A stretch of 64,000 bases of DNA from contig CAWEOJ010000002.1 in assembly GCA_963810625.1 (NCBI GenBank), positions 8,177 through 72,176 of the forward strand, in the 5' to 3' direction. Below are positions 1 through 64,000 of the stretch, one piece after another (position 1 is the first letter of the stretch; each line of letters opens with the position of its first letter). The translations under genes were made by a program, and so were the position numbers. Below the pieces are notes generated by a model that was not told the origin of the DNA, made no database searches, and was given only the letters and a program-made list of their open reading frames with translations. Source of the stretch: an uncultured Acidobacteriota bacterium (lineage in GTDB: Bacteria; Acidobacteriota; Terriglobia; Acidiferrales; UBA7541).

Positions 1-692
1 TTCAGGCCCAGGGAAAGAAGGTCCACATGATCGAGCGAAGCCCACAGTGCTTCGATGCCCTGGCCGGCGAGCATCGTCCCCATGGCCTCAATGGTCACGG
101 AGATCATCAGCGGAATCGGCTGGCCAAGCTCGCGGGCCAGCTCCTCGATTGCGAGCGCGCCGGCCTTGATGTTGCGTGTGTCCTGGCACGTCTCGAGCAA
201 AAGAATGTCCGCCCCGCCTTCAATCAGCCCGCGCGCCTGCTCCAGGAAATTCCCGCGAAGCTCGTCGAACGTGACCCCTCCGGTTACGCTGATCGCTTTC
301 GTCGTCGGCCCCATCGAGCCGGCGACAAAGCGCGGCTTGGCCGGCCTGGAAAATTCATCCGCGGCCTGCCGCGCCAGTTCCGCCGCGCGACGGTTGATGT
401 CGCGTGCGCGATCGCCCAGCCCATACTCCGCGAGCACCAGGGGCGTGCCCCCGAAGGAATTCGTCTCGATAATGTCCGAGCCGGCCTCGAGATACTTGCG
501 GTGAATTCCCAGCACCACATCGGGGCGCGTCATCACCAGATTCTCATTGCAGCCTTCCAGGCGCGGTCCTCCGAAATCAGCCGCCGTGAGGTTAGCCTGT
601 TGCAGCATAGTGCCCATCGCGCCGTCCAGGATGAGGATGCGCTCGCGGAGAAGTTCGCGGAGGGCCAGGCCCTGTTGGATCAGGTTTCTCAT
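1..692 (-). CDS. metH: methionine synthase MetH, N-terminal homocysteine-binding (S-methyltransferase) domain; 5' part only, gene runs off the left edge
   Basis: Manual minus-strand translation from ATG (CAT at 690-692): MRNLIQQGLALRELLRERILILDGAMGTMLQQ...NENLVMTRPDVVLGIHRKYLEAGSDIIETNSFGG...ILLLETCQDTRNIKAG, a typical Hcy-domain sequence. Track ORF +27..713 is its antisense shadow. Confidence 0.85.
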   Translation of the reverse strand, partial: MRNLIQQGLALRELLRERILILDGAMGTMLQQANLTAADFGGPRLEGCNENLVMTRPDVVLGIHRKYLEAGSDIIETNSFGGTPLVLAEYGLGDRARDINRRAAELARQAADEFSRPAKPRFVAGSMGPTTKAISVTGGVTFDELRGNFLEQARGLIEGGADILLLETCQDTRNIKAGALAIEELARELGQPIPLMISVTIEAMGTMLAGQGIEALWASLDHVDLLSLGL

Positions 693-879
693 GTGTTCAG
701 GATTATCCCGTGAAAATTCCCGCAAGGGGAAGCTGCGACGCACGAATGGAAGCTTGTTCGATACGAGGGGCCGGCAGCGACGCCGGACGAAATGTCAAAG
801 ACGATGCATATTGTGAAGGCGCTTCACCTGCCAGGAATTTCCATTATACCGCAAACAGGCTGCGGGCGCACCCCGTTCG

Positions 880-1752
880 TCAAGCGGCGGCGGCCTCGGA
901 AAGGAACTCCACTTCGAAGGGCCGCGGGACCAGGCCGGCCTCCGCTCCGCGCGCGAAGAGCTCGCGGACCGCCCGGCGCCCCTCCTCGCCATAATCGAGC
1001 GTCCAGCGGTTCACATACATCCCGATAAACTTGTCGGCGAGCGCCGAGTCCATGTCGCGGGCGAACTGCATGGCATAGTTGAGCGCGGCCTCGCGATGCG
1101 CGAGCGCATAGCTGATGCTTTCGCGGATCACGCGGGCCACCTGGAGTCCCATCTGTCTGCCCAGGCGCCGGCGGATGGCGTTCGCGCCGAGCGGGAGCGG
1201 AAGCCCTGTGGACTCCTGCCACCACTGCCCCAGGTCCACCACGCGGTGCAAGCCCACTTGCGCGAACACCAGTTGGCCCTCGTGAATCAGCAGCCCGGCC
1301 TCGACCTCCTTGGCCTGCACGGCGCCCAGAATCTTGTCGAAGGGCATGGTTACAATCTCGACTTTGGGCTCGAAAATCTTCAGGGCGAGGTAGGAGGTTG
1401 TGAGCGTTCCCGGCACGGCGATCTTGCGCCCGGCCAGATCCCCCTTCTCGATGGGATGGGACGCGACGACCACCGGGCCGTATCCTTCGCCGAAGCTCGC
1501 CCCGCAATCCAGCAGAACGTACTTATCGGCCACGAAGGCGTAGCCGTAAAAGCTCACCGCGGTGATGTCGTATGTTTCCTGCTGCGCCGCCTGGTTGAGC
1601 GTTTCGATGTCCGAAAGGATATGCGTGAACTTGACCCCCGGAAGCCGGACCTTCCCCGTGGCCAGCGCGTAGAACATGAAGGCATCATCGCTGTCGGGAG
1701 AATGCGCCAACCGCAGGGACGTCGTCTTTGGCGAAGCTGCTGGTGTGGACAT
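880..1752 (-). CDS. MqnA/MqnD/SBP-family protein (futalosine-pathway menaquinone biosynthesis-like)
   Basis: Internal ATG of ORF 880..2088 (CAT at 1750-1752). MSTPAASPKTTSLRLAHSPDSDDAFMFYALATGKV...DIETLNQAA...GPVVVA resembles MqnA/MqnD periplasmic-binding-fold enzymes. The N-terminal 112 aa of the track ORF are Arg/Ser-rich junk. Confidence 0.7.
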   Translation of the reverse strand: MSTPAASPKTTSLRLAHSPDSDDAFMFYALATGKVRLPGVKFTHILSDIETLNQAAQQETYDITAVSFYGYAFVADKYVLLDCGASFGEGYGPVVVASHPIEKGDLAGRKIAVPGTLTTSYLALKIFEPKVEIVTMPFDKILGAVQAKEVEAGLLIHEGQLVFAQVGLHRVVDLGQWWQESTGLPLPLGANAIRRRLGRQMGLQVARVIRESISYALAHREAALNYAMQFARDMDSALADKFIGMYVNRWTLDYGEEGRRAVRELFARGAEAGLVPRPFEVEFLSEAAAA

Positions 1753-1918
1753 GGCCTGGTCCGTTCTCGTGTTCAAATCTTCGCGTCGAATCGCCACAAG
1801 GATACCATACCGCGCCGCTGCGCACACCGGCCGTCTGTGGAAAACGAGAGAGCTACTTGGCGGGCAGGATATCTCGCGGCGCAATTCGCCCGCGCTCGCG
1901 CCACGCGTGGCGCTCCCA

Positions 1919-2353
1919 TTATTGAACAGTCGAGCGGGAGGAAACCGGGAGCGGCGAAGCGTGATGGGTGGCGAGGAGCCAGCGGTCTTCGCGGAGGATG
2001 AAAATGTTGGTGGCTTGCACGACGGCGTCGTCGAAGCTGTCCGCGGACGCTGTCGTGACGTGCGCCGTGCATGACACCCAGCCGACATTGTCCTCGACGC
2101 GAATCCACACGCCGCTCAGGGCCACGCGCACGCGCTTGGTGTTGGCGAAGATGCGCGCCCAGCGCTCGCGGATCTCGTCCCAGCCCAGGAGAATGCTCCA
2201 GCCCGGCTGCACGCACTGCACGGCGTCGTCGTGCGCCCACACGGCTTCCATCTGGGCCATGTCGAGCGACTCGAACGCCGCATAGAAGCGCTGATTGGCC
2301 AGGCGCAGGGCCTCTTCCGGAGTTTGTTTTTGTGATGCGGTTTGCGTGGACAT
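1919..2353 (-). CDS. NTF2/SnoaL-like (DUF4440-type) protein
   Basis: 144-aa ORF. ANQRFYAAFESLDMAQMEAVWAHDD...WVSCTAHV...NIFILREDRWLLATHHAS is a typical SnoaL-like fold pattern. Confidence 0.7.
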   Translation of the reverse strand: MSTQTASQKQTPEEALRLANQRFYAAFESLDMAQMEAVWAHDDAVQCVQPGWSILLGWDEIRERWARIFANTKRVRVALSGVWIRVEDNVGWVSCTAHVTTASADSFDDAVVQATNIFILREDRWLLATHHASPLPVSSRSTVQ

Positions 2354-2443
2354 CGCTGGATCCGCAAAATTCGAACGTGAGAAGAGTATGACTGCAGCCT
2401 CTATGAAAATGTCGAGCGGGTATTATACCCGAGCATCGGCGCC

Positions 2444-3355
2444 CTACGGAGTCTTTTCGCCGGCGACGAGCGGCCCCTCCGCCGTGGCGGGCGCGCCATG
2501 ACTATCCGCGCCATGAATTTTTCCCTCCTGGTCCAGCAGGAAAGAGCGCCGGCCCGACTTCCCGTAGTTCTCCGGAGTTGCCGCGATCTCAAATGTTGTG
2601 CTCGTGCCATCCGCGGCGGGAACCGTGCGATAGCTGAAGCGATAGCCGCCCTCGCTTCCAGCGGCGAGCTGCGCGTCCACGAGAGACGCCTCGTCGGGCG
2701 AAACTTCATCCTTGGGTGCAGGACCGAGTTGCGCGAGCGATTGCGGCAAATTGCCGAACGCGCGGCGGTACGATTCGACGGCGTCCGCGAGATTGCGCAA
2801 CGCGGCGATAGCTGCATCCTCGTGGTCGGCGATATCCTCGTCGGCCCATCGCTGCGCCAGTTGCGGGACGTCAAGAAGCACCAGCCCGAGCGAAAGAAGT
2901 TTCCAACCGCCGCCTTCGCGGACCAAGCCGAAGTCTGTCTGCTGGCTGTTAACGACCGTGACCGTGATGAAGGAAAGATTTTCCTTCGTTCGGCCGGCTC
3001 CAAAGCGGAATTCGGCCGTTTGCTGCGGCGTTTCGCAGCGCAGGATGATGTGATTCTGCGCGTCGGTGGAGAGGAGGGGCTTGCCGGGCCCATCGGAAAG
3101 CGAGAAGCGCTTGAGAAATTCCGTGCGCTGATCCAGCGGCAAGCCGTGAAATGCGGCGGCGTTGTCGGCCGTGAGATAGGAGGCAAACTGCGCCTCATCG
3201 GCGCGGCATGCGGCGGCGAGCGCGCCGGAGAGCGCGGCGACGGGATCGGATTCGGCGGCTTGCTGTGCGCGCGCAGGTTGCGCCGCGAAAAGCGCAAAAA
3301 AAACGAGCGCCGTCCCGGCGAGGAGCACCATCCCGAAATTCGCGCGCGATTTCAT
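2444..3355 (-). CDS. secreted hypothetical protein
   Basis: 303-aa ORF with signal peptide (MKSRANFGMVLLAGTALVFFALFAAQPARAQQ). ATGA overlap with the upstream receiver gene. Confidence 0.65.
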   Translation of the reverse strand: MKSRANFGMVLLAGTALVFFALFAAQPARAQQAAESDPVAALSGALAAACRADEAQFASYLTADNAAAFHGLPLDQRTEFLKRFSLSDGPGKPLLSTDAQNHIILRCETPQQTAEFRFGAGRTKENLSFITVTVVNSQQTDFGLVREGGGWKLLSLGLVLLDVPQLAQRWADEDIADHEDAAIAALRNLADAVESYRRAFGNLPQSLAQLGPAPKDEVSPDEASLVDAQLAAGSEGGYRFSYRTVPAADGTSTTFEIAATPENYGKSGRRSFLLDQEGKIHGADSHGAPATAEGPLVAGEKTP

Positions 3356-3714
3356 GACGACTCGGATTTCGCCCGCGCCAGGATGGTTGCCAGGTCGCGC
3401 GTGAATTTCGATCGCGGCATCACTTCGCGGCAGCCCGCCGCGCGGGCGCGTTCCGCAAGGTCCTGCTGCACGTGCGAAAGGAATCCTATCAGCGGAATCG
3501 TGAGCCCCGCGGCCTGCAAGCGCTCGATGGCCTCAAGCGGATGGTCGCGCGCGTTCAAATCCACCACCACGAGCTTCGCGGCGCCCTTGGCGACTTCGGC
3601 CACCAGCGCATCGGGCGTCGAGCACGCGGAAAATTCCACGCCCAATTGCTTCGCGGTCTCGGCTAGCTTGGCCTGAAAAAATAAATCGTCCACGAGGGCC
3701 ACGACCTGCGCCAT
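3352..3714 (-). CDS. stand-alone response-regulator receiver (CheY-like) domain protein
   Basis: Start at MAQVVALVDDLFF (CAT 3712-3714) preceded by GGAGGAATTGAGG. Has the DD pair, VVVDLN acceptor Asp, and conserved Ser and Lys positions. Confidence 0.65.
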   Translation of the reverse strand: MAQVVALVDDLFFQAKLAETAKQLGVEFSACSTPDALVAEVAKGAAKLVVVDLNARDHPLEAIERLQAAGLTIPLIGFLSHVQQDLAERARAAGCREVMPRSKFTRDLATILARAKSESS

Positions 3715-3998
3715 CCTCAATTCCTCCCCGTTAACCCTGTACCATGCCCCCAGCCGCGACACAAGCGCAGCGTCCTATATTCGGCGAATGATCCTTAATT
3801 GACGGTCCCTGTCCCGCAACCTTCGCCAGCCCCGTAGGGGCGAAAGAAGTTAGCCCCGGGCGGGAGCCCGGGGTACGAATAGCAAATAGGCACGAGCGCC
3901 GTAGGTGCGACACAACCATGCCGAGATAAGCGGCCCTTCGACAAATTCTTCGGCGTGATGTATAAAAGGGCCATTCCGTCCTTTCCGGGAGGGTTTTC

Positions 3999-4529
3999 AT
4001 GGCCGCCGTACCGAGTCCTCTGGCGCTGCCGGGACTGCCTCTACTTGAGCAGACGCCCATCATCATCGAGAAAATGCTCTCCTCGGCGAACGATGAACAG
4101 ATGCAGTGGAAACCCGCCGCCGACCGCTGGTCCATCAGCGAAGTGCTGGCGCATCTGGCAGATGTGGAACAGGTAATCCGCAAGCGCATCCAGGCGATGC
4201 TCGATAGCGAGAACCCGGCTCTCGAAAATTACGATCAGAACGCCGCCTATGCCGCGGGGAAGTATTCGGGAGGAAAGCCGCGCGAACGCCTGAGAAGCTT
4301 CTGCCACGAGCGTGACCGCAGCCTCTCGTGGCTGCGCTACGTCCCTCCGGTCATGATTTCACGCACAGGCCAGCACAGCGAGGTAGGGAAAATCACCATC
4401 GGCAACGTGCTGAATGAGTGGGCGTGCCACGACCTGGGTCATGTCCGCCAGATTGCGGAAATCTATCGCGCGATTGCGTTTTACCCCTCGATGGGCCCCT
4501 TCGAGCGCTATTACACGCGGAAGCCTTGA
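3999..4529 (+). CDS. DinB-family protein
   Basis: 176-aa ORF. WSISEVLAHLADVE...HDLGHVRQI matches the DinB four-helix His-triad pattern. Confidence 0.75.
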   Translation: MAAVPSPLALPGLPLLEQTPIIIEKMLSSANDEQMQWKPAADRWSISEVLAHLADVEQVIRKRIQAMLDSENPALENYDQNAAYAAGKYSGGKPRERLRSFCHERDRSLSWLRYVPPVMISRTGQHSEVGKITIGNVLNEWACHDLGHVRQIAEIYRAIAFYPSMGPFERYYTRKP

Positions 4530-4659
4530 AGCGGTGGTCCGCGCTCCAAGGGGCAAAATCCTTATGTTGTAAATAGGGTAAATATAAGAATCGCGTAAGC
4601 AACAGCAAATACAAGGGTAAGTGATGTTTTCGGCTGTTCGCCAATTTGGGAAAGAGCGC

Positions 4660-4974
4660 TCAGTCCACAATGAAGAGGGACGCTCCGGCCTGAGAGGAAA
4701 GCCTATGGCCACCCCCATCCTGGTCGGTCACGTGGTAGCTCATGCCTTGCTTAAGACTGAATGTGGGACCGCTTTGATGCTCGATCACAACCTCGCCGGC
4801 CACCACAAACACGATATGGCCTTTGACGCACCAGTTACCCGCGTAGGCGGCGCTGTATTGGATAAGCCGGAGCCGGACGCCTCCGAACTGCTGGGCGCGG
4901 ACGGTAGCGTTCCCCAACCGGCCTGGGCGAACGTCTGGCGCGATGGTCACCCAGTCCGTGAAGCTGGCGGGCAT
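4660..4974 (-). CDS. small cupin-fold protein
   Basis: 104-aa ORF. The beta-rich GHIVFVVAGEVVIEHQSG...MSYHV pattern resembles single-domain cupins. Confidence 0.55.
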   Translation of the reverse strand: MPASFTDWVTIAPDVRPGRLGNATVRAQQFGGVRLRLIQYSAAYAGNWCVKGHIVFVVAGEVVIEHQSGPTFSLKQGMSYHVTDQDGGGHRLSSQAGASLFIVD

Positions 4975-5067
4975 CTAGCCTGTCAAGGTACTCCATTTCC
5001 ACGCCTGTGTCGTCAAGTATCCGATGCTGAGGGCAGCGGCGGAGCAGCGTAAGGACTTACGGCGAAA

Positions 5068-5508
5068 TTAGTTCTCGACTTCTTCGTGAGCGCCGACGCT
5101 TTCGTCCGGCACATCGCCCGGGCGGCCTTCCATGCGGTCGTAGACGCTGTAGTCGCACACGGAGCCGAGGGCTTCATTGTAGAAGACCGGCACACCGAGG
5201 GCCGTGCGCAGCTCTTCGTTGAAGCGGCGCAAGTCGGCGAGCTGGTTTACGCGCACCGGGAATTTCTTCCCTTCATGATTCAGGAGAAATTTTTGGTAGC
5301 CGGCATCCCACAGGTGGGCGAACTGTCCCTCGATCATGATGGAAGGCATCACCGTCATCTGATAGTTTCCCTGGGGCGTCTTGCGGAGTTCGGCGCCGCA
5401 GCCATACCTTTCGATGCGCACCACGCCGCCCGAGCTGCGCACACGAAATCCTTTGGCCGAAAGGGATTCCACCTGCGGCTGGCTGAAGATCTTGTTGACG
5501 TACCACAT
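5068..5508 (-). CDS. hypothetical protein
   Basis: 146-aa ORF with ordinary amino-acid composition; no recognisable motif. Confidence 0.55.
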   Translation of the reverse strand: MWYVNKIFSQPQVESLSAKGFRVRSSGGVVRIERYGCGAELRKTPQGNYQMTVMPSIMIEGQFAHLWDAGYQKFLLNHEGKKFPVRVNQLADLRRFNEELRTALGVPVFYNEALGSVCDYSVYDRMEGRPGDVPDESVGAHEEVEN

Positions 5509-5664
5509 CGCGCTTCAGGATATGAATTCCACACGGCATCTGTAAAGGCAAAAAAAATGGCGGCCGTGCGCCTCACACGGACAGGGTAATTTTTGAGGCC
5601 ACCGCTGATTCCTCAACTTAAGATAGCTAGGGGGTAGCTATTCGTCGTTTTTTAGTGATAATCT

Positions 5665-5898
5665 ATGATCCTAATGGCGAGGAAAAGATCACAGCTCGAC
5701 AAAGCAACGGATATTGTGGCGAAGATCATTCAGGAGCAGCTTGACACTTTGCAGGCGTCCTTAGCAGAAGCGAAGCGCAAAGAGTTGCACGATTTGGCTC
5801 TTAGAGTTTCCCCTTCTTCAGCGCACGGTAAGCGTTCACGGCCTTCGCGAACCGAGGGTCTTCGTCGAATATCCCGATCCCGCGCAAATACTGCATAA
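5665..5898 (+). CDS. small hypothetical protein (N-terminal ~45 aa look coding, the tail is the shadow of 5801..5989)
   Basis: MARKRSQLDKATDIVAKIIQEQLDTLQASLAEAKRKELHDLAL looks like a coiled coil; the Arg/Ser-rich tail overlaps the opposite ORF. Confidence 0.25.
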   Translation: MILMARKRSQLDKATDIVAKIIQEQLDTLQASLAEAKRKELHDLALRVSPSSAHGKRSRPSRTEGLRRISRSRANTA

Positions 5899-5989
5899 GA
5901 TCAAGCTCCGTTCCGAACTGAAGCAGCCTCCTTACATCTGGTTTGTAACTCTGAATCTCCCTGCGTGTGTGTTGCTTTCGTTCTCGCAT
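5801..5989 (-). CDS. small hypothetical protein in low-GC spacer
   Basis: 62-aa ORF with balanced composition. Convergently overlaps +5665..5898, so only one of the two is likely real. Confidence 0.3.
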   Translation of the reverse strand: MRERKQHTRREIQSYKPDVRRLLQFGTELDLMQYLRGIGIFDEDPRFAKAVNAYRALKKGKL

Positions 5990-6225
5990 TCGCGCTTACC
6001 ACTCCTTCGGTTCAGCCCGTCATATATAGCTTAATTATCTCACCAAGATAGCAAATCAGAAGAACCAGCCAAAGGGTTTGGGGGAAGGATGCGCCTGCGA
6101 GGCCGCGGGCGCATCTAAGCCGCATGCGTTCTTGCCAACGAGCCTTTCGAAACGCTACAGTGCTTCGCGGCTGAGCGCAGCCGGAAGCAAAATTCGCCGC
6201 TTCGGACACACCAGGGCAATCCCAG

Positions 6226-8883
6226 ATGACCGCGGAAGAAAAAAGGCTTGAAGCCAACGCCAAGCGCCAGGCCTATTGGCAGCGCTGGGGACCGTATCTT
6301 TCCGAGCGCCAATGGGGCACGGTCCGCGAGGACTACAGCCCCGATGGCGACTCCTGGAATTATTTTCCCCACGACCATGCGCGCTCCCGCGCCTATCGCT
6401 GGGGCGAAGACGGCATCGCCGGATTCTGCGACCGCCATCAGCACATCTGCTTCGCCCTCGCGCTGTGGAACGAGAAGGACCCCATCCTGAAGGAGCGCCT
6501 CTTCGGCCTCACCAACCGCGAAGGAAATCACGGAGAGGACGTGAAGGAATGCTATTACTACCTCGACGCCACGCCCACGAGTTCCTACCTGAAATATCTC
6601 TATAAATATCCGCAGGCGGCTTTCCCGTACGACCAGCTCGTCGCCGAAAATGGCAAGCGCACGCGCCTCGAACCGGAATACGAGTTGGTGGACACGGGCG
6701 TATTTGCCGAGAATCGCTACTTCGACATTTTCGTGGAATACGCCAAGGCCTCGGTGGAAGACATTCTCATCCGCATCACGGCGTGGAATCGCGGCCCCGA
6801 TCCCGCCCGGCTGCACGTCCTGCCATCCCTGTGGTTCCGCAACCGCTGGGCCTGGGGCGAAAATTACGATCCGCCGCAAGTGGCGCGCATCGAAGGGCCG
6901 CCGGGAACCGCGCTCCTGGAACTCGCGGAATATCACTACGGCAAGCGCTGGCTGCTAATCGAAGGCGCGCCCGAGCTGCTTTTCACCGAGAATGAAACCA
7001 ACATGGAGCGGCTCTTTGGCCAGAAGAGCCGCACGCCCTACGTAAAGGACGCTTTCGACCGGTACATCCTCCGCGGCGAGAGCTCCGCCGTGAATCCGGC
7101 ACTGAAGGGAACGAAGGCAGCCGCGCATTTTGCCGCGCCCATCGCGCCCGGGGCAAGCTGGACGATTCGTCTGCGCCTGATGGACAGCAACCCCGCCGCG
7201 AATCGCGGCGCGGCGCGGGAACTTTTCGGTCCGGCGTTCGGCGGGATGTTCGATCTGCGGCTGAAAGAAGCCGATGAGTTTTACGCCAAGCGCGCGGGCC
7301 CCGGCGCGAGCGACGACGCGCGGCACGTGCAGCGCCAGGCGTTTGCCGGGCTCCTGTGGGACAAGCAGAGCTATCACTACGACGTGGGCCGCTGGCTCCG
7401 CGGCGATCCCACGCAGCCCAAGCCCGATCCCCGGCGCCTGAAGGGCCGCAACCACGATTGGTTCAATCTGCACAACGCGGACGTGATTTCCATGCCCGAC
7501 AAATGGGAATATCCGTGGTACGCCGCATGGGACCTGGCCTTTCATTGCGTGACCATGGCCCTGATTGATCCCAGCTTCGCGAAGCAGCAGCTCATTCTTT
7601 TCCTGCGCGAATGGTACATGCACCCCAGCGGCAAGCTCCCCGCCTATGAATATAATTTCTCCGACGTGAATCCCCCGGTGCACGCCTGGGCGGCGTGGCG
7701 CGTTTATAAAATCGCGGGCCGCATCCAGGGCAAGCCGGACCGCGTTTTCCTCGAGCGCGTGTTTCATAAGCTGCTGATCAACTTCACCTGGTGGGTGAAT
7801 CGCAAGGACCCCGAGGGCATGAACGTGTTTCAGGGAGGTTTTCTGGGCCTCGACAACATCGGCATTTTCGACCGATCGAGACCCCTGGGTCCCGGAAATT
7901 ACATCGAGCAATCCGACGCCACCAGTTGGATGGCCATGTTCTGCCTGGACATGCTGGCCATCGCGCTCGAGCTGGCCCGCGAGAATCCGGCGTACGAAGA
8001 CGTGGCCAGCAAATTCTTCGAGCATTTTGTTTTCATTTCGCAGGCCATGAACAACATGGGCGGCTCGGGAATCGGGCTATGGAACGAGCAGGACGGCTTC
8101 TATTACGACGTGCTGAACATCGGCGACAGCGAGCACGTCCCCATGAAGGTGCGCTCCATGGTCGGGCTGGTGCCGCTCTTCGCCGTGCAGACGTTCGAAC
8201 CGGAAGACATCGCGCCGATGAAGCACTTCACCCGTCGGATGAAGTGGTTCCTCGATCATCACGCGGACGTGGGCGAGCACGTGGACATGAGCCAGCGCAC
8301 GGAGCACGGCGCGCGATTGCTCCTCACGCTGGCCAACCGCCGGAAGCTCGAACGAATCTACCGCTACGTCGCGGATGAAGATGAATTTCTCTCTCCCTGC
8401 GGCGTGCGCGCGCTTTCCAAATTTCATGCCGCTCATCCTTTCATGCTCACGATGGACGGCATGTCGAGCGCCGTGGACTACGAGCCCGCCGAATCCAAGA
8501 GCGACCTTTTCGGCGGCAATTCCAACTGGCGCGGCCCCGTGTGGTTCCCCATGAATTTTCTGCTGATCGAATCCATGCAGCGGGTTCATTTCTATTACGG
8601 CGACGATTTCAAGGTGGAGTTTCCGGCGCGCTCGGGCATGCGGCTCAATCTGTGGGATGCCGCACGCGAAATTTCGCGCCGCCTTTCGTGCATTTTTCTG
8701 CGCCGCGATGGCCGACGGCCCGTCTACGGCGATGTGGCGCTGTTTCAGGATGATCCCTTCTGGCGCGACCTGATCCTCTTCTACGAGTATTTCCACGGCG
8801 AGACCGGCGCGGGACTCGGTGCCAGCCACCAGACCGGATGGACGGCGCTCGTCGCCAAGCTGATCGAGCAGAGCGGGGAATAA
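6226..8883 (+). CDS. GH63-like (MGH1-type) glucosidase / (alpha/alpha)6-barrel glycoside hydrolase
   Basis: 885-aa [21 protein letters not shown]...[14 protein letters not shown]...[14 protein letters not shown] resembles bacterial GH63-like glucosidases. Confidence 0.75.
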
Positions 8884-8900
8884 TTCTTCCGGGGCCGCGT

Positions 8901-9503
8901 TCACGCCTGCTTCGGCGGCGCGCTTCCTGAAGGCAGTTCTACAAGCTCGATGAGGACTTTCCTTCCCTTCGCCGGCGCAAGTAAGAAATTCACGCGCGTC
9001 CCATCGGCGCCGGCGCGCGCGGCGGGATAAATGGGCGCGAGGCCGAATCGCCTGCGCAGAATCCGCGTCGCGCGGCCGATATCGCGCACGGGGATTTCGA
9101 TCTGTTGAATGCCTTCGCCGAATTTCCGCAGATACTGGGCGATGGCCCCGTTTCCATCCGGCTGCCGCGCCGCGAGGATGCCCAGCCGGACGCCCTCCGG
9201 GAAATCGAGGCCGAACTCCTCTACGTCATGTTCCGGCGGCACGTTCGCAAGGCGTGGGGATCCGTTCGCTGCGCGAATGCGTTCGAAGGTTTCCCGCTCC
9301 ACCGCAAGCCCCACCGCGATTCCCGGCGGCCATGATTTTGTATCGGCGTGGTCGAAGCCTGCGTTTGGAAATATGTCCGGATCGCGAAACCACTCCTCGA
9401 TCGCCGGCCGCGCAAGTTCGCGGCTGCGCTCGAAGATTTCCCGGGCCGCGCGTTGGCGCTCGGAAGGGTCCGCGCTGTGCAGGCTGCGGATGAGCGAAGC
9501 CAT
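8901..9503 (-). CDS. hypothetical protein with VOC/glyoxalase-like C-terminal half
   Basis: Start taken at MASLIRSLHS (CAT 9501-9503); composition is ordinary. Confidence 0.5.
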   Translation of the reverse strand: MASLIRSLHSADPSERQRAAREIFERSRELARPAIEEWFRDPDIFPNAGFDHADTKSWPPGIAVGLAVERETFERIRAANGSPRLANVPPEHDVEEFGLDFPEGVRLGILAARQPDGNGAIAQYLRKFGEGIQQIEIPVRDIGRATRILRRRFGLAPIYPAARAGADGTRVNFLLAPAKGRKVLIELVELPSGSAPPKQA

Positions 9504-9545
9504 GGCGGGGATTTCGGGCACGGGGAGCCTCACACGGAGAATTCG

Positions 9546-10421
9546 TCAGGGAGATGATGAGGGGGCGGGCGCGATGGCATTGACGTTTTCAAGCGCGATG
9601 CGCGCGGTCTCGCCCGGACGCACGGTCACAGGCACATCCCAGCGCAGCCGCACGTCGCCAACCGTGGCGGCCACGTCCAGCGTGCTCAGCCAATAATTTC
9701 CGGGAGGGATGCCGGCGAGGAAGCCTTCGCCTTGCAGGTTGGTTTCCGTGCGCGCCACCCGGTATTTCGATTGCGCCATCTCGAGCGTCAGGCGCTCGAT
9801 CTGAGGCGTCCGTTTCGCCTCGAGCGCCTGCCATTTCTCGCTCGGGTCAACGGCCGCAAGACCCAGATCAATCCCGTCAATGGTATCGGTATTGGCTTCC
9901 ATGAAGTGGCGAACCTGTTCCCGATATTCCGCCGAGAGCTTTTCGTATTTCGCCGGATCCTTCGTTTTATCCGAGGCCTTGAACTTCGGCTTCGGGAAAT
10001 TGACGGACTGGTCTCCAGAATTTCTCTCGAGATAGGCTTGGTAGAATTCCGGCACGGCCATCACGTCCGCCGGGTGCAGCTTGTGAATGAAGTCCTCCCC
10101 TTTGAAGGAAACGCAGTGGTTCTTTTTCATCCAGGCTTTCAATTCAGGGGAAACGTCGAGCGTGTCAATGAACGCATCCATATTGGGCTTTGGATACGCG
10201 GCGTTTGCTTGCTGCTGGATGTCTTCAAAGCTCCTGTTCAGAAGATAGAAGGGGAAGCCTCGCACCGGCTCTTCCACGCCGCTGGAGGGCGTGGCCCGGG
10301 CGGCGAATTCGATGGAGCCGTTTTGCGCGGCGGCGGGAAGCGTGGCCGCGACGGCCACAGCCGCAATGACCGCGGCGACGAGAACAACAGCGAAACCGAT
10401 GGCGCGTTTCATCCCGCTCAT
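9546..10421 (-). CDS. secreted protein with C-terminal carboxypeptidase-regulatory-like beta-sandwich
   Basis: Signal peptide MSGMKRAIGFAVVLVAAVIAAVAVAATLPAAAQ; C-terminal GIPPGNYWLSTLD...VTVRPGETARI. Confidence 0.6.
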   Translation of the reverse strand: MSGMKRAIGFAVVLVAAVIAAVAVAATLPAAAQNGSIEFAARATPSSGVEEPVRGFPFYLLNRSFEDIQQQANAAYPKPNMDAFIDTLDVSPELKAWMKKNHCVSFKGEDFIHKLHPADVMAVPEFYQAYLERNSGDQSVNFPKPKFKASDKTKDPAKYEKLSAEYREQVRHFMEANTDTIDGIDLGLAAVDPSEKWQALEAKRTPQIERLTLEMAQSKYRVARTETNLQGEGFLAGIPPGNYWLSTLDVAATVGDVRLRWDVPVTVRPGETARIALENVNAIAPAPSSSP

Positions 10422-10485
10422 CGTAGCAGAACGCCGCGCGCTCCGGCGCAAATGGGTCCAAGTGGTTAACGCCGCTCGGGGAAAC

Positions 10486-11653
10486 TCAGTAGAGGTGGAA
10501 ACCAACCTCGATCAATTGCCGCACAGCCGCGGGCTTGCCGTCCGGGCCTCGTGCCGGCGTGAAACGCCAGGTGCGAACCGCTTCAATGGCCTTTTCGTCC
10601 AAGCCGAGTCCCACAGCCTTCACCACCTGAATGTCTATCGCGCGGCCATCCGTCGTGATCACCGCCACGAGCTCAACCACGCCCTGGTACTTGGCCTTCA
10701 CAGCTTCATCCGAGAATTGCGGCTCCGGACAATAGAGGCACGCGGGAACACCGTATCCGCCGGTCCCCGCGTTGAAGACGCCGCCGCCGGTCCCTCCGCC
10801 TTCGCCATTGCCGAGGCCGCCGCCGGTGCCATTGCCGATGCCCGTGCCGCGTCCCTGGCCGTTCGAATCATTCATTGTTTTGCCGAGCGGGTCGCCCCAG
10901 TTGGGCAGATTCGGATTGGGCAGAACCATCGCGGGGTTGCCGATAAGCGTGGGCGTCATGGGATATTTGGGATTCACTGGCGTCTTCACTTCCGGCTTGG
11001 CATATTGCGTCCAATCGAATTTTGGCGCGCGGCCGCGGCTCGCCGGCAGCGGGTTGTGCTCGCCTCCGCCGCCACCCTGGGCTAACTTCGCGCCGGCTGG
11101 CAGCTTCGGCATATAAGGCGCAATGAGCATAACATCCGCGTTGCTATTGGCCTTCGTCGTTCCCGGCGACAATACCCCCGGCAGCAGCGGCACGATGATC
11201 AGCACGAGAATCAGCACGTGGACCGCAACCGAAAGCGCCTGCACGCGCGTAAATTGCGTGTCCTTCGTCCAGATTTCCGGCACGGGAATCGGCTGGCTCG
11301 ACACCTTGAGCGGCGGCAACTTCCGCGGGAAAAACGTATCGCGCAGGTTTCGCCACAGTCCGCCTTCCGTGCTTCCAGTCTATGAGCAGGCTGGAATTCA
11401 CGGCGCCGCGCGGCGAAGGACGGAAAAATTCCCGGAAATTGTCGCCCAGCGAAGCCCCAAATTGAGGCATGGCAAAGCTTTCCGGCTGGCCGCGCCGAAT
11501 CTTCACGGGGCGCTCGGAGAGGAAGTCCCTCAGGTTTGAAAGGAAGCTCTTCAGATGGGAATCATGCGCAGGCGAGCGCAAACGCCCCAGCCGGAGCGTA
11601 GGCTCCGTCGTCGAGCGCCCTGCTTCATCCAGTATGGAGCTAAAATCCGGCAT
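10486..11653 (-). pseudogene. TonB-family energy transducer, reading frame broken once (+1 at about 11378-11389)
   Basis: The N-terminal part (MPDFSSILDE...FFRPSPRGAVNSSLLIDWK, frame of ORF 11144..11689) continues in the frame of ORF 10486..11319 (EGGLWRNLRDTFFPRKLPPLKVSSQPIPVPEIW + TM + Gly-rich linker + TonB C-terminal domain). A TAG in the second frame at 11390-11392 bounds the shift. Confidence 0.75.
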
Positions 11654-11737
11654 ACGGCTTATGGGCTCCCCCGCCGCGCTTCCACTCAAAGGTTAGACGC
11701 ACCATCGGAAGAAAGGATGTCCACGGCCAGTAGCGTC

Positions 11738-12388
11738 TCAATTTGAAATTCCCGGCTCAACGGATGCAGCCATAATTTCCGCTACTGCCTTTTCAGGCTC
11801 GCTGCCTTCTCGGCTTAACCCTTCCAGCACGCCCGCCAAATCCTGTTCTGGGCGGTTCTGGCTCATCTTCCATTTTCCTTCGAGCCGAGTGATGGCCAAT
11901 TTGAACCCCACAATGTGGCCCAACATTTTATCGATATAATCCGGCGGAGCATCGGTGATCGCCCATGGGGCAGCACGCGACGCTTCATGAGCATCCGTCA
12001 ATTTGGTGACATGCTCACGCAATCGCGCTGGATCGTCGAAAAAGACGATCTCCCCATAAGCGTGAACGGAGAGATAATTCCAAGTGGGCACCACTTTGCC
12101 TGTCTCTCTCTTGGTCGGATACCATGAGGGCGTGATGTAGACGTTCGGCCCCAGAAAAATCGCGAGCGCTTGAACGCCTGCCTGCACATTTTTCCACTGC
12201 GTATTCGCGCGGGCCACATGTCCATGCAGCGTTCCGAGCGGCGCGGGTTCCTGGTACACCAGCATGGGCAGGTGGCTCGCCTCTAAACCATCCTTACCGG
12301 CTGTCACGAGCGTGCCGAAACCAAGCTGCCGTATGGCCTGATGCAAGACCGGAACACGCTCTTCCCTAAAATGTTGTGGAATATACAT
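11738..12388 (-). CDS. FMN-binding negative transcriptional regulator, PaiB family
   Basis: Start at MYIPQHFREE (CAT 12386-12388), the typical PaiB N-terminus and length. Confidence 0.75.
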   Translation of the reverse strand: MYIPQHFREERVPVLHQAIRQLGFGTLVTAGKDGLEASHLPMLVYQEPAPLGTLHGHVARANTQWKNVQAGVQALAIFLGPNVYITPSWYPTKRETGKVVPTWNYLSVHAYGEIVFFDDPARLREHVTKLTDAHEASRAAPWAITDAPPDYIDKMLGHIVGFKLAITRLEGKWKMSQNRPEQDLAGVLEGLSREGSEPEKAVAEIMAASVEPGISN

Positions 12389-12582
12389 CAATACCCTCCC
12401 ACACATGCCATGCAAAGGCATTGGATGCCCGGCACACGAATGTTCGCAATTCAAATTGAGACACTACCTTGCAGCCCGCATGGCTGACAGGCCTGGGAAA
12501 ACATTGTAACATACGGGTCGCTCCCGATTTTCCGCGTTTCCGCGGCTCGCGCCTGTAGAAAGGGTTTTCTGAATCCTTCGAG

Positions 12583-15446
12583 ATGGCGAAATCCTTCGAC
12601 CTGAAAAGCACGCTAAATCTCCCCAAAACCGATTTTCCCATGAAGGCGCGGTTGCCCGAGCGGGAACCCGAGCAACTGGCCGCGTGGGACGCCATGCGGC
12701 TATACGACCGCATCCTCGAATCCCGCGCCGGCGCGCCGCTGTTTGTCCTTCACGACGGGCCGCCCTATCCCACCGGCGAAATCCATCTGGGCACGGGGCT
12801 CAACAAAATCCTGAAGGACATGATCGTGAAGTCGAAGACCATGGCCGGCTTCCGCTCGCCCTACGTCCCCGGCTGGGATTGCCACGGCCTGCCCATCGAA
12901 ACGCAGGTGGAAAAGGAGCTGGGCGGGAAGACCAGCAAGGTTGCGCCCGCGGAATTTCGGCGCATGTGCCGCGAATTCGCAGCGCGCTATGTGGAAGCCC
13001 ACAAGCGCGAGTTCAAGCGCCTGGGCGTCTTCGGCCGCTGGGAAAAGCCCTACCTCACCATGGACCCGCACGATGAAGCCTCCATCGCCGGCGCGTTCCT
13101 CGATTTCTTCGAAAAGGGCTACGTCTACCGAGGGCTCAAGCCCGTCTATTGGTGCATCTGCGACCACACCGCTCTTGCCGAAGCCGAAGTCGAATACGAG
13201 GACCACACAAGCCCCTCGATTTGGGTGAGGTTTCCCGTGGTCGCCGACGAGAAATCGTCGAAGATGCTCGCGAGCGGCGTGAGCGCGCTCGTCTGGACTA
13301 CCACTCCGTGGACGCTTCCGGCGAACCGCGCCCTCGCATTTCACCCCGATTTCGAATATGTCGTCGCGGAAACCTCGGCGGGAAAGCTGGTGCTCGCAAA
13401 GGAGCGCCTCGCCGCTATCACCTCGGAACTCAAGCTCGAAGTCAGCGGCACGCACGGCTCGTGGCAGGGAAAAGAACTCGGGGGTCTTCAGTTCCAGCAC
13501 CCGTTTCTCGATCGGCGCGTGCCCGGCGTGCTGGCCGACTACGTCACGCTCGATCAGGGCAGCGGTATGGTCCACACGGCACCGGGCCACGGCGCGGACG
13601 ATTTCCGCACCGGCCAGAATTATGGCCTGGAGACCTACGCACCTATTAATGATGAAGGCCGCTTCACGGTGGGTCCGCCCGAATACAAAGGCAAGACAGT
13701 CTGGGAAGCGAATCCTGCCATCATCGATCTGCTCAGGATGCGAGGCGCGCTACTCGCCGAGCAGAAAATCACGCACAGCTATCCGCACTGCTGGCGCTGC
13801 CATAATCCTGTGATTTTCCGCGCCACCGAACAGTGGTTCATCCAAATGGACTCGGGATCGGGCACGATTCCAGCGCCGAACGGGCCGCCGCTGCGCAGCC
13901 GCGCACTCGAGGAAATCGAGAGGGTGAAATGGCTGCCGGCCTGGGGACACGAGCGCATGCGCGAGATGGTCGGCGGCCGTCCCGATTGGACTATATCCAG
14001 GCAGCGCTTCTGGGGCGTGCCCATCGTCGTCTTCTATTGCGACGCGTGCGGCGGCGTGCTCCGCGATTTTCAAGCCTTGCGCCACGTGCTGCCGTTTTTC
14101 GAGCGCGAAGGCGCCGACGCGTGGTACACGCACTCCGCTTCAGAGCTTCTTCCGCCGGGAACGAAATGTTCTTGCGGCGCGTCGAAGTGGAGAAAGGAAT
14201 CCGATATTCTGGACGTGTGGTTCGATTCCGGCTCGACGCACCTCGCCGTGCTCACCGCGAGCAACGGCCTCAAATGGCCCGCGGATGTTTACCTCGAAGG
14301 CCCCGACCAATTCCGCGGCTGGTTCCAGAGTTCGCTGCTCATCGGCGTGGGCACGCGCGGCCGCGCGCCATACGAGCAAGTCGTCACCCACGGCTGGACG
14401 CTCGATGAAAAGGGCGCGCCGATGTCGAAATCGCTCGGCAACGCCATGTACCCCAAGGAAATTTGCGAGAAATGGGGCGCGGATTTGCTGCGCGTCTGGG
14501 TCGCTTCGCAGGACTACACCGCCGACATGCGCATGTCCGACGCGATGATGGTCCAGCTCGCCGAGGCCTATCGCAAAATCCGCAATACCTTCCGCTTCGC
14601 GCTTTCGAATCTTTTCGAGTTCGATCCCGCGCGCGATTCCGTTCCCGATGCCGAGCTATGGGAAATAGACGCCTGGATGCTTCGCCGCACGGGTTCGCTC
14701 GTCCGCCAATGCGCCGCGTGGTACGAGAATTTCGAATTTCATCGCGCCTACCATGCCATCAGCGATTTCTGCACCGTGGACTTGAGCGCGTTTTATTTCG
14801 ATGTGCTGAAAGATCGCTTCTACACTTTCGCGCCGAAAAATATCGGCCGCCGCTCGGCGCAAACGGCCGTCTATCGCATCGCCGGCGCGCTCGTTCGCCT
14901 CATCGCGCCTATCCTCGTCTTCACCGCCGAGGAAGTGTGGAAATATTTGCCGCGCAGCTGCGGGTGGCCCCGAAAGCGTCCACATGGCTTCCTTCCCCGC
15001 CGCGGGAGAGCTCGAAAGCACAATGGACGACGCCCGCGCGAAAAACTGGGATCGCCTTCTCGCTGTCCGTGAGGAAGTTTTAAAAGCGCTCGAGCCGCTG
15101 CGTGCCGCCAAGACCATTTCGGCGAATCTGGAAGCCCGCGTCACTCTCAGCGCATTGGGCGAACTCGGAACCTTGCTCCAGAAATATGCCAAGGATCTTC
15201 CCGGCGCTCTTCATCGTTTCGCAGGTCGAAGTCGAAAGGGAAAAAATTCCGCCCGATGGCGCTAAGCCGGGCGAGTTGCAGGTTCGCGCCGAGCGCGCGC
15301 ACGGCGCGAAATGCGAGCGCTGCTGGAATTATTCGATACACGTGGGCGAAAGCGCGGACTATCCTTTACTCTGCGAGCGCTGCCTCGCCGCGCTCGCGGA
15401 AATCGAGCGCGACGGCGGCAATCGCGCCGGGAGCGCCGCGTCATGA
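12583..15446 (+). pseudogene. ileS: isoleucine--tRNA ligase, frame broken twice (+1 at ~14953 and ~15203); probably intact in vivo
   Basis: Has PYPTGEIHLGT (HIGH) and PMSKS (KMSKS) motifs. The sequence continues seamlessly across three frames: ...EEVWKYLP|AAAGGPESVHMASFP...KDLP|ALFIVSQVEVEREK...CERCWNY...CERC (C-terminal Zn finger). Confidence 0.9.
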
Positions 15447-15955
15447 CGGCTCCCGCGCCGCATCCGCACTGGCCCACGCTGGCTCTTCTGGCCGCGGCCG
15501 TGGTCGCGGTGGATCAGGCCACTAAATATGCCGTGGAGAATTTCACTCCCGTCGGATCGTCGCGCGTCCTGATTCCCGGCGTATTGAATCTGGCGCACAC
15601 CAGCAATCCCGGCGTGGCCTTCGGCCTGCTCGCGGATTCGCGAACGCCCGGCCTGGCCCAACTGCTGATTCTTTTTTCTGTCTCCGTGATCGCTCTGCTG
15701 GCATGGCTTCTGGTCACGGGCCGCGCCGGAGGCTGGCTGGGCGAGTGCGGCCTGGCGCTGATCCTGGGCGGCGCGGCGGGCAACGTCCTCGACCGCGCGC
15801 TGCGCCACAGCGTCACAGACTTCATAGATTTTCACCTCGGCAGCCACCACTGGTACACTTTTAATTTCGCCGATTCGGCCATTGTCGTGGGCGCCGGCCT
15901 GGTAATCCTGCAACTGCTGCGCGACGCGCGGCATCCCATGAGGGAGCGTGCCTGA
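15443..15955 (+). CDS. lspA: signal peptidase II (lipoprotein signal peptidase)
   Basis: Start at MTAPAPHPHW overlaps the ileS stop (ATGA). Has GNVLDR and FNFADSAIVVG motifs. Confidence 0.85.
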   Translation: MTAPAPHPHWPTLALLAAAVVAVDQATKYAVENFTPVGSSRVLIPGVLNLAHTSNPGVAFGLLADSRTPGLAQLLILFSVSVIALLAWLLVTGRAGGWLGECGLALILGGAAGNVLDRALRHSVTDFIDFHLGSHHWYTFNFADSAIVVGAGLVILQLLRDARHPMRERA

Positions 15956-15957
15956 AG

Positions 15958-16791
15958 ATGCATCCAATCCTTTTCCATTTCGGCCCGGTGACCATTTACA
16001 CCTATGGCGTGCTGGTGGCCACGGGCGTGGTACTCACCCTGTGGTACGCGCGTCAGCATGCCTCGCGCGCCGGACTCGATCCCGACAAGGTCTGGAACGT
16101 GGGCATCTACGGGATTCTCTCCGCTCTGCTGCTGGCCAAGATTTGGCTTATCGCCAGCGAGTGGAGCTATTTCGCCGAGCAATCCGCGCGAAATTTTCTC
16201 GAGCGCCACGCTCGAGTCCGGCGGAACGTTTTACGGCGGACTCCTCGGCGCGATCCTGGCCATTCTTCCTCTACGCTTATTTTCAGAAGATGCCCGTGCT
16301 GCGGCTGATGGACGTTTACGCCGCCGCATTCCCCCTCGGACATGCCATCGGGCGCCTGGGATGTTTCGCGGCCGGCTGCTGCTACGGCAAGCCCACGACG
16401 CTTCCGTGGGGCGTCACGTTCACCAGCGAAGCGGCCGCGCGCATTTCCGGCACTCCGCTCGGCACGCCGCTCCATCCCACGCAACTCTACGAGTCCGCCG
16501 CCGAGTTTCATGAATTTTCTTCTCCTGATTTTGCTGGGCAGGCGCCAGCGCTTCACGGGACAAATCACGGGCGCCTACTTGATGCTCTACGGCCTCGAGC
16601 GCGGCACAATCGAATTTTTCCGCGGCGATCCCGACCGGACATTGCTCTTTCACGGCGCAGTTTCGCTGATGCAGATCGTGAGCGTGGGATTGATCCTCGC
16701 CGGCGCATTCCTGTGGTGGCGAGGACTTCGCGGCGCCGCGCCGATTCAGCCGCCCGCCGCGCCAGCCCGCGCCGCCGCGCAGCGCTCCTGA
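15958..16791 (+). pseudogene. lgt: prolipoprotein diacylglyceryl transferase, frame broken three times (+1 at ~16180, ~16262, ~16506-16508)
   Basis: Lgt sequence passes through frames 1>2>3>1: MHPILFHFGPVTIYTYG...|NPREIFSSATLESGGTFYGGLLGAILA|FFLYAYF...HAIGRLGCFAAGCCYGKPT...HPTQLYESAAEF|MNFLLLILL... Confidence 0.85.
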
Positions 16792-16915
16792 AAATTTGTC
16801 CATCCCTGGCGCCGGCGCATTCGGAATCAGTTTCCGATTGCCGCGTTTACCAGGCAAAGGTAAATGGAATCCTAGATTCGCTAAGGCTTTGGGTCATGAA
16901 ACATGTTCTGGACCT

Positions 16916-17635
16916 ATGGTGTCTAACCCATTGATGCCGTCACGACCCATTCTTCTAGTATTTGTAACGACCATTGCGCTCGGGCTCCTCGTAAGTCCTC
17001 TGGCAAGAGGCCAGGATCCCGGCCTGGTGCTACTGCACAAAATGCAAGAGGCACTTGGGGGCGCGGACAAAATCGCTGCCATACGCGACCTGGACTGGAC
17101 CATCAAAGCGCATACTTTCGATCGCGAGGGAAAACCGATCGGAGAGGTGACGAAGCGGACGCGCTGGATCAGGCCGAATTATCTTCGCCTGGATCAGATA
17201 GGTCCGGGCGACACGTATGTTTTGTACTTCGACGGGAAACAGGGTTGGGAAATCGTTCCCGACAAGGGCGAATTGGATCTTGCCGGGGGCGAACTGGAGT
17301 TTGCGCAGACGTACCTTCGCGGATTCATGTTGAATCTGTGGGTGGCCGATCGCACGGAAGGTTCCACAATCACTTCTCCCGCTGCGAACGTAATCCGCAT
17401 TTCATCGAATGGGAAAAACACTGACATTACGCTCGATCCCGCCACATGCTTGCCTGCGCAGATACTCGAATGGATGGACGTTCAAGGCGTGCGTTTCCCT
17501 GCCAGATTTAAGAATTCGCACAAGGACGTTGGCTCGGCCGACGTCAGGACCCAGAAAGTAGTGTTTAACAGCGGTCTCAAACCTCGCGACCTTGCCGCCA
17601 AGCCGGACGACCTGAAGCCTAAATTGGATCATTAG
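16916..17635 (+). CDS. secreted hypothetical protein (LolA-like fold possible)
   Basis: Start taken at MVSNPLMPSRPILLVFVTTIALGLLVSPLARGQ (signal peptide); start is uncertain (alternative 16934). Confidence 0.6.
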   Translation: MVSNPLMPSRPILLVFVTTIALGLLVSPLARGQDPGLVLLHKMQEALGGADKIAAIRDLDWTIKAHTFDREGKPIGEVTKRTRWIRPNYLRLDQIGPGDTYVLYFDGKQGWEIVPDKGELDLAGGELEFAQTYLRGFMLNLWVADRTEGSTITSPAANVIRISSNGKNTDITLDPATCLPAQILEWMDVQGVRFPARFKNSHKDVGSADVRTQKVVFNSGLKPRDLAAKPDDLKPKLDH

Positions 17636-17747
17636 AGCAAGCTAGATGTTCCGACCTATTGAACGTTGATAAATTCTGATGCAGCCGGCTATTCGCCTTG
17701 ATAGCGGCGAGCTAACTCCTGGAAAGTTGGATTACCGGAAACTGATG

Positions 17748-18782
17748 ACGCACCACTCGGAATCGCGGCTCACTGTGAATACCACGCCTCCACGGATAGA
17801 TTTCACGATCGCAGCCGAAAGCGCTGGGCAGCGCCTGGACCGCTTCCTGGCCTCGCAGCTTCCGGAGATGAGCCGCACGCGCATCCATGCGCTCATGGAC
17901 GCGGGCCGCGTGCTCGTGAATGGCGCCGCGCGCAAACCTTCGTATCGCGTCGCGCCGGGCGAGACGGTCGCGGTCGAGATTCCTCCCGCGCCGCCCGCGG
18001 GCGTCGAAGCCGAAGCCATTCCGCTCGAAGTCCTATATGAGGATGACGATCTCGCCGTCGTCAACAAGCCTGCCGGCATGATCGTCCATCCGGGCGCCGG
18101 AGCGGACTCCGGCACGCTGGTTGCCGCGCTTCTGCACCATTTCGGCGGAGCGGAAAAACTTTCTTCCATCGGCGCGCCCATGCGTCCCGGGATTGTCCAT
18201 CGCCTCGACAAGGGAACTTCCGGCGCGCTCGTGGTGGCGCGCACGGACGCGGCGCACCGTGCGCTGGCCGAGGCGTTTCGCGGCCGCCTCGTCGAAAAAA
18301 CCTATCTTGCGCTTCTGCACGGACGCCCCAAGGGCGAGGCGGGCTCGATCGAACTTCCCGTCGCGCGCGATCTTCGCCGCCGTTCCCGCATGACCGCGCG
18401 CCGCCGCGAGGGCCGCGAAGCCCGTACGACGTGGCGCGCTCTTTTGCGCCTCGGCGGCTTCACGCTGGTCGAAGCGGACCTGCACACCGGAAGGACGCAC
18501 CAGATTCGCGTGCACTTTTCGGCGCTGGGCTGTCCCGTGGCGGGCGACACGCTCTACGGCGCGCCGCGCCAGGAGCGCGCCGGAGAGGGAAAACTTCTTC
18601 CGCCGCTCGGCAGGAATTTTCTTCATGCCGCGCGCCTGGCCTTCGCTCATCCACGCACCGGCGAGCGCGTCGAGATTCGCGCTCCGCTCCCCGCCGAGCT
18701 GGCCGATTACCTGCGCCTCGTGGGCCGCGCGACGAACACCGATTCCCATTTGATTGACGCTGCCTTGCGGGAGTTCCTATAA
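17748..18782 (+). CDS. rluD: RluA/RluD-family 23S rRNA pseudouridine synthase with S4 domain
   Basis: QRLDRFLASQL (S4 domain), HRLDKGTSGALVVA catalytic motif, GRTHQIRVH. Confidence 0.8.
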   Translation, partial: THHSESRLTVNTTPPRIDFTIAAESAGQRLDRFLASQLPEMSRTRIHALMDAGRVLVNGAARKPSYRVAPGETVAVEIPPAPPAGVEAEAIPLEVLYEDDDLAVVNKPAGMIVHPGAGADSGTLVAALLHHFGGAEKLSSIGAPMRPGIVHRLDKGTSGALVVARTDAAHRALAEAFRGRLVEKTYLALLHGRPKGEAGSIELPVARDLRRRSRMTARRREGREARTTWRALLRLGGFTLVEADLHTGRTHQIRVHFSALGCPVAGDTLYGAPRQERAGEGKLLPPLGRNFLHAARLAFAHPRTGERVEIRAPLPAELADYLRLVGRATNTDSHLIDAALREFL

Positions 18783-18790
18783 TCGCTCTC

Positions 18791-19855
18791 GTGAAACGCG
18801 TGCGCGCTCTTCTCGCCCCGGCCATCCTATTCGCAATCCTGGCAGTCGCCACGCAGCCGCGGGAGTCCCAATCCGCCCCGCCTGCAGCGCCTCCCGCCGC
18901 CGCGCCAGCATCCACCGAACCGCAGGGCGCCGCGCCGCAGGCACAACCGCCCGCGCAGCAGGCGCCCTCCATCTCCGTCACCACGCGGCTCGTGCATCTG
19001 GTCGTCACCGTCACGGACCGCGACCACAATTTCATCACCGATCTCACGCGCTCCGATTTCACCGTCCTCGAAAATGGCGTGCCCCAGGAGATTCGCTTCT
19101 TCGGCGCGGAGACGAACCTGCCGCTGCGTATCGGCCTGCTCCTCGACACCTCCAACAGCATCCGCCCGCGCCTGAAATTCGAGCAGGACGCCGCCACGGA
19201 TTTTCTCGATCGCGTGATTCGACAGGATCAGGATATGGCCTTCGTCATGACCTTCGATAACGAACCCGAAATCGTGCAGGATTACACCGCCGATCTCTCT
19301 CTGCTCACGGTCGCCGTTCGCAATCAGCGCGCCGGCGGCGGCACGGCGCTCGATGACGCCATTTTCCAAGCGGCCGCGAAATTATCCGATCCGCCGCTCC
19401 CCAAGGGGCCCGACCCCCAAGTCCGCCGCGTGATCGTGGTCATCAGCGACGGCGACGACAACCTCAGCGATCACGCCTTGAGCGATTCCATCGAAGCGGC
19501 CATCCGCTCCGAATCCGCTATTTACGCCGTCAGCACCAGCACCGAATGGCTCGCCATTGACGACGAAAACGCGCCCAAAAAATATCATCTGACGGAAGGG
19601 GACAAAGTCCTGCAGCAATTCTCCTTGCAAACCGGCGGACGCGTCTTCTACCCCTATAAAGTGGACGACCTGGCGCAATCCTTCATGGATATCGGCGACG
19701 AACTTCGCCGCCAATATTTCATCGCCTATGCCCCGGCGATCCCGCCGTTGAAGAGCGAGTATCGTACGATCGAGGTCCGCACCGACCGCAAAGGCCTGAT
19801 CGTCCGCACGCGCAAGGGCTATTACGCCACGCCCGCGCCTTCCATTCCCAGGTAG
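18791..19855 (+). CDS. VWA domain protein (acidobacterial VWFA-related type)
   Basis: Signal peptide, Pro/Ala linker, FTVLENGVPQEI, MIDAS LLLDTSNS. Confidence 0.8.
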   Translation: MKRVRALLAPAILFAILAVATQPRESQSAPPAAPPAAAPASTEPQGAAPQAQPPAQQAPSISVTTRLVHLVVTVTDRDHNFITDLTRSDFTVLENGVPQEIRFFGAETNLPLRIGLLLDTSNSIRPRLKFEQDAATDFLDRVIRQDQDMAFVMTFDNEPEIVQDYTADLSLLTVAVRNQRAGGGTALDDAIFQAAAKLSDPPLPKGPDPQVRRVIVVISDGDDNLSDHALSDSIEAAIRSESAIYAVSTSTEWLAIDDENAPKKYHLTEGDKVLQQFSLQTGGRVFYPYKVDDLAQSFMDIGDELRRQYFIAYAPAIPPLKSEYRTIEVRTDRKGLIVRTRKGYYATPAPSIPR

Positions 19856-19921
19856 CGCCCTTCGATTTTCTTGGGTTCGTCGAGGTATTTCCGGAACGCC
19901 GAATGGAGGTGCGTCCGCCGC

Positions 19922-21022
19922 CTAGCTCACCGGCGCGTAATAGCCCTTGCGCGCCAGCACCTTCGTATCCGGCCGCTCGACTTCCACCTTGATTTTCCGG
20001 AACGTGCCGTCGCGCTTCGTGTTCGTGGGGTAGTAGCCGAGGACGTACTGCGATCGCAGCTCCTCGGAAATCTCATCGAAGGCCTTCTCGAGCGTCTTCT
20101 CGTTGTGGACGTCGATCACGCGCCCTCCCGTTTCCTCGGTCATCTTCTGGGCCACGCTCGCGCCGTCGTAACCCATTCCTACGCCGCTGAAAAAGCCCAC
20201 GTCGTTCATTAGCAGGAAGTGAATCACGGTATCGGCGCGCTGCGCGGCTTCGATGCCGTCCTTCAGGCTCAAGTGGCTGCCTTCGTCCTCCGCATCGGAC
20301 ATGATGATCAATGCCTTGCGTCCCGCTTCCGTTTCGAGTTGATCGTGGCACGCCAGATAAATGGCGTCGTAGAGGAGCGTGCCGCCCACGTTGTTATTGG
20401 GAATCGTGCCCGGAGTCACCGGCCCCAGTCCGCCCGCTGTATTGATCACCGTGCGGCGAATCGCCCGCTCCAGCACGGACGTATCCTGCGTGAAGTCCGC
20501 CAGAAGGTCCACGTCGAGGTCGAAGCTCATGACCATGGCCTCGTCCTTCGGCCGCATCACTTCCTTCAAGAATCGCACGGCCGCGTCTTGCTCGGAGCTA
20601 AGCAGCCGGTCCATGCTTCCGCTCGTGTCCATCATCATTCCCAGCGTGATGGGCAAATCCGTTTCCTTCCCGAAGTAGGCAACTTTTTGTTCCTGGCCGT
20701 CTTCATAGATTTTGAAGTCTTCCTTCTTCAGGTCGGAGATAATGGCGTTGTGCTTGTCCCGCACCGTGGCGAATACGTTCACCAGCGAGGTTTGCACCTT
20801 CAGTGTCTCCGGCGATTGGGGGATCTGCGCCGGCCCGGTGGGCGCGGGCTGCTGGTTATCCTGTGGGGTGGTTTGACCTGCCTCGCCCGCCGGCCGCGTC
20901 GGCCCAGGCCCTTGCATCGTTTGCCGCGCGGCGCCCGCCACGAGCGGCGCAGTCCCGCCCGTGCCCGCGTACGCCGCGCAAATCAAAATGATAATGACTG
21001 CCGCAAGCCTGGTCGGTCGCAT
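19922..21022 (-). CDS. VWA domain protein (paralogue 2)
   Basis: Start at MRPTRLAAVIIILICA (CAT 21020-21022). Has FKIYEDGQEQKV and MIDAS MMMDTSGS. Confidence 0.8.
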   Translation of the reverse strand: MRPTRLAAVIIILICAAYAGTGGTAPLVAGAARQTMQGPGPTRPAGEAGQTTPQDNQQPAPTGPAQIPQSPETLKVQTSLVNVFATVRDKHNAIISDLKKEDFKIYEDGQEQKVAYFGKETDLPITLGMMMDTSGSMDRLLSSEQDAAVRFLKEVMRPKDEAMVMSFDLDVDLLADFTQDTSVLERAIRRTVINTAGGLGPVTPGTIPNNNVGGTLLYDAIYLACHDQLETEAGRKALIIMSDAEDEGSHLSLKDGIEAAQRADTVIHFLLMNDVGFFSGVGMGYDGASVAQKMTEETGGRVIDVHNEKTLEKAFDEISEELRSQYVLGYYPTNTKRDGTFRKIKVEVERPDTKVLARKGYYAPVS

Positions 21023-21171
21023 TGTATAATTCTCCCGGGGAATGCTCCGGCTGGTACGATGCCGAGCATGCCCCTCCGGATGTTTGCCGGCAAGCGCCGG
21101 GCAGGAAAAGAAACGGAGAGCCTGCGCAATTGGCCTGAAGTAGAAGGCCACGCGCTCCTCCGTCGCGAACA

Positions 21172-22332
21172 ATGTCTCTGCCAATGTCACGAACATTAGC
21201 GCGAACAATTTTGGCCGCGGCTTCGATGGCCTTACTCCTGGACCTGCCCGCTTTCATGGGCCTGCCCGCCGCGGCGGGCCTTCGCGCGCGCGCGCAATCG
21301 CAAGCTCCCCCGGGTCCGCCCTCGGCGCCTGCCACTCAACCTCCCGCCCCGCAGCAGACCATCCCGCCGGCCGACATTCGCTCGCGCATGGTCGTCGAGA
21401 GCCGTCTTGTTCTCGTGCCCGTGACGGTAAAGGATAAGGATGGCCATTTGGTGGGCGGCCTTCAGAAAGAAGACTTCCGCGTCTTCGCCGATGGCATCGA
21501 ACAGCAAATCCTTCTCTTTACCTCCGATCCCTTTCCGCTTTCGGCTGTGGTGGTCATTGACAATGATCTCTCGGACAAGGCCGCCGGCCAGGTGCAAAAA
21601 AGCCTCGTTTCCATCTCTGCCGGCTTCGGCCCGGATGACGAAGTCGCCGTGATAACCTACAGCGAGTTTCCCCACACCGTCTCCGATTTTTCCACCGACA
21701 ATGACCTTCTCTTTACCCAGCTCAAGCGCCTCGAACTCGGCTCACACACCACCGCCATTGTCGCCGATCCCACCACCGCTGGCCCTATGATCAACGGCCG
21801 GAGCCAGCCCAATGGGCTGGGCATTCCGCTCCATGGCTCGGGACGTCCCCAGGTGGATACCGCCCTGAGCGATGCTGTGTACGCTGCCGGAGACCTGCTC
21901 AAAGGGCGTGGACGCGGGCGGCGCAAAATTGTATTCCTGCTTTCGGATGGCTCCGATTCCGGGCGGGATCAGCATACCTTCGACGAAACGCTCCACTCTC
22001 TCCTCGCCGCGGATGTTTCCGTCTATTCCATTTCCGTCAGCCATCAGCTCCCGATTGGCAAGGGCCTGCTCGAGCGCGGCGCCCTCGAGGCGGATAAGTA
22101 CGCGCTCGAAACCGGCGGCGATACCTTCTATGCCGCCAAGCCGTATGATCTCGAGCGCCTTTATTCGGACGTCACCGAACAGGCGCGCAACGAGTACACG
22201 CTTACATTCTCTCCCAATGCGGCTGATCGCAGCCACGATTTTCATCCCATCGAAGTGCGCGTTCGCCGCCCCGATTTGGACGTCCGCGCCCGCAACGGCT
22301 ACTACCAGAGCGCCTTTTCCGCCGGCCACTAA
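21172..22332 (+). CDS. VWA domain protein (paralogue 3, degenerate MIDAS)
   Basis: Same architecture (FRVFADGIEQQI), but the MIDAS position reads VVIDNDLS. Confidence 0.75.
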   Translation: MSLPMSRTLARTILAAASMALLLDLPAFMGLPAAAGLRARAQSQAPPGPPSAPATQPPAPQQTIPPADIRSRMVVESRLVLVPVTVKDKDGHLVGGLQKEDFRVFADGIEQQILLFTSDPFPLSAVVVIDNDLSDKAAGQVQKSLVSISAGFGPDDEVAVITYSEFPHTVSDFSTDNDLLFTQLKRLELGSHTTAIVADPTTAGPMINGRSQPNGLGIPLHGSGRPQVDTALSDAVYAAGDLLKGRGRGRRKIVFLLSDGSDSGRDQHTFDETLHSLLAADVSVYSISVSHQLPIGKGLLERGALEADKYALETGGDTFYAAKPYDLERLYSDVTEQARNEYTLTFSPNAADRSHDFHPIEVRVRRPDLDVRARNGYYQSAFSAGH

Positions 22333-22370
22333 ACCTCGCGCGCCATGGCGCGCCGCGGCATGGAAATCTG

Positions 22371-22436
22371 TGGTGGGTCGGTTTGAATTTTCTTGATCGT
22401 GACACAAAGAGCCAAAATTCAAACTGACCCATTACC
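22371..22436 (+). repeat. 66-bp hairpin REP/MITE-like element, copy 1
   Basis: GGGTCGGTTTGAATTTT (22375-22391) pairs with AAAATTCAAACTGACCC (22414-22430) around the loop CTTGATCGTGACACAAAGAGCC. Lies between convergent genes. Confidence 0.85.
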
Positions 22437-22560
22437 GGAAACCTTTTCCGCTTGACTTCGTTTATTCGCCCATCTATAGATGAATGAAGCGAGCGCGTGC
22501 GCGCTGATTTTCCGGCGCGCGCCTCGCGGGGAGAAGCTTCACCGCAGTTCATGCGCGTAG

Positions 22561-22586
22561 TTTGCGTCCCGATGGTTTGAATCGGG
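22561..22586 (+). repeat. short hairpin REP (CCCGAT-N7-ATCGGG family), copy 1
   Basis: tttgcgtCCCGATggtttgaATCGGG; related copies lie at 30691, 35653 and 54670. Confidence 0.6.
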
Positions 22587-22711
22587 CGCGCATATGCGCT
22601 CCGCGATTTCACGGAGCGCAAAACGAATCCGGGCTTCGCTCTGCGAAAGAAGTCCGTCGGTAAATCGAAAAGCGGGGTATCGGCTCTCGCCGCCGCCCCG
22701 CTTTTCCTTTT

Positions 22712-25700
22712 TCACTCTGATTTTTCCCGCACCGGCCGGATGGTAAGCAGCTGCTCGTGCGCCGGGCACAGCGGCTTGTAATCGCAATAGCCGCAGCCGT
22801 AGCCCTTCTTCGCCGGAAATTCTCCCGCGCGTATCAGGTCCGCCACTTCCGCGATTCTTTCCTTGGTGGCCGCCAGCGCCTTGTCGTCCCGCGTCGTCTC
22901 CACGCGCTCGTTGGTCGCCAGATTGTAGAAGACAAGCCGCCGAGCGGCCGCACCTAGCACCTCCCGCGCCGCCAGCGCGTAGACGCTCAGTTGCAGGTCC
23001 TCCGCGGCCTTCTTTTCGCCTCGCGGCCTCCCGGTCTTGTAATCCACGATCTCGATTTCGTCCTTTTCGATGCGGTTCACCTGGTCCATTCGGCCTGTGA
23101 CCACCACGTCGTTTTCCATCGGCAGCTCGAAGGTTTTTTCCTGATGCAGCACATGCGCCGGCGCTTCGCTATAGCTCTTATGAAAAGCTTCCAATTGTTC
23201 GCGTCCCGCCTTGCGGTATTCCGATTCCTGGTAATCATCCGGGAATCCCGTGCTGCGCCATTCGCGGTCGTAAATCGAAAATAGTTCATCGAGCGGCACT
23301 TTCCCCCGCTTCCGCATCTCCCGCACGAATTCCCGGATCGTCGCGTGCATCACGTTTCCGAAGGTAAACTGCGCGTGCGGCCCGCCCCGGAGCTTCCACA
23401 TGTGTTCGAACATGTATTTCATCGGGCAGCTCTCGTATTCCCCGATGGCCGACGCGCTCAATTGCAGCGGCTCCGGACGCGGCGGATGATACGCCCGCGC
23501 CCACAGCGCCACGTGCGAATACGCCCGCGCATTTTCCGGCGCCCAGCCGAATAGCCGCCCCAGCCGCAATTTTTTCGAGTCCGCCGCCGGACCGGCCGCC
23601 TCTTCCGGCGCCGCCGCCTCCACCTTCGGCGCGCTCTGCTCCGTATCCAGCTTCTGGATTTTCGCGTTCATCAGAAAATCGTCGAGGAACGGCGAATGTT
23701 TGTGCCAGCGGCCCTCAATCGTCGTAAGCGTCAACCGCCGCTTGGCTCGCGTGAGCGCCACATAAAAAAGCCTCCGCTCCTCCTGTTTCCAGAAATCGCC
23801 CTTGGGCCTTTCCTCCTTCATCAGCTCTTCCGGGAACTCGAGCACTTGCGGCCGCTCGCCCGAGGGAAATTCGCGCTTGGTCACTCGCAGGATGAATACG
23901 TGCGGAAATTCCAAGCCCTTGGCTGCATGGACGGTCATCAACTGCACGGCATCGCCGGAAATTTCCTCGTCCAGCGTGATGTTGCCTCCCAGCTCGTCGA
24001 AGTAGCCGAGATATTCCAGAAAATCCGCCAGGCGTTTCCCCTCGGACTTCTTCTCCCACTCCTTCACGAACTCCACGAATCGCTCGAGATATTTTCGGTC
24101 CGCATCCGATTCGAGCGGCGCCACGCCCAGCCCCGCGATCAGTTCGCCCAGCAGCTCGCTCGCCGTTTTTTTCCGCGCGCTCTCGCGCAGCCCCTTGACG
24201 AACGCGACAAGTTCCGCAATCCGCGCCTTTCCGCTTCCGATGGCCGGATCGTTCTCCGCCGCTTCCACCTCGTCCCACAGCGGCCGCCGCTCGTTTCTTT
24301 CCGCGCGCTCCGCCAGCCGCGCCAGATCGCGCGGCTCGAGACGCCAGTAGGGAATTGCCAGCACGCGCGCGCAGGCTACGTCGTTCCCCGGCGCGCCGAT
24401 TAACCGCACATACGCCAGCAGATCGCGCACCAGCGTGCTCGAAAGAATCGAAAGCTTGCGTATCACGTAGGGAATCCGCCGGCGCGCCAGCGCCTCCGCC
24501 ACCTGCTCGCGGTGCGTGTGCTTGCGGTAGAGCACGGCCATGCTGCGCCACGGCGCGCCCGCTTCGTGCAGCCGCTCGATTTCCGACGCCACCCACTCGG
24601 CTTCCTCCGCCGTCCCGCCGAATTCCACCACCCGGATTTTTTCGCCCTCCGGATTTTCCGTGGTCAATTTCTTCGCCGGCAGCAGTGGCGACCGCTCGTT
24701 GTGCCCGATCACTTCCCCCGCCACGCGCAGGATGCGGTGCGTCGAGCGGTAATTCTGCTTGAGCGATACCAGAAATTTCTTTTCGTCCACGCCGCGCAGT
24801 CCCTCTCCCGCCCCGCAAAATTGTTTCAGAAAGATTGTAAAACTCCCGAACGACGCCCCGCGAAACCGGTAAATCGCCTGATCGTCGTCACCCACCGCCA
24901 AAATGTTCCGCCGCTCGCCCGCCAGCAGCGCGAGCAATTCCAGTTGCGCGATGTTCGTGTCCTGAAACTCGTCCACGAGGATGTAGCGATACTGTTCGCG
25001 CATCCCCTCGAGCAGCGCCGCGTCCGCGCGCAGCATCTCCACGGCCTGCAAGATCTGCGCGCCAAAGGTGTGCAGCTTGCGCTCGCGCAGCAGCCGCTCG
25101 CTCACGCGATACGCCCGCGCCAGCTCCTCTTTCTTCTGCAGCTCCTCTTCCGCGATTTCCCACGCATCCGCAGCGAGCGAATTTTTGCGCTCCTCGTGCT
25201 GCCGCCGCAGCTCCGCGACAAATTTCTCGAAATCCTCCGACGTCACCAGCTCGTCCTGGCAGCGCGAAAAAAATGTGACGAAGTCCTTCAGAAATTCCGC
25301 CGGCTCCGCCAGCCGCCGGAAATGCTCAAGCCCCAGCTCCGCGATGTTTCGCCGCAGCAGGATTTGGTGGTCCAGTCTCATCGAGCGGCTGTATTTCGGG
25401 GTTCACCCTCTGCAGAATTTTCTCGAGGCAAAATTTGTGGAACGTCCCGAGCCATACTCCCTCGGCCCGCTCGCCCACCGCCCGCACCACGCGACTCTTC
25501 ATCTCCCCCGCGGCCTTGTCCGTGAACGTGAGGCCCAGAATATTTTCGCCCTGCAGCGACGCGTCCCGCTCGAGCAGCGCGCGTATGCGCTCGGTGATCA
25601 CGCGCGTCTTGCCCGTTCCCGCGCCCGCCACGACGAGCAGCGGCCCCTCGCCGTGCTCCACCGCCGCGCGCTGCTCCGCATTCAAAGCGTGCCCCTCCTC

Positions 25701-25721
25701 GAAATGTCCCGTGGGATTCAT
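22712..25721 (-). pseudogene. UvrD/PcrA-type helicase fused to a C-terminal PD-(D/E)XK (Cas4/AddB-like, Cys-cluster) nuclease; one +1 frame break near 25375-25402
   Basis: N-terminal ORF 25326..25721 (AGAGTGKT Walker A ... GTFHKFCLEKILQRVNPEIQPLD) continues in ORF 22712..25381 (RLDHQILLRRNIAELGLEHF...). C-terminus has DYKTGRP, QLSVYALA and CGYCDYKPLC. Confidence 0.8.
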
Positions 25722-26101
25722 CGCCGCTCTTCGACGCTCGTCGAGTCTGTGTGAGAATTCGAGAATCTTTGTAGGTCGTGGCTTTAGCCACGACGAAAGC
25801 CTTGCAAAATCAGGACGGCTTTAGCCGCTGAAGTTCCGATTTTTGCAGGTCCCACACAGACTCTCAGCGCCCCCTATCTTACCAGCTTGCCCGAAAAACC
25901 CCCAAAAAATATCTTTGCTTTTTCTTCGCCCCATGCTAATATTCCTCTCCGCAAACAATCGGGCCGCCCCTTCCCGCACTCTGGTAGAATCGGGCCGCCC
26001 GCAGTAGCGGGCATGTCCGCCGTAGCCCGCCCTGGCGCGTCGAAGATCCGCCGTGGCGGACGAAGGTGGAACCTAAAACGAACGCCCTCTCGAGGTGCTC
26101 C

Positions 26102-27178
26102 ATGAGCGACGAAAAAACTAAAAATCTGGATTTGGCGATTTTGCAAATTGAAAAGCAGTATGGCAAAGGCTCCATCATGCGCCTGGGCAATCGCGACGTG
26201 CTCGTCCCCGTCAGCGTGATTCCCACCGGCTCCATCTCCATTGACGCCGCGCTGGGCGTCGGCGGATTTCCCCGCGGCCGCGTCATCGAAGTGTACGGCC
26301 CGGAATCGGGCGGCAAGACCACGCTCACCCTGCACGTGATCGCCGAAGCGCAAAAGCTCGGCGGCCAGGCCGCCTTCATTGACGCCGAGCACGCCCTCGA
26401 TCCCGCCTACGCCCGCAAGCTCGGCGTGGACGTGGACAACCTCCTCGTCTCGCAGCCGGACAATGGCGAACAGGCCCTCGAAATCGCCGAAGCGCTCATT
26501 CGCTCGAACGCCGTGGACATCATCGTCGTGGACTCCGTCGCCGCGCTCGTCCCGCGCGCCGAGCTCGAAGGCGACATGGGCGATGCGCAAATGGGCTTGC
26601 AGGCGCGCCTGATGTCCCAAGCCCTGCGCAAGCTCACCGCCATCGTCTCCAAATCGAAGACGTGCCTCATCTTCATCAATCAGATTCGCGAAAAAATCGG
26701 CGTGATGTTCGGCAATCCCGAAACCACCACCGGCGGCCGCGCCCTGAAATTCTACTCCTCCATCCGCGTGGACATCCGCCGCATCCAGTCCATCAAGGAA
26801 GGCGACCGCGTGGTCGGCTCGCGCACACGCGCCAAAATCGTGAAGAACAAAGTCGCCGCGCCCTTCCGCGAGGCCGAATTCGACATCATCTACGGCGAAG
26901 GCGTCTCCCGCGAAGGCGATCTCCTCGACCTCGGCGTCATGAAGGGCCTGCTCGAAAAATCCGGCACCTGGATTTCCTACAAGGGCGAGCGCCTCGGCCA
27001 AGGCCGCGACAACGCGCGCGTCTTCCTGCGCGAAAACCCCGAAATCCGCGCCAAAATTGACCACGACTTGCGCAAGGCCCTCGGCCTCGCGCCGCTCGTC
27101 GCGGAAAAGCCCGCGCCCGACGCCGAAAAGCTCGGCCCCAAGGCCGTCGCCGCCGCGCAAGGCCGCTCCGCCCGCTAG
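26102..27178 (+). CDS. recA: recombinase RecA
   Basis: [29 protein letters not shown]...[13 protein letters not shown]; unmistakable RecA. Confidence 0.97.
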
Positions 27179-27215
27179 CGCTTAACGTAACTCCGGAGTT
27201 GTCATCCCGAGCGGA

Positions 27216-27258
27216 GTCCCCGCCTTTGCTTCCCCCTCGTTTTCTGAGGGGCGGGGAC
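27216..27258 (+). terminator. imperfect GC-rich hairpin downstream of recA (possible terminator or REP)
   Basis: GTCCCCGCC...CCCCTCgttttctGAGGGGCGGGGAC followed by ctgctttt; the U-tract is weak. Confidence 0.3.
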
Positions 27259-27496
27259 GCAGGGAGGGATCTGCTTTTGAATTTGCCTCTAACACCATGC
27301 AACCTTTCCGCGTCCGCCAGTCTCTAAATTTTACATCCGGACCATGGGACACTTACCCCCAGCCTGTCCCTCAGGCCAGTTGCGCCGCCCCATGTCGAGC
27401 TGGATAATGGGTTGATTCTTTTTGGTTGCGCTCGCATGTGCCGTTTGCATAGACTTTGAACTGCTTTTCTTGGGAGCCGCCACAGACCAGCTATAT

Positions 27497-28693
27497 ATGC
27501 GCCACAGCCCAGCCTTTCAACAAGCGGTATCGGTTTTTTGTCTTTTTCTCGCCGGGGCTTTTGCAGCGGCCTTCGGGGCGACGCCCGCCAGCCGCACGCG
27601 TACCCGCACCCATCACCACTACCATTACGCGCCACCCGTCGACCCATCGAAGGACGACGTCGCCACATATGACGACCCCGTCGTCCGCGATGTCGCCCTG
27701 GACGCGCTCGGCCACGAAAATGGCTCCGTCGTCGCCATGGACCCCACCACCGGCCGTATTCTCACCATCGTCAATCAGAAAATGGCCTTTTCTTCCGGCT
27801 TCGAGCCTTGCTCCACCATCAAGCCCTTCATCGCCATCGCCGGCTTGGAAGAGGGCGTCATCACCCGCGACACCATGATTCGCGTGGCCTCCCGCCGCTA
27901 CATGGACCTCACCGAGGCCTTGGCCCACTCCAACAATGAATTCTTTCAGACCGTCGGCACCGAGCTCGGCTTCGACCGCGTAATCAAATATGACCGCCTC
28001 CTGGGGCTTGGCCAGCGCGTGGGCTACGCCATTCCCGAAGAGCAGCCCGGCGCGCTCCCGCTCGCTCCTCCCGCCTATGGAGGCACGGCGCGCATGTCCA
28101 GCTTCGGCTCGGGCGTCCGCATCACGCCGTTTCAGCTCGCCTCGCTCGTCGGGATGCTCGCCAATGGCGGCACGCAATATTATTTGCAATATCCCCGCAC
28201 CGCCCTCGAGCGTGAAAATTTCGAGCCGCGCGTGCGCCAGCAGTTTGATATCGCCCCGGTCCTTCCGGACCTCCGCGAAGGCATGCTCGCCGCCGTCCTC
28301 TACGGCTCCGCGCGCCGCAGTTACGACCCCGATGGCGAACAGGACCTCGGCAAGACCGGCACCTGCAATGACGAAGAAATGGGCGGACGCCTCGGCTGGT
28401 TCGCCTCCTACGCCGACCAGGCCCATCCCAAAATCGTGATTGTCGTCCTTCTCCACGGCGGCAGCCGCAAGATTAGCGGCCCGCACGCCTCCGAAATCGC
28501 CGGCCGCATCTATCGCGGCCTCTACGAACGCAATTATTTCGCCGACGACGATTCCGCGAACCCTTCGCAGTACCTCTCGCAATACTCTCCTTCGTCGCAG
28601 CAGTCCGCCGCGGCCTCCGGCGCCATCGCGCCCTCCTCGCTCGGAAATTATTCCCGTTTCGCCCCCGCCGCCTCCTTCTCCTCTTCGCACTAA
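27497..28693 (+). CDS. penicillin-binding protein, transpeptidase domain
   Basis: TM/signal, then CSTIKP (SxxK), HSNNEF (SxN) and KTGTC (KTG). Start taken at MRHSPAF. Confidence 0.8.
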   Translation: MRHSPAFQQAVSVFCLFLAGAFAAAFGATPASRTRTRTHHHYHYAPPVDPSKDDVATYDDPVVRDVALDALGHENGSVVAMDPTTGRILTIVNQKMAFSSGFEPCSTIKPFIAIAGLEEGVITRDTMIRVASRRYMDLTEALAHSNNEFFQTVGTELGFDRVIKYDRLLGLGQRVGYAIPEEQPGALPLAPPAYGGTARMSSFGSGVRITPFQLASLVGMLANGGTQYYLQYPRTALERENFEPRVRQQFDIAPVLPDLREGMLAAVLYGSARRSYDPDGEQDLGKTGTCNDEEMGGRLGWFASYADQAHPKIVIVVLLHGGSRKISGPHASEIAGRIYRGLYERNYFADDDSANPSQYLSQYSPSSQQSAAASGAIAPSSLGNYSRFAPAASFSSSH

Positions 28694-28810
28694 TAGAATC
28701 CATCTACAGTTTTATCCCCTCCAAATCTAACGATTCGACCATATTCTCTCTTTCTCGAGTTCCCTCGTAACATGCGCCTGTTCTGATACCGAAAGGAGGT
28801 TCCCAATCCC

Positions 28811-29416
28811 ATGCGCACATCCCAATACAAGAACAAGGCTGCGCGCTTCGCCATCGCCGCGCTGCTCGGCGGAATTTTCCTGGCTTTCTCCGCTCCCGCC
28901 ATTGGCTCCATCCAGCCGTTCCAGCCATTACAACAGCAAACTCCAGTCCGGCCCGACGTCCGCTCCGAGCAATATATCAACCGCGAAGTCGGCCACGTCC
29001 TGGCCCTGCTTCCCTTTTATTCCGTCTTCGACATTCTGCAGTACAGCGTTCAGGGATATCACGTCACACTGAAGGGAGCGGTGATTCACCCCACGCTTAA
29101 AGCCGACGCCGAAGCCGCCGTCAAGAAGATCGAGGGCGTCGAAAGCGTTGACAACGAAATCGAAGTCCTCCCGCTTTCAGCCGCCGACGACCAAATCCGC
29201 CGCGCCGAGTTCCACGCCATCTATTCGCAGCCCAATCTCGACCGCTACGCGCAGGAAGCCGTGCTCTCCATTCACATTATCGTCAGGAACGGCCAGGTCG
29301 CTCTCGAAGGCGTCGTGGATAGCCAGGGCGACAAGGAAGCCGCCGGCATCGCCGCCAACACCGTCCCCGGCGTCTTCTCCGTCACCAACAACCTCGTCGT
29401 CCAGCCCGGCCGATAA
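28811..29416 (+). CDS. BON-domain protein (two BON repeats), secreted
   Basis: Signal peptide; VTLKGAVIHPTLKADAEAAVKKIEGVESVDNEIEV and VALEGVVDSQGDKEAAGIAANTVPGVFSVTNNLVV. Confidence 0.8.
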   Translation: MRTSQYKNKAARFAIAALLGGIFLAFSAPAIGSIQPFQPLQQQTPVRPDVRSEQYINREVGHVLALLPFYSVFDILQYSVQGYHVTLKGAVIHPTLKADAEAAVKKIEGVESVDNEIEVLPLSAADDQIRRAEFHAIYSQPNLDRYAQEAVLSIHIIVRNGQVALEGVVDSQGDKEAAGIAANTVPGVFSVTNNLVVQPGR

Positions 29417-29517
29417 TTTCTTTACATCAGCGAAGAGGTTACCCGCTCTGTATGCCGCGCCCTTTGCGGCGTAAGGGTGTATCTTCCGTGTGGCGGGTAA
29501 CCAGCAGCCGCGGGCGC

Positions 29518-29590
29518 GTGGGTCGGTTTGTGAATTTTCTGTCCCGATCGTGACGCAAAGAGCCAAAATTTCTCTGAACTTGCCCTCATC
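29518..29590 (+). repeat. degenerate copy of the 66-bp hairpin element (copy 2)
   Basis: Left arm and loop are conserved (gtgggtcggtttgtgaattttc..gatcgtgacgcaaagagcc); the right arm has decayed. Confidence 0.6.
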
Positions 29591-29651
29591 CCCAGTACCC
29601 ATGCGGCGGGTAGCCATTGACAATGGTACAATATATGCTACCATCGCAACG

Positions 29652-29990
29652 ATGGTCGCCATTCGCGAATACCTGAACGCGAATGGGGGCAGCCCTTTTC
29701 GACGTTGGTACGACGGGCTGAACTCCCAGGCCGCGGACAAAGTGACGACAGCCCTGTATCGCTTGGAGCTGGGGAACTTCTCCAACGTCCAAGGCGTCGG
29801 AGCCGGTGTCTTTGAGTGCCGGATCAATTTCGGCCCGGGCTACCGTGTGTATTTCGGAAAGGACGGCGAGGAGATCGTGATTCTCCTGGGCGGCGGAATC
29901 AAACAAAGCCAGCAATATGACATCCGCCTGGCGCTCGGCCGCTGGGAGGACTATAAGCAGAGGAAGCAGCGGCGGAAAGAAGAGGAATGA
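29652..29990 (+). CDS. type II toxin, RelE/ParE-superfamily 'addiction module killer' (HigB-like)
   Basis: MVAIREYLNANGGSPFRRWYDGLNSQAADKV...GVFECRINFGPGYRVYFGKDGEEIVILLGGG resembles the killer-protein family. Stop overlaps the next start (ATGA). Confidence 0.75.
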   Translation: MVAIREYLNANGGSPFRRWYDGLNSQAADKVTTALYRLELGNFSNVQGVGAGVFECRINFGPGYRVYFGKDGEEIVILLGGGIKQSQQYDIRLALGRWEDYKQRKQRRKEEE

Positions 29991-30394
29991 AAATGGCCTT
30001 GACGCGAGATTTCAGAGAAACGGTTCAAGCACGTATGAAACGCGATCCTGTCTTTCGAAGGGGTATGGTGAGCGAAGCAATCGAAAGCCTCCTCGCCGGC
30101 GAGGTGGCGCTCGGCAAGGAGCTTTTGCGTGATTACATCAACGCTACAATCAGCTTTCCCAAGCTGGCCGCGCGTACCAAAATCCACGTGAAAACTCTTC
30201 ACCAGATGTTTGGCACGAAGGGAAATCCCACCGCCAGCAATCTGTTTGAGATTATTGTCCATTTGCAGCGAGCGGAAGGCGTGCGCTTCGAAGTCCGGCC
30301 CGCGCGCGCCGCCCTGCGCACGCCTGCCCGCCGTGGCGGGAGGCGCCGGCCATCCTCTCACCGAACAAAACGCGTCTCTTTGCGCTCCGGATAA
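29987..30394 (+). CDS. type II antitoxin, 'addiction module antidote' HTH protein (HigA-like); the C-terminal ~30 aa look like read-through into a REP
   Basis: MKMALTRDFRETVQARMKRDPVF...AARTKIHVKTLHQMFGTKGNPTASNLFEIIVHL. The tail RTPARRGGRRRPSS is encoded by a cctgcccgccgtggcggg hairpin repeat. Confidence 0.7.
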   Translation: MKMALTRDFRETVQARMKRDPVFRRGMVSEAIESLLAGEVALGKELLRDYINATISFPKLAARTKIHVKTLHQMFGTKGNPTASNLFEIIVHLQRAEGVRFEVRPARAALRTPARRGGRRRPSSHRTKRVSLRSG

Positions 30395-30690
30395 TTCTGT
30401 GGAGCGCGTCGTGTTCCGTGTCAGGGCTCGGCGTTTTGTTTTTCGGGTGCCCCATGCTCGGTTTGTGAGCGTGGGGATTCCAGTATTTGGTTTTTCGGGT
30501 GCCCCATCCTCACGGTGTGTGTGAGAGTGGGATCTTTTCTCTTGCCTTTGCCCTCATCCCTCACCCTCGCCCTCGCTTGGGCGCGTGGCCCAGCCTATTT
30601 TTCTCGCCCCCGACGAAGCACGAACCTGCGCACCGCACCTCAAGTCACATAACGGATCAACGAAAATCCTGCGGGTGTGCGTCTTCTGCA

Positions 30691-30711
30691 CCCCGATGTT
30701 TTGTATCGGGG
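30691..30711 (+). repeat. short hairpin REP (CCCGAT-N7-ATCGGG family), copy 2
   Basis: CCCCGATgttttgtATCGGGG. Confidence 0.55.
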
Positions 30712-30840
30712 CGTCCTGTTTACCCCGCCGCAGGCTTGCCCTGCTTGCCCTGACGTAGGAAGGGAGGCACGAAGGGAAGGGAGGGGGAACGGTGCGCGGG
30801 TTTTGACCGTGCGTTCCCTCGGAAGGGCGTCGTCTGGCGG

Positions 30841-30906
30841 TGGTGGGTCAGTTTGGATTTTCTTGATCGTGACACAAAGAGCCAAAATTCAAACTGACCC
30901 ATTACC
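30841..30906 (+). repeat. 66-bp hairpin REP/MITE-like element, copy 3
   Basis: tggtGGGTCAGTTTGGATTTTcttgatcgtgacacaaagagccAAAATTCAAACTGACCCattaccc. Confidence 0.85.
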
Positions 30907-30956
30907 CGTCTGGCCCATCGATTCGACTTCCCCTCCGCGCGATGTATAATGCAATT

Positions 30957-31095
30957 ATGGCTAAGGATGTGATCCACATCTCGGAAGCGGAAGCCGCGAA
31001 CGACTTCGCCACGCTCCTGGCGCACGTGCGCGCGGGCGCGGAAGTCGTCATCGAAAATGACGCGCGGCCCGTGGCCGTGCTGCGCTCTGCGGAGG
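30957..31095 (+). pseudogene. truncated Phd/YefM-type antitoxin (N-terminal ~46 aa only)
   Basis: MAKDVIHISEAEAANDFATLLAHVRAGAEVVIENDARPVAVLRSAE, then antitoxin-like sequence is lost at ~31090. Confidence 0.55.
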
Positions 31096-31599
31096 CGGAG
31101 GAGGGCCCACCGGCACCGGTTGGGGCGGCAATGGCGATTGGTCGGAGACCAACCCCTATGTCCCTACGCTTCCGGACGGTGCCCTCGACTGGTTACGGCT
31201 GCTTTCTCCTGGCAGCGCCGGCGGGTGCGGCCCCATCGATCCCAATTGCGGTTACAACGCGACTGATGCGGGGGAAGCGGGAGTCGGCGCCATAGCAATA
31301 TGCGAGATACTGGAGCCGTGCGGAGCAACGGTCGACACGGGCGCATTAATTTTCGGCGGATTATTCGTCGCCACGGAACTAACCCACGACATCTACAAGC
31401 ATTATTCAAAGGGCGGTGGGAGCCAGAACTCTCTGCCATCCTGGGTAACCGACCTAACCCGGGAGAAACTGCGGACCAGTTTGCGGACCGCGTTTGTAAG
31501 GATCAATATCCTCCTGACGGTGCTGGCTGCGGCAGCGGTGCTGCAAGCGAATTCAGCAAGATTAAAAAATGGGCTCAGGAGTGGATTAACAAACACTAG
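31061..31599 (+). pseudogene. start-less, frame-shifted polymorphic-toxin C-terminal remnant
   Basis: Frame 2 is open from 31061 with no ATG/GTG/TTG before 31481 (GGGGPTGTGWGGNGDWSETNPYVPTLPDG...HYSKGGGSQNSLPSWV). Plausible continuation in frame 1 (GNRPNPGETADQFADRVCKDQY...SEFSKIKKWAQEWINKH*). Confidence 0.45.
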
Positions 31600-31636
31600 A
31601 AATGAAACACCCAAACGACAATTGGGGAGGGGTCGC

Positions 31637-31852
31637 ATGTCAGAAGATATCGTGTATATCCTTTGGCACACTGATGCATACGATGACGAAAAATTGATCG
31701 GGGTATATCGAACGGAAAAAGATGCTCTCGCAGCCATCGAGCGAGTCAGGCCAAAGCCCGGGTTCTCAGACGAAAGCGGGAAGTTCGAATGCGCAAAGTA
31801 CGAGTTAAACCAAGACCACTGGATCGAGGGATTTGGCCACCCTGAAGACTAG
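31637..31852 (+). CDS. small cytoplasmic immunity-like protein
   Basis: ATG 31637 preceded by GGGGAGGGG. MSEDIVYILWHTDAYDDEKLIGVYRTEKDALAAIERVRPKPGF...WIEGF sits directly after the toxin remnant. Confidence 0.6.
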   Translation: MSEDIVYILWHTDAYDDEKLIGVYRTEKDALAAIERVRPKPGFSDESGKFECAKYELNQDHWIEGFGHPED

Positions 31853-32193
31853 AATGTCAATGGGATGATTAGATGACGTTGTCGGCCCCTTCCAGGCGAG
31901 TAGACTTGGCAGCGGTAGCCGACCAAGGCTCGGAAGAAACGAGCCGAGCCCGGCGGGTGGCGCACCTTGTTTTTCTCGCCCAAAGGAGGCACGAACCTCC
32001 GGACCGCACCTCAAGTCACTTAACGGCTCAACGAAAAACCTCTGGGTGCCGCACCCTTTGCTGTCTAAGGGTGCGGGGTTCCTCCTACCGAACTAACACC
32101 GCGCACCCTTCGCCCGCCTGCCGCGTGCAGGCAACACCGGCGAAGAGTGCGGCACCCCCTGAAGTTTCCGTCGATCCCTAGCCGAGATTTGGT

Positions 32194-33579
32194 GTGATAT
32201 TATCCGCCTGCGCCCTTAGGTCAAGTCAGGGAAACTACGCAATGCCCAAGGATCGGCCACCCGCCTTTTCCCAATCCGTGACCTCGACGAACCAAGTCTC
32301 CGGCTTCACCTACGACGTTGCGGGCAACCTCGCGGGCATTCCGGGCGGAGGCAGTTACACGTACGATGCTGAGAACCATCTCACCTCCGCGGCGGGCGTG
32401 GCCTACACCTACGATGGCGATGGCGAGCGCGTCGAGAAGTCCAACGGTGAAATTTACTGGTACACTTCGGGCGGCGAAGTGCTCGACGAGACGGACTTGA
32501 GCGGCAACCTGACGAGCGAATATATTTTCTTTGGCGGCGCGCGCATCGCGCGGCGGGACGGCTCGGGCAATGTGTTCTACTATTTGACGGACCATCTCGG
32601 CTCCTCGCGCGAAATCGTCGAGGCCGGCCAGACGACCGCCTGTTATGATGCGGACTTCTATCCGTTCGGCGGCGAGCGCGCCTACACCAACACCTGCCAG
32701 CAGAACTACAAGTTCACGGGCAAGGAGCGCGATCCGGAGAGCGGCCTGGACGATTTCGAGGCCCGCTACTACGGTTCCAGCATCGCGAGATTCACGTCGC
32801 CGGACGATCCGTTCGTGGGCTGGCAGTTGAACGATCCCCAGTCGCTCAACCTCTACGCCTACGTCCAGGACAATCCCATCAACGACGTCGACCCCACCGG
32901 GCACTGCCTAATCGTGAATGGCGGGAGCGTCATGCAATGCGGGTTCTCCGAGCTTGAGGCAGCTATGAACACGATGACCATAGAGGGTTGGAACTATACG
33001 GGCATCGGCGTCCCCGCCCCCGACACCACCGGCATCGCCGCGACCAACAACATCCAAGCCGCTGAGCAGCAGCACGTCGGCAACGTCGCGGCAACCATAG
33101 GTGCGATGGAGGTCCAAAAGCAACTCCAGAAGATGTCCCTGAGTTCCAAGGGACTGGACTTCATTAAGCGACACGAGGGCTTCAGCAGTAAAACGTATAA
33201 GGATAGTGCGGGAAACGACACGATCGGCTATGGTCATCTGATTAACAAGAAGACCGAGAACTTCGACAAGGGAATCACCGAAAAAGATGCGGCCGCGCTC
33301 CTGCAACAAGACGCGAATACGGCCGTTGGCGCGGTGAATAGCGATCTCAAAGTCGAGGTGTCCCAGACGCAGTTTGACGCCTTGGTCGACTTCACATACA
33401 ACGAAGGTGCGGGAGCTTTCGGGAAGTCGACCCTATTGTCGAACATCAACGGTGGCAAGGACGTAACAGAAAACAACTTCACCGATTGGAGTCGCGCTGG
33501 CAAAGACCCCGGGGCGCTAACGACGCGGCGGACCGACGAGTATAATCTCTACTCCAAAGGAGAGTATGGTGGCCCGTGA
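32194..33579 (+). CDS. Rhs-core C-terminal fragment fused to a GH24 (T4-type) lysozyme toxin domain; lacks the Rhs shell (orphan cassette 1)
   Basis: YD repeats (FTYDVAGNL, YTYDAENHL, YTYDGDGERV), core end YKFTGKERDPESGLD...NPINDVDPTGH, then LDFIKRHEGFSSKTYKDSAGNDTIGYGHLI (T4L Glu/Asp/Thr pattern). In-frame TAG at 32179-32181, so only 461 aa. Start (GTG 32194 or ATG 32242) is doubtful. Confidence 0.8.
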   Translation: MILSACALRSSQGNYAMPKDRPPAFSQSVTSTNQVSGFTYDVAGNLAGIPGGGSYTYDAENHLTSAAGVAYTYDGDGERVEKSNGEIYWYTSGGEVLDETDLSGNLTSEYIFFGGARIARRDGSGNVFYYLTDHLGSSREIVEAGQTTACYDADFYPFGGERAYTNTCQQNYKFTGKERDPESGLDDFEARYYGSSIARFTSPDDPFVGWQLNDPQSLNLYAYVQDNPINDVDPTGHCLIVNGGSVMQCGFSELEAAMNTMTIEGWNYTGIGVPAPDTTGIAATNNIQAAEQQHVGNVAATIGAMEVQKQLQKMSLSSKGLDFIKRHEGFSSKTYKDSAGNDTIGYGHLINKKTENFDKGITEKDAAALLQQDANTAVGAVNSDLKVEVSQTQFDALVDFTYNEGAGAFGKSTLLSNINGGKDVTENNFTDWSRAGKDPGALTTRRTDEYNLYSKGEYGGP

Positions 33580-33645
33580 GTCTGACGGGTTTCCCGATGT
33601 TTACCTGCCTCGGCGAGGGGACTTCAAGGGGAGGGAAGAACTCCG

Positions 33646-34050
33646 ATGAGATATGGATATTTTGCAATCATGCTTTTTGTCGCTTCACTGCCGGCTTTTG
33701 CTCAAGATTCTGCACAGTATCGCGCGTGCAACGAGAAAGCAAAGACTCAAACAGAGATGAGCGCTTGTGCTAGTAACGAAGCGGCGCGCGCCGATAGCGA
33801 GCTGAATGGGGTCTATCGAAAACTGCTGTCACAGGCCGCGAGCCAACCCGAAGCCGTCGCGAAGATCAAAGCTTCTGAAAGAGCTTGGGTCAGCTACCGG
33901 GACGCGTACATGGACGCGATGTATCCGGCAAAGGACAAGCAGGCCGAGTACGGTTCCATTTATCCTATGGAAGCTGACCTGCTCCGCGCAAAGCTAACCG
34001 AGCAACAAGTGGCGGCACTCAAGGACCTACAGGCACAATACGCCAATTGA
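33646..34050 (+). CDS. LprI/DUF1311-family periplasmic protein (putative lysozyme-inhibitor immunity protein)
   Basis: Signal peptide MRYGYFAIMLFVASLPAFAQ. YRACNEKAKTQTEMSACASNEAARADSELNGVYRKLL...SERAWVSYRDAYMDAMYP matches the DUF1311 pattern. Confidence 0.75.
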   Translation: MRYGYFAIMLFVASLPAFAQDSAQYRACNEKAKTQTEMSACASNEAARADSELNGVYRKLLSQAASQPEAVAKIKASERAWVSYRDAYMDAMYPAKDKQAEYGSIYPMEADLLRAKLTEQQVAALKDLQAQYAN

Positions 34051-34089
34051 GTAAGGTGGCGTGGACCGGAGCGAAGGGGGGCATGGTTC

Positions 34090-35094
34090 TTGCTCGGCTC
34101 GTCGCACGAGATTGTCGAGGCGGGGCAGACGACTCCATGCGGAGCCTGTCCTGAGCGGAGCCGAAGGAACACCGACTTCTACCCGTTCGGCAGCGAGCAC
34201 GCCTACACCAACTCCTGCCAGCAGAACTACAAATTCACCGGCAAGGAGCGCGACCCCGAATCCGGCCTCGACAATTTCGAGGCCCGCTACTACGGCTCAA
34301 GCATCGGAAGATTCACATCGCCCGACGATCCCTTCGTCGGCTGGCAGTTGAACGATCCCCAGTCGCTCAACCTCTACGCCTACGTTCAGGACAATCCCAT
34401 CAACGACGTCGACCCGACGGGGCACTGCCTAATCGTGAATGGCGGGAGCGTCATGCAATGCGGGTTCTCCGAGCTTGAGGCAGCTATGAACACGATGACC
34501 ATAGAGGGTTGGAACTATACGGGCATCGGCGTCCCCGCCCCCGACACTGTCGGCATGGCCCGGTTCAATGGAATTGCATTTGCGTTCGGAATAGCGCCGA
34601 AGACGCCAAAGCCGCCGCCCACGCCGCCCCCAACGGTACCGTCATGCACGAACGATCCCTCATGCTACCCCGTCAATCGCGCCGCGGGGGTACTGCCAGC
34701 CCCGCCGCCGCAAACTCCAAAGAAGCCGCAAACGCAGCGACCGCAGACGCCCCGAAATAACCACTGCCTGGCCAGGGCAACGGGCAGTGCCGTCCTTCAT
34801 GGAGCCATCGATGCGCTTGGCATGGTTCCCCTCCTGGGCGAATTTTCGGGCCCTGTGAGTGCCACGCTAAGCGCGCTGACTAACAACTATAGCGATAAGA
34901 CAGGCACCGAGCTTACAGGCGGAGGCATCGCACTTTCGTCGACCGAAACGGCTCTCAAGGCAATCGGGACCACCAGCAAGGCCGCAGAGGCCATTCCGAT
35001 TGCGGGTACAATTTTCGGTGCCTTTTCTCTGGTTTACGACGGGTACGCTGCAGATAAGCAATACAACGCATGTGTGGCAGGGGGAAGGCCATGA
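34090..35094 (+). CDS. Rhs-core 3' fragment fused to an unknown Pro-rich/Gly-rich C-terminal toxin domain (orphan cassette 2)
   Basis: Homology to cassette 1 starts at LGSSHEIVEAGQTT with only a TTG start. Shared ...DPTGHCLIVNGGSVMQCGFSELEAAMNTMTIEGWNYTGIGVPAPDT, then a unique tail ending GGGIALSSTETALKAIGTTSKAAEAIPIAGTIFGAFSLVYDGY. Confidence 0.7.
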   Translation: MLGSSHEIVEAGQTTPCGACPERSRRNTDFYPFGSEHAYTNSCQQNYKFTGKERDPESGLDNFEARYYGSSIGRFTSPDDPFVGWQLNDPQSLNLYAYVQDNPINDVDPTGHCLIVNGGSVMQCGFSELEAAMNTMTIEGWNYTGIGVPAPDTVGMARFNGIAFAFGIAPKTPKPPPTPPPTVPSCTNDPSCYPVNRAAGVLPAPPPQTPKKPQTQRPQTPRNNHCLARATGSAVLHGAIDALGMVPLLGEFSGPVSATLSALTNNYSDKTGTELTGGGIALSSTETALKAIGTTSKAAEAIPIAGTIFGAFSLVYDGYAADKQYNACVAGGRP

Positions 35095-35453
35095 CGCGGC
35101 AGAAGCAGCTAATTATCTGGGGCGTAGCTGCAGGGCTTGCAGCATGCGTTCTTCTGCCGTTGTTTGACCGTATAGGACAACTCGAGCTTGCAATTCCTAC
35201 CTTCGCTGGGGCGGCGGTTATAATTGCAGTAATCAAGGTGAATTGGGAATTGCGTGGGCGCGTGTGGTTTTGGGTCACAATGGCCATCATCACAGGTCTG
35301 CACGTGCTGCTCATCCTTCACGTTCCCTGGCACAAAGGCTGGGTTCCCGCCCCTGTGACGTTTGCCTTCTGCATCGTGGACATACTGATCATCCTTGGCA
35401 TCCTCAACGTCATCGGAAGGCTCTTCAATGGCGAAACGAAGACTTCGACGTAA
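35091..35453 (+). CDS. multi-TM membrane protein, putative immunity protein of cassette 2
   Basis: ATG 35091 overlaps the toxin stop (ATGA). MTRQKQLIIWGVAAGLAACVLLPLF... has 3-4 hydrophobic helices. Confidence 0.65.
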   Translation: MTRQKQLIIWGVAAGLAACVLLPLFDRIGQLELAIPTFAGAAVIIAVIKVNWELRGRVWFWVTMAIITGLHVLLILHVPWHKGWVPAPVTFAFCIVDILIILGILNVIGRLFNGETKTST

Positions 35454-35456
35454 CCC

Positions 35457-35786
35457 GGGTGGCGCAGCCTTCGATACGATTCGAGTGAAGGGTTAGTTCC
35501 TCCGCGGGACCCCACTCTTCCCCGGTTCTGCCTGCCCGCCGCAGGCTTGCCCTGACGAGGGAAGGGAGAGGGAAGGGTGCGTGGGTTTCGCCCGTGCGTT
35601 CCCTCGGAAGGCAATCGACCGGCTCGCCGATTCGACTTCCGCGCCTTTTGCGTCCCGATGCCTCATATCGGGACGTGCCGCTCCAGCAAACGGCCCCTTG
35701 AAAAAATTGTTTCACGTGAAACAATTTCTACTCGAAGCAGCCGCACGCGAAAATCCACAGACCCGGTCCCGCAAAACCCGCGCGCA
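35457..35786 (+). repeat. post-cassette repeat module, copy A (contains REP hairpin 35653-35673 and parS 35708-35723)
   Basis: Shares gggtggcgcagccttcga.acgattcgag.gaagg, ccctcggaagg..atc.accggctcgccgattcgacttccg, the parS palindrome and cccggtcccgcaaaac.cgcgcgca with 37796-38036. Confidence 0.8.
35708..35723. promoter_or_regulatory. perfect consensus parS (ParB-binding) palindrome TGTTTCACGTGAAACA
   Basis: Exact 16/16 match to the canonical parS. The palindrome extends to 24 bp (35704-35727). Confidence 0.6.
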
Positions 35787-35850
35787 TCTTGGTCCGTGTC
35801 AGGGCATGGCTTCAGCCGTGCCATAAACAAACGCGCACAGCGCCTACCGC

Positions 35851-36477
35851 TTGCCGGGCCTGCCCGCCGTGGCGGGCCTTTTCTTTTTCCGGCGGCTTCA
35901 GCCGCCGTCCGGCAACTCTTCGCCCTGCTCCTGCGACCATGGGCTGACGCACAAAACGAAGTCCAATGGCGAAATTTATTGGCTCGCCCTGAGCGAAGCC
36001 GAAGGGTACACTTCGGGCGGCGAAGTGCTCGACGAGACGGACTTGAGCGGCAACCTCACCAGCGAGTATATTTTCTTCGGCGGCGCGCGCATCGCCCGTC
36101 GCGACGCTTCCGGCAACGTCTTCTACTACCTCGCCGATCATCTCGGCTCCTCGCGCGTCATGGCCGAAATCCCGTCAGGACAAACCACCGCCACGCTCTG
36201 TTATGACGCGGACTTCTATCCCTTTGGCGGCGAGCGCGCCTACACCAACTCCTGCCAGCAGAACTACAAATTCACCGGCAAGGAGCGCGACCCCGAATCC
36301 GGCCTCGACAATTTCGAGGCCCGCTACTACGGCTCAAGCATCGGGAGATTCACGTCGCCCGACGATCCCTTCGTCGGCTGGCAGTTGAACGATCCCCAGT
36401 CGCTCAACCTCTACGCCTACGTCCAGGATAATCCCATCAACGACGTCGACCCGACAGGGCACATGCACGAATCGTGA
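35851..36477 (+). pseudogene. Rhs-core 3' fragment (orphan cassette 3), uncoupled from its toxin domain by a 2-nt indel
   Basis: Homology to cassette 1 starts at KSNGEIYW (~35950). Ends ...NPINDVDPTGHMHES* where cassettes 1/2 read DPTGHCLIVNGG (cacatgcacgaatcgtgaacgg vs cactgcctaatcgtgaatgg). Confidence 0.7.
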
Positions 36478-37112
36478 ACGGCGGGAGCGTCATGCAATGC
36501 GGGTTCTCCGAGCTTGAGGCAGCTATGAACACGATGACCATAGAGGGTTGGAACTATACGGGCATCGGCGTCCCCGCCCCCGACACCACCGGCATCGGCC
36601 GGGCCAACAACCTCGAATCCGCGGAGCAGCAGCACCTCGGCAACGTCGCGGAGACCATAGGGTTGATGGCAGTCCAGAAGGCGCAAGATCAGAAGCCAGC
36701 ATACGATCCATCGAAGACTGGTCCTGAGGACCCCACGAATCCAGGGAAGCCGCTCTACCAGAACCCGATAGTGAAGAAGGCTTCCGACGACGCTTTTACG
36801 AATACGACGAAAATCGGCACCGCCCGCAATGGGCAAGCTGAGGCAGGCTTTTCCATCGATTACATTGAAGGGAAAATTGTGATCACCCACCAGGTAGATT
36901 CGGTCAATAGTACCAACTATGCTGACGAAGTCCCCTTAACAATAGACCCGCACACGATAGCGGTGGAGCATACGCACGGAAACAGCAGGGGCGAGACTCC
37001 CTCGGACGCAGACATCAAGAATTTCCCAGTTCCAAACTTCGTAAGGTCACTACGTGCGCTGTACGTGACAGTTCCTGCCACACAAACATACATCAAACTG
37101 CCATCGCACTGA
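36474..37112 (+). CDS. toxin C-terminal domain of cassette 3, JAB/MPN-like metallopeptidase motif; possible independent GTG start overlapping the upstream TGA (GTGA)
   Basis: NGGSVMQCGFSELEAAMNTMTIEGWNYTGIGVPAPDT is shared with cassettes 1/2. Unique tail has EHTHGNSRGETPSDAD (36966-37013), resembling JAMM/RadC HxH-x7/8-S-xx-D. Confidence 0.55.
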   Translation: MNGGSVMQCGFSELEAAMNTMTIEGWNYTGIGVPAPDTTGIGRANNLESAEQQHLGNVAETIGLMAVQKAQDQKPAYDPSKTGPEDPTNPGKPLYQNPIVKKASDDAFTNTTKIGTARNGQAEAGFSIDYIEGKIVITHQVDSVNSTNYADEVPLTIDPHTIAVEHTHGNSRGETPSDADIKNFPVPNFVRSLRALYVTVPATQTYIKLPSH

Positions 37113-37123
37113 GGGGGGACGCG

Positions 37124-37783
37124 ATGATTTATCGAATGGCCGTAACCTGGGCGTTGTTCTCATGCGTTTTTTTCGCTGCGCCAGCGAGCGCTCAACCGGG
37201 AAACCGTTACTTGGACATGAAGGCTCGCGTTCTCGACATCCTTTTCCCGTTGGACGTTACGCCGAGGCCTTATTTCCAGAAAATGGTTTTGCGCTTTAGC
37301 GATTCGGACACGCAACTCGTGGTGGTCGCCTACCCAGACAAGGATAAATACTGGGTTAGAAGATGTGAGATCACTCAATATGCCCTAGAGGGCATGGGGA
37401 AAGGCGAACTCTCCCAGCTCATCTCCAAGACAGTTGCCGAAAACCCGAATGTGACGGAGCAACAAATTGTAGCCAAGCTGAAGGTGAGTGTTACCAGATC
37501 TTCCTTCCCTCTCGAAGCGTTCTATCGCGGTCTCAATGAGCTCAAAGCTATCCGTATCTCGCCCGTCTTATCAGACCAAATTGTCGCGGATGACGACAGA
37601 GAATACGAGTTCTGGTACGACAACTGGAATGAGTCTGTCCATTACGCAATTCCCGGCCCGTTCGGAAAGAATCCCCAGGATCAGTTGGGGAGGTGGATGG
37701 CGAGGTTTAGGGATAGCCTTCCCAACCAGTTAAAGGCTAGCTCGGACCCAAATTCCGGGAAGTCGGCTCGCGAGGAAAAATGA
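37124..37783 (+). CDS. secreted protein, putative immunity protein of cassette 3
   Basis: Signal peptide MIYRMAVTWALFSCVFFAAPASAQ; starts 12 nt after the toxin stop. Confidence 0.6.
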   Translation: MIYRMAVTWALFSCVFFAAPASAQPGNRYLDMKARVLDILFPLDVTPRPYFQKMVLRFSDSDTQLVVVAYPDKDKYWVRRCEITQYALEGMGKGELSQLISKTVAENPNVTEQQIVAKLKVSVTRSSFPLEAFYRGLNELKAIRISPVLSDQIVADDDREYEFWYDNWNESVHYAIPGPFGKNPQDQLGRWMARFRDSLPNQLKASSDPNSGKSAREEK

Positions 37784-37795
37784 TTGTGAGGAGGC

Positions 37796-38036
37796 GGGTG
37801 GCGCAGCCTTCGACACGATTCGAGCGAAGGGCGTAGCTCTTCCGGCGCGCGCTTTCTACGCCCTGTTTACCCTGACGGAGGAAGGGAGCGGGGGGAGACC
37901 GCGCGCTCCCTCGGAAGGTGATCAACCGGCTCGCCGATTCGACTTCCGTGCCGGCCCGACAAACGGGCCCTCGAAAAATGTTTCACGTGAAACAATTCCA
38001 ATCTAAGCACCCCCGGTCCCGCAAAACTCGCGCGCA
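37796..38036 (+). repeat. post-cassette repeat module, copy B (contains parS 37979-37994)
   Basis: Collinear with 35457-35786, with internal deletions. Confidence 0.8.
37979..37994. promoter_or_regulatory. perfect consensus parS palindrome TGTTTCACGTGAAACA (second copy)
   Basis: Exact 16/16 match, 2271 bp from the first copy. Confidence 0.6.
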
Positions 38037-38184
38037 AATAAGGGCATTTAAGCCCTCAATTCGCGTCTTTTTCCGCACTTTAAGGGCATTTTAAGCCCTT
38101 AAATTACTCGAACCATTCGAGCATTTTGCTTCAAGGACTTTGCTGCAGTTGCTGCGGATTTCCCGAGGCCCAAATCGAAGAATT

Positions 38185-39213
38185 TTACCCTCGCACTTCC
38201 CACGTGTCCCCCGCGCGAAGAAGCTTTTCAAGGTCGCCCTTCCCCCGCCGCGACTGCACCTCCGCGATCTGCCCCGCGATAAGGTCTTCATAACGCGGCA
38301 CATCCTCCCACGCGCGCAGCACCCCGATGGGCGTCGGGAACCCCGGCTTCTGCTCCATGTGCGCCAGCATAAACGCGTACGCCGGCCGCGGATGACGCTC
38401 GTCGTGCACCAGCAAATCCGCTTCCGTCACCCCATTCCCCAGCTGCACCACTTCCAGCTCCAAGCCTCTAAGTCTAATCCCCTTATCGCGATTCTTCCCG
38501 AACACCAGCGGCTGCCCATGCTCGAGTTGGACCACATGCTCGCTCCGCGCGTCCCTCTCGGTGAGCGACTCCCACGCTCGATCGTTGAAAATATTGCAGT
38601 TCTGCAGAATTTCGACGTACGCCGACCCCTTGTGCGCCGCCGCGCGCTTAAGTGTTTCACGCAGATGCTGCTGAAAAACATCCACCGACCGCGCCACAAA
38701 CGTCGCCTCCGCCCCAATCGCCAGCGAAATTGGATTGAATGGGCGATCCGCGGTGCCGAATGGAGTAGATTTTGTTTTTTTGCCCAGTTCGGAAGTCGGC
38801 GAATACTGGCCCTTCGTGAGTCCGTAAATTCGATTATTGAAAAGGAGAACTTTCAGTCCGACGTTGCGCCGCAGCATGTGGATCGTATGATTGCCGCCGA
38901 TCGAAAGCGAATCACCGTCGCCGGTGGCGACCCAAACATCCAGATCCGGCCGCACAATTTTCAAGCCCGTGGCGACGGCGGGGGCGCGGCCGTGAATGGT
39001 GTGGAATCCGAACGTGTTCATGTAATAGGGAAATCGGCTGGAGCATCCAATGCCGGAAATGATGACGAATTTTTCGCGCGGAATTCCGAGGTCGGCGAAC
39101 ACCGACTGCGCGGCGGAAAGAATCGCGTAATCACCGCAGCCCGGGCACCAGCGAATTTCCTGGTCGGTCTGAAAATCTTTCTTTGTGAGCACCGGCAATT
39201 CAGCCACGGTCAT
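38185..39213 (-). CDS. korB: 2-oxoacid:ferredoxin oxidoreductase, beta (TPP-binding) subunit
   Basis: WCPGCGDYAIL...GIGCSSRFP...GDGDSLSIGGNH is typical KorB. Confidence 0.88.
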   Translation of the reverse strand: MTVAELPVLTKKDFQTDQEIRWCPGCGDYAILSAAQSVFADLGIPREKFVIISGIGCSSRFPYYMNTFGFHTIHGRAPAVATGLKIVRPDLDVWVATGDGDSLSIGGNHTIHMLRRNVGLKVLLFNNRIYGLTKGQYSPTSELGKKTKSTPFGTADRPFNPISLAIGAEATFVARSVDVFQQHLRETLKRAAAHKGSAYVEILQNCNIFNDRAWESLTERDARSEHVVQLEHGQPLVFGKNRDKGIRLRGLELEVVQLGNGVTEADLLVHDERHPRPAYAFMLAHMEQKPGFPTPIGVLRAWEDVPRYEDLIAGQIAEVQSRRGKGDLEKLLRAGDTWEVRG

Positions 39214-39271
39214 TCAAATTCTCCCAGAGAGCGACTCCAAACAAAAAACAGATTCTCGTTGCGTGCGCGCA

Positions 39272-41125
39272 TCAGTCGAGCAGCTCCTCGATTTTGCGCT
39301 CAATTTCAGCCTGCTGGAAAGGCTTCCCTTGAATTTTGCCGTAGCCCTCCGCGTCCACCAGATATTTCGCGCGCAGCAGCATCACGAGCTGTCCCATATT
39401 CATTTCCGGGACAAGAACTTTGTCGTAGCGATTCATGACCTCGCCCAAATTTTTCGGCATGGGATTCAGATGGCGGAGATGAACGTGCCCGATGCGGTGC
39501 CCTTTGGCGCGCTGCGCTTTCAGCGCCGCGGTGATGGGGCCGTGCGTCGAGCCCCAAGCTACGATGAGCAGCTCGCCGGAAGGATCTCCCGCCGGAACTG
39601 CGTCGGGGACATCCTGAACGATCGCCGCGACTTTCTCGGCGCGCAGCCGGACCATGCGCTCGTGGTTCAGCGGCTCGTAGTTTATGTTGCCGCTGACGTC
39701 CTGCTTTTCGAGGCCGCCAATGCGGTGTTCGAGGCCCGGCGTGCCGGGTATAGCCCAGGGCCGCGCGAGCGTTTCGGGATCGCGGCGGTAGGGCTCGAAA
39801 TTTTCCGGATTCGTCTCGAAGTGCACGGGAATATTCGGCAGGTCCGAAACGTTGGGAATGCGCCAGGGCTCCGCGCCATTGGCCAGAAACCCGTCCGAAA
39901 GAATGATGACGGGCACCATGTACTTGATGGCGATCCGCGTGGCTTCGAGAGCAATCCAGAAGCAATCGCCGGGCGTTGCGGGCGCGAGCACGGGAACAGG
40001 CGCCTCGGAGTTCCTGCCGAAAAGAGCCTGCAGCAGATCCGCTTGCTCGGTTTTCGTGGGAAGTCCCGTGGACGGGCCGCCGCGCTGAATGTCGCAGATT
40101 ACGAGCGGCAATTCCACGGCCACAGCCAGGCCCAGGGCCTCCGTTTTCAGAGCCATTCCCGGCCCCGACGTGGCCGTGATGCCGATGGCGCCCGCGTAGG
40201 CCGCGCCGATCGCCGAAGTGATGGCCGCGATTTCGTCCTCGGCCTGAAACGTGATGACGCCGAAATCCTTGTAGGTGGAAAGTTCGTGCAGGATGTCCGA
40301 AGCGGGCGTAATCGGATACGCGCCGAGAAAAAGAGGAAGCCCAGCCTTTTGCGAGGCGGCGACAAAGCCCATGGCCAGCGCCGTATTTCCGCTGATATTG
40401 CGGTACAAGCCCGGCGCCAGCTTCGCCGGCGGAATTTCATAGCTGACCTGAAAAGCCTCGGTGGCTTCGCAGTAGCTGTAGCCCGCCTGCATCGCGAGGC
40501 GATTGGCCTGGACCAGCTGCGGCTTGCTCTTGAATTTTTCCTCGATCCAGCGGAGCGTCGTCTCGAGCGAACGGTTGTAGAGCCAGTAGCACATTCCCAG
40601 CGCGAAGAAATTCTTGCAGCGATCCATGGTCTTCGCGTCGAGCCCCAAATCTTTCAGCGCCGCGCGGGTCAGCCGCGTGAGCGCGGTGGGGAAAAGGCGG
40701 TAGGCGCCAAGCGAATGATCCTCGAGCGGATTCGAGGTCATCTGCGCCTTGCGGAGATCCAGCTCGCCGAAGTCGTCGAGGTTCACGATCAGAATTCCGT
40801 TGGGCTTTAGATCCGCCACGTTCATTTTCAGGGCCGCGGGATTCATGGCGATCAGGGCATCCACGCTGTCGCCGGGGGTATAGACGTCGCTCGAAGAAAA
40901 ATGGACCTGGAATCCGCTCACGCCCGGAAGCGTGCCGGCGGGGGCGCGAATTTCAGCGGGGAAATCCGGCAGCGTGGCCAGGTCGTTGCCATAGAGCGCC
41001 ACGGTGTTGGTGAACTGGCTGCCGGTAATCTGCATGCCGTCGCCGGAATCGCCGCAGAAGCGAATGACCGCCTTTTCGATTACCTCGCGCTTGCGAGGAG
41101 GAATATTGACTGTGGTCGTGGCCAT
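39272..41125 (-). CDS. korA: 2-oxoacid:ferredoxin oxidoreductase, alpha subunit
   Basis: 617 aa. RFCGDSGDGMQITGSQF...YPITPASDILHEL; immediately upstream of korB. Confidence 0.88.
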   Translation of the reverse strand: MATTTVNIPPRKREVIEKAVIRFCGDSGDGMQITGSQFTNTVALYGNDLATLPDFPAEIRAPAGTLPGVSGFQVHFSSSDVYTPGDSVDALIAMNPAALKMNVADLKPNGILIVNLDDFGELDLRKAQMTSNPLEDHSLGAYRLFPTALTRLTRAALKDLGLDAKTMDRCKNFFALGMCYWLYNRSLETTLRWIEEKFKSKPQLVQANRLAMQAGYSYCEATEAFQVSYEIPPAKLAPGLYRNISGNTALAMGFVAASQKAGLPLFLGAYPITPASDILHELSTYKDFGVITFQAEDEIAAITSAIGAAYAGAIGITATSGPGMALKTEALGLAVAVELPLVICDIQRGGPSTGLPTKTEQADLLQALFGRNSEAPVPVLAPATPGDCFWIALEATRIAIKYMVPVIILSDGFLANGAEPWRIPNVSDLPNIPVHFETNPENFEPYRRDPETLARPWAIPGTPGLEHRIGGLEKQDVSGNINYEPLNHERMVRLRAEKVAAIVQDVPDAVPAGDPSGELLIVAWGSTHGPITAALKAQRAKGHRIGHVHLRHLNPMPKNLGEVMNRYDKVLVPEMNMGQLVMLLRAKYLVDAEGYGKIQGKPFQQAEIERKIEELLD

Positions 41126-41417
41126 AATTTTGGGCGTCCCTTTAGTTTAGATGCGCGGACGCAAATCCGAGGATTTCCTGTCCTGCGCTCCTGTTTGTTT
41201 TGAGGGACAGATGCACCACCCACTGATAGCGTAGCACACCGGCGACGGCAGGAAAAATGCGAATCGCCATGGCGTAGCGTTTCCGGCACGGCGAAGCGCG
41301 CGACTCGGAACGGCGCTAGTACCGTTCCAACTAAATGAAGCAAGGGGGGCGGCTTCCGTCGTGCCCCGGTCGCTGAACGCGAAGTGCGTGCCTTCGCCCC
41401 AAGAAGTTGGAACGGCA

Positions 41418-41789
41418 CTAGTCGAGAACGAGATTCCGAATCTGCTTCGCGAGGTCTTCGATCTCTTTGGCCTTTTTCACGAGCGGCAGCGACAGCACGT
41501 TCGTCGAATCCGTCTTCTCCACCTGTTCTTTGAGCTCTCCCGCAAGCGCGTAGAGTTTTTGGATGTCGTCCTGAATCTGCTGCTGGTTGTGCTTTAGCAC
41601 GGCTTTCGGATCAATGGCCGGCGGCTCGAAGTCCGGAGGGATCTCGCCGGGTCGCTGCGAAGACGGATGCGGCTGGCCGTCCGATTGCCAGCTCTGCCGT
41701 GCGGAAGTCCGGTGAGCGAAAATTCCCATTGGCGCAGCGATTGCCAATGGGGCCATGACCTGCAGAAATGCGCGTTTCTTCCGGTCCAT
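41418..41789 (-). CDS. small secreted coiled-coil protein
   Basis: Real part of shadow ORF 41418..42740: MDRKKRAFLQVMAPLAIAAPMGIFA... (CAT 41787-41789). Confidence 0.5.
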   Translation of the reverse strand: MDRKKRAFLQVMAPLAIAAPMGIFAHRTSARQSWQSDGQPHPSSQRPGEIPPDFEPPAIDPKAVLKHNQQQIQDDIQKLYALAGELKEQVEKTDSTNVLSLPLVKKAKEIEDLAKQIRNLVLD

Positions 41790-41891
41790 TGCCGTTCCTC
41801 CCTCGCCCGCGAACGCGGGAAGCCTGACCCGCGCGAACCACCCTGGGAGCAAGGGGGCGCGCGGATGGTATAATCCCGCTCCGCACATTCT

Positions 41892-42743
41892 ATGACTCTT
41901 TCGATCGCACAGTGGACGGAAATTGCCGGGCGCGCCCTGCGAGTCTTTGCAATCCTTGCAGTCGCTCTGATTCTGGCCCGCGCCCTGAAGGCCGTCACCA
42001 ACCGCCTGGTTGAAATCTCCAAGACGCACACACGCGCCGCCCAGATGCGCGAACAGCAGACCCGCACGATGGCCGCCGTGCTCTATAGCGGCGGCTTGGC
42101 GTTGATCACCGTCGTGGCCGTCCTCGCGGCGCTCCCCGAATTTGGATTCCATGTGGGCTCGCTCCTGGCGGCCGCGGGAATCGCCGGCGCCGTCGTCGGG
42201 TTCGGAGCGCAGAACATCATCAAAGACATGACCAATGGCTTTTTCATTGCCTTTGAGGATCAATACGTGATCGGCGATCTCATTCAGTTGAACGGCGAAA
42301 CCGGCCGTGTCGAACTCCTCACCCTCCGGCGCACCGTCATCCGCAATCCGAATGGCGCGCTCGTGACCATTCCCAACTCGCTTGTCGGCCAGGTGTCCAA
42401 CTTGAGCCGCGACTGGTCGCAGGTCTTCGTGGACGTGACCGTGCCCGCGGACGAAATGGTGGGGCGCGCCCTGGACACGCTGGACAAGGTCGCGGGCGAA
42501 TTCCGCAACGACCCCGATTGGTCTCCCGCCCTGGTGGATGGCCCGCGCGTCCTCGGCGTGGAATCTCTTTCTCTCGATGGCACGGACCTTCGGCTTCAGG
42601 TCCGCACGGCCCTGAATCGCAAGGACGATGTGGCCCGCGAGCTGCGGCGGCGCATCAAAATGGCCTTCGAACAATCCGGCATCCCGCTCCATAGCACGCA
42701 CAAAATCGAGCTGCACGGCGAAATCACGCCGCCCTCGCATTAG
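41892..42743 (+). CDS. MscS-family mechanosensitive channel
   Basis: GFGAQNIIKDMTNGFFIAFEDQYVIGDLI...GRVELLTLRRTVIRNPNGALVTIPNS. Confidence 0.85.
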   Translation: MTLSIAQWTEIAGRALRVFAILAVALILARALKAVTNRLVEISKTHTRAAQMREQQTRTMAAVLYSGGLALITVVAVLAALPEFGFHVGSLLAAAGIAGAVVGFGAQNIIKDMTNGFFIAFEDQYVIGDLIQLNGETGRVELLTLRRTVIRNPNGALVTIPNSLVGQVSNLSRDWSQVFVDVTVPADEMVGRALDTLDKVAGEFRNDPDWSPALVDGPRVLGVESLSLDGTDLRLQVRTALNRKDDVARELRRRIKMAFEQSGIPLHSTHKIELHGEITPPSH

Positions 42744-42805
42744 TAAGGTTGAGGGCGAAAAGAATCGTTTTTCCCATGACTGTAAGAGTCTCCAATGTCT
42801 TATGA

Positions 42806-42848
42806 GGTGTACAGTGCCTAACTAGGGTTTTTATAACCAGTACAGTGG
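42806..42848 (+). promoter_or_regulatory. bipartite operator-like site upstream of / overlapping the MocR gene start
   Basis: GGTGTACAG-N17-TATAACCAGTACAGTGG. GTACAGTG direct repeats sit 31 bp apart. An inverted copy lies at 44351-44393. Confidence 0.5.
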
Positions 42849-44317
42849 CACGCTGGCCCGCATCTGTTATACTCGAGGGCGTGCAGGTTAATGCTCGAAG
42901 CGCAACCCCGCTCTACATCAGGATCGCCGAAACCTTTGCTCATCAGGTTGCCAATGGCGCTTTTCGCGCCGGGGATCGCGTTCCTTCGCTCCGAAAACTT
43001 AGCCGGGAACAGGGTGTAAGTCTCTCGACTGCCCTGCAGGCGTACTTGTGGTTGGAAAATCGTGGCTATCTGGAGGCCCGCCCTCAATCAGGCTTCTACA
43101 TCCGGACTCCTTTCGCAAAATTGATTCCCGAACCACAGTTTGAGGCTGGCAAAACTCAGCCGGCCACATTGGGAATCAACGCCGTGTTGGAGGACGTCAT
43201 CAGGTCTGGCAGCGATCCCGCGTTCGTTCCTTTTGGCACTGGGGGCGCGAGCGCAGAGTTGCTTCCGAACCGTAGATTGAATCTGATCATGCGGCGAATT
43301 CTGCGCCATCAGCCGTTACACAGCGCGAATTACGGCTTTCCCTCCGGAGTTGAAGCTTTTCGCCGGCAAATCGCTAAGCGTTCACTGGCCATGCGCTGCG
43401 AGGTTTCGCCGCGCGACGTAGTCGTCACCGGCGGAGCGATGGAAGCCATCAACTTGAGTCTTCGCGCGGTCGCGCAGCCCGGCGACGTGATTGCCGTGGA
43501 GAGCCCGATCTTCTTCGGTATTTTGCAGAGCGTGGCGGCGCTCAAAATGAAGATCATCGAGATCCCCGCGCACCCTCAGCGTGGCATGGACCTGGAGCGC
43601 CTGGAACGTGCCATCCGTCAGCATAAAATCAAGGCGTGCATTGCCATGCCCAACTGCCACAATCCCCTCGGATATGTCTCGTCCGATAAATATAAGCGAG
43701 CCCTGGTTGATCTGACCGCACGTATGAACGTGCCGCTCATTGAAGACGACGTGTATGGCGACCTCGCCTATGATGGCCCTCGGCCGCTGACGGCGAAGTC
43801 GTTTGACCACAAAGGCTTGGTGCTGCTGTGTTCTTCCTTCTCGAAGATTCTGTCGCCCGGATATCGTATTGGCTGGTCCTTGCCCGGACGGTTTCGCGCC
43901 GAGGTTGAGCGCTTAAAGCTGGTAACCAGTATAGCCGCCCCACCCCTGCCGCAATTGGTTCTGGCGGAGTTTCTGGAGTCAGCCAGTTACGACCGCCACT
44001 TGAGGCGGTTGCGCGCGACGGTTGCTTGTCAAATGGAAAGCGTGCGGCAGGCAATCGCCAAGTATTTCCCTGCGGGAACGCGCATCAGCCGGCCGGCCGG
44101 CGGCTACATGCTGTGGGTCGAACTGCCGGAAAGGGTCGATGCTCTAAAACTGCATCATGCCGCTCTGGGTGAGCGGATCTGTATCGTGCCAGGGACTGTT
44201 TTTTCCGCAACGGGCCGCTACAAGAACTATATTCGTATCAACTGCGGCCATGCTTGGACGGATGCGCACGATCGGGCGCTGCTGACCTTGGGACGCCTCT
44301 GCGACCGGCAACTTTAA
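42845..44317 (+). CDS. MocR/GabR-type regulator (GntR wHTH fused to a PLP aminotransferase-like domain)
   Basis: PLYIRIAETFAHQVANGAFRAGDRVPSLRKLSREQGVSLSTALQAY + fold-type-I domain with SFSKILSPGYRIGW. Start is uncertain (GTG 42845 or GTG 42881). Confidence 0.8.
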   Translation: MARWPASVILEGVQVNARSATPLYIRIAETFAHQVANGAFRAGDRVPSLRKLSREQGVSLSTALQAYLWLENRGYLEARPQSGFYIRTPFAKLIPEPQFEAGKTQPATLGINAVLEDVIRSGSDPAFVPFGTGGASAELLPNRRLNLIMRRILRHQPLHSANYGFPSGVEAFRRQIAKRSLAMRCEVSPRDVVVTGGAMEAINLSLRAVAQPGDVIAVESPIFFGILQSVAALKMKIIEIPAHPQRGMDLERLERAIRQHKIKACIAMPNCHNPLGYVSSDKYKRALVDLTARMNVPLIEDDVYGDLAYDGPRPLTAKSFDHKGLVLLCSSFSKILSPGYRIGWSLPGRFRAEVERLKLVTSIAAPPLPQLVLAEFLESASYDRHLRRLRATVACQMESVRQAIAKYFPAGTRISRPAGGYMLWVELPERVDALKLHHAALGERICIVPGTVFSATGRYKNYIRINCGHAWTDAHDRALLTLGRLCDRQL

Positions 44318-44350
44318 TTCCGAAGCATCAATCACAACGCTAGCCTCCTC

Positions 44351-44393
44351 CAACTGTACTGGTTATAAATTCATAATTCTGAATCTGTACACC
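44351..44393 (-). promoter_or_regulatory. inverted copy of the bipartite operator-like site, ~160 nt upstream of 44553
   Basis: CAACTGTACTGGTTATA-N17-CTGTACACC, the reverse complement of the 42806-42848 architecture with identical spacing. Confidence 0.5.
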
Positions 44394-44552
44394 ACAACCG
44401 AAGAATTGTATTTTCTCCTCTGGATGTTGCCCTGGGGCCGGCTCGCGAGATTGCCGCAGGCAATTCCGCGCATTTTGACCGCAGGAATCGGATAGCGGCT
44501 CGCGCCCCGGTTCGATAGGTTGGGCCTAATTAGACAAAAGGAGGAAAATTCA

Positions 44553-45056
44553 ATGAAGCCTTCTTGGAAGTTGCCTTTTGTGGTCGTTCTAAGCGCCGTG
44601 ATTGCCTCCGGAGTGCTCGCACCGAGCTTGCAAGCCCAGCGCCCGTCCTACCAGATTCATAACGAGATTGCGCCCGACGCAATGGCTCCGGGCGCACAAA
44701 CCGCAGTGCACTCGGGCCGGTTCAAACTGCCGTTCGATGCGCAATGGGGAGGTATGCCGCTTCCCAAGGGCGAGTACGCCTTCTCGGTCGACTCTTTAAC
44801 TTTCGACGGTACGATCTTCGTTTATCGAGGAGCCTACGCTATGGGGATGGTGCGCCCGCAGATGTTCGACGATCACGAGAAGCAAGGCAAGGACTTCGAA
44901 TTGATTTGCATTCGTCACCATGGAAAGGTTGCGATCCGAGAGTTGCGAACCCGTGCCGGCACGTTCTATTTTTATCTGCCGAAAAAGTTTAGGGAGAATC
45001 TCGCGCAACAGCTGCAGGTGGCCGATACGGTTTCCATTCAAGTGAGCGGCGACTAA
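44553..45056 (+). CDS. secreted hypothetical protein
   Basis: ATG preceded by AAAGGAGGAAAATTCA; signal peptide MKPSWKLPFVVVLSAVIASGVLAPSLQAQ. Confidence 0.65.
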   Translation: MKPSWKLPFVVVLSAVIASGVLAPSLQAQRPSYQIHNEIAPDAMAPGAQTAVHSGRFKLPFDAQWGGMPLPKGEYAFSVDSLTFDGTIFVYRGAYAMGMVRPQMFDDHEKQGKDFELICIRHHGKVAIRELRTRAGTFYFYLPKKFRENLAQQLQVADTVSIQVSGD

Positions 45057-45227
45057 GGCCGCGTCCCGCGATGCGCACCTAAGGCTGTCGAACACCACGA
45101 GGCCCGTGGAGCGGAAACTCCTTGCAGGCGGCCCACCCTCTTCCGGCCTTTCCTTTTCGTTCGACTTTCCGGCCAACGCGCGGCGGTGAAGGTGATCCTC
45201 GATACCACACGAAGCAGTTTAAATTGC

Positions 45228-45302
45228 TGGAGGCGCGGGTGGGAATCGAACCCACGTATAAAGGTTTTGCAGACCTCTCCCTTACCACTTGGGTACCGCG
45301 CC
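45228..45302 (-). tRNA. tRNA-Cys (GCA), CCA encoded
   Basis: Reverse complement GGCGCGGTACCCAAGTGGTAAGGGAGAGGTCTGCAAAACCTTTATACGTGGGTTCGATTCCCACCCGCGCCTCCA. 7-bp acceptor GGCGCGG/CCGCGCC, anticodon loop CUGCAAA, T-loop GGTTCGATTCC. Confidence 0.9.
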
Positions 45303-45411
45303 CTCGTAAGAAATTATAGCGGAACCGGGCGCATGTTTCAGCCCGGAATCGGAGGCGGGGCGGCCCGAATTCCGCTGGCGCAACGCACATGGCCACGCCG
45401 TCAATGCCCCA

Positions 45412-47112
45412 TCACTGGATGTGCAGCTCAAAAGGAATGCGCGCCTCGACCGGCTCCATCACGCCGGCCAGGCGGCGGACCATGTCGGCGAGCGAGTGCG
45501 ATTCATCCGTGTCGTCCGTATCACGTTCGAAAAGCTGTTCGAGAAGACTTTTTCCCACGGGATAGCGCACGATGCGCACTTGCTGGTCCGCCGGAATGCC
45601 GGCAAGCTGCTTGGCCACTTCGATGGCGCGGTCGAATCCGCCCAGGTCGTCCACCAGGCCCAGCTTCTTGGCTTGCGCTCCGGACCATACGCGGCCTTGG
45701 CCGATGGCGTCCACGGCCTGGGGAGTCATGCCGCGTCCCTCGGCCACGTTGCGCGTGAATTCTCCGTACATTTCCTGGATGGAATTCTGGATGAAGGCGC
45801 GCTGCGCGGGCGTGAAATTCTGCTGGTCGGAAAAAAGCGTGGCGTTATCGCTGGTGGTCACGGAATCGGTGCTGACGCCCAGAAGGTTGTAAAGCCCGGA
45901 GAGATTCAGCTTGCCGATCACCACGCCGATCGAGCCTGTGATGGTATTCGGGTCGGCGACAATTTTATTGGCCTGCGCCGAAATCCAGTAGCCGCCGGAA
46001 GCGGCCACGTCGGACATGGAGACCACCACCGGTTTTGTTCCCTTCGCGAGCATCACCTCGCGCCGGATGGCCTCGCTTCCCACCACCGACCCGCCGCCCG
46101 AGTCCACGCGCAGGATGATGGCTTTGATGTCCGGATCTTGCCGCGCCGTGCGGATGTCGGAAGCCACCGAATCCCCGCCCATCACGAATCCGCCTTGGGG
46201 CGAGCTTTCCGAATCGCCGGACACGATTAGCCCGGTGGCGTGGACTACGGCGATTTTTTCGCCTCCGAAACCGTCGCTACCGTGGAATGCGAGGTAGCGC
46301 GGGAGCGAGATGGGATTCCAGACGCGGTCGCGGCTCTTGAAATAATCCTGCACCTGGTCCCAATACGCGAGGCGGTCCGCGATCCCGCTCCGGACGGCGT
46401 CGCTCGCCAGCAGCGGGCCGCGTTCGACAAGCGCTTCGAATTGGGCGCGGCTCATGTGGCGGCCCTCGGCTGCGTCGCCGACATACTGATTGTAAATGCT
46501 CTCGAGCAGCGACTCGACTTCCTCGCGGTGCTCGGGGGTGAATTTCTTCTCCGTAAACGTGTTGCCATAGGTCTTGTACTGCCCGGTGTGATAGAACTCC
46601 GGAACGATTTTCAGCTTGTCGAGCGTGCCGCGGAAGAAGAGCGCCTCCGCCATCATCCCCGTGATGTCCACGGGCGCCGTGGGCATCAGCCACACCTGCT
46701 GGCAGGCGCTGGCGAGATAATATTCGCGATTGGCGATGCCGTCGTAGCCCAGGTAGCAGATGCTGGGCTTGCCGCTTTTCTGAAACTCCGTGAGGTGTTC
46801 GCGGATTTCCTCGATCTTGGCCCAGCCGGTGTCCAGCGGCTCGATTTTTAGCACGATGCCGGTGATGCGCGGGTCGGTGCGCGCGGAGTCAATCGCGTCG
46901 AGATAGTCCTCGAGCACGGGCGTGGTCTGGCCCGTGAGCGAGCCCATAAGATCGAAAGGCTGCTGCTCCTCGATCTCGCCTTGCGCGTCAATTACCAGGA
47001 CGGATTTCGATTCGATCCGCGCCGGCTTCGACGATCTCCAGAAGAGGGCCACGAAAAATAGAATCACCAAGCAGATTACGATCGCCCGCCTTTTTCTCCA
47101 GGTCATCTCCAT
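45412..47112 (-). CDS. sppA: signal peptide peptidase SppA, 67K type (two S49 domains)
   Basis: 566 aa. N-terminal TM, tandem ClpP/crotonase-like halves, AASGGYWIS Ser motif. Confidence 0.85.
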   Translation of the reverse strand: MEMTWRKRRAIVICLVILFFVALFWRSSKPARIESKSVLVIDAQGEIEEQQPFDLMGSLTGQTTPVLEDYLDAIDSARTDPRITGIVLKIEPLDTGWAKIEEIREHLTEFQKSGKPSICYLGYDGIANREYYLASACQQVWLMPTAPVDITGMMAEALFFRGTLDKLKIVPEFYHTGQYKTYGNTFTEKKFTPEHREEVESLLESIYNQYVGDAAEGRHMSRAQFEALVERGPLLASDAVRSGIADRLAYWDQVQDYFKSRDRVWNPISLPRYLAFHGSDGFGGEKIAVVHATGLIVSGDSESSPQGGFVMGGDSVASDIRTARQDPDIKAIILRVDSGGGSVVGSEAIRREVMLAKGTKPVVVSMSDVAASGGYWISAQANKIVADPNTITGSIGVVIGKLNLSGLYNLLGVSTDSVTTSDNATLFSDQQNFTPAQRAFIQNSIQEMYGEFTRNVAEGRGMTPQAVDAIGQGRVWSGAQAKKLGLVDDLGGFDRAIEVAKQLAGIPADQQVRIVRYPVGKSLLEQLFERDTDDTDESHSLADMVRRLAGVMEPVEARIPFELHIQ

Positions 47113-47224
47113 TCACCTCGATGCGCGCCTTTCCTAAAAATTGCCGCGAGAAATACGGTAGCACCCCGGGACGAAAATGGGCAATCGAACCCGCCGCGCG
47201 GGTGGCGCCACCCTGGACCGAGGG

Positions 47225-47800
47225 CTACGCGGAAAAGCGCGGTAGAAAAAACCCCGTGTGGCGGCGATGCTCGTCGAAAGCCGGGCCGAATTCGCCCGCG
47301 AGCAGCGCTTCTTCTTTTTTGGCCTTAAACCCGAGGCCAATTACATTGATCGCAAGCACGGCGAGCGCACCATATGTCCCGGCCCAAAGGACCGTCCCGG
47401 CGATCCCCAAAAGGATGCCCGTATAGATGGGGTGACGTATGTGGGCGTAGGGTCCGCTGCGAATCAGTTCATGACCCTCGCGCAGAGAGACGCTCGCGCT
47501 CCAATACTTGCCGATGTGATTCCGCGCCCAAATGGCGAATGCGATTCCCGCGGCCGTGAGCGCGATTCCCAGCCATTTGATCCACGGCAGCGGCGGGACG
47601 AACCGCCGATTGGGGATTCCGAAGCGTTCGCCCGCGTGGATTAAAATGAAACAGCCCCCCGCCAAGATCAAGAGAAAACCCAGGCGCTGGCCCATGGGCT
47701 CTCTCTTGCGCATCTTGTTGACGCTCAGGCTCGCGGCGAGCCAGTAGAGCCAGAAAAAAATCCACAGCCCAGCCACAATGTGACTTTGAGTCAATTCCAT
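47225..47800 (-). CDS. isoprenylcysteine carboxyl methyltransferase (ICMT)-family membrane methyltransferase
   Basis: Start at MELTQSHIV; GPYAHIRHPIYTG...EEALLAGEFG. Confidence 0.75.
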   Translation of the reverse strand: MELTQSHIVAGLWIFFWLYWLAASLSVNKMRKREPMGQRLGFLLILAGGCFILIHAGERFGIPNRRFVPPLPWIKWLGIALTAAGIAFAIWARNHIGKYWSASVSLREGHELIRSGPYAHIRHPIYTGILLGIAGTVLWAGTYGALAVLAINVIGLGFKAKKEEALLAGEFGPAFDEHRRHTGFFLPRFSA

Positions 47801-48106
47801 GTTGGCCGCTCCTGTTCCGCGATAGTGGCACAACTCGGCATGTCTTGAAAAGCGCCGCCTCCCGTGGCTGATCCTTCCGGGTGCGGCCTATGTGACGTCG
47901 GGGCGCATCTAAAATCTCGTACACGAGTGCCACCCTTGAAATTCCGGGCAGCGTTGCCTGGCCAGGCGGCAGGGCGTAATGTACTGTTCCGGTCAACAAC
48001 TTGTACGGCATGTCCATTGACCTGAGGCGTAAGCCCCTCGTAATATTCTGGTTGCGTTCGGTTGGAGGCGGCGGCCTGTAGGATCACCCTCGGGCTGCCC
48101 TTGGGG

Positions 48107-49996
48107 ATGATAAAGAGACGAACGACAATTTGGGTCCTTCTGGCGGCGGGTGTGCTCGCGCTGCCCGGTTGCGACGAGACTGCCAAAAAAGAGGTGCATG
48201 TGCAGCCTCCGGCGGCGACGCCGAAGCCTGCTCCCGCGGAAGTGAGCGAGCCTCTTCCCTTGATCGAGGCTGGCTACCCGGCATGGTTTGCGCACGACCC
48301 CCGGCCGGCTATGGACATCCTGGTGGACCGCGTCCAGGCGGGTTTCGACGCGGGAGAGAAGGATTATCAGGCGGGCCATCTTGACAAGGCGCGCGCGGAT
48401 TTCGACGGCGCGGTGAACCTGATCCTCACCAGCGGTTTTCAGGGAGACTCCGACCCACGGCTTTCGAAGCTGTTCGACCAGATTGGCGATGCGGTCGCTT
48501 CGTACGGACTGGATGCCGACCAGGGCAGCGGAGACGAAGAATCGGAAACACCCTCCGAACCCGCTCCGATCGAGGAAATCGCGGACCTGACATTGCCGGC
48601 GGGCGATCCGCGCCTGGCGCTCAAGGCCGAAAGCGAATTGATTGGCGTTCCGCACGACCTGCCGCTCGCGGTGAATGATTCCGTCCTGCAATATCTGAGC
48701 TTTTTCACTACGGAGCGCGGCCGCGCCATCGTCGGGCGGGGGCTGGAGCGCGCCGGACGCTACAGCGACATGATCCGGCGCGTGCTGAAGGAAGAGGGCG
48801 TCCCGCAGGACTTGATCTATCTCGCGCAGGCGGAAAGCGCGTTCCTGCCGGATTCGGTTTCGCGCGCCGGGGCGCGTGGAATCTGGCAATTCATGCCCTA
48901 TCGGGGCGAAGAGTACGATCTCGAACGCAGCTATTGGGTGGACCAGCGCAGCGATCCGGAAATGGCCACGCGCGCGGCGGCCCGGCACCTTCGCGACCTT
49001 TATGAAATGTTCGGTGACTGGTATCTGGTGATGGCCGCGTATAACTCCGGCCCGCTGACCGTGGCCCGGGCTATCGAGCGCACCGGCTATGCCGATTTTT
49101 GGGAGCTGCAAAGGCTCCATGCCCTGCCGAAGCAAACGCAAAATTATGTCCCCATCATCATCGCCCTGGCGCTGGTGGCCAAGGACCCGGCGCTCTATGG
49201 CGTGCAATTCGACGCGGACAAGCCGCCGCAGGTGGAAACGGTTCGGCTCGAACACCCCGTCAGCCTGAGTCTTGCTGCGGATGCCACGGGCGCGGACCTC
49301 GATGATCTGCGGCTGCTCAACCCGGAACTTCTGCGGGGCGTCACTCCGGACCAACCCGGCTTCGAACTGAACCTGCCGGCGGGCACTGCCAGGAATTTCG
49401 AGGAAAACATCCAGCAGGTTCCCGAGGACAAGTGGACCACCTGGCGGCTGCATACTGTCGTGGAGGGAGAGACGCTTCCGGATATCGCCGAGCGCTATCG
49501 CGTCACTCTTCCGGCGCTCGAATCGGCCAATCATCTGGAGGCGCACGCTTCCGTGCCGGCGGGCTTCGTGCTGGACGTGCCGGCGGCGCCGCCCGTGATC
49601 CGGTTGGTCCATTATCGCGTTCAGCGCGACGACACGCTCGAAGGGATTGCGGACCGCTTCGACGTGACTGTGGCGGAACTCAAACGATGGAACCGCATCG
49701 CGGGTCATCACATGGCGCGCGGCATGCGGCTGAGGATTTATGCGGGCAGCGGCGACACGGCCGCGACATCGCGCGCCCCCTCGAAGCCGGTGCGGAGCTC
49801 CGGCTCGGCGGTGCGCAACGTGTCCACGCACGCTTCCGAAAAGTCGGACGCCCTCGAGCATCGCGTGAAGCCGGGCGAGACGCTCTATTCGATTGCGCGC
49901 GAGTATGGCACCACGGTTTCGGCCCTGCGCGAATCGAACCCGTTCCTCTCCGGGAGGCCGCTCGAGCCCGGCGATGTCCTGACCGTGCAACGCTAA
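48107..49996 (+). CDS. MltD-like lytic transglycosylase lipoprotein with three LysM domains
   Basis: Lipobox LALPGC; SLT motifs AQAESAF, GIWQFMP, AAYNSGP; LysM repeats HTVVEGETLPDIAERY, YRVQRDDTLEGIADRF, HRVKPGETLYSIAREY. Confidence 0.85.
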   Translation: MIKRRTTIWVLLAAGVLALPGCDETAKKEVHVQPPAATPKPAPAEVSEPLPLIEAGYPAWFAHDPRPAMDILVDRVQAGFDAGEKDYQAGHLDKARADFDGAVNLILTSGFQGDSDPRLSKLFDQIGDAVASYGLDADQGSGDEESETPSEPAPIEEIADLTLPAGDPRLALKAESELIGVPHDLPLAVNDSVLQYLSFFTTERGRAIVGRGLERAGRYSDMIRRVLKEEGVPQDLIYLAQAESAFLPDSVSRAGARGIWQFMPYRGEEYDLERSYWVDQRSDPEMATRAAARHLRDLYEMFGDWYLVMAAYNSGPLTVARAIERTGYADFWELQRLHALPKQTQNYVPIIIALALVAKDPALYGVQFDADKPPQVETVRLEHPVSLSLAADATGADLDDLRLLNPELLRGVTPDQPGFELNLPAGTARNFEENIQQVPEDKWTTWRLHTVVEGETLPDIAERYRVTLPALESANHLEAHASVPAGFVLDVPAAPPVIRLVHYRVQRDDTLEGIADRFDVTVAELKRWNRIAGHHMARGMRLRIYAGSGDTAATSRAPSKPVRSSGSAVRNVSTHASEKSDALEHRVKPGETLYSIAREYGTTVSALRESNPFLSGRPLEPGDVLTVQR

Positions 49997-50140
49997 AGAA
50001 CGCACGCGGTCACCCCTGGAAATCCAATAAACCATTCCTTATCTATATGTTACAGGATATGCGCGCCTTTCTCTTCCGGGTACCCGGGAATCCATCGGAA
50101 ATGGTTCTCGAATGCAGCACGTTTTTCGATTCATTGCGGC

Positions 50141-50169
50141 TTGACAAAGCTCCGATACTCCGTTTATAA
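50141..50169 (+). promoter_or_regulatory. sigma70-like promoter for 50223 ORF
   Basis: TTGACA (50141-50146), 17-nt spacer, TTATAA (50164-50169); GGAGGA RBS before the ATG at 50223. Confidence 0.5.
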
Positions 50170-50222
50170 GCGCCCGAGGAGTTCCAGGCCGTCCGCGAGC
50201 CCGACACCCCACGGAGGAACGC

Positions 50223-50516
50223 ATGTTTCACGCCAAAATGCACGATGAGGAAGACGACGAATTGCCGCGTTACGAAGAGGAAGAAGAGGGACAGGAACAG
50301 CCGCAGGAGATCGTGGAAGAGGTGGAAGAGATTGTGATCGAGGAGGAGCCGGAACACAAAGCCCCGGCAGCTCCCGCCCCTCGCCGGCGCGCGCCGGCAC
50401 GCAAAGCGAAAAAGTCGAAGAAATCGAAAAAAACCCGCCCGAAAAAGAAGGCCAAGGGCAAGGCCAAAGCCAAAAAAGGGCGCGCGAAGAAGGGCGGAAA
50501 GCGCAGGAAGCGCTGA
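50223..50516 (+). CDS. small bipartite acidic/basic protein (Glu-rich N-terminal half, Lys/Arg-rich histone-H1-like tail)
   Basis: MFHAKMHDEEDDELPRYEEEEEGQEQPQEIVEEVEEIVIEEEPE...RKAKKSKKSKKTRPKKKAKGKAKAKKGRAKKGGKRRKR; has a good promoter and RBS. Confidence 0.6.
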   Translation: MFHAKMHDEEDDELPRYEEEEEGQEQPQEIVEEVEEIVIEEEPEHKAPAAPAPRRRAPARKAKKSKKSKKTRPKKKAKGKAKAKKGRAKKGGKRRKR

Positions 50517-50718
50517 CCGTCCTGCCGTCCTGGTTCTCCTCGGAAGATTGAATCGCGGCGGTGCGCCGCAGCCCGCCGGGCTTCCGGCGGGCAGTCTTGC
50601 GGGGATTTTCCTTCGCGCGATCCTCGATGTGCGCGCCGGAAGGCGCATCCGGCGTGTTTCCCATTTTGGAATCTTTCCCTTGCAGTAATCCGCTCTGGAT
50701 AGCTAGCATACGCGTTCG

Positions 50719-51516
50719 ATGCCGCTGGCCGTCGAACAGATACGGAGGATGCGCGGTGGAGCGCAGGCGCAACTGATGCGCTGCGCGGACGAAGCGTATT
50801 ACGTCGTGAAATTCCAAAACAATCCGCAGGGCGTTCGTATTCTGGCGAATGAATTGCTCGGAACACGTCTGGCCGCCCGCCTGGGCCTTCCCACGGCGGG
50901 TGCGGCTGTGGTCGAGGTGCGCGAGGAGCTGATCGAACACACCGATGAATTGGAAATTCAGCTGGGGCGCGGGCGCGCGCGGTGCAAGCCCGGGCTGCAA
51001 TTCGGCTCGCGCTATCCCGGCTCGCCCGCGGAAACCGTGGTCTACGATTTCCTTCCCGAGGAGCAGCTCCGCGCGTCGCCGAATCTTTCGGATTTCTGCG
51101 GCATGCTCGTCTTCGACAAATGGACCTGCAACACCAACGGCCGCCAGGCGGTCTTCTTCCGCGCGCGGAGCGAAGCCCCCTACCGTGCGCAGATGATCGA
51201 CCAGGGCTTCTGTTTCAATGCGGGAGAGTGGAATTTTCCTGATGCGCCGCTGCGCGGGCTGTATGCGCGGCACGGCGTCTATGCATCGGTGCGCGGGATC
51301 GAGTCCTTCGAGCCCTGGCTCGCGCGCATCGAAACGAAGATTTCGGAAGCCGCGCTCGAGGATGCCGCGAGCGAGATTCCCCCGGAGTGGTACAATTTCG
51401 ATCCGGACGCGCTCGAGCAGCTGCTGGAAAATCTCCTGCGGCGGCGCAATCGGGTCCGCGAACTGATTGTCTCGGCCTGGAAATCGTCGGCCGAGCCATT
51501 TCCCAACTGGAAGTGA
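50719..51516 (+). CDS. HipA-like / PI3-4-kinase-fold kinase family protein
   Basis: GGAQAQLMRC...YYVVKFQNNPQG (nucleotide-binding region and Lys), catalytic-loop-like FDKWTCNTNGRQ (D-x4-N), IDQGFCF (DxG metal site). Confidence 0.65.
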   Translation: MPLAVEQIRRMRGGAQAQLMRCADEAYYVVKFQNNPQGVRILANELLGTRLAARLGLPTAGAAVVEVREELIEHTDELEIQLGRGRARCKPGLQFGSRYPGSPAETVVYDFLPEEQLRASPNLSDFCGMLVFDKWTCNTNGRQAVFFRARSEAPYRAQMIDQGFCFNAGEWNFPDAPLRGLYARHGVYASVRGIESFEPWLARIETKISEAALEDAASEIPPEWYNFDPDALEQLLENLLRRRNRVRELIVSAWKSSAEPFPNWK

Positions 51517-51519
51517 ACC

Positions 51520-52320
51520 ATGCCCGAAGAACAGAAAAATTATTTCCGCTACCGCGTCCTGCGCTACACGCCGGACCCCATTCGCGATGAGTGGGTGAAT
51601 ATCGGAGTCGTGCTGGAACACACGGAAGGCGCGCGGCTGGCCGCGCGGCTCATCGAAGAGCCGGCCGAGCTCGCCCGTGTCCGCCGGCTGCACCCCCAGG
51701 CCGATGAAGCCTTGCTCCGCGCCCTGCCGGCGGAATTCGAGGCGCGGCTCGGCGCCCCGGCGGCCGAGGCCACGGCACACCTCGCCAAGCTCGACGACAC
51801 ATTATCAAATGCCTTGCAGTTCAGCCCGCAAAGGGCTCTCTATGCCGAGGATTTCGACGCCGAGCTCGACCGCCTCTTCCGCGACCACGTCGCGCCTCCG
51901 CCCCGCGCGCGCGGCGGGATTGCCGAAAGCACCCGCGCCTGGATCAAGGCGCGCATCAACGACGTTTTTCTCAGGCGCCGCGTTCCCCGGCTCGAGCGCA
52001 GCATCCGCGTGGACGAATTTACGCAGCCGGGCGATCCCCTGCGGCTCGATTACGGCTACCGCAATGGCGTGCGCGGCTATCTGCACGCCGTGGCCCTCGG
52101 CCGCGATCCCTCGCAGGCCAAGGTGTTGGCCTACACCGCCGAGCGCATCCGCGCGCGCCTGCCTCAATGCGAATTCACCGCCATCACCGAGGCCGGCCCC
52201 GCCCCCGGCAATCCCCGGCATCAGTTCATCGAGGGGCTGTTTAAGGAACAGAACATCGCCCTCGTCCCGCTCAATCACATCGAGCGCTTCGCCGAGGATC
52301 TCCGGCGTCGTCTTTCGTAG
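51520..52320 (+). CDS. DUF3037-family protein
   Basis: N-terminus YFRYRVLRYTPDPIRDEWVNIGVVL is the DUF3037 hallmark as I recall it. Starts 3 nt after the kinase stop. Confidence 0.65.
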   Translation: MPEEQKNYFRYRVLRYTPDPIRDEWVNIGVVLEHTEGARLAARLIEEPAELARVRRLHPQADEALLRALPAEFEARLGAPAAEATAHLAKLDDTLSNALQFSPQRALYAEDFDAELDRLFRDHVAPPPRARGGIAESTRAWIKARINDVFLRRRVPRLERSIRVDEFTQPGDPLRLDYGYRNGVRGYLHAVALGRDPSQAKVLAYTAERIRARLPQCEFTAITEAGPAPGNPRHQFIEGLFKEQNIALVPLNHIERFAEDLRRRLS

Positions 52321-52457
52321 GGTTTAGGTGTTCTGGGTCTCAATGAAGTGGGGCGTTTCCCTATCCTGGCAGTCCGAATCTCTTGCTGCAGAGGCGGACA
52401 AGCCGCCCCTGCAAGGTCTCCTGATTTTTAGAAGTGGCTTAATTTCCGGTGAGGGCG

Positions 52458-53309
52458 TTAATGAGGACCACTCACTGACTTCTGCCGGTCGGTGATAGAG
52501 GGAGAAGGTACCGCAGACGGCTCCGCCAACACTGGATGCAGGCTCGTGAGCATTCGCTTGAGTTCGGATTGTGAGAGCTTAATGTTGTCCTTCAAGGTCG
52601 CGCAGATAATCTCGACGTGATGGCCTCCCATGCCAAACACTTCGAGGTCCACGCGCGTCGATTTATGTGGATCACCGATTTGAAACCCGCGCTTGTCTGG
52701 CAACTCAAACGAAAACACTCCCGTTCCTAAACTGGAAGGAGTGGCGATGGCTTTTATCGTCAGAAGCGTCATCCCGCGAACCGCCTCAGCTCGCGGCCCA
52801 AAGGCTCGAACACTCTGGGGCGTCGTGTACAAGAGCGCAGCTTGTTGGTCATACGCCGAACGGTTCATCAAATCGCCAAACACGGGCCGCCAATTCTCCA
52901 TGTGCATGGACGGATCCTGCACGAGCTCGGTCAGCAGTCCGCTCTGGTTCGTGGGCACAATGAAAGTCACACTTTGTCCCGATTCAAACTCAAGCTGCAC
53001 GATGCCATTGCCTGCCTTTTGCCTGGAGATCCCATTCCATGGCACCTCGAACTCGTAGCCGAAATACGAAATTTCAGTCCCCGGCGCATCGGACACGGAG
53101 TAATCCACGAGCGGCTGGGGTGCGACCTTTACGCCTGGAAATTTCCTGGCTTCACGTCTCGCCATGAAGAATATCGTGATTGGAGGCGCAACAAGTTTGA
53201 TCAGAAAAATTACGATTGCGAAAAGTACCGCCACGCGCGCGAACGCGCCTAGGACTCGTCTACCCAGCGATATCCGCTCCCAGGAAGTAACGTGAGTGAG
53301 CGCCGACAC
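52458..53309 (-). CDS. membrane-anchored hypothetical protein
   Basis: GTG start, one N-terminal TM (VAVLFAIVIFLIKLVAPPITIFF); locally lower GC. Confidence 0.55.
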   Translation of the reverse strand: MSALTHVTSWERISLGRRVLGAFARVAVLFAIVIFLIKLVAPPITIFFMARREARKFPGVKVAPQPLVDYSVSDAPGTEISYFGYEFEVPWNGISRQKAGNGIVQLEFESGQSVTFIVPTNQSGLLTELVQDPSMHMENWRPVFGDLMNRSAYDQQAALLYTTPQSVRAFGPRAEAVRGMTLLTIKAIATPSSLGTGVFSFELPDKRGFQIGDPHKSTRVDLEVFGMGGHHVEIICATLKDNIKLSQSELKRMLTSLHPVLAEPSAVPSPSITDRQKSVSGPH

Positions 53310-53408
53310 TCATTGATTCTCGCAGCTCCGTCCCGGCCTTGCAATGGACCCGCGATGTGCTGTGCCGTAGAGGTTAGAAGCCCCCGAACCGGAACAACCG
53401 GCCGATCC

Positions 53409-54545
53409 TTAAGACGCGATCGCGCCCCAGGAAGGGACCTCTCTCTTGCCGAGAAGAACCTCTGCGGCCCATGCACTTAGATAAACCGAAAGTGCCACGC
53501 CATGCCCCGCATAAGCGCCGAGGACAATTCCATTGCTGTGCTCCGGATGCCGATCGAACACCGGCCTCCAGCTATCGCGGAAAAGAATCGGCCCGCCCCA
53601 CTGATGCGTGAATTGGGCGTTGGCGAGCGCCGGATGCAACCCCCGTATCCGCTTCTCAAGCTTCGCAAACATTCGCACCGGCTCTTCCGACGCAATATCA
53701 ACATCCCGCAGATCGCCCGAAGCCGGCTCGGTCACGAGTCCCGCGCCCCACACAATCGAGTTGTCCCGCCTCGCGCGCCCCCAGAGATACGGAAAATCCA
53801 CGGTATAAAACGGTCTTCGGTGAAAAAGCCCGGCGGCCTCAAGCTGCTCCTCGCGAAACGGAGCGGTCGCAGCAGCCAGGGTCAGTCGCGGATGCGTCGT
53901 GTGGCCCAGCCCCGAAAGCGGGAGCGAAAGCGCGTTCGTCGCGAACAAAATTTTGCCGGCGCGTATTTTCCCCGGCCGCGCGCCTGCGAATTCGATTTCC
54001 GTGGGTTCGCCCCCATGAACGCGCCCCACCCGCGCTTCCTCGACGATGACCGTCCCCAGTCGGTGCGCCGCGCGCGCCAGTCCGCTCACGAGTTTTCCCG
54101 GATCGAGTGTGCCGCCTGGAACTTCATTCACCACCCGCAGAGTTCCTGAATCCTGCCACGCAATCGGCGAATTTTCCATGCCGCCGCTGCGCCCGATTTC
54201 CCACGCGCCCGGAAGCCCGAGATCGCATTCGACGCCTAGCTTCCCCAAAATATTTTTCAGCCCGGCGAGGACATCGCCCAAATCCGGAAAATCGCCCGCG
54301 GCCGTCTCCGCGAGGACCATGCCGCCCGTCCGCCCGCTCGCGCCCGCGCCGATGCGCCCGGCCTCGAACACCGCAACGGATTTTTCAGGCGCAAGCAGCC
54401 GCAGCCACGCCGCGGCAGCCAGTCCCGTGAATCCGCCGCCGATCACGGCGAAGTCCACGGCCTGCGAGTTAGCCTGCTTGGGCGGCTGGAAATCAATCCG
54501 CCAGGGCGGAGCGCCCCAGATATCGCGCGCGGCAGGAGAGGTCAT
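53409..54545 (-). CDS. FAD-dependent oxidoreductase (DAO family)
   Basis: DFAVIGGGFTGLAAAAWL dinucleotide-binding motif; 378 aa. Confidence 0.8.
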   Translation of the reverse strand: MTSPAARDIWGAPPWRIDFQPPKQANSQAVDFAVIGGGFTGLAAAAWLRLLAPEKSVAVFEAGRIGAGASGRTGGMVLAETAAGDFPDLGDVLAGLKNILGKLGVECDLGLPGAWEIGRSGGMENSPIAWQDSGTLRVVNEVPGGTLDPGKLVSGLARAAHRLGTVIVEEARVGRVHGGEPTEIEFAGARPGKIRAGKILFATNALSLPLSGLGHTTHPRLTLAAATAPFREEQLEAAGLFHRRPFYTVDFPYLWGRARRDNSIVWGAGLVTEPASGDLRDVDIASEEPVRMFAKLEKRIRGLHPALANAQFTHQWGGPILFRDSWRPVFDRHPEHSNGIVLGAYAGHGVALSVYLSAWAAEVLLGKREVPSWGAIAS

Positions 54546-54669
54546 GGAAGGAAAGAGGAAAATGTCGGATGCTTTACCACCTCGTCGAAGAATGGGAGAG
54601 GTTTGTAGGTTGCGGCTTTAGCCGCCACGAAAAGCCTGCAAAATTAGCGGGGCTTTCGCGCCTTTTGCG

Positions 54670-54690
54670 TCCCGATGGTTTGTATCGGGA
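54670..54690 (+). repeat. short hairpin REP (CCCGAT-N7-ATCGGG family), copy 4, inside a larger repeat (54601-54710) shared with 25761-25850
   Basis: gcgccttttgcgTCCCGATggtttgtATCGGGA. The upstream gtaggttgcggctttagccgccacgaaaagcctgcaaaat matches gtaggtcgtggctttagccacgacgaaagccttgcaaaat at ~25761. Confidence 0.6.
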
Positions 54691-54730
54691 AGCCCCTGAA
54701 GTTCCCCCAAATCAGTTCTTCGGCAATCCG

Positions 54731-56059
54731 CTACAAAATACTCTCGGTCCAATGCTCGAGCGTCTGCTTAACCTTGCCCATGAATTGGTGGGCGATGGCG
54801 CCGTCCACGGCGCGGTGATCGTAGGAAAGCGTCAGGTAAACCATCGAGCGGATGGCGATGGCGTCCTCCACCACCACGGGCCGCTTCTCGATCGCGCCCA
54901 GTCCCAGGATAGCCACGTTCGGCTGATTGATCACCGGCAGGCCAAACAGCCCGCCGAACACGCCGGGGTTGGTGATCGAAAACGTGCTCTCCGCCACTTC
55001 CTCGGGCTTGAGCTTCTTCGACCGCGCGCGCTCGGCCAGGTCGTTCACCGCCCGCGCCAGCCCCAGAAAATTTTTCTCCTCGGCGTCCTTGATCACTGGC
55101 ACGATCAGGCCCCAGTCAAGCGCCACGGCGATGCCGATATTGCACTCCTTGTGCAGCACGATGTTCGTGCCGTCCACCGATGCATTCACCGTGGGGTATG
55201 CGCGCAGCCCCTCGACCGCCGCGCGGATGAAGAATGGCATGAACGAGAGCTTCGTGCCCGTCGTCTGTTCGAATTGTTCCTTCGACCTGGCGCGCAGCAC
55301 GGCCACCCCGGTGACGTCCACTTCCTCCACCGAATAGACGTGCGGCGAAACGCGCTTCGAGAGCACCATATGCTCGGCGATCCGCTGGCGCATCACGGAC
55401 ATGGGCTGCACTTCGTAGTGGCCGAAGTAAATTTTCTCGCGCGGCACCGCTGTCTCGAGCGTCGCATGCGCGGCCGCTGCGCCTGTTGCTGGGCGAGCGC
55501 CTGCCCCGCCGCCTTCGACTGCGGCGAGGATGTCCCGCTTGCTCACGCGGCCTCCCGCTCCGGTCCCGGGCACTTGCGTCAAATCAATTTTGTGCTCGCG
55601 CGCGATGCGCCGCACGAGCGGCGAGCTGCGCACTTTTTGGCCGTTGCCTCCGGCCACTGCCCGCTGGGCTGCGGGAACCGCCGCCGCAGGCGTCGCGGAC
55701 GGGGGCGGCGCGGAACCCGCTGGCTTCGCGGCTTCCGGCTTGGCCGTGCTGGGGGCGGGCTTCGGCGCTTCGCCCTTTGCGGGCGAGGGCGCGGGAGACG
55801 GGGCCGCGGCGGCGCTCGCGCCTGCAGCGTCAATCACCGCCACGACTGTTTGCACTGGCACGGTCTGCCCTTCGCTGACCTTGATCTCCTTCAGCACTCC
55901 GGCGGTCGGCGCGGGAATTTCCGCGTCCACCTTGTCGGTCGAAATCTCGAAGAGCGGCTCATCCCGCTCGATTTTGTCGCCCGGCTTCTTGAGCCATTTC
56001 GTGATGGTGCCTTCGAAAATGCTCTCGCCCATTTGGGGCATGATGACGTCTACAGCCAT
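54731..56059 (-). CDS. 2-oxoacid dehydrogenase E2 (dihydrolipoamide acyl/succinyltransferase)
   Basis: Lipoyl domain EISTDKVDAEIPAP, Ala/Pro linkers, E3-binding domain, catalytic DHRAVDG. Confidence 0.88.
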   Translation of the reverse strand: MAVDVIMPQMGESIFEGTITKWLKKPGDKIERDEPLFEISTDKVDAEIPAPTAGVLKEIKVSEGQTVPVQTVVAVIDAAGASAAAAPSPAPSPAKGEAPKPAPSTAKPEAAKPAGSAPPPSATPAAAVPAAQRAVAGGNGQKVRSSPLVRRIAREHKIDLTQVPGTGAGGRVSKRDILAAVEGGGAGARPATGAAAAHATLETAVPREKIYFGHYEVQPMSVMRQRIAEHMVLSKRVSPHVYSVEEVDVTGVAVLRARSKEQFEQTTGTKLSFMPFFIRAAVEGLRAYPTVNASVDGTNIVLHKECNIGIAVALDWGLIVPVIKDAEEKNFLGLARAVNDLAERARSKKLKPEEVAESTFSITNPGVFGGLFGLPVINQPNVAILGLGAIEKRPVVVEDAIAIRSMVYLTLSYDHRAVDGAIAHQFMGKVKQTLEHWTESIL

Positions 56060-56084
56060 GTTTGTCTCCTAGGGGACTCGCAAC

Positions 56085-56336
56085 TCAAACGGCGCTCAGA
56101 CACTCCTCGTGCCAGACGCCGGGTATTCCTTCGAGCGTGTAGACCTCGTCTCCGCCGTGAAAGAAGGTGACCGCGCTCACGCGCGCCGCTCGGCCTGCAT
56201 ACTCGAGCTGCTCCGGCTCCAGCTCGTTATGATACTGTCCCGCCTCGAGAAACTCCTCCAGGAAGGCGCGGTCCGCGACGCGCACCTCCGATCCCACTTC
56301 GAATTCCGCCTGGTTCAGACCCTTTGTTTTGCCCAA
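56085..56336 (-). CDS. small hypothetical protein between lipB and E2 (TTG start)
   Basis: TTG at 56334-56336 after AGAGGGTGGTG. (M)GKTKGLNQAEFEVGSEVRVADRAFLEEFLEAGQYHNELEPEQLEYAGRAARVSAVTFFHGGDEVYTLEGIPGVWHEECLSAV. Confidence 0.4.
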   Translation of the reverse strand: MGKTKGLNQAEFEVGSEVRVADRAFLEEFLEAGQYHNELEPEQLEYAGRAARVSAVTFFHGGDEVYTLEGIPGVWHEECLSAV

Positions 56337-56365
56337 ACCGCACCACCCTCTTTCTTCCGCGCTTA

Positions 56366-57121
56366 CTATTGTGCCAATTCTCGCGCGGCGGCGACACCCT
56401 TTTCCTCGCCGGGAAGTAACTTTTCGATTTCTTCGAGTTTCCGCCGGGGAACGCGCTCCATCTCCCGCTCGAAAATATCTCCAAAATGCGCGGTCAGGCG
56501 CTCGCGCACCTCCGCGCACTCGACGGCGCGGCCGAGCAGTTTTTCCAGCGACGTGGCGCGCTTCCCGGGAATTCCGCAGGGAACGATCAGGTCGAAATAG
56601 CGCAGGTCCGTCGAGATGTTGAAGGCGAAGCCGTGCGACGTCACCCAGCGGCTCAGATGCACGCCCAGCGCCGCCAGTTTTTCTTCGCCCGCCGCCGTGT
56701 CCACCCATGCGCCGTGGTGCCCTTCGACGCGCTTGGCCGCCACGCCGAAATCCGCCGCCGCGCGAATCATCACCTCTTCGATCTGCTCGACGTACCAGCG
56801 CACGTCGCGCCGATGCTCGGCCAGGTCCACAATCGGGTAGCCTACAATCTGTCCGGGGCCATGATATGTAATATCGCCGCCGCGATCCGTGTCATGCAAT
56901 TCGACTTTCCTCTGCGCCAGCAAGCCGTCCCCGGCGCGCAGGTGTTCGCGCTTGCCGTTGCGCCCGAGCGTGATCGTGTGCGGATGCTCCACAAGCAGCA
57001 GCACGTCGGGAATTTTTCCTGCCTTGCGCGCTTCGACGAGCGTCCGCTGCAAGGCGCAGCACGGGCCGTAGGCAATCATGCCCAGGTCCGCCATCCAGCA
57101 AATTTTCCGGTCTTCGATCAC
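56366..57121 (-). CDS. lipB: lipoyl(octanoyl) transferase
   Basis: LLLVEHPHTITLGRNG...DRGGDITYHGPGQIVGYPI...KLAALGV. Confidence 0.88.
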   Translation of the reverse strand: MIEDRKICWMADLGMIAYGPCCALQRTLVEARKAGKIPDVLLLVEHPHTITLGRNGKREHLRAGDGLLAQRKVELHDTDRGGDITYHGPGQIVGYPIVDLAEHRRDVRWYVEQIEEVMIRAAADFGVAAKRVEGHHGAWVDTAAGEEKLAALGVHLSRWVTSHGFAFNISTDLRYFDLIVPCGIPGKRATSLEKLLGRAVECAEVRERLTAHFGDIFEREMERVPRRKLEEIEKLLPGEEKGVAAARELAQ

Positions 57122-57146
57122 AACCCGTCTTTGTCGCCCCGCGGCG

Positions 57147-58544
57147 TTAGTAGTTGATGGTGAGCCCTCGCACGGCGTTGAACGCGTCGCCCATCGCTTC
57201 CCACACGGTCGGATGCGCGTGAATCACGCCCGCCATGTCGTCGAGCGTGGCTTCCAGGCTCAGCGCCGCGGTCGCTTCGGAAATAATTTCCGTCGCCAGC
57301 GGCCCGATGGCGTGCACGCCCAGAATTTCGCCGTACTTCGCCTCCGCCACCACCTTGATGAACCCCTCGTGCATGCCCAGAATCGTGGCCTTGCTGTTGG
57401 CCAGGAACGGAAACTTCCCGGTCTTCACCTCGTAGCCCGCCTCGCGCGCCTGCTTTTCCGTCAGCCCGATCGAGCCGATTTGCGGCTCGCAGTACGTGGC
57501 GTTCGGGCAGCGTTTGCGGTCGAACGGCTGCACGTCCTTTCCCGCCATGCGCCCCACGGCAATGATTCCTTCCATCGAAGCGGCGTGCGCCAGTTGCGGC
57601 ATCCCCGCGACGATGTCGCCGATGGCGTAGAGCCGCGGCTCATCCGTTTCAAGATATGCGCTCGTGTGCACGAAGCCGCGCTCGAGCTTCGCCTTGGTCT
57701 TCTCGATTCCGGTATTTTCGGTGAGCGGGCGCCGCCCCACCGCGATCAGAACTTTTTCAGCGGAGATGGATTGCGATTTTCCGGCCTTGTCCGTGAACGT
57801 GACCGTCGCGCCCTTGGCATCCTTCTTCACCGCGTTCACCTTGGCCTCGGTCTCGATGCGGATGCCCTTCTTTTGGAAGGCTTTCAGCAACTCAGCGGAA
57901 ATTTCCTCATCTTCGAGCGGCACAACGCGCGGCAGCGCTTCGAGGATGGTCACGTCCGTTCCGAACGTCCGAAAAATGGACGCGAATTCCACTCCCACGG
58001 CGCCCGCGCCCACCACCACCAGCGATTTCGGAATGTTCGGAAGCGCCAGAATTTCGCGGTTCGTCAAAATCGTCTGGCCATCTATCTCCACGCCCGGCAG
58101 CGTGCGCGCGTCCGAGCCGCTGGCTAGCATCGTGTAATTCGTTTCGATCTCGGTCGTTTTCCCGTCCTTCTCGACGGACACTCGCCCCGGCCCCGCGATT
58201 CGCCCCCATCCCGTGATGGAATCAACCTTGTTTTTCTTGAACAGCGCCGCGATCCCTAGCGCGTGCTTCTTGACGATTCTGTCCTTGCGCGCCAGCATGG
58301 CCGGCCAATTCACCTTCACATCCTTCACTTCGAATCCGAATTCCTCGGCGCGCTGAAAATAGTCGTAGATGTCCGCGTGGTGCAGAAACACTTTCGTGGG
58401 AATGCAGCCGATGTGCAGGCACGTCCCGCCCAGAAACGGGTCCTTTTCGACCACGGCGGTTTTCAATCCCCACTCGGAGGCGCGAATGGCGGCCACGTAG
58501 CCGCCCGGTCCGCTTCCGATGATCACCAGATCATATTTGGCCAA
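57147..58544 (-). CDS. lpdA: dihydrolipoyl dehydrogenase (E3)
   Basis: IIGSGPGGYVAA, redox disulfide GGTCLHIGCIPTK, C-terminal HAHPT. Confidence 0.92.
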   Translation of the reverse strand: MAKYDLVIIGSGPGGYVAAIRASEWGLKTAVVEKDPFLGGTCLHIGCIPTKVFLHHADIYDYFQRAEEFGFEVKDVKVNWPAMLARKDRIVKKHALGIAALFKKNKVDSITGWGRIAGPGRVSVEKDGKTTEIETNYTMLASGSDARTLPGVEIDGQTILTNREILALPNIPKSLVVVGAGAVGVEFASIFRTFGTDVTILEALPRVVPLEDEEISAELLKAFQKKGIRIETEAKVNAVKKDAKGATVTFTDKAGKSQSISAEKVLIAVGRRPLTENTGIEKTKAKLERGFVHTSAYLETDEPRLYAIGDIVAGMPQLAHAASMEGIIAVGRMAGKDVQPFDRKRCPNATYCEPQIGSIGLTEKQAREAGYEVKTGKFPFLANSKATILGMHEGFIKVVAEAKYGEILGVHAIGPLATEIISEATAALSLEATLDDMAGVIHAHPTVWEAMGDAFNAVRGLTINY

Positions 58545-58563
58545 GCCAGTTCTCCCTCACGGG

Positions 58564-58629
58564 TGGTGGGTCAGTTTGAATTTTCTTGATCGTGAGACAA
58601 AAGGCCAAAATTCAAACTCACCCATTACC
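58564..58629 (+). repeat. 66-bp hairpin REP/MITE-like element, copy 4
   Basis: tggtGGGTCAGTTTGAATTTTcttgatcgtgagacaaaaggccAAAATTCAAACTCACCCattaccc (one C:C mismatch in the stem). Confidence 0.85.
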
Positions 58630-58761
58630 CCCTTGCGGACCTTATTTCCGTCCGGCTGATTCGATGCATGGAAGGGTTTTCTCGATTGCGGCTCTTCCAG
58701 GCGCGCAGAACATTGATTTTAGCAGCCGCACTCCGCCGCCGCAACCACGGCCGTCACGCGG

Positions 58762-58826
58762 TGGTGGGTCGGTTTGAATTTTCTTGATCGTGGCACAAAA
58801 AGCCAAAATTCAAACTGACCCATTAC
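58762..58826 (+). repeat. 66-bp hairpin REP/MITE-like element, copy 5
   Basis: tggtGGGTCGGTTTGAATTTTcttgatcgtggcacaaaaagccAAAATTCAAACTGACCCattactc. Confidence 0.85.
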
Positions 58827-58974
58827 TCGTCACGCGAGTAGCGTGCTAAAACCATCGGCGCCGCGCGGAATCCTTTGTCGCTCCCGCCGCATCTACTATC
58901 ACTCGGTTCGAGTGCCTCCCGCGGCCCCGTCCCCGGGATGTAGCGCATTCCGCATCCCGCGCAACGTCACTGAT

Positions 58975-59004
58975 TTGACAAGACGCGGAACGGGCCTGTA
59001 AAAT
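58975..59004 (+). promoter_or_regulatory. sigma70-like promoter upstream of the dksA-family gene
   Basis: TTGACA (58975-58980), 18-nt spacer, TAAAAT (58999-59004), ~45 nt before the ATG at 59049. Confidence 0.45.
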
Positions 59005-59048
59005 CGTTCGATTTTGGTGAGGCATTCGGCTCGCTGTGGAACCTGCAT

Positions 59049-59402
59049 ATGGATAAGAAACGGCTCGAATATTATAAAAAGAAGCTGGCCACGCGGCGCG
59101 AGGAGCTGCTGCGCGGCATCGCCCGCACCGAACAGGAGGGCCGCGAAGCCGACGAAGACCCCACCGTGGACCTCGCCGACAAGGCCGCCAACTCCTACAC
59201 CAAGGAATTTCTCTTCGGCCAGACGCACAACGAACGCTCCCTGCTGCAACTGGTGGACGATGCGCTCGCCCGCATCCGTGAAAATACCTTTGGCGAATGT
59301 ATCTCCTGCCATGTCGAGCTCCAGCAGAAGCGCCTCGAAGCCGTCCCCTGGACCCGCTACTGCCTTACCTGCCAGGAAAAGAAGGAGCAGGGCCTGCTGT
59401 AG
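59049..59402 (+). CDS. DksA/TraR-family C4 zinc-finger protein
   Basis: Coiled-coil N-terminus plus CISCHVELQQKRLEAVPWTRYCLTC. Confidence 0.85.
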   Translation: MDKKRLEYYKKKLATRREELLRGIARTEQEGREADEDPTVDLADKAANSYTKEFLFGQTHNERSLLQLVDDALARIRENTFGECISCHVELQQKRLEAVPWTRYCLTCQEKKEQGLL

Positions 59403-59492
59403 TAGTAGCTCGCCCGCACTGAGTTTCGCTCTTCCCTTCCCGCCCGTTTTGGAGTAGCGTCTCCCGGTACCCCATCGGTTAACAACGCATCC

Positions 59493-60368
59493 GTGATCTT
59501 AAGGAACGCCCTCGACGCACTGGCCTCGGTGCTTCTTCCCGCGCCGTGCCGCATCTGCGGCCAAGCGCTCACGAACGCCAGCCGCATTCCCATCTGCGGC
59601 CCCTGCCTGGATTCCTTCGAGCGCATTGCCGAGCCGATGTGCCGCTGTTGCGGCCGGCCATTCGTCTCCGCCGTGGCGGCGCAGGCCATCGAGCCGCTCT
59701 GCCGCCTCTGCCGCGCCAATTTCTACGCCTTCGACCAAGCGCGCACCTTCGCCATCTATGGCGACGCGCTCTCACAGGCCATCACCCTCCTGAAATACGA
59801 AGAGGTCTCGCGCCTGGGCGACTGGTTCGCCGCGCGACTCGCCGAAGTCTTCTCGCGCGCTGCCGGCGATTGGCGCCCCAGCGTCATCATTCCCGTCCCG
59901 CTCTTTCCCGCGCGCCTGCGTGAGCGCGGTTACAACCAGTCCGACTTGATCGCACGGCCTCTCGCCAAGCGCCTCGGCCTCCGGCTCGAATCCCGCCTTC
60001 TCACGCGCATCAAGCCTCGCCCGCCCCAGCTTCTCCTCTCGCGCAACGAGCGCTGGAAATCCGTACGTGGCGCCTACGCCACGCGCGAAGGTCTGCGGGT
60101 TGACAACCTCCGCGTTCTGCTGATAGATGATGTATTGACGACTGGCGCGACCCTCGATTCCTGCGCCCGCACGCTCAAGAAGGCGGGCGCGGCGGCTGTC
60201 TTCGGTCTGACGGTTGCGCGCATCGTTCCCGGCTGGGTCTCCCGCAGGCCGGTCGCAGCGGCGCCGAGCCAGGCAGTTTCAGGAAACCGGATGGTTGCGA
60301 AAAGCATCTCTAGCACCGTTCCAACTCAGCACCGCAAGGCTCAGAATGGCGGAAGGCAATGTGAATGA
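59493..60368 (+). CDS. ComF-family protein (phosphoribosyltransferase domain with N-terminal Cys-rich finger)
   Basis: CRICGQAL...CGPC...CRCCGRPF...CRLC and the PRT motif LLIDDVLTTGATL. GTG start. The ~45-aa C-terminal tail looks non-conserved. Confidence 0.78.
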   Translation: MILRNALDALASVLLPAPCRICGQALTNASRIPICGPCLDSFERIAEPMCRCCGRPFVSAVAAQAIEPLCRLCRANFYAFDQARTFAIYGDALSQAITLLKYEEVSRLGDWFAARLAEVFSRAAGDWRPSVIIPVPLFPARLRERGYNQSDLIARPLAKRLGLRLESRLLTRIKPRPPQLLLSRNERWKSVRGAYATREGLRVDNLRVLLIDDVLTTGATLDSCARTLKKAGAAAVFGLTVARIVPGWVSRRPVAAAPSQAVSGNRMVAKSISSTVPTQHRKAQNGGRQCE

Positions 60369-60583
60369 CGCAGGGAAGCCTTCGCATACTTGGCTAAAAA
60401 AGTTGGACCGGCACTAGTACTACCTGAGGTAAAATGTAAGCTGGCGCAACGTAAGCCGCAACGCCAATGGATAGCCGTCTCAAGACCGGCCTTCGCCCCC
60501 GGCCCAATATCGGCCTCGCTGGACTCGCGCCCGAGCATGCCGGCCCGAGGCCATTGACCGCCCCGCCCAGCAGGCCCTCCGTG

Positions 60584-61094
60584 ATGCAGGCGCCCGTGCT
60601 CGTCCTCAACGCCACATTCGAGCCTATCAACGTCACCGCCGTGCGCCGCGCCCTGGTCCTGATGCTCAAGGGAGTGGCCCAGGCCGAGGAAACCAACCAC
60701 GCCGAGGTGCACTCCGCCTCGCGCGCCATTCAGGTGCCCTCCGTGATTCGCCTGGTGAGCTACCGCCACATTCCCCAGCAGAGCCGCGCTCTCTCGCGGA
60801 AAAATATTTTGCTGCGCGACCGCAACACCTGCCAGTTTTGCGGCGATGCCCTGCCCGCTTCGGAGCTGACCCTCGATCATGTCGTCCCTCGTTCGCGGGG
60901 CGGCCGGTCGTCGTGGGAAAATCTCGTGGCCTGCTGCTACGGCTGCAACAATCGCAAAGGCGACCGCACGCCGGAAGAGGCCGGACTAAAGCTGCAAAGG
61001 CGTCCCCGGCCGTTCACTCTGCACACCTCGCGTCAATTGATGCGCCTCATCGGCCATCGCGACGAGAAAGTGGCGCAAATATCTTTTTTATTGA
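60584..61094 (+). pseudogene. HNH endonuclease, +1 frame break at ~61070 near the 3' end
   Basis: [17 protein letters not shown]...[29 protein letters not shown]...GHRDEK|WRKYLFY* when read one base later. The uncorrected ORF would run through the terminator at 61167. Confidence 0.75.
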
Positions 61095-61166
61095 CCGCGC
61101 AAATTCGAGGCAACCTTTTCCGCATCCGAGCGTCTAATGTATCAAACGCTTCTAGGACACACCCCG

Positions 61167-61210
61167 GGAAGCGACACCGGCTCCACCCGGTTCGCTTCCT
61201 TTCTTTTTTT
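61167..61210 (+). terminator. Rho-independent terminator
   Basis: GGAAGCGAcACCGGctccacCCGGTTCGCTTCC followed by TTTCTTTTTTT. Confidence 0.8.
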
Positions 61211-61590
61211 CCGCTTCTGTTTCTGATTTTGTAGATTCTCTTTATCACCAAGCTTGTGCGCGGTGAGGATCTGAGCTTTTACCGCGAACTGGATAAGACC
61301 GGCCGACTTCCCTGAATTCCGGAGAACCGATCTTATTGCCAACTGACGTCACGATTCCCGCCGTGTCGTCGGACACTCGGAAGATATCCTTCCCTTGAGA
61401 TGCAGGCTTTACCGCTGGGTCTCGTTCACTACTACAATTGTCACTGAGCCCTCTTCGAGCCCCTTCCCTTCCTGCCCGCCGACAAGGGCCCGCTCCCGCC
61501 TTGCATCTGACATGAGCTCATTTAAGGCCATTTAAGGGCGCAAAAACGCGCAAAAAAATGCATTTTAGGGCCTTTTAACCAGCTTAAGAA

Positions 61591-61745
61591 AGCAAAGTCC
61601 ATGCTGCTGTTGCTGACGCCAAAAGCTGCAAACATCAGCAAAGTCCATGTTGCTGTTGCTGACGCCAAAAGCTGCAAACATCGGCAAAGTCCATGCTGCT
61701 GTTGCTGACGCCAAAAGCTGCAAATATCAGCAAAGTCCATGCTGC
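61591..61745. repeat. 46-bp tandem repeat, 3 full copies plus a partial fourth
   Basis: Units at 61591, 61637, 61683 and 61729: (a/g)gcaaagtccatg(c/t)tgctgttgctgacgccaaaagctgcaaa(c/t)atc. Contiguous, with no spacers. Confidence 0.9.
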
Positions 61746-61896
61746 AAATTGCGGCAATGTGCTTGCTTGAATTGCTGGAGCCTTTCGAGCAAACTGAAGG
61801 GGGTCTCCGCTTCACTTTTCCGCGCAAAAGGGCTATCTTCAGGCGAAGCAAAATTGAATCTATAATGAGAATCAACCACTCAACCGCGGCCCGCCC

Positions 61897-62202
61897 ATGA
61901 AGATCACCCGCGACGACGTTATCCGCGTGGCCGAGCTCGCCCATCTCGAGCTATCCCCCGAAGAGATAAACACTTACCTCGGCCAGCTCGACGACATACT
62001 CACCTATATAGACAAGCTGAACGAGCTTGATGTCGCCGCGACCGAACCCATGGCCCAGGTCCTCTTCGCACCCTCAGGAGACGCCCATCCCGAGCTGCGT
62101 GCCGACATACCCCGCCCGTGCGACGCATCCGAGGCCATCCTTGCGCAGGCGCCCGATGCAGCAACGCCCTTTTTCCGCGTCCCTCGGGTGATCGACCGTT
62201 GA
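61897..62202 (+). CDS. gatC: Asp/Glu-tRNA(Asn/Gln) amidotransferase subunit C
   Basis: [45 protein letters not shown]. Confidence 0.9.
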
Positions 62203-63644
62203 CCGCCGCCGCCCCCTGGACCGTCGCCGGCGTTCGCCATGCGCTCGCGGCCAAAAAAATTTCCGCGCGCGAGCTGACCGCCGAGTTCTACTCTCGCATC
62301 TCCGCCCGCAACGCCGAATTAAACGCATTCCTCACGCTTTCCCCCGAGCGCGCCTACGCCAAGGCGGACCTCATGGATTCCGAAATCGCCCGCGGCGCAG
62401 CCCTGCCTCCATTGGCAGGCGTGCCCATTGCCGTAAAGGACGTCATCAGCACGCGCGGCGTTCGCACCACATGTGGCTCGAAGATTCTCGAAACCTATAT
62501 CCCTCCCTATGACGCCACCGCCGTCGAAAAGCTCGAAGCCGCTGGGGCCGTGGTCCTGGGAAAAACCAACTGCGACGAATTTGCCATGGGCAGCTCCAAC
62601 GAGAACTCAGCATACGGACCCGTACGGAACCCCGTCGCTCTCGACCGTGTTCCCGGCGGCTCGAGTGGTGGTTCGGCTGCCGCCGTTGCCGCCGGCCTTG
62701 CCGTCGCCGCCCTGGGAACCGATACGGGCGGTTCGATTCGCCAGCCGGGGGCCTGCTGCGGCATCCCCGGCCTCATGCCCACCTATGGACGCGTATCCCG
62801 CTATGGGCTGATCGCCTATGCCTCGTCTCTCGATAAAATCGGGCCACTTACGGGGAATATTGCCGATGCAGCTGCCGTGATGAGCGCTATCGCCGGCCAC
62901 GACGCAAACGATTCCACATCCGCGGCCGTCCCGGTCGAGAACTATGCGGCCGCGGTCAAGAAGCCAATCAAGGGATTGCGCGTCGGCATCCCGGAAGACT
63001 ATTTCGGCGCGGGACTCGACCCGGAGGTTAAGACCAAAGTCGAATCCGGTATTGCTTTGCTCGAAAAGCTGGGCTGCCGCCGCGTGGCCCTGCGCATGCC
63101 GCACACCGACTACGCCATCGCTACCTATTACATCATCGCCACCGCCGAAGCGAGTTCGAATCTGGCGCGTTACGACGGCGTGCGCTACGGAGTGCGCGTC
63201 CCGGGAAACACGCTCATCGAAATGTACCGCAAGACGCGCGAACGCGGTTTTGGCTCCGAGGTAAAGCGCCGCATCATGCTGGGAACCTACGTCTTATCCG
63301 CAGGCTACTACGATGCTTACTATCTCCGCGCGCAAAAAGTGCGCTCGCTCATTGCCCGCGATTTTGCCGCCGCCTTCGAGAAGGCTGATGTGATTGTCAC
63401 GCCCACAGCTCCCACCCCTGCCTTCCGGCTGGGAGAAAAGACCTCCGACCCGCTCCAGATGTATCTTGCTGATATATATACAGTTACAGGATCGCTTGCC
63501 GGTGTTCCAGGAATTTCCGTCCCTTGCGGCAACACTCGCGCCGGCCTGCCGGTGGGCATGCAAATTTTCGGGCCGCACTTCAGCGAGGGCCGTGTGCTGC
63601 AACTCGCTCACGCCTTTGAGAATAGCGGCGGCTTCACGATTTAA
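62199..63644 (+). CDS. gatA: Asp/Glu-tRNA(Asn/Gln) amidotransferase subunit A
   Basis: Probable TTG start overlapping the gatC stop (TTGA). Amidase signature [14 protein letters not shown]...[11 protein letters not shown]. Confidence 0.9.
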
Positions 63645-63743
63645 TCCATACCAAAAAAACCGACGTACTGGTCCGGAATGTACGAACCGGCCATTGCGGC
63701 CCGCATGTGCCTCGCGTACTTTGAGCTACATGGAGGGTGCCCA

Positions 63744-64000
63744 ATGAAAATCAGAATTTCACTGTTGCTGTTGGCGATCGCAGCGTGGATGGTGGTTGCC
63801 CGGCCTGCGAACGCACAAGTGTCGAACTGGACCTTGTCATGGAGTAATGTCTACACAGGAACTGCGGGGGTTTTTACGCCCACCAGCAGCAATAACTCAT
63901 ATTGGACCTTCGACACCGGTAAGGGCACCTTCGGCACCGGCGAAATTGAAGACATGATTAGCGACGGCACCACCTCGTACCTGGATGGCAGCGGCCATCT
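63744..64000 (+). CDS. secreted protein, 5' part only (runs off the right edge)
   Basis: GGAGGG RBS; MKIRISLLLLAIAAWMVVARPANAQ signal peptide. The following WTFDTGKGTFGTGEIEDM is faintly GH16/concanavalin-like. Confidence 0.55.
   Translation, partial: MKIRISLLLLAIAAWMVVARPANAQVSNWTLSWSNVYTGTAGVFTPTSSNNSYWTFDTGKGTFGTGEIEDMISDGTTSYLDGSGH

What the first reader, a model, noticed from the sequence alone, without database searches (positions are those of the whole stretch)
50719..52320. Translationally coupled HipA-like kinase + DUF3037 two-gene module of unknown function
ORF 50719-51516 has kinase-fold hallmarks in the HipA / PI3-4-kinase style. These are GGAQAQL followed by YYVVKF (Lys), a catalytic-loop-like FDKWTCNTNGRQ (D-x4-N) and IDQGFCF (DxG). 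It lacks the DNA-binding partner typical of hipBA. Its stop (TGA 51514-51516) is followed after 3 nt by ATG 51520 of a 266-aa protein. That protein's N-terminus, YRVLRYTPDPIRDEWVNIGVVL, matches what I remember as the DUF3037 signature. From memory, and unverified here, these two families are frequently neighbours in diverse bacteria, yet no function is established. The module lies between a highly charged small protein and a lower-GC, oppositely oriented membrane-protein gene, so the context looks accessory. A kinase toxin or sensor with a DUF3037 partner (TA-like or defence-like) is a reasonable hypothesis.
Basis: partly seen in the sequence, partly recalled or inferred. Interest (0 to 1): 0.65.

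Follow-up and report, generated by a model that had tools for sequence, protein, structure and literature searches.

The report
Atypical HipA-like kinase–DUF3037 gene pair
This is a real two-gene module of a family recently shown to defend bacteria against phages (HipA-like kinase plus DUF3037 partner), but here it belongs to an undescribed branch whose kinase lacks the usual catalytic aspartate, whose partner carries a nuclease-like domain, and which is inherited as a fixed chromosomal gene pair across a whole order of soil Acidobacteriota.

Summary
ORF1 matches HipA_2 (PF20613) and folds like CtkA/HipA/PI4K-II. ORF2 has an N-terminal DUF3037 domain (PF11236). The pairing holds in 76/80 related genomes, 59/80 metagenomic loci and 31/35 viral contigs.

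The statement that no function is established is out of date. The pair is PADLOC candidate PDC-M66. Homologues (E. coli DS-6/HipAD and the Retron-Sda1 pair) are validated toxin-antitoxin-like anti-phage systems.

The window pair belongs to a distinct type 2 branch:
- Asn140 occupies the position of the catalytic Asp (HipA D309, DS-6A D139), and the following loop is replaced by invariant GRQ. The ATP-binding residues are kept.
- The partner has a restriction-endonuclease-like C-terminal domain with near-invariant D172, D177, K201 and E224. It shows no sequence similarity to the DS-6B C-terminus.
- The context is not accessory. The pair has fixed synteny, host-like GC3 and dN/dS of 0.09-0.24, as low as housekeeping neighbours, across Ca. 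Acidiferrales.
- The sister clade mostly sits between terminase and portal genes of prophage-like clusters.

Verdict: known kind, new variant. Catalytic competence and biological role are open.

The parts
50680..50718 (+). Conserved promoter-like element directly before the kinase start: TTGCAG (50680-50685), 18 nt, TAGCAT (50704-50709), 9 nt, ATG. There is no Shine-Dalgarno sequence, which suggests the pair has its own, nearly leaderless transcript. A further conserved block (TTCCC.atTTGaAAtgTTTc) lies at about 50658-50678 and could be an operator.
   Evidence: Sequence. The element was seen in 4 syntenic loci and is conserved at 60-90% per position over 61 Acidiferrales loci anchored on the ATG. 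The generic sigma-70 scan does not call it, so its function is inferred only.
50719..51516 (+). Type-2 HipA_2-family kinase-fold protein, 265 aa.
   Evidence: Pfam HipA_2 E=6e-14. PADLOC PDC-M66A E=7e-11. phrog_3162 E=1.4e-15. hhalign to validated DS-6A: probability 98%, E=1.9e-13, 34% identity over 195 columns. Foldseek: CtkA 1.5e-4, HipA, Fam20C, PI4KIIa, HipT. dN/dS 0.09-0.14.
50755..50811 (+). Nucleotide-binding elements: the Gly-rich loop G13-G14-A15-Q16 (compare HipA AGAQ) and the beta3 lysine K31 (codon 50809-50811). The alphaC glutamate E45 follows at 50851-50853.
   Evidence: K31 and E45 are invariant or near-invariant across type 1 and type 2. HipA K181 and the AGAQ context were read from the E. 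coli sequence.
51115..51147 (+). Remodelled catalytic loop D133-K-W-T-C-N138-T-N140-G-R142-Q143. Asn140 occupies the catalytic-Asp position, the 7-residue loop carrying the downstream Asn in type 1 is deleted, and GRQ is invariant.
   Evidence: Alignments with DS-6A, the P. syringae plasmid kinase and viral type-1 kinases. Profile alignment to S. oneidensis HipA (FNLLTGNAD-AHGKN) and PI4KIIbeta (LDYIIRNTD--RGNDN). Position 140 is N in 145 and D in 4 of 149 unique type-2 kinases, and D in 16/16 type-1 kinases.
51199..51201 (+). D161 (IDQG), the equivalent of the metal-binding 'DFG' Asp (HipA D332).
   Evidence: Invariant in type 1 and type 2.
51514..51522 (+). Gene junction TGA-ACC-ATG (3-nt spacer), compatible with translational coupling.
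   Evidence: The same 3-nt gap is found in 52 of 80 Acidiferrales loci. Type-1 pairs mostly overlap by 4 nt. Coupling itself was not tested.
51550..51891 (+). DUF3037 domain of the partner (residues 11-124). This is the part shared with DS-6B/HipD and is the presumed kinase-binding or neutralising module.
   Evidence: Pfam DUF3037 E=5.5e-16. PDC-M66B E=5e-10, residues 9-126. hhalign to DS-6B covers residues 7-128 only, probability 97.7%. R15, Y16, P18, G29 and R53 are near-invariant in 144 partners. The binding role is inferred from AF3 and genetics reported for homologues (PMC13092281, PMC12548924).
51919..52317 (+). C-terminal restriction-endonuclease-like (PD-(D/E)xK-fold) domain of the partner (residues 134-266), with conserved D172, D177, K201 and E224. 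It has no Pfam family.
   Evidence: AF2 model pLDDT 82.8 with topology a-bbb-a-b-a-b-a. Foldseek PDB: BstEII 7e-4, Avs4 nuclease domain, NucS, Card1/VC1899, EcoO109I, XPF/Mus81. BFVD: restriction endonucleases, PD-(D/E)XK, RecB-family. No Pfam hit in 31 diverse members. Conservation: D172 144/144, D177 144/144, K201 140/144, E224 141/144 as E or D. It occurs with type-2 kinases only (151/151 against 0/16).
50223..50516 (+). Conserved upstream neighbour, probably a separate transcription unit: a 97-aa protein with an acidic N-terminal half and a Lys-rich tail. A GC-rich hairpin follows at 50571-50592 (GCCCGCCGG-GCTT-CCGGCGGGC).
   Evidence: Orthologues with the same N-terminus (MF..K.HDEEDDELPRYEEEE) sit at the same position in L001, L002, L003 and L005. 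It was detected in 32/80 loci by tblastn, which is an undercount because the sequence is low-complexity. No family hit. Whether it belongs to the module was not tested.

Best explanation
The locus encodes a two-protein module of the HipA_2/DUF3037 family (PADLOC PDC-M66; E. coli DS-6, renamed HipAD). It belongs to a distinct, co-evolved 'type 2' branch.

Shown here:
- ORF1 is a HipA/PI4K-II-type kinase-fold protein. It keeps the ATP/Mg-binding residues (GGAQ loop, K31, E45, D161). It carries Asn140 where HipA, PI4KII and DS-6A have the catalytic Asp, followed by an invariant GRQ in place of the loop that supplies the second Asn.
- ORF2 is a DUF3037 domain fused to a restriction-endonuclease-fold domain with a conserved D-D-K-E constellation.
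- The two genes are almost always adjacent. In the order-level lineage Ca. Acidiferrales they are vertically inherited at one chromosomal site under strong purifying selection. The sister clade is mostly embedded between terL and portal in prophage-like clusters.

Inferred, by homology with DS-6 and Sda1, where the kinase is required for defence and loss of the DUF3037 gene is toxic:
- The DUF3037 domain binds and restrains the kinase-fold subunit.
- The nuclease-fold domain contacts nucleic acid, either for autoregulation at the conserved upstream element or for sensing or cleavage.
- A phage-derived cue releases the effector activity, causing growth arrest or interference with infection.

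Because the canonical catalytic base is missing, the output of the type-2 kinase subunit is most likely one of two things. It may be weak or atypical phosphotransfer. Alternatively it may act as an ATP-dependent switch, with the partner's nuclease-like domain as a candidate effector.
For: Family membership. Kinase fold. Co-occurrence: 79/80 by tblastn; 76/80, 59/80 (12 more lack upstream sequence) and 31/35 by ORF/HMM. A conjugative plasmid example is flanked by IS91 and ParA. Two co-evolved types: (151/151 and 16/16). Catalytic-residue mapping. Nuclease-fold C-domain with conserved acidic and Lys residues. Vertical inheritance and selection. Phage link of the sister clade (TerL phrog_2 5.7e-25, portal PF04860 2e-54). 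Experimental behaviour of homologues: PMC13092281 (DS-6A D139A loses defence; AF3 A-B ipTM 0.76-0.79; DS-6B-DNA ipTM 0.67) and PMC12548924 (deleting HipA abolishes defence; deleting DUF3037 is toxic).
Against: No experiment exists for any type-2 pair. The validated systems are type 1 (DS-6) or look like type 1 (Sda1, judged from its P-loop only). Asn at the catalytic position may mean there is no kinase activity, and therefore no kinase toxin. Order-wide fixed synteny with housekeeping-level dN/dS is unusual for a defence or TA module. The pair is not in a defence island. The AF2 model of the kinase is poor around the catalytic loop (pLDDT below 50 for residues 128-142), so the residue mapping rests on sequence and profile alignments. 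Complex formation and DNA binding were not modelled here. The D-D-K-E site is not a canonical PD-(D/E)xK motif.
Confidence: 0.5

Rival explanations
1. Canonical reading. ORF1 is a fully active Ser/Thr kinase toxin that uses D133 as catalytic base and N138 as the +5 Asn. ORF2 is simply its antitoxin. The pair is an ordinary HipAD-type abortive-infection system.
For: K31, E45, D133, N138 and D161 are invariant across type 1 and type 2, and D133-x4-N138 has the canonical kinase spacing. Homologues are kinase-dependent defence systems (PMC13092281, PMC12548924). The 4 type-2 sequences with Asp at position 140 show that the site tolerates Asp.
Against: Profile alignments to S. oneidensis HipA and PI4KIIbeta place D133 and N138 in the helix before the catalytic loop (FNLLTGN, LDYIIRN), and place the catalytic Asp at window position 140. 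DS-6A also has D132 and N137, yet D139A alone abolishes defence (PMC13092281 supplement). E. coli HipA has Gln at the D133-equivalent position.
Confidence: 0.2
2. Domesticated module with a non-defence, housekeeping or regulatory role in Acidiferrales. A pseudokinase acts as an ATP sensor and is paired with a nuclease-fold or DNA-binding protein. It may be functionally tied to the invariably adjacent MltD-like SLT/LysM transglycosylase and small charged protein (cell-envelope or nucleoid control).
For: Same chromosomal site in 71-79 of 80 species-level genomes. Kinase identity (median 75%) is at least that of the core E2 enzyme (74%). dN/dS is 0.09-0.14. GC3 is host-like. A conserved non-coding element lies upstream. 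The catalytic Asp is lost but the ATP-binding residues are kept. No mobile or defence genes are nearby.
Against: The sister clade shares the same Asn/GRQ loop and partner domain, and 35 of its 44 long loci have a portal-family gene nearby (32 have terL). So the atypical features did not arise with domestication. Every characterised relative is a conflict system. Adjacency to SLT/LysM is limited to this lineage. No functional link to neighbours was tested.
Confidence: 0.22
3. Decaying remnant of a prophage or TA module with no current function.
For: The sister clade is prophage-embedded. A few MAGs show truncated or split kinase ORFs (L007, L015, L021, L025).
Against: Both genes are intact and full length, with dN/dS of 0.09-0.24 over dS up to about 1.4. 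Dozens of residues are invariant. The spacing and the upstream element are conserved. The split ORFs were seen in only 4 of 80 MAG loci and could be assembly frameshifts (not checked).
Confidence: 0.03

Closest known systems
DS-6 / HipAD of E. coli (DS-6A WP_000389051.1 + DS-6B WP_000210934.1; DeWeirdt et al., PMC13092281; Brenes & Laub 2025, not held in the library)
   Same: Same gene order (kinase, then DUF3037 protein), tight junction and similar sizes (249+275 aa against 265+266 aa). The kinases are homologous over about 195 residues (probability 98%, 34% identity). The DUF3037 domains are homologous (probability 97.7%). Both lack HipB. The same PHROG families are hit.
   Different: DS-6A has the catalytic Asp (D139, mutated to abolish defence) in NADR plus a GGNxN loop, whereas the window has NTN140-GRQ with that loop deleted. 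The C-terminal halves of the partners show no sequence similarity. DS-6 is prophage- or island-borne in E. coli, whereas the window pair is a fixed chromosomal locus. No experiment exists for the window type.
PADLOC candidate system PDC-M66 (A: HipA-like, B: DUF3037)
   Same: Both window proteins hit the two models (E=7e-11 and 5e-10). 30 of 31 diverse type-2 partners hit PDC-M66B.
   Different: The hits cover only the N-terminal half of each model (kinase residues 12-138; partner residues 9-126 of a 281-position model). The models represent the type-1 architecture.
HipA-like/DUF3037 pair inside Retron-Sda1 (PMC12548924)
   Same: A two-gene HipA-like + DUF3037 unit that works on its own. Deleting the kinase abolishes defence against Bas51, and deleting DUF3037 is toxic (TA-like logic).
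   Different: Sda1 is associated with an HTH gene and a retron RT/ncRNA. Its DUF3037 C-terminus resembles the type III-A1 retron DNA-binding protein. Its P-loop region (KLGGSTKP) looks like type 1 (the sequence is truncated in the held file, so the loop could not be checked).
HipBA toxin-antitoxin (E. coli HipA/HipB; S. oneidensis HipA, PDB 4pu5)
   Same: Same kinase superfamily and fold. The equivalents of K181, D332 and the AGAQ loop are retained.
   Different: There is no HipA N-terminal domain (265 aa against 440 aa) and no HipB or HTH antitoxin. The D309 equivalent is Asn and the N314 equivalent is absent. HipA_C scores below its cutoff (E=0.036).
Pseudokinases and atypical kinases that keep ATP binding but lack the catalytic Asp (for example HER3, HRD to HRN; Fam20A). 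Recalled from memory.
   Same: Asn replaces the catalytic-loop Asp while the Lys, Glu and 'DFG' Asp are kept. Fam20A and Fam20C are among the Foldseek hits.
   Different: Unrelated families. Nothing is known about nucleotide binding or activity here. This is an analogy only.
HipA-family kinases in structural modules of 'Gratiaviridae' gut phages (Benler et al., 10.1101/2020.10.07.330464)
   Same: A HipA-family kinase gene sits among late or head genes (there, between portal and MCP), proposed to act in superinfection immunity. The window's sister clade lies between terL and portal.
   Different: The partner genes differ (AAA ATPase and glycosyltransferase, no DUF3037), as do the hosts. Homology to the window kinase was not tested.

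Membership tests
HipA_2 kinase family (Pfam PF20613; clan with HipA_C/PI3_PI4_kinase) | Significant match to the family HMM above the gathering score | tested here: met
   E=6.2e-14, 52.3 bits against a cutoff of 27. Only profile positions 4-121 of 240 are matched.
HipA_2 kinase family (Pfam PF20613; clan with HipA_C/PI3_PI4_kinase) | Protein-kinase-like fold of the HipA/CtkA/PI4K-II type | tested here: met
   Foldseek hits: CtkA 3akk E=1.5e-4, Fam20C, HipA 2wiu/3dnt, S. oneidensis HipA 4pu4, PI4KIIa, HipT, at probability 0.98-1.0. The model's pLDDT is only 66.5, and its C-lobe is poor.
HipA_2 kinase family (Pfam PF20613; clan with HipA_C/PI3_PI4_kinase) | Catalytic-loop Asp (HipA D309 / DS-6A D139) and the following metal-binding Asn | tested here: not met
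   Window position 140 is Asn (N in 145/149 type-2 kinases, D in 16/16 type-1). The loop carrying the second Asn is replaced by GRQ.
HipA_2 kinase family (Pfam PF20613; clan with HipA_C/PI3_PI4_kinase) | ATP/Mg-binding residues: Gly-rich loop, beta3 Lys, alphaC Glu, 'DFG' Asp | tested here: met
   GGAQ 13-16, K31, E45 and D161 are invariant or near-invariant.
DUF3037 (Pfam PF11236) | Full-length match to the domain HMM | tested here: met
   E=5.5e-16, residues 11-124 against profile positions 1-118 of 118. 31/31 diverse relatives match.
HipAD / DS-6 / PDC-M66 two-gene defence system | HipA-like kinase gene immediately followed by a DUF3037 gene on the same strand, conserved across genomes | tested here: met
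   79/80; 76/80, 59/80 and 31/35; plasmid example.
HipAD / DS-6 / PDC-M66 two-gene defence system | Both proteins homologous to the validated DS-6A and DS-6B | tested here: inconclusive
   The kinase is homologous (probability 98%). The partner is homologous in the DUF3037 domain only. The C-terminal domains are unrelated by sequence (probability 0.5%), although both are suggested to be PDDEXK-like (DS-6B by HHpred DUF1829 at probability 0.78; the window by Foldseek).
HipAD / DS-6 / PDC-M66 two-gene defence system | Kinase activity required for defence; partner neutralises toxicity; protection against phage | not testable with these tools
   Experimental properties reported only for type-1 homologues (PMC13092281, PMC12548924).
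HipAD / DS-6 / PDC-M66 two-gene defence system | Location on mobile elements, prophages or defence islands, with patchy distribution | tested here: not met
   The window pair has fixed synteny among housekeeping genes, host-like GC3, and no phage or defence genes nearby. The criterion is met by most of the sister clade (prophage-like clusters) and by the plasmid copy.
HipBA type II TA | HipB (HTH) antitoxin gene adjacent; HipA N-terminal domains present | tested here: not met
   No HTH gene flanks the pair. The protein is 265 aa. HipA_C gives E=0.036, below its cutoff.
PD-(D/E)xK nuclease superfamily (C-terminal domain of ORF2) | alpha-beta-beta-beta-alpha-beta core fold | tested here: met
   AF2 topology. 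Foldseek PDB and BFVD hits are dominated by restriction endonucleases, NucS, XPF/Mus81, Card1 and RecB-family proteins. Whole-protein TM scores are low (0.2-0.37), because only one domain matches.
PD-(D/E)xK nuclease superfamily (C-terminal domain of ORF2) | Canonical D...(D/E)-x-K catalytic motif in beta2/beta3 | tested here: inconclusive
   D172 and D177 (at beta2), K201 (start of the next helix) and E224 (end of beta4) are near-invariant, but there is no (D/E)xK in beta3. The arrangement recalls the permuted Cfr10I-type D...xK...E site (from memory). No Pfam PDDEXK family is hit. Activity was not tested.

The most novel reading that the evidence does not exclude
Type-2 HipA_2/DUF3037 pairs are not kinase-toxin/antitoxin systems. 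The kinase-fold subunit has become an ATP-binding pseudokinase (Asn for the catalytic Asp, GRQ loop). It regulates, or is regulated by, a partner whose restriction-endonuclease-fold domain (D172, D177, K201, E224) is the real effector or sensor. This version originated in, or was exchanged with, tailed prophages, where most sampled copies sit between terL and portal. It was then domesticated as a core, vertically inherited gene pair of the soil order Ca. Acidiferrales. That would be a rare case of a phage-conflict module turned into a lineage-wide housekeeping function.
Probability: 0.3. Interest if true: 0.72.

Novelty: new variant of a known kind. Interest (0 to 1): 0.5.

Why it matters
HipA-like kinase plus DUF3037 (HipAD/DS-6, PDC-M66) was validated as a defence system only recently, and its mechanism and target are unknown. 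This locus shows that the family has a second, abundant architecture. That architecture was found in 422 species-level genomes in one scan and in more than 588 metagenomic loci in another.

In this architecture the residue used to make DS-6 kinase-dead is naturally Asn, and the partner carries a different, nuclease-fold domain with a conserved acidic/Lys site. That gives a natural experiment on which parts of the system are essential. It also suggests the partner may be more than an antitoxin.

The order-wide fixed synteny under housekeeping-level selection, next to a mostly prophage-embedded sister clade, makes this a tractable case for asking how conflict systems are retained or domesticated in the poorly studied Acidobacteriota. 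If the pair turns out to be an ordinary weak kinase TA, the finding reduces to a new subfamily annotation.

Tried and rejected
- **NCBIfam:** no hit for either protein.
- **Sequence search of the PDB:** close-homologue profiles gave only chance hits. Only the mixed type-1 plus type-2 profile reached HipA and PI4KII.
- **'HipAD' literature search:** it returned anthropometry papers. Brenes & Laub 2025 is not in the library. The Payne 2024 preprint does not mention the system.
- **Phage and plasmid records:** tblastn of the partner found nothing in 50,697 phage records and one plasmid. The phage link came only from metagenomic and IMG/VR contigs.
- **Partner C-terminal domain as DUF1829, as annotated for DS-6B:** rejected at the sequence level. 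There is no Pfam hit at E up to 1 in 31 members, and hhalign probability to the type-1 C-domains is 0.5%.
- **Window pair inside a prophage:** rejected. No terminase, portal or other cluster genes are present in the window or in 85 related loci.
- **Acidiferrales clade nested within the phage clade (direct evidence of domestication):** not supported. The two clades are reciprocally monophyletic sisters in a simple NJ tree, so the direction of transfer is unresolved.
- **Generic sigma-70 promoter scan:** negative.
- **Sda1 kinase type:** could not be determined because the stored operon sequence is truncated.
- **AF2 model of the kinase:** unreliable at the catalytic loop, so no structural statement about Asn140 is made.
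Full report
**1. Observation**

The window contains ORF 50719-51516 (+, 265 aa) and ORF 51520-52320 (+, 266 aa). They are separated by TGA-ACC-ATG. All quoted motifs are present.

ORF1 matches Pfam HipA_2 (PF20613, E=6e-14, above the gathering score). ORF2 matches DUF3037 (PF11236, E=5.5e-16, full domain, residues 11-124). NCBIfam has no model for either protein.

The flanks are as described. Upstream is a 97-aa acidic/basic ORF at 50223-50516. Downstream, on the opposite strand, is a 283-aa ORF at 52458-53309 with lower GC.

**2. The pair is a known kind of system**

PADLOC-DB matches the two proteins to the two components of candidate system PDC-M66 (A: E=7e-11; B: E=5e-10). Two papers in the held library give function for homologous pairs.

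- *PMC12548924.* A HipA-like/DUF3037 pair located inside Retron-Sda1 defends E. coli against phage Bas51 independently of the retron. Deleting the kinase abolishes defence, and deleting the DUF3037 gene is toxic. The authors note the strong DUF3037-HipA association and the PDC-M66 label.
- *PMC13092281.* E. coli DS-6 (renamed HipAD, discovered independently by Brenes & Laub 2025) is a validated defence system. A predicted catalytic mutant of DS-6A loses defence. AlphaFold3 predicts an A-B complex, with weaker support for DS-6B binding DNA.

Its TA-like or defence hypothesis anticipated what was later found for relatives.

**3. Co-occurrence**

A pattern scan of one genome per species found 422 genomes with a relative of ORF2. 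The best 80 (59-97% identity) are almost all Acidobacteriota, Terriglobia or Ca. Acidiferrales MAGs.

| Sample | Kinase immediately upstream |
|---|---|
| Acidiferrales genomes, tblastn | 79/80 (the exception is a contig end) |
| Acidiferrales genomes, ORF/HMM | 76/80 (identical 3-nt gap in 52) |
| More distant metagenomic loci | 59/80 (12 more lack upstream sequence) |
| IMG/VR viral contigs | 31/35 |

A conjugative P. syringae plasmid carries an annotated 'HipA family kinase' gene overlapping a 'DUF3037' gene by 4 nt, between IS91 copies and parA.

**4. Kinase fold and direct comparison with the validated system**

The AF2 model of ORF1 has pLDDT 66.5, with a good N-lobe and a poor catalytic-loop region. 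It retrieves CtkA, Fam20C, HipA, S. oneidensis HipA, PI4KIIalpha, HipT and HopBF1.

The DS-6A and DS-6B sequences, and the identity of the kinase-dead mutation (D139A), were taken from the supplements of PMC13092281. Profile comparison shows ORF1 is homologous to DS-6A (probability 98%, E=1.9e-13, 34% identity over 195 columns). ORF2 aligns to DS-6B only over the DUF3037 domain (probability 97.7%).

**5. The catalytic loop is atypical**

The motifs around the catalytic loop align as follows.

| Protein | Motif |
|---|---|
| DS-6A | VFD132KWILN137AD139R-TLTDKGG-N148VN150 |
| P. syringae plasmid kinase | FDYWVGNGDRQLGPLGGRPNLL |
| Window ORF1 | VFD133KWTCN138TN140-GRQ143 (7 residues missing) |

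Across 172 kinase ORFs there are two sharply separated types.

- **Type 1** has FDxWxxNxDR...GGNxNL. It comprises DS-6A, the plasmid kinase and 15 viral contigs.
- **Type 2** has DKWxxNxNGRQ. It comprises the window, all 80 Acidiferrales loci, the metagenomic group and 16 viral contigs. Four type-2 sequences have N[AC]DGRQ, which supports the positional equivalence.

A mixed type-1 plus type-2 profile aligns 'fDkwilNadR' to S. oneidensis HipA 'FNLLTGNAD-AHGKN' (E=0.004). It aligns the same stretch to PI4KIIbeta 'LDYIIRNTD--RGNDN' (E=0.16, weak on its own but congruent). E. coli HipA reads FQWLIGATD309GHAKN314 (numbering verified).

Window Asn140 therefore occupies the position of the catalytic Asp.

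Conservation in 149 unique type-2 kinases:

| Position(s) | Conservation |
|---|---|
| K31, D133, K134, W135, N138, G141, R142, Q143, D161 | essentially 100% |
| E45 | E or D |
| 140 | N in 145, D in 4 (type 1: D in 16/16) |

The extreme conservation of the remodelled loop argues for a functional site rather than decay. Canonical base-assisted phosphotransfer is doubtful. The alternative, that D133 acts as the base, cannot be excluded without a structure or biochemistry, and it is kept as a rival.

**6. The partner's second domain**

The AF2 model of ORF2 (pLDDT 82.8) has two domains joined by a disordered linker at residues 127-136. The C-terminal domain (134-266) has an alpha-beta-beta-beta-alpha-beta-alpha-beta-alpha topology.

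Foldseek against the PDB returns restriction-endonuclease-like folds: BstEII at 7e-4, the Avs4 nuclease domain, NucS, VC1899/Card1, EcoT38I, EcoO109I, BbvCI and XPF/Mus81. BFVD returns two phage proteins of similar length (2e-12 and 5e-10). After those come a DUF1828-domain protein, restriction endonucleases, PD-(D/E)XK, endonuclease I and RecB-family nucleases.

No Pfam family matches this domain in 31 diverse members. In 144 unique type-2 partners, D172 and D177 are invariant, K201 is present in 140, and position 224 is E or D in 141.

The 'DUF1829' of DS-6B was a weak HHpred hit (probability 0.78) to a PDDEXK-clan family. The type-1 and type-2 C-domains have no detectable sequence similarity (hhalign probability 0.5%).

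Kinase type and partner domain co-vary perfectly in this sample: type 2 with this domain in 151/151, and type 1 without it in 16/16.

**7. Genomic context**

The context contradicts 'accessory'. In other Acidobacteriota genomes the order is SLT/LysM transglycosylase, small charged ORF, kinase, DUF3037, then DAO and the E2 of a 2-oxoacid dehydrogenase on the opposite strand.

Presence across the 80 loci:

| Gene | Present in |
|---|---|
| SLT/LysM | 71 |
| E2 | 56 |
| DAO | 44 |
| 283-aa membrane ORF | 0 |

GC3 of the pair (0.76 and 0.81) matches its neighbours. Median identity to the window, over 26 loci with all five genes, is 75% for the kinase, 74% for E2, 67% for the partner, 66% for SLT and 64% for DAO.

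dN/dS (NG86, four comparisons):

| Gene | dN/dS |
|---|---|
| Kinase | 0.09-0.14 |
| Partner | 0.11-0.24 |
| E2 | 0.07-0.15 |
| SLT | 0.16-0.19 |
| DAO | 0.17-0.23 |
| SppA | 0.21-0.24 |

A non-coding element directly upstream of the kinase ATG is conserved in 61 loci. It reads TTGCAG, 18 nt, TAGCAT, 9 nt, ATG, with no Shine-Dalgarno sequence. The generic sigma-70 scan does not call it.

**8. The sister clade is phage-embedded**

Outside Acidiferrales I examined 44 type-2 loci of at least 9 kb. Their kinases are 53-61% identical to the window, and their partners 30-38%. Most of them share a different conserved synteny: a large ORF, a roughly 520-aa ORF (present in 32 of the 44), kinase, DUF3037, a roughly 430-aa ORF (present in 35 of the 44), and about eight more genes on the same strand. 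A few loci (for example L133, L137, L158, L164) lack this cluster.

In the representative locus L127 the flanking genes are a large terminase subunit (phrog_2, E=5.7e-25) and a portal protein (PF04860, E=2e-54; phrog_12). A head-tail adaptor (phrog_442) lies downstream. Several of these loci lie on contigs of 0.3-0.6 Mb, so they are prophages or phage-derived clusters.

None of these genes occurs in the window or in the 85 related loci.

In an NJ tree rooted with type 1, the Acidiferrales clade (79 sequences) and the metagenome/viral clade (72) are reciprocally monophyletic. The direction of transfer is therefore unresolved. Sampling is also biased by the search patterns I used.

A precedent for HipA-family kinases inside phage late modules exists in 'Gratiaviridae' (10.1101/2020.10.07.330464). 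I found no paper in the held library describing the Asn variant.

**9. Mechanism**

*Shown:* family membership, the kinase fold, the conserved pairing, the two co-evolved architectures, the substitution at the catalytic position, the nuclease-like fold with a conserved polar site, vertical inheritance under purifying selection, and the phage association of the sister clade.

*Inferred from homologues:* the DUF3037 domain binds and restrains the kinase-fold protein, the module responds to phage infection, and the partner contacts DNA.

*Open:* whether the type-2 kinase phosphorylates anything, whether the nuclease-fold domain is catalytic, and whether the Acidiferrales copy still serves defence or has another role.

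I put 0.5 on a type-2 HipAD-like conflict module with an atypical or weak kinase output. I put 0.2 on a canonical active kinase TA, 0.22 on a domesticated non-defence role, and 0.03 on a relic.

**10. Verdict**

This is a real feature of a known kind (HipA_2 + DUF3037; PDC-M66/HipAD). It belongs to a new, abundant variant that is not described in the literature I could search.

Interest is moderate at 0.5. The basic pairing and its defence role are already published. The naturally 'kinase-dead-like' loop, the distinct nuclease-fold partner domain, the order-wide chromosomal fixation and the terL-portal placement of the sister clade are new and directly testable.

Noticed in passing
window 50223-50516 (+): A 97-aa protein with a strongly acidic N-terminal half (MFHAKMHDEEDDELPRYEEEEE...) and a Lys/Arg-rich tail (KKSKKSKKTRPKKKAKGKAKAKK...). 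It is conserved at the same position, between the SLT/LysM gene and the kinase, in related genomes. It has no family hit, and a GC-rich hairpin follows at 50571-50592. Whether it is a third component of the module is unknown.
   Followed up: partly
window 52458-53309 (-): A 283-aa ORF with one N-terminal hydrophobic segment and lower GC (0.55; GC3 0.63). It is absent from all 80 related loci, including the 97%-identical genome L006, which has about 900 bp of different sequence at this spot. This looks like a strain-specific insertion at a variable site between the DUF3037 gene and DAO. No Pfam, NCBIfam, PADLOC or PHROG hit.
   Followed up: partly
L127 1-15406 (also L088-L183; for example L124, L125, L098, L146, L175): A conserved prophage-like head/tail gene cluster in soil and peat metagenomes. 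A type-2 kinase + DUF3037 pair is inserted between the large terminase and the portal gene, preceded by a 1000-1700-aa ORF with no family hit. Most of the other cluster genes have no Pfam or PHROG annotation. Whether the pair is a moron or part of the element's biology is unknown.
   Followed up: partly
L007, L015, L021, L025 (kinase region about 8900-9990): In a few Acidobacteriota MAGs the kinase appears as short or split ORFs (103-152 aa) while the DUF3037 gene is intact. This could be assembly frameshifts or genuine loss of the kinase gene.
   Followed up: no
L018, L057 (Verrucomicrobiia), L048, L052 (Dormiibacterota), L074 (Baltobacteraceae), L044 (Polarisedimenticolia): Contigs labelled with non-Acidiferrales taxa carry the same SLT-kinase-DUF3037 synteny at 64-69% partner identity. 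They all come from one MAG series (SMAG). This is probably binning contamination rather than horizontal transfer.
   Followed up: no
window 50640-50718 and the equivalent positions in 61 loci: The non-coding sequence upstream of the kinase (TTCCC.atTTGaAAtgTTTc.CTTGc...GCTAGCATACGCGC.CGATG) is conserved across genomes whose proteins are only 65-80% identical. It is a candidate promoter plus operator for autoregulation, with a leaderless start.
   Followed up: partly
L086 7243-8795 (P. syringae pv. avii plasmid PP4, NZ_LT963406.1): A type-1 HipA-family kinase/DUF3037 pair on a conjugative plasmid, next to two IS91 transposases, a RelE/ParE toxin gene and parA. This is a typical mobile TA or defence context and contrasts with the window.
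   Followed up: yes
window 45412-49996 and 53409-56059: The neighbouring genes are ordinary housekeeping functions: SppA signal-peptide peptidase, an ICMT-family methyltransferase, an MltD-like SLT + LysM lytic transglycosylase, a DAO-family FAD oxidoreductase, and the E2 of a 2-oxoacid dehydrogenase complex. The closest genome is MAG MFD09286.bin.2.102 (uncultured Acidobacteriota; L006).
   Followed up: yes
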